Shown here piece after piece: positions 1 to 24,000 of a DNA stretch of 24,000 nucleotides. The position numbers and the translations under genes are program-made. The stretch covers positions 1,126 through 25,125 of the forward strand of contig CALJNR010000005.1 in the NCBI GenBank assembly GCA_937981575.1, given 5' to 3'. Source of the DNA: an uncultured Clostridia bacterium (lineage in GTDB: Bacteria; Bacillota; Clostridia; Lachnospirales; Cellulosilyticaceae). The notes under the pieces are model-generated. The model saw nothing but the letters and a program-made list of their open reading frames with translations. It did not search any database and had not been told where the DNA came from. The number at the start of each line of letters is the position of its first letter. Position 1 is the first letter of the stretch.

Positions 1-255
1 GAGTATAATATTCTTTGTACTGAAAAAGCTGTATATGTTAGGCCAGGTTTTCAAAAAGCAATTTATAAGTTTGATATGGGCAGGCATGTGACTATTCCAA
101 GAAATATTACAGGCAAGAAGATTAGCTTTAATGGGTCGATGGCCCCTTCAAAAGGAGGAACGATCGAACTTGTTAATGCATCCCTTCGTAAGCGGGCACG
201 GATTACAGTAAGAATAGCAACAGGCAAAACAACTATTTATTATGAAAAGTATTGA
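1..255 (+). CDS. 3' end of a CDS running in from the left edge; hypothetical protein, possibly pseudopilin-like
   Basis: Frame 1 is open from base 1 to TGA at 253-255 (...GTIELVNASLRKRARITVRIATGKTTIYYEKY*). Same strand as the downstream genes. The product guess rests only on a weak resemblance to the C-terminal beta-strands of pseudopilins. Confidence 0.4.
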   Translation, partial: EYNILCTEKAVYVRPGFQKAIYKFDMGRHVTIPRNITGKKISFNGSMAPSKGGTIELVNASLRKRARITVRIATGKTTIYYEKY

Positions 256-299
256 ATAGACCTAGAGCACTAAGCAAACATACAGCTTAAAAATATAAA

Positions 300-839
300 A
301 TGACGATAAAGAGGGTAATGATGGAAAGCAGTATTTATTTGATAGGATTTATGGGCAGCGGAAAGTCTACAATCGGTCAAGATGTTGCCAAAATACTCGA
401 TTATCAGTGGGTCGATCTCGATCACTATATTGAAGAGAATGAAAAAGCTTCAATTAAAGTATTATTTGAGCAATATGGAGAAGACTATTTTAGGACACTT
501 GAAGCTAAGACTCTAAAATCACTTATTACAGAGAAAAAATGGGTGGTTTCAACAGGTGGCGGCGTTATCGTCAGGCCGGAAAACATAGAGCTTTTGAAAT
601 CACAAAATACTTTCTATCTTAAATGGGATTTTGATACGCTTTATAAGCGAATTGCCGGGGATAGAGCAAGACCGCTGGTTAAAAGCTATGAGCAGCTTCA
701 AGAACTTTATTTTGCAAGAGAAAAGCTTTATGAACGCTCATGCAGCAGCATGATAGAAGGGGAAGGAAAAAGTATACAGGAAATATCTGAGGAGATTATT
801 CATAGGATGGAGAAGAGAGATGAAAACAGCAGTTATTAA
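300..839 (+). CDS. aroK: Shikimate kinase
   Basis: Walker A motif GFMGSGKST near the N-terminus; size and GGG(V/I) motif are typical of AroK. The true start is probably ATG 318 or 321, downstream of AAGAGGG at 308-314, rather than 300. It overlaps aroQ by 20 nt. Confidence 0.85.
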   Translation: MTIKRVMMESSIYLIGFMGSGKSTIGQDVAKILDYQWVDLDHYIEENEKASIKVLFEQYGEDYFRTLEAKTLKSLITEKKWVVSTGGGVIVRPENIELLKSQNTFYLKWDFDTLYKRIAGDRARPLVKSYEQLQELYFAREKLYERSCSSMIEGEGKSIQEISEEIIHRMEKRDENSSY

Positions 840-1260
840 TGGGCCTAACCTTAACTTTTTAGGAATCAGAGAACCGCATATTTATGGCAGTGAATCACTG
901 CAGGATTTAGAGCAGAGGATTGTGAAGTATGGGCAGGATAAAGGTTTAGAAATCATATGTTTTCAGTCTAATTTCGAAGGGGCTATCATCGATTTTATGC
1001 AAAAGTGCTACCAGGATCAGGTAAGCGGCATCGTAATGAATCCAGGGGCCTATACTCATTACAGCTATGCCATAGCAGATGCGATTAAAAGTATCAAGCT
1101 GCCGGTTGTAGAAGTACATATTTCAAATATTCATGCCAGAGAAGACTTTAGAAAAACTTCAGTAACAGCTGCTTCATGTATTGGGGTTATTGAAGGGTTT
1201 GGTTTTGACAGCTATTTTATTGCTCTGGATGCACTCATTCGAAAAATTGCAGATCACTAA
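820..1260 (+). CDS. aroQ: 3-dehydroquinate dehydratase, type II
   Basis: The N-terminus INGPNLNFLGIREPHIYG and the motifs NPGAYTHYS and EVHISNIHARE are hallmarks of type II DHQase; 146 aa. Confidence 0.92.
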   Translation: MKTAVINGPNLNFLGIREPHIYGSESLQDLEQRIVKYGQDKGLEIICFQSNFEGAIIDFMQKCYQDQVSGIVMNPGAYTHYSYAIADAIKSIKLPVVEVHISNIHAREDFRKTSVTAASCIGVIEGFGFDSYFIALDALIRKIADH

Positions 1261-1275
1261 GAAAGAAGGAAATGT

Positions 1276-2358
1276 ATGAACCTTAGAATGAATAAGCTAT
1301 TACGTAAGATGGAAGAGGCCAAACTGGATGCCCTTCTTATTGGCAGCAGGCCAAACAGGCTTTATATGAGCGGCTTTACAGGATCCAGCGGGATGGTATA
1401 TATTTCTCACAAAAAACAGGTTCTTATTACAGATTTCAGATATATGGAGCAAGTGAGCACCCAGTGCCAAGACTTTGAAGTTGTTAATCAAGGGAGCAGC
1501 GGGCTCATTCAAGCAGCAGTAAAAATAGCAAAAGAAGATGGAGCAAGGTATATTGGCTTTGAAAGTGCTCATACTAACTATACAACTTATTTAACTTTTA
1601 AAGAACATGAAGGTTTAGAATGGATTCCGACTCAGAATATTGTCGAGGGCCTCAGGCAAATTAAAGACAGCGATGAAATCAGCAGTCTTAAAAAGGCAGA
1701 ACAAATAGGGGATCTAGCCTTTTCTCATATTATTTCTTTTATAAAAGAAAACTATCGAAACGGCCTTACTGAAAATGATGTGGCATTAGAGCTGGAAAAT
1801 ATCATGAAAAAAAAGGGTGCGGGGAGTTTGTCTTTTCCGGCCATTGTAGCCGCAGGTGCAAAGTCATCACTGCCCCATGCTGAACCAGGCAATGATAAGC
1901 TTAAAATCGGAGATCTTGTCGTTCTTGATTTTGGATGTGTTTATGAAGGGTACTGCTCTGATATGACAAGGACACTGGTTATTGGAGAACCCACAAAAAA
2001 GCAGAAGCTGGTTTATGATACGGTTTTACAGGCGCAGCTGGCAGCGCTCCAAATGATAAAGCCAGGGCTAAAAGGTCAGGAAGTAGATCACGCAGCCAGA
2101 AGGATTATAGAAGAAGCTGGATTTGGAGAGAACTTCGGTCATGGGCTTGGACACTCTGTAGGGCTTGAAATTCATGAAAGTCCAAGACTTTCGCCGTTAG
2201 ATGCGACTGTTCTTGAAGCAGGCATGGCAGTAACTGTCGAACCGGGAATTTATATTTCTGGATTTGGAGGCGTAAGAATAGAAGATTTAGTCGTACTTAC
2301 AGAGTGCGGCTATGAGAATCTGACATATTCTTCAAAAGAACTTATAGTTATTGCTTAA
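1276..2358 (+). CDS. Xaa-Pro aminopeptidase/dipeptidase, M24B family
   Basis: Creatinase-like N-terminal domain plus a pita-bread fold with metal-ligand motifs (DFGCVYEGYCSDMTRT, HGLGHSVGLEIHE, VEPGIY, RIEDLV). Same position as yqhT upstream of efp in Bacillus. Confidence 0.9.
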   Translation: MNLRMNKLLRKMEEAKLDALLIGSRPNRLYMSGFTGSSGMVYISHKKQVLITDFRYMEQVSTQCQDFEVVNQGSSGLIQAAVKIAKEDGARYIGFESAHTNYTTYLTFKEHEGLEWIPTQNIVEGLRQIKDSDEISSLKKAEQIGDLAFSHIISFIKENYRNGLTENDVALELENIMKKKGAGSLSFPAIVAAGAKSSLPHAEPGNDKLKIGDLVVLDFGCVYEGYCSDMTRTLVIGEPTKKQKLVYDTVLQAQLAALQMIKPGLKGQEVDHAARRIIEEAGFGENFGHGLGHSVGLEIHESPRLSPLDATVLEAGMAVTVEPGIYISGFGGVRIEDLVVLTECGYENLTYSSKELIVIA

Positions 2359-2431
2359 AATAAAAAAATCGTTGAAAAATTGAAAAATGTGGTTTACACT
2401 ATATGAGAAAAGATAATTAGGAGGAAATGTA

Positions 2432-2989
2432 ATGATCTCAGCAGGTGATTTTAGAAATGGGGTTACAATAGAATACGAAGGTAACTTATTTCAAATTATT
2501 GAATTTCAACATGTAAAACCAGGTAAAGGTGCGGCTTTTGTACGCTGTAAATTAAGAAATATAAGGACAGGCGGCGTTATAGAAAAAACTTTTCGTCCAA
2601 GTGAAAAAGTACCAAAAGCTCACATAGACCGTAAAGATATGCAGTATTTATATTCTGATGGCGAACTCTTTCATTTTATGGATGTTAATACTTATGATCA
2701 AATTGCCCTTAATGCTTCATCTATTGGAGAAAGTCTTAAATTTGTTAAAGAAAATGAAATGGTTAAAGTCCTTTCACATCAAGGAACTGTATTTGATATT
2801 GAGCCACCGCTTAATGTTGAACTTCAGATTATTGAAACTGAACCAGGCTTTAAAGGGGATACAGCTACTGGAGCAACAAAACCTGCTATTGTAGAAACAG
2901 GAGCAAAAGTAATGGTTCCGCTATTTATTGAACAAGGAGAAGTTATCCGCATTGATACCCGCAACGGAGAATATACAGGAAGAGCTTAA
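2432..2989 (+). CDS. efp: Translation elongation factor P
   Basis: 185 aa with the conserved loop [17 protein letters not shown] carrying the modified Lys. A strong RBS, AGGAGG, lies upstream. Confidence 0.97.
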
Positions 2990-3003
2990 GACATAAAAGT
3001 TGG

Positions 3004-3036
3004 AGCAGTAGATGAATAAGATCTGCTGCTTTTTTT
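3004..3036 (+). terminator. Rho-independent terminator after efp
   Basis: 10-bp stem AGCAGTAGAT (3004-3013) / ATCTGCTGCT (3021-3030) with one G-U pair and loop GAATAAG, followed by TTTTTT at 3031-3036. Confidence 0.8.
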
Positions 3037-3069
3037 AAAATCTATTTATAGAGATTTAGGGGGATTAGA

Positions 3070-4785
3070 GTGTATGATTTAAATAATAATCCATATCAAA
3101 GAGAATATAGACGGATTAAGCTATGGATTCTGTTAAATGTATTATTGTATGTAACGATTGAGTGTATTAGCTCATTAAATGTTACAGAGCGGTTTCTTTA
3201 TCTTGCAGGGCATTTGGATATTATTTTAATCAATTTTACTATTTTGCTTATTATTACCTGCCCATGCCTATTGTTCCATAAAATGGCTTTTGTGTTTAAT
3301 CTGCTCGCAATAGGTATTTTGGGGATTACTTATGCGAGCCGCATTTTATTGGTCATCAGAGGGCTTCCGCTTAGATGGCCGGACTTTTTTATCGCCAAAG
3401 AGGGGCTTTCTATTGCTGATAAATATTTATCACCAGATCTTATTCTGCTTATTATCATTTTAACGACTATGGGGATTTTTTTGCTCACCAAGTCTTATTC
3501 GTGCCGAAGAGACTTATATCATCCAAAGCTCGTTGCATGTTTTATTGTGCTTATTACAACCCTTAATTTTGTTGTCATCTCGAAGGCACAAAAAAATGAT
3601 CCGCTCGAAATGAAAAAAAGCATGGATTATAGTGAAGAAGGGATGGTGTATTCTTTTGTCACATCGTATGAATCCAATAATGAAGCAGAACCACCACATT
3701 ATTCTAAGGAAAGGCTTAGCAGCTTGCGTGCACAGCTGAATAAAAACATTATCATGCCCATTAGCAGCAAAGATCCTAATATTATTTTTCTGCAGGTTGA
3801 GTCTTTTATTGATCCTATGGAACTCAAAGACCTGACATATAGCCAGGATCCTATTCCTAGAATGCGGCAGTATCTTGGAAGCAGCTGGAGCGGCATGCTG
3901 GAGGTCCCGGATATTAATACAGCCCGAACAGAATTTGAGATATTAACAGGTATTAAAATTTCTCAGCTCTTTAAATATGAAGTACCGTATACCAGCGATG
4001 CAATGGATGGAAGACCCATTGAATCAGTTGCACATGTTTTAAGAAAATATAAAAACTATCATACAACAGCTATCCATAATCACGAGGGCAGCTTTTATCA
4101 TAGGGATCAAGTTTATGGAGTTTTGGGCTTTGATCATTTTATTGCGCTTGAACAGATGGAAGGTGTGGCGTATTCTAAAAACTGGCCGAAGGATATTGTG
4201 CTGCTGAAGTATATTACAGAAACGTTAGAGCGCACCGAGACAAGAGATTTTATTTTTGCGGTTACTGTAGGAACACACTCAAGCTACGATTATGACTATG
4301 AGGAAAATACCAGTGGAATTACCATCAGTGGAGATAAAGATATAAGAGTGATTCATCAAGTACAAGATTATATTGATAGGTTTAGTGAAACAGATCAATT
4401 TGTTGGACAGCTTATTGATTATGTGCATCAAATGAAAGAGCCAACCATTCTTGTAGTGTATGGAGATCATATTCCGGCACTTGATGCGATTACGTATGAC
4501 AAAGACTATGTGAAAGATCAGGTTCCTTATTTTGTAATCAGCAACTATTCATTAAGGCATCAAAAAAGTTCTGTTCTTCCTGCCTATAGAATGTATACGG
4601 AGGTACTAAATGCGGCGGGAATTAAGGGCGGAATGATATGGGCAGTTCATAATATTTTTAAAGACAGAGCCAATTACTTTGAGACGCTGCAATTAATTGC
4701 TTATGATTTAGTACTCGGGAACCGCTGGATATCAGATGGACAAGATATTTATAAACCTTCAGATTTAAAACTAGGGACACCTTAA
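3070..4785 (+). CDS. Polytopic membrane protein with an extracellular sulfatase/alkaline-phosphatase-superfamily domain (LTA synthase-like)
   Basis: GTG start about 6 nt after GGGGGA. About 170 aa of hydrophobic N-terminal helices are followed by a soluble domain with FLQVESF and VVYGDH motifs typical of LtaS/sulfatase-family enzymes. The family call is from motif recognition only. Confidence 0.7.
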   Translation: MYDLNNNPYQREYRRIKLWILLNVLLYVTIECISSLNVTERFLYLAGHLDIILINFTILLIITCPCLLFHKMAFVFNLLAIGILGITYASRILLVIRGLPLRWPDFFIAKEGLSIADKYLSPDLILLIIILTTMGIFLLTKSYSCRRDLYHPKLVACFIVLITTLNFVVISKAQKNDPLEMKKSMDYSEEGMVYSFVTSYESNNEAEPPHYSKERLSSLRAQLNKNIIMPISSKDPNIIFLQVESFIDPMELKDLTYSQDPIPRMRQYLGSSWSGMLEVPDINTARTEFEILTGIKISQLFKYEVPYTSDAMDGRPIESVAHVLRKYKNYHTTAIHNHEGSFYHRDQVYGVLGFDHFIALEQMEGVAYSKNWPKDIVLLKYITETLERTETRDFIFAVTVGTHSSYDYDYEENTSGITISGDKDIRVIHQVQDYIDRFSETDQFVGQLIDYVHQMKEPTILVVYGDHIPALDAITYDKDYVKDQVPYFVISNYSLRHQKSSVLPAYRMYTEVLNAAGIKGGMIWAVHNIFKDRANYFETLQLIAYDLVLGNRWISDGQDIYKPSDLKLGTP

Positions 4786-4788
4786 AAA

Positions 4789-4843
4789 AATAAGAAGCTG
4801 TGTTAAAAGATCCAGATCTTTTAGCACAGCTTCTTATTTTTTT
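4789..4843 (+). terminator. Long-stem rho-independent terminator, potentially bidirectional
   Basis: About 22-bp near-perfect inverted repeat AATAAGAAGCTGTGTTAAAAGA (4789-4810) / TCTTTTAGCACAGCTTCTTATT (4817-4838), with an A-run upstream and a T-run downstream. Confidence 0.85.
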
Positions 4844-4918
4844 AAAAACATATTCTGTTCTAGTCCAAAAAAAAGGCGCATATATTTAAGTATTAGTATT
4901 TTACAAAGGAGGACGAGT

Positions 4919-5863
4919 ATGAAATGTGAAGGGATAATCAGCATGATGCCAAGTGGAATTAAGGGCATGCTGCTGCATTTGGATAATGAACAGTATGATA
5001 CGCTTCAGGAAATAAGACTTCGAATAGGAAAGCCGCTGATTTTAGTTTTGAAGGGAGAAGAGTATGGCCTTGGGCGTGAAGGAATCTGCAGTGTTCAAAA
5101 CAGTTATTTGGTTAATCCAGAGGATATGGATGCCATTATCAAGTATATGAGTGGGTTTTCACTTTATGCACTGGAAGATGAACTCAGACAGGGATACATA
5201 ACGATAGAAGGCGGGCACCGGGTAGGGATTGCTGGTAAAGCTGTTGTTGAAAAGCAAGGAATCAAAACAATAAAGCATATTAGTGCACTCAATATAAGAA
5301 TTGCTCACGAGGTTATTAACTGCAGTAAAGGGATTATGCCATACATTTTAAAACGGGACAAGGTCTATCATACGCTGATCGTTTCCCCGCCTAAATGTGG
5401 AAAAACAACGCTGCTTAGGGATATCATCAGGAATCTAAGCAATGGGTATAGCGGATTTGGCCCTTATACTGTAGGGGTAGTTGATGAAAGATCAGAAATA
5501 GCTGGCTGCTACCAAGGGATACCTCAAAATGATGTGGGAATGAGGACGGATGTTTTAGATGGATGCCCTAAGGTTGAAGGCATGCGGATGCTGCTTAGGG
5601 CTATGTCGCCAGATGTTATTGCTGTAGATGAAATAGGAAAGAAGGAAGATATTTTAGCTTTGCAGGAAGTGTTAAGTGCAGGCGTTGCCGTTATTAGCAC
5701 AGTCCATGGCAAAGATATTGAGGATTGCAGAAAAAAACCTATTCTTAATGAACTCATAGAAAATGCTTTTTTTGAAAGAATCATTGTGCTTTCAAACCGC
5801 CTTGGACCCTGTACGATAGAAGAGATTTTAGATGCCCGTAATTGTCTAAATAGATTAAGGTAA
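4919..5863 (+). CDS. spoIIIAA: Stage III sporulation protein AA (ATPase)
   Basis: Walker A SPPKCGKTTLLRD and Walker B-like VIAVDEIG. First gene of an eight-gene cluster with the canonical spoIIIA order. RBS AAAGGAGG upstream. Confidence 0.93.
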   Translation: MKCEGIISMMPSGIKGMLLHLDNEQYDTLQEIRLRIGKPLILVLKGEEYGLGREGICSVQNSYLVNPEDMDAIIKYMSGFSLYALEDELRQGYITIEGGHRVGIAGKAVVEKQGIKTIKHISALNIRIAHEVINCSKGIMPYILKRDKVYHTLIVSPPKCGKTTLLRDIIRNLSNGYSGFGPYTVGVVDERSEIAGCYQGIPQNDVGMRTDVLDGCPKVEGMRMLLRAMSPDVIAVDEIGKKEDILALQEVLSAGVAVISTVHGKDIEDCRKKPILNELIENAFFERIIVLSNRLGPCTIEEILDARNCLNRLR

Positions 5864-5873
5864 GGTGAAAAGG

Positions 5874-6389
5874 ATGAAATTATTAGGGATAACAATCGTA
5901 TTTATTAGCTGCAGTATGTGTGGGTTTATTATTGATTGGAATGAAAATAAGCGGCTAAAGGAACTTGAAAAATTTATTTACGCCTTTGAACTGTTAAAGG
6001 CAGAAATAGATTATAGACTGACACCACTTCAGGAAGCTGCACTTTATGTAAGTCATCTGACAACGGATGGGATAAAAAAGGTGTTTGCAGCTTTTGCAAG
6101 TGCCTTAGAGAGCAGGGAATATAGTGACCTTAATTTGATGTGGGAACAGGCGCTTTGCACCCATCATGGGGAGTTTCATTTAAGGCCAGACGACGTCACG
6201 ATGCTCAGTGAATTCAGTAATGCCTGTGGTTATTTGGATAAAAACATGCAGAAAAAAAATATAGACATGCTTATTTATAAGTTAAAAGAAGAGCTTACAG
6301 CTTCCAGAGAAAAATATCAAAAGCATAGTAAACTCAACAAATATTTAGGCGTACTGGCTGGAGCATGCGTGAGTATATTTTTAATTTAG
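5874..6389 (+). CDS. spoIIIAB: Stage III sporulation protein AB
   Basis: About 171 aa with an N-terminal TM helix and a C-terminal TM helix, in the position expected for SpoIIIAB. ATG 5874 lies 6 nt after AAGGTG; the ORF track's GTG at 5865 is an alternative start. Confidence 0.88.
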   Translation: MKLLGITIVFISCSMCGFIIDWNENKRLKELEKFIYAFELLKAEIDYRLTPLQEAALYVSHLTTDGIKKVFAAFASALESREYSDLNLMWEQALCTHHGEFHLRPDDVTMLSEFSNACGYLDKNMQKKNIDMLIYKLKEELTASREKYQKHSKLNKYLGVLAGACVSIFLI

Positions 6390-6397
6390 GAGGATAA

Positions 6398-6598
6398 ATG
6401 ATGTTTGATATAGCTATTATCTTTAAGCTCGCTGGACTTGGTCTTGGTATTACTATTTTAAATACAGTGCTTAAAAAAGTTGGTGCAGATGAATGGATTT
6501 TTCCTATTACAATTGTAGGGGTAATTATGGCACTCCTTACAGTAGTAACCTATATTTCGAAACTTTTCGAGGCAGTTCAGACAATGTTTACATTTTAG
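6398..6598 (+). CDS. spoIIIAC: Stage III sporulation protein AC
   Basis: 66-aa two-TM protein (MMFDIAIIFKLAGLGLGITILNTVLKK...) in the canonical position. RBS AGGAGG upstream. Confidence 0.9.
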   Translation: MMFDIAIIFKLAGLGLGITILNTVLKKVGADEWIFPITIVGVIMALLTVVTYISKLFEAVQTMFTF

Positions 6599-6609
6599 GA
6601 GGGCACGAT

Positions 6610-7002
6610 ATGGAGATGCTAAGGCTGGTGGGATTTGGCATTATTGCGGCCACCTTGATTATTACGCTAGGTAAATTCAGCGATCAGCATGCTGTCTTTG
6701 GGCTCATTATTCGCGTTGTAACGGTTATTATATTTATGATTTTTATTTTGCAGCATCTTAGCAGTGTCTTTGAAGTCATCAAAGAACTTTCACATAAAGT
6801 GCAGATGGATAGCACCTATTTAGATATTATTTTAAAAATCATAGGCATTGCATATATTGCCGAGTTTGGTTATCAGCTGTGTAAAGATGCGGGGGAAGAA
6901 GCCATCGGAACCAAAATTCAATTTGCAGGGAAGGTTATGATTTTTGTTATTTCATCTCCTGTTATCCTTGCGCTTGTAGCACTTATCACAGAGTTATTAT
7001 AA
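6610..7002 (+). CDS. spoIIIAD: Stage III sporulation protein AD
   Basis: ATG 6610 is in frame with ORF 6493..7002 and preceded by AGGAGG at 6597-6602. The product MEMLRLVGFGIIAA...IGIAYIAEFGYQLCKDAGEE matches the SpoIIIAD signature. The upstream 39 codons overlap spoIIIAC and look non-genic. Confidence 0.9.
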   Translation: MEMLRLVGFGIIAATLIITLGKFSDQHAVFGLIIRVVTVIIFMIFILQHLSSVFEVIKELSHKVQMDSTYLDIILKIIGIAYIAEFGYQLCKDAGEEAIGTKIQFAGKVMIFVISSPVILALVALITELL

Positions 7003-7016
7003 GATGAGGTGTAAAA

Positions 7017-8201
7017 ATGAGACAAAAGAAAAGTTTGTATTTACTGCTGGTGATAGTTTTTTGCTTTTTTAGTTTTATTACTTTTGTTTATGGACAAGAA
7101 CTCGAGAGCTATGAAATGAACAAGCAGGAAATAATAGATTATCAAATGAATTTTTTTAATTGGGATGAGATTAATAAAGTAGAAAGCAGACTCAAAGCAT
7201 CTATGCCAAATATAAGCACATTTAATTTAAAAGATGAAGTGCTGAGCATGATTAAAGGAGAAAAAAGATTTTCACTGCAAGGGCTATTGGATGCGGCAAG
7301 CAGGCTTTTGTTTGAAGAAATAGAAGTTTTTATAAAACTTGGGGTCCGGTTTATCCTGATCGTTCTGCTGTGTAATCTCTTAGAGACACTTAGCGCATCG
7401 TTTAAAAGCAAAAATACAACACAGATTTCTTTTTTTGTTTGCTATATTGTTGTACTTTATAGTGTTATTCAATCCTTCTTTGTAATGGTTGAGCTGGCAC
7501 GAAGCGCAATAGACCGGATGGGAGAAATTATGTTTGCATGTGTACCAAGCTTACTCGCTTTTCTCACAACGTCCGGATATGTGACGACAGCTGCTTCAGC
7601 GGCCCCTGTAGTTATAGGCGGACTGAATCTTAGTACATATGTTATTAAGCATTTAATACTTCCATGCATCATTTCAGTAGTTGTACTAGATGTTATCAGT
7701 ACAATGAGCAGTGAGTTTAAAATTGACAAGCTTATCGCACTGTTTTATAAGGGCATGAAATGGATACTGAAAGGAATTTTAATAGCAAGTGTCGGCATAC
7801 TTGGGTTTTACAAAATGACACTTCCTTATGTTGATACAACTGTCAGAAAGGCTGCAACGAATATTTCAGCAGCTTTTATTCCAGTTATAGGGGATGCAGT
7901 CGGCAGTGCAGTAGACTTTGTGGTTAATTATTCCTTTCTTGTAAAAAATGCTTTTTCTGCGGGGGTCATTTTATGGATTGTAATGATCGTCAGTCTGCCG
8001 CTTATTAAAATACTTGCTTATGTTATTGTCTACCATGCTGCAGCTGCTGCTATTGAGCCTATTGGTGACAAAAAAATGGCAAGTATTGCAACAAGGCTCG
8101 CGAAGGGCTGTGAATTTATCATGAGCTGCGTCGGCATTGTAGCTGTACTGTGTATCGTTGTGCTGCTTATTTGTATCAGCGTGGGCGGCAACATGATCTA
8201 G
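7017..8201 (+). CDS. spoIIIAE: Stage III sporulation protein AE
   Basis: 394-aa protein with a signal/TM N-terminus and multiple C-terminal TM helices, fifth in the operon. Confidence 0.9.
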   Translation: MRQKKSLYLLLVIVFCFFSFITFVYGQELESYEMNKQEIIDYQMNFFNWDEINKVESRLKASMPNISTFNLKDEVLSMIKGEKRFSLQGLLDAASRLLFEEIEVFIKLGVRFILIVLLCNLLETLSASFKSKNTTQISFFVCYIVVLYSVIQSFFVMVELARSAIDRMGEIMFACVPSLLAFLTTSGYVTTAASAAPVVIGGLNLSTYVIKHLILPCIISVVVLDVISTMSSEFKIDKLIALFYKGMKWILKGILIASVGILGFYKMTLPYVDTTVRKAATNISAAFIPVIGDAVGSAVDFVVNYSFLVKNAFSAGVILWIVMIVSLPLIKILAYVIVYHAAAAAIEPIGDKKMASIATRLAKGCEFIMSCVGIVAVLCIVVLLICISVGGNMI

Positions 8202-8211
8202 GAGGATAAAA

Positions 8212-8793
8212 ATGAAAGAATACATTCAGATGTTCATATGGATTATGCTGTTTGTTATTGTTATTGAAATGATTTTTCCGGATTCCGATTATAAGAAGTA
8301 CCTAAAGCTTGTACTCGGATGCATTATTATGTACACCATTATTAAGCCTGCTGCACAGTTTATTCCTCTTGAAGGACAAAGTTATAATCAATATGTTGCA
8401 AGTTACCAAAGTAAGCTTTTAGAGGGGATGAACGGCATGGAAGAAGAAGGCTATAATAAAGAGGTTAGAAAACAAGCATCTCTTATTAAAGATACACTGT
8501 TAGTCAGCATAAAGACCGTCATTGAGAGAGAAATGAATGTCAGTGTGCTGGATGTTCAGGTGGACTATAAAAATGGAGAAGATGAAGCGGTTATTGATAC
8601 TGTTTACTTAATAGTCGGAAAAACTGAGGAAAGGGAGAATGGGAAAATCTTTATTCCAAAGATAAAACTCGGAGAAAAAAGCAGCAGTATAAACGGGGAT
8701 GAAGAAAAATTAAAAATAAAAATAAAAACTTGTCTTAAAAACTTCTATAATGTGCCGAGCAGTAATATATATATTACAGTACAGAAGAATTAA
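8212..8793 (+). CDS. spoIIIAF: Stage III sporulation protein AF
   Basis: 193 aa with two N-terminal TM helices (FIWIMLFVIVIEMIFP..., LVLGCIIMYTIIKP) and a soluble C-terminal domain, in the canonical position. Confidence 0.88.
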   Translation: MKEYIQMFIWIMLFVIVIEMIFPDSDYKKYLKLVLGCIIMYTIIKPAAQFIPLEGQSYNQYVASYQSKLLEGMNGMEEEGYNKEVRKQASLIKDTLLVSIKTVIEREMNVSVLDVQVDYKNGEDEAVIDTVYLIVGKTEERENGKIFIPKIKLGEKSSSINGDEEKLKIKIKTCLKNFYNVPSSNIYITVQKN

Positions 8794-8807
8794 AGGGAGG
8801 TGGGGGC

Positions 8808-9368
8808 ATGCTCGACAAGCTTTTCAAAGGGGCAAAAGATAGCAAGAAGCAAAAATATTTATACTTAGCAATAGGTATAGCGCTGCTCGGAATCGTCATA
8901 ACGTTTATACCTGCTAAGCAGCCAGATAACGGTCATAAGACTCAAAATGCTCCAATAGCACATGTTTCAAAGGACAGTACAAGTTATGAAGAAACACTGG
9001 AAAAAAGACTAGCAGATATTTTAGAAAAAATGGAGGGGGTTGGTCAGGTTGAAATTATGCTTACAACCTTTTCTAACGAAGAAAAGGTATTAGCAGAAGA
9101 GAAAACACAAAATTATCAGCATCAGGAAGAAAAAGATGAATCAGGAGGTATAAGGATATCAGAAAGAAATGATATGCAGAACCGCATTGTGCTGCAAAGC
9201 GGCAATACACCTTTTATCATCAAAGAGAATAAGCCTCAAATAGAAGGGGTGCTTGTATTAGCTGAAGGAGCTGACAGTGGCGTGGTGAAAGCTCAGATTA
9301 TTGAGTCAGTATCTAATGTCCTTCAAGTTCCAGTACATAAAATATCAGTATTTAAAAAACAAAATTAA
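8808..9368 (+). CDS. spoIIIAG: Stage III sporulation protein AG
   Basis: 186 aa with a single N-terminal TM helix and a C-terminal ring-building-type domain (VGQVEIMLT...IEGVLVLAEGA), in the canonical position. Confidence 0.88.
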   Translation: MLDKLFKGAKDSKKQKYLYLAIGIALLGIVITFIPAKQPDNGHKTQNAPIAHVSKDSTSYEETLEKRLADILEKMEGVGQVEIMLTTFSNEEKVLAEEKTQNYQHQEEKDESGGIRISERNDMQNRIVLQSGNTPFIIKENKPQIEGVLVLAEGADSGVVKAQIIESVSNVLQVPVHKISVFKKQN

Positions 9369-9380
9369 GGGGGATGTAGA

Positions 9381-10136
9381 ATGTTTACATTTAAAAGAAA
9401 TCAAATTATTATTACAGTACTTGTTTTTATGATTGCTATTGCAGCCTATCTTAACACAAAAGATAACGAAGCTGGGGTATCACCCAATTTAGTACAAAGT
9501 GGTCAAATAACACAGGAAGAGATTGCAGAAGAAAAAGACTTTTTTGAAGGCTATGATGAAATTGAAACACTTCCTCCAGACATGGATGAAGAAATGTTTG
9601 AAGCGATGAGCACTGAAGCTGAAAACAAAACTGATGCAGCAGCTGCAGCAAACAGCTTTAAACCTGAAAAGATTGAAGCCGTTATTACTAAAAAAGATGC
9701 AGTGATAGCAAATAGTAAAGAACTTCAAAAAAGTGATACAGCATCTGCTCAAAAGAATATAGATGTAAGCTATTTTGTAGAAGAAAAGATGATGAGAGAA
9801 CAAAGCAGAGCCCTTCAGGTTGAAGAACTTACTCAATATGTAGCCAATGAAAACCTTGATAAAGAAGCAAAGGCTAAAGCGGCAGAAAATCTGCTCGCTA
9901 TTCAGGAACGTATCGAAAAAGAAAGCAGTGCAGAAGCACTTTTAAGAGCTAAAGGCTTTAGAGAAGTCTATGTAAGAATAGATGATAATAGTGTAGATGT
10001 AGTCATTAATAAAGAGAATTTAACAGAATCTGATATTGCTCAGATTGAAGAGATTGTAAATAGAAAAACAGGTTACAGCGTAGGCAAGATTAAAATTACG
10101 CCGCTAAAAGGCATATCAAAAGAAAGCAATAATTAA
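9381..10136 (+). CDS. spoIIIAH: Stage III sporulation protein AH
   Basis: 251 aa with an N-terminal TM helix, an acidic low-complexity linker, and a C-terminal domain (...GFREVYVRIDDNSVDVVINKENL...). Last gene of the operon, followed by a terminator. Confidence 0.88.
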   Translation: MFTFKRNQIIITVLVFMIAIAAYLNTKDNEAGVSPNLVQSGQITQEEIAEEKDFFEGYDEIETLPPDMDEEMFEAMSTEAENKTDAAAAANSFKPEKIEAVITKKDAVIANSKELQKSDTASAQKNIDVSYFVEEKMMREQSRALQVEELTQYVANENLDKEAKAKAAENLLAIQERIEKESSAEALLRAKGFREVYVRIDDNSVDVVINKENLTESDIAQIEEIVNRKTGYSVGKIKITPLKGISKESNN

Positions 10137-10145
10137 TTCTGCATT

Positions 10146-10174
10146 TAGGCTGACAGCAAAAGTCAGCCTTTTTT
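10146..10174 (+). terminator. Rho-independent terminator of the spoIIIA operon
   Basis: Stem AGGCTGAC (10146-10153) / GTCAGCCT (10161-10168), loop AGCAAAA, then a T-run to 10174. Confidence 0.85.
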
Positions 10175-10187
10175 TCAAAGAATAAAT

Positions 10188-10216
10188 TTGCATGCCTTCT
10201 ATTTTTTGTATATAAT
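10188..10216 (+). promoter_or_regulatory. Candidate sigma-A promoter for the Asp23-family / nusB / xseAB / ispA unit
   Basis: TTGCAT (10188-10193), 17-nt spacer, TATAAT (10211-10216), about 40 nt upstream of the Asp23-family start. Confidence 0.5.
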
Positions 10217-10255
10217 AAGAGAATAGGATAAAGATATGTGTAGGAGGTATTTGAT

Positions 10256-10636
10256 ATGGATGAGCAAAAAAACGCAGCATATGAGGCTGCTCATGAAATG
10301 GATCAAGTTCAGATCGCTGATGACGTTATTGCGGTAATCGCTGAGATAGCAACTTTAGAAGTAGAGGGCATGGTTAGTACAGTGCAGGCAAGAAATGATT
10401 TTGTTCAAGCCATTAGTCGCAAAAAAGGTCCTAAAGGCGTAAAAGTTGAAGTAGGTGAAGGCGAGGTTTTAATAGATATTACGGCTACAGTAAAATATGG
10501 GGTTAAAATTCCAAAAGTATGTTTAGAAGTTCAGGAAAAGGTAAAGAATTCAGTTGAAACCATGACAGGATTACATGTAGCTTCTGTTAACATACATGTA
10601 GCGGGAGTCTTTTTTGATAAAGAAAAAGAAGCCTAA
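10256..10636 (+). CDS. Asp23/Gls24-family alkaline shock protein (YqhY-like)
   Basis: 126 aa. The segment IADDVIAVIAEIATLEVEGM is typical of the Asp23 family. The position immediately upstream of nusB matches yqhY in Bacillus. Confidence 0.85.
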   Translation: MDEQKNAAYEAAHEMDQVQIADDVIAVIAEIATLEVEGMVSTVQARNDFVQAISRKKGPKGVKVEVGEGEVLIDITATVKYGVKIPKVCLEVQEKVKNSVETMTGLHVASVNIHVAGVFFDKEKEA

Positions 10637-10706
10637 GAAATAGTGCGATATAAGCTAACCCTAATAGCTAAGCGTTGGGGTTAGCTTACTTAATAAGGAG
10701 GAAAAA

Positions 10707-11129
10707 ATGACAAGACGTAATGCAAGGGAACTGATTATGCAGATGCTTTATGAGTATACCTTTCACAATAAAGAAGATGGGATGAGCCTCATGCGGGAAA
10801 AAATAGACAAGCTTCGCAAAGAGGATGATGGATCTAATAAAGCAATACTCAAATTTGTTGAAGAGGAGTACTGTGGTATTTTGGAACATCTAGATGAGAT
10901 TGATGAACTGATCGAAAAAAGCGCTGCCAATTGGTCAGTAAGCCGAATTGCAAAAGTTGATTTAGGCATCCTTAGATTTGCAGTCTATGAGCTTAAGTGG
11001 CAAGATGATATTCCAAATAAAGTCGTTGTTAATGAGGCACTGGAAATCGCAAAGGCTTACAGTACAGATAAGTCTCCTAAATTCATTAACGGTGTACTGG
11101 GAAATGTAATAAAGCTTATTGAGGCTTAG
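10707..11129 (+). CDS. nusB: Transcription antitermination factor NusB
   Basis: 140 aa with N-terminal RRNARELIMQMLYE and C-terminal KFINGVLGN motifs. RBS AAGGAGG upstream. Confidence 0.93.
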   Translation: MTRRNARELIMQMLYEYTFHNKEDGMSLMREKIDKLRKEDDGSNKAILKFVEEEYCGILEHLDEIDELIEKSAANWSVSRIAKVDLGILRFAVYELKWQDDIPNKVVVNEALEIAKAYSTDKSPKFINGVLGNVIKLIEA

Positions 11130-11131
11130 GG

Positions 11132-12364
11132 ATGAAAAGAAAAATAATATCCATTACGCAGTTAAACAGCTACGTTGCAAGACTTATGGAAGAAGACTAT
11201 ATGTTAAGTGATTTGTGGGTTTCAGGTGAAATTTCAAACTGCAAATATCATCATTCAGGACATATTTATTTTACCATTAAAGATGAAGCTGCCAGTATTC
11301 AGGCAGTGATGTTTATGCGCGATGCTTCAAAAATTGCTTTCAGGCTGGCAGACGGCATTAAAGTTTATGCCAGAGTCAGAGTGAGTTTGTATGAAAAAAC
11401 AGGAAGTTATCAGGCTTATGTCCAAGACATCGAAAAGCAGGGAAAGGGTCTTTTGTATGAAAGATTTGAACAACTGAAGGCTAAACTTTTAGCAGAGGGA
11501 TTATTTGATGCGCAGTATAAAAAGAAGCTTCCAGCTTTTCCAGAAAGGGTGGGGGTTATTACATCTGCTACAGGGGCAGTTGTGAAAGATATTATTAAAG
11601 TCGCAAGGAGAAGAAATGCAGGCATTCCGCTGTATATTTATCCGGTACATGTTCAAGGGGAATTTGCCGTCAAAGAAATTACAGAGGCTATTGGTAAGGC
11701 CAACAAGGATAAACTTGTTGATGTGCTTATACTTGGACGGGGCGGCGGAACTATTGAAGACCTATGGGCCTTTAATGAGGAAACGGTAGCAAGAGCTGTT
11801 TTTGAATCTAAGATTCCTATTGTTTCAGCAATAGGACATGAAACAGACTTTACCATTGCAGACTTTGTCAGCGATCAAAGAGCGGCCACGCCGTCAGCTG
11901 CAGCAGAAATTGTTATTCCTGACCGCAAAGAACTGGAAGAAACCATCAGGCGTTATAGAAGCACGCTGATCTATATTGCAGAGCAGAATATCAGACAGGC
12001 TAAAGACAGATTGGAGTATTTAACAAGCCGACCGGTTTTTAGAATTAAGGACAAGCTTTATAAAGATAAAATGCAGCAGACTGATTTATTGATGCAGGCA
12101 TTAAATTCAGCTTATAAGCGTATACTAACAAATGTCTTTAATCGTTACGAAATAACAGTAAGCAAACTTCATAAGCTGTCACCTGTTGCAACCCTTAGCA
12201 GAGGCTATAGTTTTGTAACAAACAGCAGTCAAAATGTTGTTAAATCAATTTCAGATATTAAGAAGGATGAAGTGCTTGATATTACAGTAACAGATGGCAG
12301 GGTTAAGGTTCAAGTGCTGGATAAGGAGAGTAAGTATGGCCAAAAAGGTTCAGAAGAGTTTTGA
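11132..12364 (+). CDS. xseA: Exodeoxyribonuclease VII large subunit
   Basis: N-terminal OB-fold region and the catalytic-domain motif GRGGGTIEDLWAFNEE; 410 aa. Confidence 0.95.
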   Translation: MKRKIISITQLNSYVARLMEEDYMLSDLWVSGEISNCKYHHSGHIYFTIKDEAASIQAVMFMRDASKIAFRLADGIKVYARVRVSLYEKTGSYQAYVQDIEKQGKGLLYERFEQLKAKLLAEGLFDAQYKKKLPAFPERVGVITSATGAVVKDIIKVARRRNAGIPLYIYPVHVQGEFAVKEITEAIGKANKDKLVDVLILGRGGGTIEDLWAFNEETVARAVFESKIPIVSAIGHETDFTIADFVSDQRAATPSAAAEIVIPDRKELEETIRRYRSTLIYIAEQNIRQAKDRLEYLTSRPVFRIKDKLYKDKMQQTDLLMQALNSAYKRILTNVFNRYEITVSKLHKLSPVATLSRGYSFVTNSSQNVVKSISDIKKDEVLDITVTDGRVKVQVLDKESKYGQKGSEEF

Positions 12365-12563
12365 AGGAGCAATTGAGGAGCTCGAAAAGATTGTAACGGA
12401 TTTAGAAGAGGGGGATATTTCGCTTGAAGACAGTATCAAAAGCTATAAGCAAGGTATCGATCTTGCAGCTTACTGCCTGTCCATTTTGAAAAAAGCAGAA
12501 CAAGAGATTTATGTTTATGAAGAAGAATCCTACAAAAAAGCAGAAGGAGACGACTGGGAGTGA
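12336..12563 (+). CDS. xseB: Exodeoxyribonuclease VII small subunit
   Basis: ATG 12336 follows AAGGAGAG. The product MAKKVQKSFEGAIEELEKIVTDLEEGDISLEDSI... is a typical XseB. It overlaps the xseA 3' end by 29 nt; the 14 codons upstream in the ORF track are probably not translated. Confidence 0.9.
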   Translation: MAKKVQKSFEGAIEELEKIVTDLEEGDISLEDSIKSYKQGIDLAAYCLSILKKAEQEIYVYEEESYKKAEGDDWE

Positions 12564-13435
12564 AAGCAGATATAAAAAAATACCAGGACTTAATCAACGC
12601 TCGCCTGGAAACTGCACTGCCCATACAGCCAGGTTATTTTAAGACATTGTATGAGGCTATGAATTACAGCCTGCGGGCAGGAGGGAAACGAATTAGGCCT
12701 ATTCTTATGCAGCTTGCTTATGAAGCAGTTGGAGGAAGTGAGGATATTTCAGCTTACTTATGTGCTATTGAGATGGTTCATACGTATTCCCTGATTCACG
12801 ATGATCTTCCATCTATGGACAATGACGACCTTCGAAGAGGCAAACCTACAAATCATATGGTTTTTGGTGAAGCAGCAGCCATTTTGGCGGGGGACGGTCT
12901 TTTAAACCAGGCTTTTGAAAGTATGCTTGAGGATGCTATGAAACATGGGGGAATCGAACGGGTTCATGCTGCATACATATTAGCTAGAGCAGGAGGCATA
13001 AAAGGCATGATAGCTGGGCAAATTCTAGATATTGAAAGTGAAAATAAAACAATCAGCCTCCAAGCACTGGAAACGATCCATCTGCATAAAACCGGTGCGC
13101 TTATTAAGGCTGCACTTAAAATGGGAAGTGTATTAGGACGAGGAACGCCAAATGAGGTGCATGCTTTAGAAACATACGGAGAACATATCGGCAAAGTATT
13201 TCAGATTATAGATGATGTTTTGGATGAAGTCTCTACAGATCAGGAACTTGGCAAGCGCATAAAGAGTGATCAGAAAAACAAAAAAAACACCTATCTTAGT
13301 TTTTATACGGTAGACGAGTGTTATCAAATAGCTAAAGAACTTACGGATAAAGCGCTCAGTGCATTAGTCATGTTAAAGGGTGATACCGCCCTGCTTAGGG
13401 GCATTGCCGTTGATCTTATAAATCGCAGAAGCTAA
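12560..13435 (+). CDS. ispA: (2E,6E)-farnesyl/geranyl diphosphate synthase (polyprenyl synthetase family)
   Basis: First Asp-rich motif LIHDDLPSMDNDDLRRG and second motif QIIDDVLD. The GTG start overlaps the xseB stop (GTGA). Confidence 0.93.
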   Translation: MKADIKKYQDLINARLETALPIQPGYFKTLYEAMNYSLRAGGKRIRPILMQLAYEAVGGSEDISAYLCAIEMVHTYSLIHDDLPSMDNDDLRRGKPTNHMVFGEAAAILAGDGLLNQAFESMLEDAMKHGGIERVHAAYILARAGGIKGMIAGQILDIESENKTISLQALETIHLHKTGALIKAALKMGSVLGRGTPNEVHALETYGEHIGKVFQIIDDVLDEVSTDQELGKRIKSDQKNKKNTYLSFYTVDECYQIAKELTDKALSALVMLKGDTALLRGIAVDLINRRS

Positions 13436-13446
13436 AGGGGGATACC

Positions 13447-13896
13447 ATGAATTACATTAAGCAGCTTTCAAACAATCATATTTTATGGGTAGCTATTTTC
13501 AGCTGGTTTATAGCACAATTTTTAAAAGTGATTGTTACGCTCTTTTATGAGCATAAACTCGACTTAAAAAAATTTTTTGCCTCAGGAGGCATGCCAAGTT
13601 CGCATAGTTCGTTTGTTACGGCCCTGGCTATTGGGATAGGACAGGTATATGGATATGATAATGTTTTGTTTGCCATAGCTGCAGTTTTTAGTTTTATTGT
13701 TATGTACGATGCGGCCAACGTAAGACTCCATGCGGGCAAACAAGCAGCTAGAATCAACCAGATTATTGCTGTATTAGAAGATCCTACGCTTAATCCGGAA
13801 GAAAGACTAAAAGAAATATTAGGACATACACCCTTTCAGGTTATGGCTGGAGGGATACTTGGCATACTCATAGCGTTCATTTTTTTTGCAGGGTAA
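13447..13896 (+). CDS. Divergent PAP2-family membrane protein (YuiD-like, acid phosphatase/vanadium haloperoxidase-related)
   Basis: 149-aa polytopic protein with GGMPSSHSS and YDAANVRLHAG motifs, which I recognise as the divergent PAP2 family. RBS AGGGGGA upstream. Confidence 0.8.
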   Translation: MNYIKQLSNNHILWVAIFSWFIAQFLKVIVTLFYEHKLDLKKFFASGGMPSSHSSFVTALAIGIGQVYGYDNVLFAIAAVFSFIVMYDAANVRLHAGKQAARINQIIAVLEDPTLNPEERLKEILGHTPFQVMAGGILGILIAFIFFAG

Positions 13897-13901
13897 TACA
13901 G

Positions 13902-13930
13902 TTGAAAAAGCAAGACTTAACTGCTATAAT
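13902..13930 (+). promoter_or_regulatory. Near-consensus sigma-A promoter with extended -10, driving the large ncRNA and the membrane-protein gene
   Basis: TTGAAA (13902-13907), 17-nt spacer ending in TGc (13922-13924), TATAAT (13925-13930). The predicted TSS is near 13937, a few nt before the RNA's terminal helix. Confidence 0.6.
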
Positions 13931-13936
13931 GTGTTA

Positions 13937-14572
13937 AAAGCGACTTATGACGTGCTTTTCAAAAAGTAAGATGCAGTATTCTAGTCAAGATATTATGTTT
14001 TGAAGACGGGCCTAAAAATCCGTTTTAGGGCATATCGATGAAGTTCCTGGTGTTGGCTTGTAACGCCCCGTTATGGGCTGATACTGGGGGTTAAGGTTTA
14101 AGGGCGATCCATAAGGGCATATGGGCGTTGACCCTTTTACCGTGGAGACCTATGATTGTGCTTATTCCTATGGGAATAATGTATGACTTAGGATTAAACC
14201 TACCATGCGGTATAGGCTGTGGGTAGTGTAGCCTGCCTTGAGTGAAGGCGGGGGGACATCAATTTACTGATAAGTTTTTCGGCCAAAAAACCTGTCGGAT
14301 TGTTGATAGAAACCTGATTCGCAAAAGAGGATAGGAGCATAATATATTGCCCGAGGAAAACTCCTAGACTGTTCAGTTTGAGATAGAATATGGATTACAG
14401 TGTGGCTAAAGGCGATCTGGCGTAGATGATGGTAACACATCTAAAACAGAGTTAAAGGGAAACCGCTCTTTTGGCGACAAAAGGGTCTATGTTTGGGAAA
14501 ACCTGCTAGACTATATACCACAAAATTTACGTATTCTATTGTCTTAATTTTTGAAAAGCGGGTGATAAGTCG
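13937..14572 (+). ncRNA. ole: Large structured noncoding RNA, candidate OLE (ornate, large, extremophilic) RNA
   Basis: The 703-bp gap has no ORF of 60 aa or more on either strand. It has its own promoter and many local hairpins. A 25-nt terminal helix pairs 13941-13965 with 14548-14572. The length (~630 nt) and the ispA-RNA-membrane protein-dxs context match the published OLE locus as I recall it. Not verified against the OLE consensus. Confidence 0.7.
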
Positions 14573-14599
14573 ATCACAAAGGAGTAATGATAAGTCATT

Positions 14600-15163
14600 A
14601 TGCATAAAAGAGTGAAGTTTAAAAAAGTTAAGATAAGAAAACAGTCTATAAGAACTTTAAGTATCATTATTTTGACCACTTTTTTTATTGCAATGATGTT
14701 CAGTTACATTTTCGAAGTACTTTTGGGAGATGTTCCGCTGCTTGCAGCGTTTTTTATGCTGATTGTTATTATACTTATAGGCATATTGTTTGACGGTATT
14801 GGTAATGCAGTTGTTTCAGCAGATGAAACGACCTTTCATTCTATGGCTGCTCAAAAAGTAAAAGGAGCTAAGGAAAGCATTATGCTTATTAGAAATGCAC
14901 CTATGGTTGCGAATTTATTTAATGATGTAATAGGGGATATAGCAGGGATTATATCAGGAAGTACAGCTGCTGCTATTATATTAGCACTTAATCCTAAAAC
15001 AGTACTTTTTTCGATTGTAATGAGCGGGTTTGTTGCAGCACTTACAGTCGGAGGAAAAGCTATAGGCAAAGGATTTGCAATTGAGAGGTCACGCTACATT
15101 GTTTATTATGTAGGAGTTTTTATCTATTACATGAAACGATTATTACGGAAAAATAAAAACTAA
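14600..15163 (+). CDS. oapA: Small polytopic membrane protein, candidate OLE-associated protein A
   Basis: 187 aa with a basic N-terminus (MHKRVKFKKVKIRKQ) and at least four hydrophobic helices. The conserved-looking DxxxD (NDVIGD, D109/D113, nt 14924-14938) lies at the start of a glycine-rich helix. The gene is immediately downstream of the structured RNA and upstream of dxs, as described for oapA. Confidence 0.7.
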   Translation: MHKRVKFKKVKIRKQSIRTLSIIILTTFFIAMMFSYIFEVLLGDVPLLAAFFMLIVIILIGILFDGIGNAVVSADETTFHSMAAQKVKGAKESIMLIRNAPMVANLFNDVIGDIAGIISGSTAAAIILALNPKTVLFSIVMSGFVAALTVGGKAIGKGFAIERSRYIVYYVGVFIYYMKRLLRKNKN

Positions 15164-15164
15164 G

Positions 15165-15194
15165 ATGACAATCCCTTATGATTGTCATTTTTTA
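15165..15194 (+). terminator. Rho-independent terminator after the membrane-protein gene
   Basis: 9-bp stem ATGACAATC (15165-15173) / GATTGTCAT (15180-15188), loop CCTTAT, then TTTTTT at 15189-15194. Confidence 0.85.
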
Positions 15195-15226
15195 AATCAG
15201 TAGATTTTGCAGAAAGAGGAACTTAT

Positions 15227-17101
15227 ATGTTAGATATGTTAAAGGCCATTCATGCTCCGGAAGATGTTAAAAAACTTAAACCTTATGATTTGAAAAAACT
15301 CTCTAAGGCTGTAAGAAGGTTTTTAGTTCAGTCTTTGTCTAAAACAGGAGGGCATTTAGCTTCAAATTTGGGGGTAGTAGAACTTACCATTGCACTCCAC
15401 TATGTTTTTGATCTGCCTCAGGATAAAATCATATGGGATGTAGGACATCAAGCCTATGTTCATAAGCTCTTAACAGGAAGACGAAGGGACTTTAAGACAC
15501 TAAGGAAGCTAGATGGATTAAGCGGCTTTCCGAAGAGGAAAGAAAGTGTTTATGATGCATTTGAAACAGGACATAGCTCAACCTCGATTTCAGCTGCGTT
15601 AGGCATGGCAGCAGCAAGAGACTTGAAGGGGGAAGACCACAAGGTTATTGCAGTAATAGGAGACGGGGCATTAACTGGGGGGATGGCTTTTGAAGCATTA
15701 AACCATGCTGGCCGGGGGCATACCAATATTATTGTCGTTCTTAATGACAATGAAATGTCTATTTCTAAAAATGTCGGCGGATTATGCAAATACCTCAACA
15801 AGCTGAGATCCAGCAAAGATTATCTTAGAGTTAAAGAGGACATTGAAGGGGTGCTTGAAAAAGTTCCAGTTGTTGGAAAAGGGATGGTAAGCATTATTAA
15901 GCGCACAAAAGAAGGTTTTAAAAGCCTGCTTATACAAAATACATTATTTGAACAGTTAGGGTTTACTTATTTAGGCCCGGTAGACGGGCACGCTTATAAT
16001 GAACTCATCGATATTTTTGAAAATGCCAAAGAGATGAAAGGGCCTGTACTCATTCATGTTAAAACCAAAAAGGGGAAAGGGTATCTCCTTGCTGAGCAAA
16101 ATCCCAGTCTTTTTCATGGGATTGCCCCATTTGATATTGCAACAGGGGCTGTTTCAAAGCAACATGAAAGAGAAACATTTTCATCAGCTTTTGGTCAGGC
16201 AATGTGCGAATTAGCTTTAACTGAAAAAAATATAGTAGCAATATCAGCGGCTATGCCGGAGGGCACAGGGCTGCTGGAATTTGCCCGCGCTTTTCCTAAG
16301 CAGTTTTTTGATGTTGGCATTGCTGAGCAGCATGCTGTAACATTTGCTGCAGGCCTTGCATCACAAGGCTATAGGCCAGTTGCAGCCATTTACTCATCTT
16401 TTCTGCAAAGAGCTTATGATCAGATTTTGCATGATGTATGTCTTCAAAATCTTCCTGTTATTTTTGCCATCGACCGAGCTGGGCTAGTGGGGGAAGATGG
16501 AGCTACCCATCAAGGGATTTTTGACATAGCCTATTTGAGCAGTATGCCTAATATACAGATCTTAGCGCCTAAAGTACCGGAAGAAATGCCAATGGCTTTA
16601 AATTATGCAGTTACTCAAAATGGACCGGTAGCTATCCGCTATCCAAGGGGTACACTGCAAATGGACGAAAAATACCATAATAATTACTTAGATCCTCATT
16701 TTAAAACTTTAAAGCAAGGTAAGGATATAGCATTACTTGCAGCAGGGCGAATGGTAGAGGCAGCTTTCAGTGTCAGAGAAAAATTGATTCAGGATAATTT
16801 CAAACCAGCAGTTATTGAAGCGCCACGTGTTTATCCTCTGGATGAAACAGCTTTACAGGATATTGCTGGGCAGTATACCTATATTTTTACATTGGAAGAT
16901 GGCATTGCTGCGGGAGGCTTTGGTGAAAAGATATTTGCGTATCTCACAAATCATCATCATATTCCGCTTGGCCATTCATTCGCCTATCAAAACGGGGTTA
17001 TTGAACATGGGGATATAGAGAGCCTGCAGGAAAGAGAAGGCCTTTCAGCAGATAAAATCTACAGGCGGATTCTTACAATACTTCAGAAAGAGAGCAGTTA
17101 A
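15227..17101 (+). CDS. dxs: 1-deoxy-D-xylulose-5-phosphate synthase
   Basis: ATG 15227 lies 6 nt after GAGGA. The N-terminus MLDMLKAIHAPEDVKKL is typical of Dxs. Also present are GHSSTSISAALGMA and the TPP-binding motif GDGALTGGMAFEALN. The ORF-track start at 15182 sits inside the upstream terminator. Confidence 0.95.
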   Translation: MLDMLKAIHAPEDVKKLKPYDLKKLSKAVRRFLVQSLSKTGGHLASNLGVVELTIALHYVFDLPQDKIIWDVGHQAYVHKLLTGRRRDFKTLRKLDGLSGFPKRKESVYDAFETGHSSTSISAALGMAAARDLKGEDHKVIAVIGDGALTGGMAFEALNHAGRGHTNIIVVLNDNEMSISKNVGGLCKYLNKLRSSKDYLRVKEDIEGVLEKVPVVGKGMVSIIKRTKEGFKSLLIQNTLFEQLGFTYLGPVDGHAYNELIDIFENAKEMKGPVLIHVKTKKGKGYLLAEQNPSLFHGIAPFDIATGAVSKQHERETFSSAFGQAMCELALTEKNIVAISAAMPEGTGLLEFARAFPKQFFDVGIAEQHAVTFAAGLASQGYRPVAAIYSSFLQRAYDQILHDVCLQNLPVIFAIDRAGLVGEDGATHQGIFDIAYLSSMPNIQILAPKVPEEMPMALNYAVTQNGPVAIRYPRGTLQMDEKYHNNYLDPHFKTLKQGKDIALLAAGRMVEAAFSVREKLIQDNFKPAVIEAPRVYPLDETALQDIAGQYTYIFTLEDGIAAGGFGEKIFAYLTNHHHIPLGHSFAYQNGVIEHGDIESLQEREGLSADKIYRRILTILQKESS

Positions 17102-17905
17102 ATGGAAGACAAAGAAAGATTAGATATACTTATTGCAGAAAGAAACCTAGCTGAGTCAAGAGAAAGAGCTAAAGCTTATATTATGGCAGGGGTCGTTTAT
17201 GTTGATGGACAAAAAGAAGATAAACCGGGGCTGAAAGTAAAGCGGAGCAGCGTTATTGAAGTCAAAGAAAAAATGAAATATGTAAGCCGCGGAGGCTACA
17301 AACTTGAAAAAGCATTATCAGCCTTTAAAATAGATCTTAATGAGAAAACATGTATGGATGTAGGCGCATCCACAGGGGGATTTACAGACTGCATGCTGCA
17401 AAACGGGGCCTGCAAAGTTTATGCCATTGATGTAGGGTATGGACAGCTGGCATGGAAACTTAGGCAGGATGAGCGGGTTAGGTGCATGGAAAAAACAAAC
17501 ATCAGGTATGTTACAAAGGAAGTTATTGAAGATGTGGTTGCATTTAGCTCTATTGATGTTTCATTTATCTCCTTAGCGAAGGTTCTTTTTCCTATCTCTC
17601 AGATCCTTCATGAAAATGGAGAAATTATTGCACTTATAAAGCCGCAGTTTGAGGCTGGAAGAGAACAAGTAGAAAAGCATGGAGTTGTCAAAAATCCAAA
17701 AGTTCATAGTCAGGTAATTAATGAGGTATGGACCTATGCCGAAAGTATTGGACTGATTACAGCGGGACTAGATTTTTCACCCATCAAGGGGCCAGAGGGG
17801 AATATTGAATATCTTATTTACCTTAAAAAAAACGCAGATGGTTTAATAGAGCACAAAGAATCTTGCATTGAAGAAATTGTCAGCGGAGCACATCAATCTT
17901 TATAA
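17102..17905 (+). CDS. tlyA: TlyA-family rRNA 2'-O-methyltransferase (S4 domain plus FtsJ-like methyltransferase)
   Basis: N-terminal S4-like RNA-binding region (RLDILIAERNLAESRERAKAYIMAGVVYVDG) and the SAM-binding motif DVGASTGGFTD. Position equivalent to yqxC downstream of dxs. Confidence 0.9.
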   Translation: MEDKERLDILIAERNLAESRERAKAYIMAGVVYVDGQKEDKPGLKVKRSSVIEVKEKMKYVSRGGYKLEKALSAFKIDLNEKTCMDVGASTGGFTDCMLQNGACKVYAIDVGYGQLAWKLRQDERVRCMEKTNIRYVTKEVIEDVVAFSSIDVSFISLAKVLFPISQILHENGEIIALIKPQFEAGREQVEKHGVVKNPKVHSQVINEVWTYAESIGLITAGLDFSPIKGPEGNIEYLIYLKKNADGLIEHKESCIEEIVSGAHQSL

Positions 17906-17918
17906 GCGGAGGCTTTAG

Positions 17919-18779
17919 ATGAAAAAAGTAGGCATTGTTCCTAATCTATTAAAGGATAAAGAGTTAGAAATTACTCAGATTGTCGTAAACTGGTTAATCG
18001 AGAAGGGTTTTAACGTCTATGCAGCGCATCATATTGCTCAAAAGCTAGGACAGCATTCAATTGGTATAAATGAAGAAGAAATTTATAAATTATGTGACAT
18101 TGTTATAACAATAGGAGGAGATGGAACGATCCTTAGTGTTGCAGAAAAAGCTTGTATTTCCGATGTGCCTATAGTCGGCGTCAACTTAGGAAGGCTTGGG
18201 TTTTTAGCAGACATTGAACCAGCAGATATTGATTATTCTCTTAGCAAACTGCTTGAAAAAGATTATCGTATTGAAGAAAGAATGATGCTGAGAGTAAAAG
18301 TGATTGCCCCTAATGGACAGGAACATATTTTTCATGCACTGAATGATGTTAATATTTCAAGAGGAAGTTTTTCAAGAATTGCTGAATTTGAAATTCTTGT
18401 TAATGGAGATTTATGCGATATTTATCCGGCCGACGGCGTTATTTTATCAACCCCAACAGGGTCAACAGCCTACAATTTATCTGCAGGTGGACCTATTGCA
18501 CTTCCGGACGCCAAGTCCTATATTTTAACGCCTGTATGTCCGCATACAATCTATTCTAAATCTATTATCTTATCGGAGGAAGATACAGTTCAAATTAAGA
18601 TTTGCCATCATGAGAGTATGAATATTGAACTGAATGTGGATGGCAAAATGAAGATGTATTTAACACCTAATCATTTTATCGCTATTCAAAAATCTTCTTA
18701 TGTCACACGGCTTGTTAAATTATCCGAACTAAATTTTTTTGAAATACTAAGGAAAAAAATCGTAGAAAGGCGAAGATAA
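17919..18779 (+). CDS. nadK: NAD(+) kinase
   Basis: GGDGT motif (TIGGDGTILS), NDVNI, and the STPTGSTAYNLSAGGP motif; 286 aa. Confidence 0.93.
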   Translation: MKKVGIVPNLLKDKELEITQIVVNWLIEKGFNVYAAHHIAQKLGQHSIGINEEEIYKLCDIVITIGGDGTILSVAEKACISDVPIVGVNLGRLGFLADIEPADIDYSLSKLLEKDYRIEERMMLRVKVIAPNGQEHIFHALNDVNISRGSFSRIAEFEILVNGDLCDIYPADGVILSTPTGSTAYNLSAGGPIALPDAKSYILTPVCPHTIYSKSIILSEEDTVQIKICHHESMNIELNVDGKMKMYLTPNHFIAIQKSSYVTRLVKLSELNFFEILRKKIVERRR

Positions 18780-18780
18780 T

Positions 18781-19239
18781 ATGGGAATGAAAGAACAAAG
18801 ACAATCGGCAATACTAAGCCTTATTCAAAAAAGTGAGATAGAAACGCAGGAAGATTTAGCTCAAGCTCTTGAAAATAAAGGGTTTAGCGTTACCCAAGCT
18901 ACTGTGTCACGAGACATTAGAGAACTAAAACTTACAAAAGTAGCCAGCAAAAACGGGGGGCAGAAATATGTTGCTTTATCCAATTATCAGCAGCAGGTTT
19001 CTGAAAAGGTAATTCGCGTCTTTAAAGATGCATTTGTAGGTATGGATTATGCAGGGAATACTATTGTAATCCGCACTTTAATTGGAATGGGCAATGCAGT
19101 AGCTGCTGCAATTGATGCCTTCAATCTTGAAGAAATTGTAGGGACTTTAGCTGGTGACGACACAATTTTCTGCCTTGTTAGAACAAATGAACATATTAAA
19201 ACAGTCATGAATAAGTTTAAAGATATACTTAGTTCATAG
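18781..19239 (+). CDS. argR: Arginine repressor
   Basis: Winged-helix N-terminus (QEDLAQALENKGFSVTQATVSRDIRELKL) and the C-terminal oligomerisation/arginine-binding motif GTLAGDDTIF. Confidence 0.93.
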   Translation: MGMKEQRQSAILSLIQKSEIETQEDLAQALENKGFSVTQATVSRDIRELKLTKVASKNGGQKYVALSNYQQQVSEKVIRVFKDAFVGMDYAGNTIVIRTLIGMGNAVAAAIDAFNLEEIVGTLAGDDTIFCLVRTNEHIKTVMNKFKDILSS

Positions 19240-19256
19240 GGCAGGGAGGAAGTTTA

Positions 19257-20945
19257 ATGCTGACTCATCTTAAAGCAAATAATATTGCACTGATCGAAAA
19301 AATAGAACTTAATCTAGATAGATATCTCAATATTTTTAGTGGTGAAACAGGTGCAGGAAAATCGATGATGATTGATTCAATTCAGTTTGCAATAGGCAAT
19401 AGAACATCCAAACAAATTATACGCAAAGGGCAGGACTATGCCCAGGTAGAGCTTGTTTTTAATGATGCAGTAGGACTAGGCTTAGAGTATTTAAAAGCTA
19501 ATCAGATAGATTATGACGGGACGCAGATTGTGATTGAGAGAATACTTTATCAGTCAGGGCGGACACTATATAAAATTAATAATCAAACCGCAACAAGGCA
19601 AATGGTTAAAGAGTTGTCTGCGCTTCTCATCGATGTTCACGGACAGCATGAGCCTCAATCCCTTTTAGACGTTTCAAAACACATTAAGATGTTGGATAGT
19701 TTTGGTGAAGAAGATTTTACACATAAGCGCACCTGTTATAAAAAACTTTATGAAAAATGGCAGAATGCAAGGTTAAGTCTTGAAAAACTAGACAGCGATG
19801 ATAGAAAAAGGCTGCAGCTCAAAGATATGTTTATGTATCAGGTAAACGAAATTGCCTCAGCTAAACTAAGAATGGGAGAAGAAGAAGAACTGAAAGAACA
19901 GTTTGAAGTACTATCTCATGCGGAAAAAATTTTGCTTCATTATCAGAAGGCGTATGAATACCTAGGAGGAGAAAGTGAAGTCAGTGCTTCAGTTTTTCTG
20001 GGTAAGGCCATTCAGGCTATTCAGGACATCAGCGGCATCAGCAGTGAAATAAGCGCGCTTTATGAACAGCTTCTTAATATTGAAGCCTCTCTTCAGGATG
20101 CTACGTATGAAATAAGAAACTATGTAGATACTATAGACTACTCACCAAGGACGCTGACCGAAGTTCAAGGCAGATTAGATATGATTTACAGGCTAAAGCA
20201 AAAATATGGCAATTCTATCGAGGATATTTTAAGATACCAGATAGAATGTGAGAGGGATTTAAGAGAACTTACAGAAGGTGAAAACAGTAAAGAGCGGTTA
20301 GAAGCTGACATTAAAAAGCTTGAAGAGCAATTAGACCAGCTAGCTCAGGAACTCTCTCAGGAAAGACAAGCAATAGCCATAAAAATTGAAGAGCAGATAG
20401 GTCATCACTTAAGGGACCTGCAAATGCCATATGCAAAATTTGAAGTAGCTATTAATGAATTAGAGAACTTTAACAGTTTAGGTAAAAATGATGTTGAGTT
20501 TCTTATACGAACCAATCTCGGAGATGATATGCATCCGCTTTCTAAAATTGCTTCGGGAGGAGAAATCTCAAGAGTAATGCTTGCAATTAAAGCAGTTTTA
20601 GTCTTAGGAGATACTATAGATACCGTGATCTTTGATGAAATTGATACAGGGATAAGTGGGACGGCTGCTCAGAAGGTTGCTGAAAAGCTGGCAGGTATTT
20701 CAAGAGGAAGACAAGTTATCTGCATCACCCATCTGCCACAGATTGCTGCAATGGCAGACAGACATTATCTGATTGAAAAAGAGGTCAAAGAAAATAAGAC
20801 CTTAACAAGCTTGAAGCAGCTTGAAACGTTTAAGATACATGAAGAACTCTGCAGGCTGATGGGCGGTATTATTACCCAAAATACACTGCAAAGTGCAAAA
20901 GAAATTAAAAATCTAGCAGATAAGTATAAGAAAAGTATATGTTAG
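19257..20945 (+). CDS. recN: DNA repair protein RecN
   Basis: Walker A GETGAGKS, a long coiled-coil middle, the SMC signature SGGEISRVMLAIK, and Walker B VIFDEIDTG; 562 aa. Confidence 0.95.
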   Translation: MLTHLKANNIALIEKIELNLDRYLNIFSGETGAGKSMMIDSIQFAIGNRTSKQIIRKGQDYAQVELVFNDAVGLGLEYLKANQIDYDGTQIVIERILYQSGRTLYKINNQTATRQMVKELSALLIDVHGQHEPQSLLDVSKHIKMLDSFGEEDFTHKRTCYKKLYEKWQNARLSLEKLDSDDRKRLQLKDMFMYQVNEIASAKLRMGEEEELKEQFEVLSHAEKILLHYQKAYEYLGGESEVSASVFLGKAIQAIQDISGISSEISALYEQLLNIEASLQDATYEIRNYVDTIDYSPRTLTEVQGRLDMIYRLKQKYGNSIEDILRYQIECERDLRELTEGENSKERLEADIKKLEEQLDQLAQELSQERQAIAIKIEEQIGHHLRDLQMPYAKFEVAINELENFNSLGKNDVEFLIRTNLGDDMHPLSKIASGGEISRVMLAIKAVLVLGDTIDTVIFDEIDTGISGTAAQKVAEKLAGISRGRQVICITHLPQIAAMADRHYLIEKEVKENKTLTSLKQLETFKIHEELCRLMGGIITQNTLQSAKEIKNLADKYKKSIC

Positions 20946-20966
20946 CCAATAACATATATTTTTTTT
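20936..20966 (+). terminator. Rho-independent terminator overlapping the recN stop codon
   Basis: Stem TATATGTTA (20936-20944) / TAACATATA (20950-20958), loop GCCAA, then a T-run at 20959-20966. The stem is AT-rich, so stability is moderate. Confidence 0.6.
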
Positions 20967-21047
20967 GCGTATAAAAATGTCTTGTTGCTGTATAAATGCT
21001 TTTAAAAAAGGATATTTTAAAAATATGACAGCAAAACGACATAGGAT

Positions 21048-22343
21048 GTGAATGAAATGAGACATAGAAAAAAAAAGCTATGCTTTGTTAGTTTTATATT
21101 TTTAGTAATAGGCATGATAGTAAGCAGTCCCATCATTATTTCTCACTTTTATCTTCCAAGAGAAGTTAAACTGATAGCAGGAAAAGAACATATTTTTAAC
21201 TTTGACATCCCTTTGAAAGCAAGTATTATGAAAAGCAATGCAATTACCGTTAAAGGGGAACATAACGACAGTATCGATACAGATTCAATCAGCCTTAACA
21301 AACCTCTAAAGGTTAGTATGGACGAAGCCGGCAAAACAGATGTTACACTATCATTGTTAGGCTTTATTCCGCTGAGAACAGTATCGATTGAAGCTGTTCC
21401 AGATCGAGAAGTGATTCCGTGCGGAAAAATTGTAGGGATTAAGGTAGATACAAAAGGGATCTTGGTGCTGGGAGTCGGACAGTTTGAAATAGAGGGGAAA
21501 ACAGCTTCGCCGTGTAAGGGGATTATTGAACCGGGAGATATGATTTTAAAATGTAATGATATTGAATTAAAAGCAAAAGAAGACTTAAGAGACATTATTG
21601 AAACCTCAAAAAAAGAGACTGTAAAGCTTACTATCTTAAGAAATAAAGAAATTAAAGATGTTATTGTTAAACCTTCCTATTCTATCTTTGACAATGAATA
21701 TAAAATTGGATTGTGGATTAGAGACAGCACCCAGGGTATTGGTACCCTAACTTACATTGACCCTAAAACTGGGAACTTTGGAGCGCTTGGACATGGCATT
21801 ACAGATACAGATACAAAAAAACTCATGCCAATAAGAGAAGGCAATATTATTTATACGACCATCACGCATATTAAAAAAGGGAAAAAAGGGATTCCAGGAG
21901 AAATAAGTGGAATTATTGAATATGATGATAAAAATATTATTGGTGAAGTGAGTAATAATACGCCTATAGGTATTTATGGCAAACTTGATAAAAGTGTTAT
22001 AGAAACCCTCGATCATCCAAGTATTCCAATAGCTTTTCAGGATGAAGTGCATGAAGGAAAAGCCTCTGTGCTCGTAGCTTTAACAGGCGAAAGGCCAGAA
22101 GAGTATGAAGTCTTTATACAAAAAGTATCCAAATATAGCAATGAGCCAGCAAAAGGGATGATTATTAAAATAGTAGATGAAAGATTACTTGGCTTAACCA
22201 ATGGCATTATTCAAGGAATGAGCGGAAGTCCTATCCTTCAGGATGGTAAACTTATTGGGGCTGTAACCCATGTATTTATTCAAGATCCAACACGCGGATA
22301 CGGGATATTTATAGAAAATATGATTAATAATGAAAAAAGATAG
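21048..22343 (+). CDS. spoIVB: SpoIVB peptidase (S55 family sporulation signalling protease)
   Basis: N-terminal TM helix, a PDZ region (GIIEPGDMILKCNDIEL), and an S55 domain with GALGHGI and the catalytic-serine motif QGMSGSPI. Located immediately upstream of spo0A, as in Bacillus and Clostridium. The start is GTG 21048 or ATG 21057. Confidence 0.92.
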   Translation: MNEMRHRKKKLCFVSFIFLVIGMIVSSPIIISHFYLPREVKLIAGKEHIFNFDIPLKASIMKSNAITVKGEHNDSIDTDSISLNKPLKVSMDEAGKTDVTLSLLGFIPLRTVSIEAVPDREVIPCGKIVGIKVDTKGILVLGVGQFEIEGKTASPCKGIIEPGDMILKCNDIELKAKEDLRDIIETSKKETVKLTILRNKEIKDVIVKPSYSIFDNEYKIGLWIRDSTQGIGTLTYIDPKTGNFGALGHGITDTDTKKLMPIREGNIIYTTITHIKKGKKGIPGEISGIIEYDDKNIIGEVSNNTPIGIYGKLDKSVIETLDHPSIPIAFQDEVHEGKASVLVALTGERPEEYEVFIQKVSKYSNEPAKGMIIKIVDERLLGLTNGIIQGMSGSPILQDGKLIGAVTHVFIQDPTRGYGIFIENMINNEKR

Positions 22344-22384
22344 TGGGAATTGTAAAAATAAAATAAAAATTACAGAAAATGGTA

Positions 22385-22413
22385 TTGATATTTTCCAAAT
22401 TATTATATATAAT
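22385..22413 (+). promoter_or_regulatory. Candidate sigma-A-type promoter upstream of spo0A
   Basis: TTGATA (22385-22390), 17-nt spacer, TATAAT (22408-22413). The region is extremely AT-rich, so a chance match is plausible. Confidence 0.35.
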
Positions 22414-22462
22414 TAATTTATGATTTTTCAAAATAACATATAATTTTTAGGGGGGATATTTT

Positions 22463-23290
22463 TTGTTTGAGCAAAAAATGAAAATATTGATAGCAGATGA
22501 TAATAAAGACTTTTCTGATATTTTAATGGAATTTATAAATAGACAGGAAGATATGCAGGTAGTGGATGTAGCAGCCAACGGCGAAGAAGCTTGTACACTT
22601 ATTGAAGAAACTGAGCCGGAGATTGTAATATTAGATGTTATCATGCCTTATTTAGATGGCATTGGTGTTTTAGAGCGTGTACTTACTATGAACCTTACGA
22701 AAAGGCCATTGTTTATCATGCTGTCAGCAGTTGGACAAGATAAGATTACAGAGAGGGCTTTGGCTCTAGGTGCTGAGTATTACATTGTTAAGCCATTTGA
22801 TATGGATACGCTGATTAATAGAATAAGACAGCTTAAGTCTATGTCAAAGGTAACAAAAGCAAGCACTTCATCACCAAGTGCCAATTTAACAAGTACAAAG
22901 TCACTGCTGCCTAAGTCAAAAGGTATGCCTTCTCAACATAGCCTGGAAACAGAAGTAACGAGTGTAATCCATGAAATAGGTGTTCCAGCTCATATTAAAG
23001 GGTATCAATATCTAAGAGACGCAATTATAATGGTCATTAATGATATGGATGTACTTAATTCGATTACCAAACAACTTTATCCTAATATTGCAAAGCAGTA
23101 TAACACAACGCCAAGCCGTGTAGAACGGGCAATTCGTCATGCCATTGAAGTGGCATGGAGCCGTGGTAAAATGGATACAATCGATAAATTATTTGGTTAT
23201 ACCGTAAATAACGGAAAAGGTAAACCAACAAATTCTGAGTTTATTGCACTTATTGCAGACAGACTTAGACTTGAAATGCAGGTAGGATAA
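22463..23290 (+). CDS. spo0A: Sporulation master regulator Spo0A
   Basis: Receiver domain ([11 protein letters not shown]..., ILDVIMP) and the Spo0A-specific C-terminal DNA-binding domain ([30 protein letters not shown]). TTG 22463 lies 7 nt after GGGGGG; ATG 22478 is an alternative start. Confidence 0.95.
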
Positions 23291-23313
23291 AAATCTATTC
23301 TCCTTAAAATAAT

Positions 23314-23361
23314 AAAGACCTTTTATAAACGGTTTAATGTTTATAAAAGGTCTTTTCTTTT
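23314..23361 (+). terminator. Rho-independent terminator after spo0A
   Basis: 17-bp perfect stem AAAGACCTTTTATAAAC (23314-23330) / GTTTATAAAAGGTCTTT (23339-23355), loop GGTTTAAT, followed by a T-rich tail. Confidence 0.85.
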
Positions 23362-23374
23362 TGTGTTTTTTTAA

Positions 23375-23414
23375 AAGTTTTAAAATAGTCGGTAAAACCT
23401 AGGATTTTACCGAC
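23375..23414 (-). terminator. Rho-independent terminator for the convergent citrate synthase gene
   Basis: Stem GTCGGTAAAA (23388-23397) / TTTTACCGAC (23405-23414). On the minus strand a T-rich tract follows (reverse complement of 23375-23387). Confidence 0.7.
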
Positions 23415-23512
23415 CATTTGATATAAAGCAGAAAGATTTTTTATGTTATAGAATGCAGCATATTTACAGTCGACTTGAAAACATCTGAGTAAGTACGAAC
23501 ATTTAGAAGCAT

Positions 23513-24000
23513 TTATTCACCTTCAGCAGCTATTGAACGCTCATCAAGCGGTGTATAATCGCGGCGTTTTGCAACACTCTTATAAGCTGGACGTATAATT
23601 TTACCCTTGTTTACCAACTCTTCCATACGGTGAGCACTCCAGCCTGTAATACGTGCAATTGCAAATAATGGGGTATACAGTTCCATTGGCAGATTAAGCA
23701 TGCTGTAAACAAAGCCAGAATAGAAATCTACGTTTGCGCTTACTCCTTTGTACATTTGTCTGACATCTCCAATAACTTTAGGAGCAAGTTCTTCGACTTT
23801 AGCATAAAAGTTGTATTCAGCTTCAAGTCCTTTTTCTTTTGCCAGCTCCTCAGCATATTCTTTTAGAATAATAGCACGAGGATCAGAGACTGAATAGACA
23901 GCGTGACCAATACCATAAATCAAGCCAGATTTATCAAAGGCTTCTTTGCTAAGGAGTTTCATTAAATATTTTTCGATTTCTTCTTCATCAGACCAGTCTT
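23513..24000 (-). CDS. Citrate synthase family protein; C-terminal part, CDS continues past the right edge
   Basis: The minus-strand frame stays open upstream of the M at 23962 to the window edge (...DWSDEEEIEKYLMKLL...). Citrate synthase motifs GIGHAVY..SDPRA and NVDFYSG are present, and an ARITGWSAH segment. Confidence 0.85.
   Translation of the reverse strand, partial: DWSDEEEIEKYLMKLLSKEAFDKSGLIYGIGHAVYSVSDPRAIILKEYAEELAKEKGLEAEYNFYAKVEELAPKVIGDVRQMYKGVSANVDFYSGFVYSMLNLPMELYTPLFAIARITGWSAHRMEELVNKGKIIRPAYKSVAKRRDYTPLDERSIAAEGE

Follow-up and report, generated by a model that had tools for sequence, protein, structure and literature searches.

The OLE (ornate, large, extremophilic) RNA of H. 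halodurans C-125 is reportedly the experimental model of its class, going by the 2006 work of Puerta-Fernandez. OLE RNAs are among the largest bacterial non-coding RNAs without an established biochemical function, and according to a current proposal they cross the membrane as dimers. In Halalkalibacterium (Bacillus) halodurans C-125, which has served as the experimental model (Wallace 2012, PMC3413148), OLE accumulates as one stable band whose half-life is ~3 h, and its ole-proximal promoter is active by experiment (PMC3413148). It is among the most abundant RNAs in this organism (PMC12265935) and binds OapA, OapB and OapC as a particle (PMC12265935; PMC7936274; PMC9723947). Cryo-EM structures are available for the OLE dimers of Clostridium acetobutylicum and C. 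botulinum (Kretsch 2025, PMC12286853; Wang 2025; reviewed in PMC12265935). Moreover, OLE RNAs have been catalogued in thousands, with 2,822 Bacillota hits in GTDB, and variant OLE RNAs that are missing the variable stems P7 and P8 have also been described (PMC11332333).

In this study, a gene-free gap of 703 bp (13897-14599) in a 24-kb window, meaning the whole stretch of DNA that was analysed, was found to encode a complete and intact OLE RNA of Cellulosilyticaceae-like Clostridia. The OLE model RF01071 matched positions 13952-14561 of the + strand with 466.5 bits (E 3.5e-134; gathering score, 50), and the match covered model positions 1-616 of 616 without truncation. No other Rfam family matched anywhere in the window, which ruled out a non-OLE RNA family for the gap. 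The gap is preceded by a DUF212/divergent-PAP2 gene (13447-13896) and followed by the gene of a 187-aa membrane protein (14600-15163); it contains no ORF of at least 60 aa on either strand, and the remaining same-strand gaps in the window measure about 70-133 bp. The G+C fraction inside the gap peaks at 0.43-0.45, compared with 0.33-0.40 in the flanks, and the region reached a folding energy of -220.5 kcal/mol, compared with -175.9 kcal/mol for shuffles (z = -6.2). The original prediction had named a candidate OLE RNA here and had proposed a search with the OLE model on the + strand, which proved decisive; the accession it gave was correct, and the expected size of ~630 nt agrees with the 632-nt span inside the extended terminal helix (13941-14572). 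Its observations on gap length, lack of ORFs, higher G+C, strong structure, a near-consensus promoter at the start, a long helix joining the two ends, and a context of ispA upstream with oapA and then dxs downstream were likewise borne out. We regard it as nearly certain that the best overall explanation of the gap is an OLE RNA gene of spore-forming, Cellulosilyticaceae-like Clostridia. The copy in the window is a typical member of a known RNA class and not a new element.

The locus closely resembles that of H. halodurans. Both carry a full-length OLE RNA of the same family, a proximal promoter just before P1, oapA immediately downstream, and the same ispA/dxs/xseAB/nusB/tlyA/argR/recN neighbourhood. 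However, the window comes from a Cellulosilyticaceae-like anaerobe of the Clostridia rather than from an alkaliphilic Bacillus, and a DUF212 gene is inserted between ispA and ole. The host thus falls within the anaerobic or extremophilic Bacillota that make up the host range of OLE. The gene order in the window (yqhY-nusB-xseA-xseB-ispA-DUF212-OLE-oapA-dxs-tlyA-nadK-argR-recN) is canonical for OLE: in 69 of 91 other OLE loci the closest gene upstream was ispA, and OapA and dxs were found downstream in 67 and 55, respectively, of 68. The genes oapB, which encodes a ybzG-type KOW/SBB protein, and oapC, a ybxF/L7Ae gene, were both absent from the 24-kb window. For annotation, the 703-bp gap should be labelled as the RNA gene ole, and the ORF of 187 aa, which had no name, as oapA.

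For comparison, 108 other OLE loci were collected and, together with the window copy, aligned as 109 sequences by MAFFT rather than with one whole-OLE covariance model. Across the 109 sequences, the OLE consensus fold was 86.2% paired and its covariation score was 0.452, whereas shuffles scored 0.199 and slid controls 0.09-0.14; none of 500 shuffles reached the observed pairing or covariation values. Changes on both sides were present in 131 of the 158 consensus pairs, whereas the variable P7 and P9 tips and the middle of P3 scored low because they were poorly aligned by MAFFT. A small protein hidden in the gap was also considered and rejected, since there is no ORF of at least 60 aa and the conservation is that of paired RNA with compensatory changes, not of codons. 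In the window copy, all landmarks of the OLE family fold are present by sequence, 143 of 158 consensus pairs are canonical, and the consensus base is kept at 152 of 157 columns conserved to at least 97% and at 198 of 214 columns conserved to at least 90% in the 108 other OLE RNAs.

The 16 departures at these 214 well-conserved columns, which place the window copy at rank 100 of 109 for consensus match among the sampled OLEs, might be read as the mark of a decaying, non-functional OLE held in place by its position in the operon. The full-length match and the intact pairs argue against such decay, and several departures are compensatory, such as those in the P1 core and at 14112/14121 in P6/P6.1, where a consensus C-G pair has become U-A. 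Moreover, the promoter and oapA are intact, and the features are conserved in nine relatives that share 83% mean column identity. A remnant was effectively refuted by the intact pairs, the compensatory changes and this conservation, and we give it hardly any credence; the copy is best taken as an intact OLE RNA.

The consensus fold also allowed the eight hairpins that had been paired by eye in the original prediction to be judged. Three of them are consensus helices, namely P6.1 (14109-14124), P13 (14423-14443) and P14.1 with its GCGA loop (14465-14486), and a fourth (14162-14179) is a plausible lineage-specific tip of the variable P7, although its register differs from that of the model alignment. 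The other four conflict with the covariation-supported fold, in which their nucleotides are assigned to the A-rich loop of P4 (14011-14029), the 3' strand of P8 (14214-14234), the base of P9 (14235-14249) and the stretch just 3' of P9, presumably J9/3 (14332-14366). Pooled with the P7 tip, these four were 60.7% paired across the 109 OLE RNAs, compared with 60.0% for shuffles, and no pair within the four had changed on both sides. They were rejected as real structure because they do not covary across the 109 OLE RNAs.

The internal helices, all on the + strand, were named by inference from the text of PMC12265935. The 5' strands of P2 and P3.1/P3 occupy 13973-13997, with their pairing partners downstream. 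The P2 strand consists of GCAG (13973-76) and UCUAG (13980-84), which holds the palindrome CUAG, and its partner is 14364-14372; the helix is 99% paired in the 109 OLEs, yet invariant. The P3.1/P3 strand consists of CAA (13986-88) and AUAUUAUG (13990-97), with a partner at 14338-14349, and the three inner pairs of P3 covary and show 87.5% pairing, whereas mid-P3 was misaligned by MAFFT. The length of P3 plus P3.1, about 11-12 bp, is shared with the Clostridium OLE RNAs. The P4 hairpin (14005-14024; helix 1, 97.7% paired) carries the conserved A-rich loop CUAAAAAU at 14011-14018. Between P4 and P5 lies the palindrome AUCGAU (14034-14039), which is near-invariant in the 109-sequence alignment. 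Palindromic OapA sites have been placed in or near P2 and P4a (PMC12265935), and we infer from its sequence that the hexamer is the OapA-binding palindrome of the P4a region. The long hairpin P5/P5.1 (14044-14090; helices 2-4, 93-97% paired) ends in the loop GCCCC (14065-69), and P6/P6.1 (14095-14141; helices 5-6) ends in AAGGGC (14114-19). The following stretch (14149-14226; helices 7-11) holds P7 (14149-14192; tip UUAUUCC-UAUG-GGAAUAA at 14162-14179) and P8 (14200-14226), the tips of which align poorly because their lengths vary. The long arch stem P9 (14235-14331; helices 12-20) bears the palindromic loop GGCC (14281-14284).

The 3' domain, or domain 2 (14353-14540; helices 21-29), is 86-100% paired with many compensatory changes. 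It contains a GAG-GAAAA-CUC hairpin (14353-63), a small hairpin (14373-81) and the nested stems 14382-92/14530-40, 14401-05/14518-22 and 14416-21/14505-10, the last of which is P12.2. Within these are P13 (14423-43), P14 (14444-51/14487-94) and P14.1 with a GCGA loop (14465-86). P13 has 6 bp followed by a bulge of one nucleotide, 2 further bp and a loop of the GNRA type, GUAA (UAGAUG-A-UG GUAA CA-CAUCUA).

Three classes of dimer-contact motif that are known from the C. acetobutylicum and C. botulinum OLE RNAs occur in the window copy, where the contacts themselves are putative and read from the sequence. These are the P4 A-rich loop, a dimerisation contact in the cryo-EM structures (PMC12265935); the P5.1 and P6.1 loops, between which a kissing-loop contact is formed (PMC12265935) and whose GCCC (14065-68) and GGGC (14116-19) are complementary in the window; and the self-complementary P9 loop GGCC, a kissing contact in the dimer (PMC12265935). 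The window copy differs from the Clostridium dimers in its P5.1 loop, which is GCCCC instead of the consensus GCCCA.

The sites for OapB are also recognisable. The primary OapB site comprises the P13 GNRA loop, a single-nucleotide bulge and P12.2, and the P14.1 GCGA loop serves as a secondary one (PMC7936274). The window copy has the GNRA tetraloop, the P13 bulge (14423-14443) and the adjoining P12.2, and it shares with H. halodurans the single-nucleotide bulge, the P13 GNRA loop and the P14.1 GCGA loop; its P13 loop is GUAA rather than GUGA, and several internal-loop nucleotides differ. The P13 GNRA loop is missing in 4 close relatives, so OapB dependence may vary within the lineage. OapC recognises an alternative k-turn around P5 (PMC9723947). 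In the window copy, conserved strings flanking the putative k-turn are present as AUCGAUGAAG and as GGGGGUUAAGG, compared with the consensus GGGAGUUAAGG; position 14089, in the region forming the OapC k-turn, carries a G, in contrast to the A of 93% of OLEs.

A lineage-specific feature of the window copy is its long stem P1, whose 5' strand (13941-13972) and 3' strand (14541-14572) form 29 pairs over 32 stacked positions, an extension relative to H. halodurans. The core of the helix (13967-13972/14541-14546) is 95.5% paired across the 109 OLEs, with changes on both sides in 5 of 6 pairs, and the remainder (13941-13966/14547-14572) is a lineage-specific extension that reaches 26-30 pairs in 8 relatives. 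The flank duplex energy is -31.9 kcal/mol in the window, compared with a family median of -8.65, and within the extended P1 a G-G mismatch is invariant and a second mismatch is kept in 8 of 9 sequences. Most likely, the long P1 of this lineage would either stabilise the RNA ends or mark a cut site that frees the RNA from the oapA mRNA. It may further be suggested, more tentatively and with somewhat less than even confidence, that the 29-bp terminal duplex is an element dedicated to maturation and stability. Cleavage specific for double strands, as by RNase III, could release OLE from the oapA-dxs mRNA, or a clamp at the 5' terminus could account for the long life of OLE RNA; if true, either role would provide a handle on OLE maturation. 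In addition, the repeat TGATAAGTC occurs at 14563-71 and 14588-96, and a switch of the P1 5' strand between its two copies was considered and dropped, because the second copy is absent in 8 of 8 relatives.

Upstream of P1 lies a proximal promoter of the sigma-A type (13902-13930, + strand), with -35 TTGAAA (13902-13907), a spacer of 17 nt and an extended -10 TG-n-TATAAT (13922-13930). It matches 11 of 12 consensus positions in addition to the TG, was the top site in a scan of 2 kb and is kept in 8 of 9 close relatives; a TGnTATA element is also aligned ahead of OLE in the consensus of the 109 sequences. From this sequence, transcription is predicted to start near A13936-13938, which leaves 3-5 nt ahead of the terminal helix. 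No terminator was found between OLE and oapA. Most likely, OLE would be expressed from a strong extended -10 promoter of its own, with a transcript that starts a few nucleotides ahead of the 32-position terminal helix and reads through into oapA-dxs, since no terminator separates OLE from oapA.

The absence of a terminator before oapA, a promoter that lies upstream of both the RNA and oapA, and the fact that the RNA always precedes oapA would also suit a cis-acting leader of oapA-dxs, that is, a riboswitch-like or attenuator 5' UTR in place of a stable trans-acting RNA. However, the sequence is a full-length OLE, and OLE in H. halodurans is a highly abundant, single stable band of ~3 h half-life (PMC3413148; PMC12265935) that binds OapA, OapB and OapC as a particle. 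Furthermore, no conserved expression platform, whether a terminator or an RBS-sequestering hairpin, was present, and the 8 relatives show no conservation between OLE and the start of oapA. A leader is accordingly a very improbable reading, and the region more probably encodes a stable, trans-acting OLE RNA.

That partner, oapA (14600-15163, + strand), was assigned by homology and position, and in 111 of 112 loci the gene directly downstream of OLE encodes an OapA homologue (E 1e-24 to 1e-83). The 187-aa protein has a basic N-terminus (MHKRVKFKKVKIRKQSIR) with 10 Lys/Arg in its first 18 residues, and its AlphaFold model (pLDDT 81) contains four long hydrophobic helices (residues 17-44, 47-73, 100-130 and 135-162). 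It had no match in Pfam or NCBIfam at default thresholds; the Pfam match to CNNM was weak and below threshold (E 0.005), and its 3,316 homologues are mostly unnamed. The six best PDB matches of the model were all CNNM/CorB/CorC membrane domains. The predicted structure superposes on the CNNM membrane domain (7m1t, 7m1u, 7cff, 7cfg) with probability 0.99-1.00 and TM-score 0.47-0.59. In contrast to the Mg2+ transporters MpfA, CorB and CorC, OapA is without the CBS-pair and CorC domains. The relationship between OapA and CNNM is a distant structural one that emerged from fold comparison, whereas a profile of 21 OapA sequences found no match among PDB sequences.

The functional picture is transferred by homology from H. 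halodurans and two Clostridium species. The OLE RNA would dimerise, OapA would anchor it to the membrane, and OapB and OapC would be additional partners; the particle would help the cell to withstand alcohol, cold, an excess of Mg2+ and poor carbon sources. Within this picture, the OLE RNA could be the regulatory or sensing subunit of OapA, a protein with the fold of CNNM/MpfA-like divalent-cation transporters, and could stand in for the missing CBS and CorC domains. A transporter-regulator mechanism is a published hypothesis, which we regard as possible rather than probable. Alternatively, OLE might be a ribozyme for a membrane reaction: its size, its complexity and the near-invariance of about 25% of its nucleotides (>97% conserved) are typical of large ribozymes (PMC11332333; PMC12265935), and the window copy keeps 152 of the 157 most conserved positions. 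However, almost 20 years have passed without any reaction being found, and the cryo-EM structures and reviews stress dimer architecture and protein scaffolding (PMC12265935). OLE is also anticorrelated with the all-protein MpfA transporters (PMC11332333; PMC12265935), which suggests functional replacement by a non-catalytic protein. A ribozyme is thus unlikely in our view, and a regulatory role beside OapA is the more probable of the two.

Each correctly annotated OLE copy adds comparative data. The window copy adds little in this respect; it confirms the canonical locus in the Cellulosilyticaceae-like lineage and shows the lineage-specific long P1. Full-length OLE was present in each of the 8 close relatives, at 420-460 bits, and 7 of the 8 were found via the OapA homologue, with OLE likewise in a slot of ~700 bp ahead of oapA. 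Compared with the variant 1 (TANB77) and variant 2 (RF39) OLE RNAs (Fernando and Breaker 2024, PMC11332333), the window copy has the same family core and, being of full length, retains P7, P8, a long P9 and the OapB site in P13. Among the relatives, one (L126) with a truncated P9 and the 4 without the P13 GNRA loop lean toward the variants, and such relatives with an altered OapB site or P9 arch may be natural experiments on which protein contacts are dispensable. The nearest relatives by OapA and OLE belong to Cellulosilyticum and Sporanaerobium (Clostridia, Lachnospirales), and the window itself carries the sporulation genes spoIIIA, spoIVB and spo0A.

The gap between the end of the DUF212/divergent-PAP2 gene (13896) and the start of the next gene (14600) had been put forward in the original prediction as the site of an OLE (ornate, large, extremophilic) RNA, with a search by the Rfam model RF01071 as the check. 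In this study, that search returned a match at 13952-14561 on the forward strand, which covered model positions 1-616 of 616 with 466.5 bits (gathering score 50) and an E value of 3.5e-134; an Rfam 15 scan of the whole window gave no match besides RF01071. When the Rfam structure was projected onto the window, 143 of the 158 consensus pairs were canonical, with most of the exceptions in P7 and P9, which are variable stems. The gap RNA is a typical, full-length representative of an already known and well-catalogued RNA class, of which 2,822 Bacillota hits have been reported (PMC11332333). It is discoverable by any Rfam-based annotation, and its sole non-standard feature is a lineage-specific long P1 stem.

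The general character of the gap, predicted to be free of ORFs, G+C-rich and highly structured behind a near-consensus promoter, was borne out. Neither strand of 13897-14599 contained an ORF of at least 60 aa, and the remaining co-directional gaps of the window measured approximately 70-133 bp. The G+C content was 0.43-0.45 within the gap versus 0.33-0.40 in its surroundings, and the folding energy of the gap region was -220.5 kcal/mol versus -175.9 +/- 7.2 for shuffles (z = -6.2). Moreover, the top site of a 2-kb scan was an extended -10 promoter-like site at 13902-13930 on the forward strand (TTGAAA, 17 nt, TG-n-TATAAT; 11 of 12 positions matching), which was kept in 8 of the 9 related sequences (the window and eight close relatives). 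The predicted transcription start (~13936-13938) falls 3-5 nt ahead of the point where pairing of the extended P1 begins. Work on H. halodurans (PMC3413148) showed that a proximal promoter boosts expression of ole by more than 100-fold, that the 5' ends of ole map where P1 begins and that the half-life of the RNA is about 3 h. In most of 109 aligned loci, a TGnTATAAT-like extended -10 was also aligned 25-40 nt 5' of the conserved GUGGUGCAGU (columns ~125-150; consensus 'TnTGnTATA'), which suggests that ole generally has a proximal promoter throughout Bacillota, beyond H. halodurans alone. Because no terminator-like site was found at 14561-14600, between OLE and oapA, the latter is presumably co-transcribed with the RNA. 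The 9-mer TGATAAGTC is duplicated at this junction, at 14563-14571 (3' strand of the extended P1) and at 14588-14596, between the oapA Shine-Dalgarno (AGGAG, 14580-84) and the ATG at 14600, and the second copy could replace the first in pairing with the 5' strand 13942-48. Within the 15-nt Shine-Dalgarno-to-ATG spacer, 14586-90 and 14595-99 can also pair as a small AAUGA/UCAUU hairpin. The eight relatives conserve neither this hairpin nor the 9-mer repeat.

For the family comparison, the core 20-mer GAGGAAAACTCCTAGACTGT was scanned in one genome per GTDB species and gave at least 120 loci, a sample skewed to sequences carrying that exact 20-mer; among the matches listed, all but one were labelled Bacillota. 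The RNA was complete in 108 of the listed loci, which with the window formed an alignment of 109 sequences. Across this alignment, 86.2% of cells were paired under the Rfam structure and both-sided changes occurred at 131 of 158 pairs, with a covariation score of 0.452 versus 0.199 for column shuffles and 0.09-0.14 for partners slid by 1-3 columns. The window matched the consensus at 152 of 157 columns conserved at 97% or more and at 198 of 214 columns conserved at 90% or more, and its departures were partly compensatory, as in the C-G to U-A change at 14112/14121. The window copy is intact, yet more divergent than the median of the 20-mer sample. Departures at bases conserved at 90% or more were located at 14069 (P5.1 loop GCCCC versus the consensus GCCCA), at 14089 (G for A, adjoining P5/P6 in the k-turn region) and on both opposite strands of an internal loop of the 3' domain (14407-14408 and 14512-14517), and they appear to be common to the close relatives. 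One of the loci, L034 (CABMKH010000005.1, labelled Varibaculum timonense), is an actinomycete-attributed contig with a full OLE core that aligned with Tissierellaceae-type sequences. Its assembly has probably been mis-binned or mislabelled, consistent with the report that the few non-Bacillota hits resemble assembly artefacts or gene transfer (PMC11332333).

The eight hairpins originally paired by eye fared unevenly against the consensus. Three coincided with consensus elements, namely the P6.1 tip (14109-14124), P13 (14423-14443) and P14.1 with its GCGA loop (14465-14486). A fourth (14162-14179), which pairs perfectly over 7 bp around a UAUG loop, is plausible as the P7 tip; P7 is a variable stem, this region varies in length, and the register of the hairpin differs from the model alignment. 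The other four compete with the consensus and were rejected: 14011-14029 uses up the invariant A-rich P4 loop, 14214-14234 the P8 3' strand, 14235-14249 the P9 base and 14332-14366 the stretch just 3' of P9 (presumably the joining region J9/3). None of these four had a pair with both-sided changes across the family and, pooled with the P7 tip, they were 60.7% paired versus 60.0% for shuffles.

The long helix proposed to join the two ends was recovered as P1, a stem described at the OLE termini (PMC3413148); in the structure line of the Rfam model, 53 positions at the beginning and 20 at the end are unpaired. The 6-bp core of P1 (13967-13972 with 14541-14546) was 95.5% paired across the family, with five of six pairs covarying, and its strands are UAAGAU/GUCUUA in the window versus GUGGUG-type/CACCAC-type in most OLEs. 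Inward of P1, a candidate P2 (13973-84 with 14364-72) was 99% paired and invariant, and within P3 (13990-97 with 14338-45) the three innermost base pairs covaried. Beyond the core, P1 ran unbroken by gaps in the window (13941-13972 with 14541-14572, 29 pairs over 32 positions), an unusual length. The 30-nt flanks had a duplex energy of -31.9 kcal/mol for the window and -36.7 for the nearest relative, versus a median of -8.65 for 62 OLE RNAs and a mean of -6.8 for mismatched partners. The eight relatives, seven of them located via an OapA homologue, each carried a full-length OLE (420-460 bits) with a terminal helix of 26-30 pairs. In their alignment, 88% of extended P1 cells were paired versus 39-54% when slid, five pairs had both-sided changes, a G-G mismatch was invariant in nine of nine sequences and a second mismatch occurred in eight of nine. 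The long P1 is a lineage trait.

The window runs aroK, aroQ, pepP, efp, a sulfatase-family gene, spoIIIAA-AH, yqhY (Asp23), nusB, xseA, xseB, ispA, DUF212, OLE, oapA, dxs, tlyA, nadK, argR, recN, spoIVB and spo0A, so the predicted order of ispA upstream and oapA then dxs downstream agrees with the published ole neighbourhood. Among relatives, Cellulosilyticum and Sporanaerobium (Clostridia, Lachnospirales, Cellulosilyticaceae) are the closest. Of 91 other OLE loci, 69 had ispA as the nearest upstream gene and 12 had DUF212; the downstream genes included oapA (67 of 68), tlyA (66) and dxs (55). The window has the less common arrangement, with a DUF212 (divergent PAP2 phosphatase-like) gene at 13447-13896 between ispA and ole; a PAP2-type lipid-phosphate phosphatase in this position may have a functional link with the adjoining isoprenoid genes and the membrane RNP. 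Further upstream, the listed xseB ORF (12294-12563, 89 aa) overlaps xseA (11132-12364) by 71 nt, its Pfam domain begins at residue 23 and the products of relatives have 73-77 aa; the true start probably lies ~40-50 nt further downstream.

The 187-aa ORF after OLE (14600-15163) had no Pfam or NCBIfam match at default cut-offs. A homologue of its product (E 1e-24 to 1e-83) directly follows OLE in 111 of 112 readable loci, which identifies it as oapA, defined as the commonest immediate downstream neighbour of ole (PMC12265935). OapA has a very basic N-terminus, and its model consists of four long helices (pLDDT 81). The best six PDB matches of the model were all membrane domains of CNNM/CorB/CorC Mg2+ transporters (probability 0.99-1.00, TM-score 0.47-0.59), in agreement with a weak Pfam CNNM match (E 0.005) and with the published OapA-MpfA relationship (PMC11332333, PMC12265935); a sequence profile of OapA against the PDB gave no match.

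The published functional motifs are present in the window by sequence: the P4 loop CUAAAAAU, the P5.1 loop GCCC facing the P6.1 loop GGGC, the P9 loop GGCC, the palindromes CUAG and AUCGAU, the GUAA loop and one-nucleotide bulge of P13, and the GCGA loop of P14.1. In published work, OLE RNAs dimerise through the P4, P5.1/P6.1 and P9 loops, and P3 has been proposed to span the membrane (PMC12265935). OLE RNA is also reported to bind OapA, OapB and OapC (PMC12265935, PMC7936274, PMC9723947) and to help cells tolerate alcohol, cold, Mg2+ and poor carbon sources (PMC12265935), and its gene anticorrelates with MpfA-type transporter genes (PMC11332333, PMC12265935). Of the mechanisms considered, we tentatively favour one in which the RNA would act as a regulator or sensor for OapA, with its CNNM-like fold, and so stand in for the CBS and CorC domains that transporters of the MpfA type possess. 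The main alternative, that OLE is a ribozyme, seems unlikely.

Among the close relatives, P13 lacked its GNRA tetraloop, the primary OapB-binding determinant (PMC7936274), in L123, L006, L124 and L125 (columns ~550-585 of the nine-sequence alignment) and kept it in the window, L122, L126, L127 and L128. L126 had a truncated P9 without the GGCC kissing loop (columns ~385-425), and this locus also lacked the proximal promoter and the DUF212 gene. Judged from the aligned sequences, these P13 and P9 differences look like natural variation, inside a single family, in the contacts that the RNA makes with proteins and in the dimer.

Follow-up and report, generated by a model that had tools for sequence, protein, structure and literature searches.

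The two ends of the OLE RNA encoded in our window, the whole 24-kb stretch of DNA that was analysed, are joined by a helix that is very probably stem P1 of OLE RNA, elongated in this bacterial family to about 30 pairs over 33 positions, carrying an invariant G.G mismatch and closing domain 2 of the RNA. The helix is OLE P1, a known element of a well-studied RNA family, rediscovered here in a long version that is specific to the lineage. The new points are minor: a P1 of about 30 pairs, roughly three times the usual length, with a constant G.G mismatch in the relatives of Cellulosilyticum, and the finding that Rfam hits under-call the ends of OLE RNA. Among OLE RNAs, P1 ranges from 6-7 pairs to about 30, and the Cellulosilyticum family stands at the long extreme. 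Domain 2, P1 included, is not resolved by cryo-EM, and a naturally rigid long P1 might suit structural constructs better.

The RNA and its genomic neighbourhood

The Rfam model of OLE (ornate, large, extremophilic) RNA, RF01071, matches the + strand of the window at 13952..14561, over model positions 1-616 of 616, with a score of 466.5 bits (E 3.5e-134; the gathering score is 50). This is the only copy of OLE RNA in the genome. The gene order around it is ispA-like, DUF212, ole, oapA-like, dxs. A polyprenyl synthetase gene (12560-13435) and a gene for a DUF212/divergent PAP2 protein (13447-13896) lie upstream of ole, and a 187-aa ORF (14600..15163, + strand) follows it, with dxs (15182-17101) downstream of that ORF. 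In 115 of 133 OLE loci, a homologue of the 187-aa ORF, at 33-82% identity, comes immediately downstream of OLE in the same orientation. Directly downstream of OLE is also where the accessible text of PMC12265935 places oapA, the gene for OLE-associated membrane protein A. The 187-aa protein matches no family in Pfam or NCBIfam, so the name oapA, which we presume for this ORF, rests on synteny and on the accessible part of the same paper (PMC12265935).

A sigma-A promoter of ole is predicted on the + strand at 13902..13930, composed of a -35 element TTGAAA (13902-13907), a 17-nt spacer and an extended -10 element TGcTATAAT (13922-13930). This predicted promoter agrees with the consensus at 11 of 12 positions, has TG upstream of the -10 element, and keeps its TATAAT at the same place in most family loci. 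Transcription is predicted to start near A13937, and the 5′ arm of the end-closing helix begins 3-5 nt later. No terminator-like site was found between the helix and the 187-aa ORF (14572-14600). The locus thus runs from the predicted promoter to P1, RNA, P1 again and the oapA ribosome-binding site with no terminator-like site, an arrangement that makes the separation of OLE from the oapA message directly testable.

Between GGAG, which ends at 14584, and the ATG at 14600 lie 15 nt, a long distance for a start codon in Bacillota. Another ATG, at 14587, is out of frame and begins a reading frame of 6 codons; the true oapA start may merit a check. One genome of the family, represented by locus L014 (G010:C78:23145-23253), matches the OLE model over no more than 109 nt, at model positions 463-572 and with 59.8 bits. 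This match corresponds to the P12-P15 region alone and could be a remnant, a mini-form or an assembly break.

A long helix joins the ends of the RNA

The 5′ arm of the helix occupies 13941..13973 and pairs with a 3′ arm at 14540..14572, both on the + strand. The conserved sequence GCAGUAUUCUAGUCA starts one nucleotide after the end of the 5′ arm. About 10 nt separate the start of the 3′ arm from the conserved AAAAUUUAC motif before it, and 5 nt separate its end from AAAGGAG (14578-14584), the ribosome-binding site that serves the next gene. Along the 5′ arm we distinguish an outer segment (13941-13948), a mismatch-containing segment (13949-13953), a middle segment (13954-13965) and an inner segment (13967-13973).

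The initial annotation described a terminal helix of 25 nt. The complementarity it reported is exact both for CGACTTAT (13941-13948) with ATAAGTCG (14565-14572) and for GCTTTTCAAAAA (13954-13965) with TTTTTGAAAAGC (14548-14559). Between these segments it proposed A-U, C-G and U.G pairs in a part of 5×5 nt; these pairs can form, but the part is better described as interrupted by two G.G mismatches. The 25-nt helix itself exists, but its extent was understated, as the helix reaches 33 positions and 30 pairs. Counted pair by pair, 13941-13973 / 14540-14572 comprises 27 Watson-Crick pairs, 3 G-U pairs and 3 mismatches, the last being G13949.G14564, G13952.G14561 and G13966.A14547.

A search for inverted repeats returned arms at 13941-13971 and 14542-14572, which are 31 nt long, 87% complementary and separated by 570 nt; two G-U pairs at the inner end extend the helix from there to 13973/14540. 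The second-best inverted repeat inside 2.5 kb measures 22 nt at 73%. The duplex of the arm with its partner has an energy of -37.9 kcal/mol, and the best of about 9,500 other 40-nt windows, drawn from both strands of the 24-kb window, reaches -23.0 (z = -10.3 for the true partner against these windows). The minimum free energy (MFE) and centroid folds of 13937-14580 both retain the helix. Chance complementarity of the two ends is excluded by the duplex energies and the repeat search.

Match to OLE stem P1

In published figures of OLE RNA, P1 is presumably drawn as the stem that closes the 5′ and 3′ ends. That P1 pairs both termini rests on the topology given in the accessible portions of the texts, on the figures as we take them to be drawn, and on the comparative test. 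Domain 2 of OLE consists of P1, P2 and P10-P15 in the accessible text of PMC12265935. For the OLE RNA of H. halodurans, the accessible text of PMC3413148 places the 5′ strand of P1 at the 5′ end of the RNA, beside the start site of the proximal promoter. The helix in the window shares its setting with OLE stem P1 (RF01071; Puerta-Fernandez et al. 2006; Wallace et al. 2012, PMC3413148; Breaker et al. 2025, PMC12265935), in that it lies inside the full-length OLE RNA; it would also adjoin the start predicted for the proximal promoter. Its 5′ strand likewise stands directly before GCAGUAUUCUAGUCA and its 3′ strand after the 3′ strand of P12. The accessible portions of four further papers (PMC7936274, PMC9723947, PMC12054373 and PMC11332333) hold no text relevant to P1.

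The Rfam model does not annotate this stem. In RF01071, positions 1-53 and 596-616, that is the first 53 and the last 21, are unpaired; the ends of its consensus, 5′ ...agaaaaaGUGGUGCAG and 3′ ...AcCAcuuuuuuuu, are visibly complementary to each other. Because RF01071 annotates no P1, the Rfam match stops 11 nt inside each arm, and because the outer 11 positions per arm fall outside the match, the true RNA is longer on both sides. Automated Rfam hits to OLE therefore under-call the ends of the RNA, here by at least 11 nt per side.

To compare P1 across Bacillota we gathered 145 loci, consisting of the relatives and family of the window plus the results of a pattern scan of one genome per species. 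P1 covaries among these loci and keeps the same register: at least 6 of the 7 in-register core pairs are present in 116 of 118 distinct OLE loci. The 5′ segment ends 0-1 nt before GCAG, and the 3′ segment starts 9-10 nt after UUUAC. The core changes by lineage with its pairing retained. It is GGUGGYG/CRCCACC in most loci and AGGUUG/CAACCU in Syntrophomonadaceae, and other loci carry GACGGUG/UACCGUC, GGAGGCG/CGCCUCC or AAUGACG/CGUCAUU. The window, like the rest of the Cellulosilyticum-relative family, has AAGAUG/UGUCUU instead of the core seen in most OLE P1 stems. Pairing also continues outside the core, where 6.2 of the next 10 nt are paired with the locus's own partner, as opposed to 4.3 of 10 with the partners of other loci, and the contiguous run is 3.3 with the own partner and 0.7 with the others. 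This own-partner advantage was equalled in 0 of 2000 permutations.

The helix in the window departs from other P1 stems chiefly in length. When duplex folding is given flanks of 60-90 nt, the helices run too far and enter promoter DNA, so that any length beyond about 35 pairs is an artefact; a strict in-register count was added for this reason. By this count, which ends early at internal mismatches (giving 5 pairs for L004-L006, for example), the uninterrupted run in the 99 non-family loci has a median of 9 pairs (IQR 7-10.5, maximum 16), whereas in the window 20 of the 21 positions leading up to the mismatch region are paired, and 30 of 33 over the whole helix. It also has the G.G mismatch that is invariant in the family, and its outer 11 positions per arm reach beyond the Rfam match. 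The claim that the helix ties the 5′ end of the RNA to its 3′ end and delimits the RNA thus holds, as the pairing is conserved and covaries across OLE loci, but what it describes is the known P1 and not a new element.

In L075, L082, L087, L116 and L124, a near-identical terminator hairpin, GCTGATAG...CTATCAGC with a T-run, comes right after the 3′ arm of P1. These loci belong to distant taxa, among them Alkaliphilus, a Tissierellaceae MAG and Clostridium thermobutyricum. Typical OLE motifs were also seen on contigs labelled Muribaculaceae, Desulfovibrionaceae, Actinomycetota, Varibaculum and Fibrobacter (L059, L070, L115, L116, L128). As these labels lie outside the Bacillota, the contigs are probably mis-binned or mislabelled.

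Covariation among relatives of Cellulosilyticum

Covariation of the arms in related loci, the check that the initial annotation had put forward, was found within the family as well as Bacillota-wide. The family alignment, A1, draws its 19 loci from three genera and has a mean column identity of 84%; 34 pairs were assessed in it. Of all cells in these pairs, 88.2% are paired, compared with 41-53% when the 3′ partner is slid by 1-3 columns, a control that retains the kinship of the sequences. Both sides have changed in 10 of the 34 pairs. Examples are 13942/14571 (GC, AU, GU), 13943/14570 (AU, GC), 13954/14559 (AU, GU, GC) and 13968/14545 (AU, GC). The covariation score of A1 was matched by 0 of 500 shuffles, a test of the kind that sequence kinship inflates. 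Covariation extends to the outer segment of P1, beyond the Rfam match, just as it does to the remaining segments.

Possible roles in RNA stability and processing

The 5′ stem-loops of the Bacillus ermC and aprE leaders place a duplex near the 5′ end of the transcript and thereby block RNase J1/RppH-dependent decay. P1 resembles these stabilising stem-loops in that its duplex begins a few nucleotides from the predicted 5′ end. It differs from them in the distance of about 600 nt between its strands, by which the same helix buries the 3′ end too. P1 would pair the first nucleotides of the transcript with the last ones and in this way close domain 2, acting as a structural clamp that may set the ends of the mature OLE RNA. 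With both termini buried in duplex, the RNA would be shielded from 5′ and 3′ exonucleases, and this could add to the stability of OLE. Exceptional stability and a single northern band are described for OLE RNA in the accessible text of PMC3413148.

It is tempting to speculate further that a P1 of about 30 pairs is also a substrate for RNase III, whose cleavage would release OLE from the ole-oapA co-transcript; we regard this as possible, though on the doubtful side. A stronger version, in which the long P1 serves mainly as a cleavage site that excises OLE from the ole-oapA transcript and the G.G mismatch positions or limits cleavage, appears unlikely. It draws on the length of the stem, since about 30 pairs (two helical turns or more) suffice for RNase III and the 7-12 pairs of most P1 stems do not, as well as on the lack of a terminator-like site between OLE and oapA. 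It also has precedents, as RNase III of B. subtilis cuts the precursors of scRNA and rRNA in their terminal stems. Such processing stems (rRNA stalks and the B. subtilis scRNA/SRP RNA precursor) share with P1 a long duplex that flanks a stable, abundant ncRNA co-transcribed with its neighbours. However, most of a processing stem is lost on maturation, whereas drawings of the mature OLE RNA include P1, and cleavage of P1 here is putative.

The enzyme itself gives evidence in both directions. A search of the window's assembly, which is 92.7% complete, with the PF14622 profile gave no match, and so no canonical RNase III (rnc) was detected there, which counts against cleavage by this enzyme. The PF00636 profile found in the same assembly only a mini-III-like frame of 147 aa, on contig C77. 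All four relatives that were searched possess both a canonical RNase III frame of 244-263 aa, which counts in favour of cleavage, and a frame of about 150 aa; the missing canonical enzyme is probably an assembly gap. A terminator-like site after OLE is found in 0 of 21 family loci, but it is lacking also in 82 of 99 other loci, that is, in most of the OLE loci with a short P1. P1 length and terminator absence thus show no specific association, and the groups are related by descent. Because terminators are commonly absent among the non-family loci, the long-P1 lineage is not singled out, and the length of its P1 is not explained by a special need for processing.

A constant G.G mismatch

The closing stem P1 contains in G13949.G14564 a mismatch that does not vary within the family. 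G13949 (+ strand) lies between a U-A pair on the outside and A-U and C-G pairs on the inside. At the corresponding column pair of A1, 29/669, all 19 sequences have G.G. The neighbouring pair 28/670 is constant in 18 of 19 sequences, and pairs 30/668 and 31/667 in 19 of 19. Members of the genus Cellulosilyticum have UGAUGA on both arms (A1 columns 26-31 with 667-672), a quasi-palindrome with two G.G mismatches. This segment may be a protein or nuclease site.

A kink-turn consists of a three-nucleotide bulge followed by tandem sheared G.A pairs that fit the flanking helices. The UGAUGA and CUGA strings were compared by hand with this kink-turn or box C/D-like arrangement, and the in-register model has G.G and not G.A. 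The kink-turn was rejected because GA/GA pairing would shift the register by 1-2 nt and destroy the covarying outer helix.

The threefold lengthening of P1 and the G.G within UGA/UGA could together form a lineage-specific functional module that goes beyond mere extra stability. Such a module might be a site at which a nuclease, RNase III or another, cuts OLE free of the oapA message, or else a symmetric site where a dimeric partner docks or where the RNAs of an OLE dimer exchange arms. We hold this proposal only tentatively and think it rather unlikely. Its second half taken alone, a platform for protein binding or dimerisation in which the constant UGA/UGA and G.G make a symmetric site for a dimeric partner or for arm exchange between OLE RNAs, is improbable. 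The pattern of constancy agrees with it: the G.G is invariant and its flanking pairs nearly so, and the pairs further out and further in covary. According to PMC12265935 and PMC12286853, OLE RNAs form dimers, and the same appears to hold for domain 2, of which P1 is a part; sites of OapA are described as palindromic in PMC12265935. Against the platform, the motif is missing from OLE RNAs outside the family. Moreover, the A1 sequences are closely related (84% mean column identity), and the constancy of the G.G may therefore be shared ancestry.

A proposed folding switch and a proposed DNA-level repeat

The initial annotation also proposed a co-transcriptional folding switch, a regulated change in which the 3′ arm, once transcribed, takes over from an earlier hairpin of AAAAGC (13936-13941) with GCTTTT (13954-13959). 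The six bases are present and exactly complementary, giving a candidate hairpin at 13936..13959 (+ strand) with a 12-nt loop, and 78.9% of the hairpin cells pair in the family alignment. The rest of the evidence did not bear the switch out. The hairpin has an energy of -3.7 kcal/mol when the transcript starts at 13936, -2.8 at 13937 and -1.9 at 13938, compared with -37.9 for P1, and it is not the MFE fold of either the first 40 or the first 64 nt. In A1 it contains no pair in which both sides have changed, and whichever measure is taken, shuffled data do as well as the real alignment. Depending on the hairpin pair, 4 to 9 of the 19 relatives have it broken. Since the predicted start site falls within the 5′ half of the hairpin, that half may be transcribed incompletely, and the conservation of the 3′ half follows from its membership of P1. 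The 5′ arm of any long-range helix is transiently free, here during a wait of about 600 nt, and this alone does not make a switch. We judge the hairpin not functional and a regulated switch very improbable.

That the arms are instead a DNA-level inverted repeat, the terminal repeats of a mobile or inserted MITE-like module, has next to no probability: an imperfect inverted repeat of 31 nt does bracket about 570 bp, but the 5′ arm is single-copy in the 3.56-Mb assembly, the helix stands at the same place with other sequences in the OLE RNAs of distant Bacillota, and the A1 cells hold 69 G-U against 6 A-C, an imbalance that arises only when selection acts on the + strand RNA. In keeping with the P1 helix acting as RNA, + strand pairing is better than - strand pairing in every A1 sequence.

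The sequence TGATAAGTC is present twice, at 14563-14571 and at 14588-14596. The second of these, immediately upstream of the oapA ATG, is able to pair with GACTTAT in the 5′ arm as well. In alignment A1 the relatives L004-L009 lack this copy at the matching place, and so it looks genome-specific.

Follow-up and report, generated by a model that had tools for sequence, protein, structure and literature searches.

Gene layout of the ole-oapA region

The window, by which we mean the whole stretch of 24,000 nucleotides analyzed here, carries in order aroK, aroQ, an M24 peptidase gene, efp, a sulfatase-family gene, spoIIIAA-AH, asp23, nusB, xseA, xseB, ispA, a DUF212 gene and the gene for OLE (ornate, large, extremophilic) RNA, followed by oapA, dxs, tlyA/yqxC, nadK, argR, recN, spoIVB and spo0A. 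The features that concern us are collected in Table 1. The OLE RNA was identified in an Rfam scan with a score of 466.5 bits (E = 3.5e-134), the gathering score of the model being 50 bits, and the match is untruncated, covering model positions 1-616 of 616. Only 38 nt separate its end from the ATG of oapA on the same strand, so that the placement of this reading frame immediately downstream of the RNA, as claimed in the original prediction, is correct. The ORF listing of the window also recovered the exact translation of 187 amino acids.

Table 1. Positions of genes, signals and conserved codons at the ole-oapA locus of the window
Feature	Position	Strand	Evidence
ispA (polyprenyl synthetase), conserved upstream neighbour	12560..13435	+	PF00348, E 1.5e-56
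DUF212 / divergent PAP2 membrane protein, 149 aa, between ispA and OLE	13447..13896	+	PF02681, E 5.6e-51
Promoter-like site: TTGAAA, 17-nt spacer, TATAAT with TG before the -10 (extended -10)	13902..13930	+	11/12 consensus matches
OLE RNA gene, full length	13952..14561	+	Rfam RF01071
Shine-Dalgarno of oapA, AGGAG	14580..14584	+	Read from sequence; 15 nt 5' of ATG
oapA, 187-aa OLE-associated protein A orthologue	14600..15163 (including stop codon)	+	ORF list, BLASTP, OLE upstream, four-TM model
D65 codon, near-invariant Asp, second TM helix	14792..14794	+	D in 151/152; helix 47-73, 8 residues from cytoplasmic end
DxxxD motif, D109-V-I-G-D113, third TM helix	14924..14938	+	Script; conservation; alignment with D100/D104
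K153-A-I-G-K157, invariant lysine pair, fourth TM helix	15056..15070	+	152/152 and 151/152; helix 135-162
Terminator-like hairpin, 12-bp stem, 6-nt loop, then U tract	15162..15193	+	-12.5 kcal/mol, z -4.0 vs shuffles
dxs (DXP synthase), conserved downstream neighbour (probable start)	15227..17101	+	PF13292, E 4.2e-126
tlyA/yqxC-type S4 + FtsJ rRNA methyltransferase, conserved neighbour	17102..17905	+	PF01728, E 5.1e-44; PF01479

Database searches with the oapA product yielded 3316 homologues at E<=1e-3 (90% clusters) and, at the level of 50% identity, 1024 representative clusters, of which 707 have E<=1e-10. The named relatives belong to Cellulosilyticum and Sporanaerobium, and one exact copy of the protein exists in NCBI/ENA data. 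Close relatives share the N-terminal motif MxK[KR][VI]KFKK. With thousands of homologues and a conserved N-terminus, a chance reading frame is ruled out. Since the motif is kept from residue 1, the ATG at 14600 is a sound start, and the two other starts considered, a GTG at codon 5 and an out-of-frame ATG at 14587, were rejected on the same grounds. The spacing between Shine-Dalgarno sequence and ATG is rather long compared with the 8-10 nt found in the two closest loci (L001 and L002).

The out-of-frame ATG at 14587 opens a mini-ORF of six codons (MISHYA), which ends with a TAA at 14605-14607 and hence overlaps the oapA start within the region 14580-14607. It is probably meaningless, and it could have an effect on the initiation of oapA translation.

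The spoIIIAA-AH operon, spoIVB and spo0A also lie near ole-oapA (4919-10136 and 21048-23290). Sporulation genes have been found to correlate with ole in phylogenetic profiling (PMC11332333).

Transcription signals

The promoter-like site listed in Table 1 occupies part of the 55 nt that separate the DUF212 gene from OLE, about 20 nt upstream of the OLE match. In the surrounding region such sites are no more frequent than in shuffled sequences. An equivalent element is also present upstream of OLE in L001, a locus 74% identical to ours. At the other end, the terminator-like hairpin directly follows the oapA stop codon. L001 and L002 have a hairpin with a T-run in the corresponding position, with a different loop and altered stem bases. 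As consensus or folding matches only, these elements suggest that ole-oapA may have its own promoter in the window, and that the pair may form a self-contained two-gene unit in this clade. The whole cluster of Halalkalibacterium halodurans is reported to be transcribed as one polycistronic transcript (PMC12265935).

Homology to OapA and conservation of charged residues

BLASTP analysis revealed 41% identity over 176 amino acids (E = 1e-43) between the window protein and P0270, a 200 amino acid protein of H. halodurans. The latter was identified as OapA by being the top match, at 94% identity, to the OapA sequence given in Supplementary Table 4 of Kretsch et al. (PMC12286853); that sequence was machine-read text with a few residues dropped, and it was used for retrieving the intact P0270. 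In the alignment, D109-V-I-G-D113 of the window protein falls over D100-V-I-G-D104, the aspartates of P0270 being located at exactly 100 and 104. These are the residues altered in the PM1 mutant (D100A/D104A) of H. halodurans, the phenotypes of which are worse than those of the deletion (PMC9723947) and which has been termed 'dominant-negative' (PMC7936274). The original prediction called the protein a candidate OapA, with a dominant-negative effect of alanine substitutions in the DxxxD motif and BH2780 as the locus. This interpretation is supported, and OapA is equated with BH2780 in the literature (PMC7936274).

The window protein is thus a sequence orthologue of the experimentally studied OapA of H. 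halodurans in which the invariant residues of the family are kept, and every testable defining feature of OapA is present. We conclude with great confidence that the gene is oapA, from a Bacillota genome of the Cellulosilyticaceae type, and that it forms the usual tandem with ole. Further likenesses to OapA (BH2780, formerly OAP) of Halalkalibacterium (Bacillus) halodurans are the position directly after ole, the comparable size (187 vs 200 amino acids), the four predicted transmembrane helices and the conservation of D65, K153 and K157. The two proteins differ in source lineage, ours being clostridial (Cellulosilyticaceae-like) and the other from the Bacillaceae, and in the N-terminus, which is much more basic here. 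A script counted nine lysines or arginines and no aspartate or glutamate among the first 20 residues, in keeping with the lysine/arginine-rich N-terminus remarked from the sequence, whereas H. halodurans OapA has two lysines or arginines in its first 10. In addition, the loop between the third and fourth helices is shorter in the window protein, with a 10-residue alignment gap at residues 130-131, and position 107 is phenylalanine instead of cysteine.

OapA of Clostridium botulinum (CLB_RS09010) is likewise clostridial and encoded beside ole, and it was used in the 2025 models of a membrane-spanning OLE dimer (PMC12265935). Its N-terminal segment is described there as a signal sequence, a description which fits the basic n-region and hydrophobic helix of the window protein. 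We found no literature dealing with OLE RNA together with Cellulosilyticum.

Conservation was assessed in an alignment of 152 sequences, comprising the window protein, the published OapA sequence and the top 150 phmmer representatives, these being unselected by motif. The script had located a single DxxxD (DVIGD) in the protein, at the residues and nucleotides originally proposed. D109 is present in all 152 representatives and D113 in 151, with one glutamate. The two glycines G112 and G120 (each 152/152) are equally conserved, as are D65 (151/152), K153 (152/152) and K157 (151/152), and a smaller OapA alignment agrees with these figures. Three further basic residues, K86, K91 and R98, are conserved in the majority of sequences (consensus ...AAxKxxGAKxxxxLIRNA...).

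The phenylalanine at position 107 (codon 14918-14920), two residues ahead of the DxxxD motif, is an oddity of the window protein, as 82% of the representatives have cysteine there (NFCNDVIGD vs NLFNDVIGD here).

Co-occurrence with OLE RNA

Relatives of the protein were sought in one genome per species with a pattern derived from the DxxxD block. At least 563 loci were obtained, and the analysis used the 80 of highest similarity, so that distant relatives lie outside the sample. Among these 80 most similar loci, OLE was located directly upstream and on the same strand in 79, so that the co-occurrence test proposed with the original prediction gave a positive result. In 76 of the 80, OLE-like sequence was detected by nhmmer with the window OLE as query, and in the loci submitted to Rfam full-length OLE was confirmed. 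Of the four nhmmer negatives, L015, L029 and L036 possess, according to Rfam, the 3' end of OLE cut by the contig end. The sole exception among the 80 is L069, whose contig offers 430-570 nt of upstream sequence; a permissive Rfam scan detected no OLE there. The frequency agrees with published statements that ole and oapA are almost always found in tandem and that oapA is restricted to organisms containing ole (PMC9723947; PMC11332333).

At the start of the L069 contig (1-1086) there is an ORF (23..205) similar to the C-terminal end of an IS3-type transposase. An insertion may have removed or interrupted OLE, or else a repeat may have broken the assembly.

The neighbourhood was examined by tblastn. 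In this set of 80 loci, chosen by similarity from at least 563, homologs were found of xseA (40), xseB (32), ispA (48), DUF212 (18), dxs (69) and tlyA (71), the DUF212 homolog occupying the same place as in the window. The DUF212 product may be connected with the handling of isoprenoid pyrophosphates or with the OLE complex. The usual xseA-xseB-ispA and dxs-tlyA neighbourhood is present in the window.

Predicted structure and relationship to CNNM proteins

An AlphaFold2 model, based upon a 79-sequence alignment, has a mean pLDDT of 92.7 and a pTM of 0.82. It contains helices at residues 15-42, 47-73, 76-84, 90-98, 100-130, 135-162 and 164-184. Lysines and arginines number nine in the N-terminus, none in loop 43-46, four in residues 74-99, one in loop 131-134 and seven in the C-terminus, which gives 20 on the proposed inside against one on the outside. 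On the positive-inside rule, the counts yield four transmembrane helices with both termini in the cytoplasm, and this topology, together with a CNNM/CorB-like core, is predicted with high confidence. Model and charge distribution thus give the four-helix topology with termini inside that has been published for OapA, a protein of about 21 kDa. The two short helices (76-84 and 90-98) and the last helix (164-184) are placed by the prediction on the cytoplasmic face, and K86, K91 and R98, assigned to the short pair, would make up the cytoplasmic positive-charge cluster of OapA. All five hydrophobic stretches noticed originally are present; the fifth (residues 166-177) falls within the last helix, which is modelled as juxtamembrane and does not form a fifth transmembrane segment.

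Foldseek searches of the PDB returned as the top four matches chains of MtCorB (7M1T/7M1U), an archaeal CNNM Mg2+ transporter, with a probability of 1.00, E-values from 3.7e-3 to 8e-2 and TM-scores of 0.46-0.57 over about 140-147 aligned columns. All matches beyond these have E>3, and CorB is hence the only credible neighbour in the PDB. With Pfam, the match to CNNM (PF01595, residues 53-182) reaches 16.9 bits and stays below the cut-off of 28.4. This family was matched at E<=0.1 by 53 of 79 OapA family members (best 1.3e-8), and no other Pfam family recurs. A search of the PDB with the family sequence profile, at E<=1 and at E<=10, matched no structure, CNNM proteins lying beyond its sequence reach and the PDB containing no OapA entry. 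Neither a CBS pair nor a CorC_HlyC domain was found by Pfam in the 187 residues. The original remark that no enzymatic family motif is recognisable holds for NCBIfam, which returned no family, and has to be qualified by the weak CNNM/DUF21 match and the CorB-like fold. Assignment to an unrelated characterised transporter family, which had been named as grounds for giving up OapA, was not obtained by Pfam, NCBIfam, the PDB profile search or Foldseek.

These results reproduce for the window protein the picture drawn by Fernando and Breaker for H. halodurans OapA, including the weak CNNM homology and the structural match to CorB 7M1U (PMC11332333). According to the same authors, OapA has four transmembrane helices against three in CorB, the DxxxD motif sets OapA apart from CNNM domains, which do not contain it, and a conserved CNNM proline is missing in OapA (PMC11332333). 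Our model shares the DUF21 transmembrane fold with the CNNM/DUF21 domain of MpfA, CorB and CorC (Methanoculleus thermophilus CorB, 7M1T/7M1U). Defining features of those proteins are an above-threshold CNNM domain, tandem CBS domains and a C-terminal CorC_HlyC domain, whereas the window protein is without all of these, and it possesses the DxxxD motif and an extra N-terminal transmembrane helix which CNNM domains lack. It is a member of the OapA family on a CNNM-like scaffold and no CorB, since it displays the features of OapA, remains under the Pfam threshold and is devoid of CBS and CorC domains. It is an ordinary orthologue, and the literature already describes the system, its DxxxD motif, the relationship to CNNM and the surrounding genes.

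The basic N-terminus may contact RNA. A signal anchor with a positive-inside n-region would account for it just as well, and a 2025 review describes the N-terminal segment of OapA as a signal sequence (PMC12265935).

Proposed function

Few large RNA machines of bacteria are as puzzling as the OLE ribonucleoprotein, in which OapA is the one protein that cannot be dispensed with. In H. halodurans, at least two OapA molecules bind each OLE RNA, close to P2 and P4a (PMC12265935, PMC9723947, PMC7936274), and OapA is needed for localisation of the RNA to the membrane (PMC12265935). The complex contributes to tolerance of cold, short-chain alcohols including ethanol, raised Mg2+ and poor carbon sources (PMC12265935, PMC9723947, PMC7936274). 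By analogy, the window protein would be a CNNM-like membrane dimer, its dimerisation being transferred from H. halodurans; it would bind OLE RNA cooperatively near P2/P4a, with at least two proteins per RNA, and would bring the RNA to the membrane and anchor it there to form the core of the complex.

The predicted transmembrane helices contain a set of nearly invariant charges. D65 lies 8 residues from the cytoplasmic end of its helix, D109 9, D113 13, K153 9 and K157 5, these depths being read from the helix boundaries and not from coordinates. All five thus lie on three transmembrane helices, 5-13 residues in from the cytoplasmic side, and should come together in the inner half of the bilayer as a single buried cluster of charge. 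Because the fold is CorB-like and oapA mutants are sensitive to Mg2+, such a cluster would most likely bind or conduct divalent cations. OLE RNA, for its part, would then take over the regulation that MpfA owes to its CBS pair and CorC domain, which OapA lacks. Tentatively, and as something we would put at rather less than even, OapA may be a divalent-cation conduit gated by RNA, with the charged cluster as the ion site and OLE RNA in place of the MpfA-type CBS/CorC domains. If true, OapA with OLE would be an RNA-regulated, possibly RNA-spanning, membrane transport device. The idea of an RNA-gated OapA conduit has been proposed before (PMC11332333, PMC12265935), and the window contributes just one more instance. 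Should ole-oapA prove to be a self-contained unit here, it would offer a convenient minimal system in which to test it.

A serious rival to the divalent-cation site, which we nonetheless judge to be on the unlikely side, is that OapA does no more than hold OLE RNA at the membrane as a passive anchor or scaffold, handles no ions and keeps a CNNM-like fold as an evolutionary leftover. RNA binding and the membrane localisation of the RNA are the only activities of OapA shown biochemically (PMC7936274, PMC12265935); transport is not known to have been measured for any OapA, and the OapA literature calls the protein a 'putative' transporter. On the other hand, five charges buried in transmembrane helices and essentially invariant in 152 divergent representatives would be costly for a mere anchor. 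Moreover, mutants altered at two of these residues fare worse than deletion mutants (PMC9723947, PMC7936274), Mg2+ sensitivity follows when the complex is disrupted, and MpfA anticorrelates with OLE (PMC11332333).

It is far less probable, and in our opinion very unlikely, that the protein is a stand-alone, truncated Mg2+/Co2+ transporter of the CorB/MpfA type, next to which OLE lies incidentally. Database records do name homologs 'Mg2+ and Co2+ transporter CorB', 'CNNM transmembrane domain-containing protein' or 'CBS domain containing-hemolysin-like protein', and the weak CNNM match and the sole structural neighbour point the same way. Against this stand the sub-threshold score, the short length with neither CBS pair nor CorC_HlyC domain, and the extra N-terminal helix and DxxxD motif absent from CNNM domains (PMC11332333). 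The adjacency is hardly incidental either, because OLE is kept upstream in all but one of the 80 loci of highest similarity among at least 563.

Barely credible is the last alternative, a membrane protein of isoprenoid metabolism with OLE as the regulatory RNA of that operon: ispA, dxs and the DUF212/PAP2 gene do flank the pair at the frequencies given above, but the ispA-dxs neighbourhood is presumably also found in Bacillota without ole and oapA, e.g. B. subtilis, no similarity to isoprenoid enzyme families was detected with Pfam or NCBIfam, and in L038, L046, L047, L057, L058, L072 and L073 dxs is absent, tlyA directly follows oapA and OLE is retained.

The invariant residues also point to K153/K157 and D65 as targets for mutagenesis besides the D100/D104 pair already published.

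Annotation

The window adds another ordinary ole-oapA pair, from a Cellulosilyticaceae-like anaerobe, and its practical value lies in annotation. Neither Pfam nor NCBIfam holds a model for the OapA family, and the public names of its members (P0040, P0060, P0280, P0282, P0313, P0334 and others) are inconsistent, ranging from hypothetical and membrane spanning protein to the CorB, CNNM and hemolysin-like designations quoted above. The name 'CBS domain containing-hemolysin-like' is wrong, since these members of about 200 amino acids contain no CBS domain. The invariant set D65, D109, G112, D113, G120, K153 and K157 could seed a proper family model.

Three neighbouring reading frames require comment. 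The mechanical start of dxs is a TTG at 15182, which falls inside the terminator-like hairpin, so that hairpin and mechanical start overlap. The PF13292 match begins at residue 20 of the ORF opened by this TTG, and GAAAGAGG is located upstream of the ATG at 15227, which is the probable true start. Within the sporulation operon, the ORF at 8808-9368 (186 aa) has no Pfam match and occupies the place expected of spoIIIAG. Finally, a 149-aa ORF on the minus strand (23513-23962) corresponds to no more than the C-terminal end of citrate synthase (PF00285, profile positions 241-357 of 357), and the rest of that gene, upstream, presumably runs past the end of the window.
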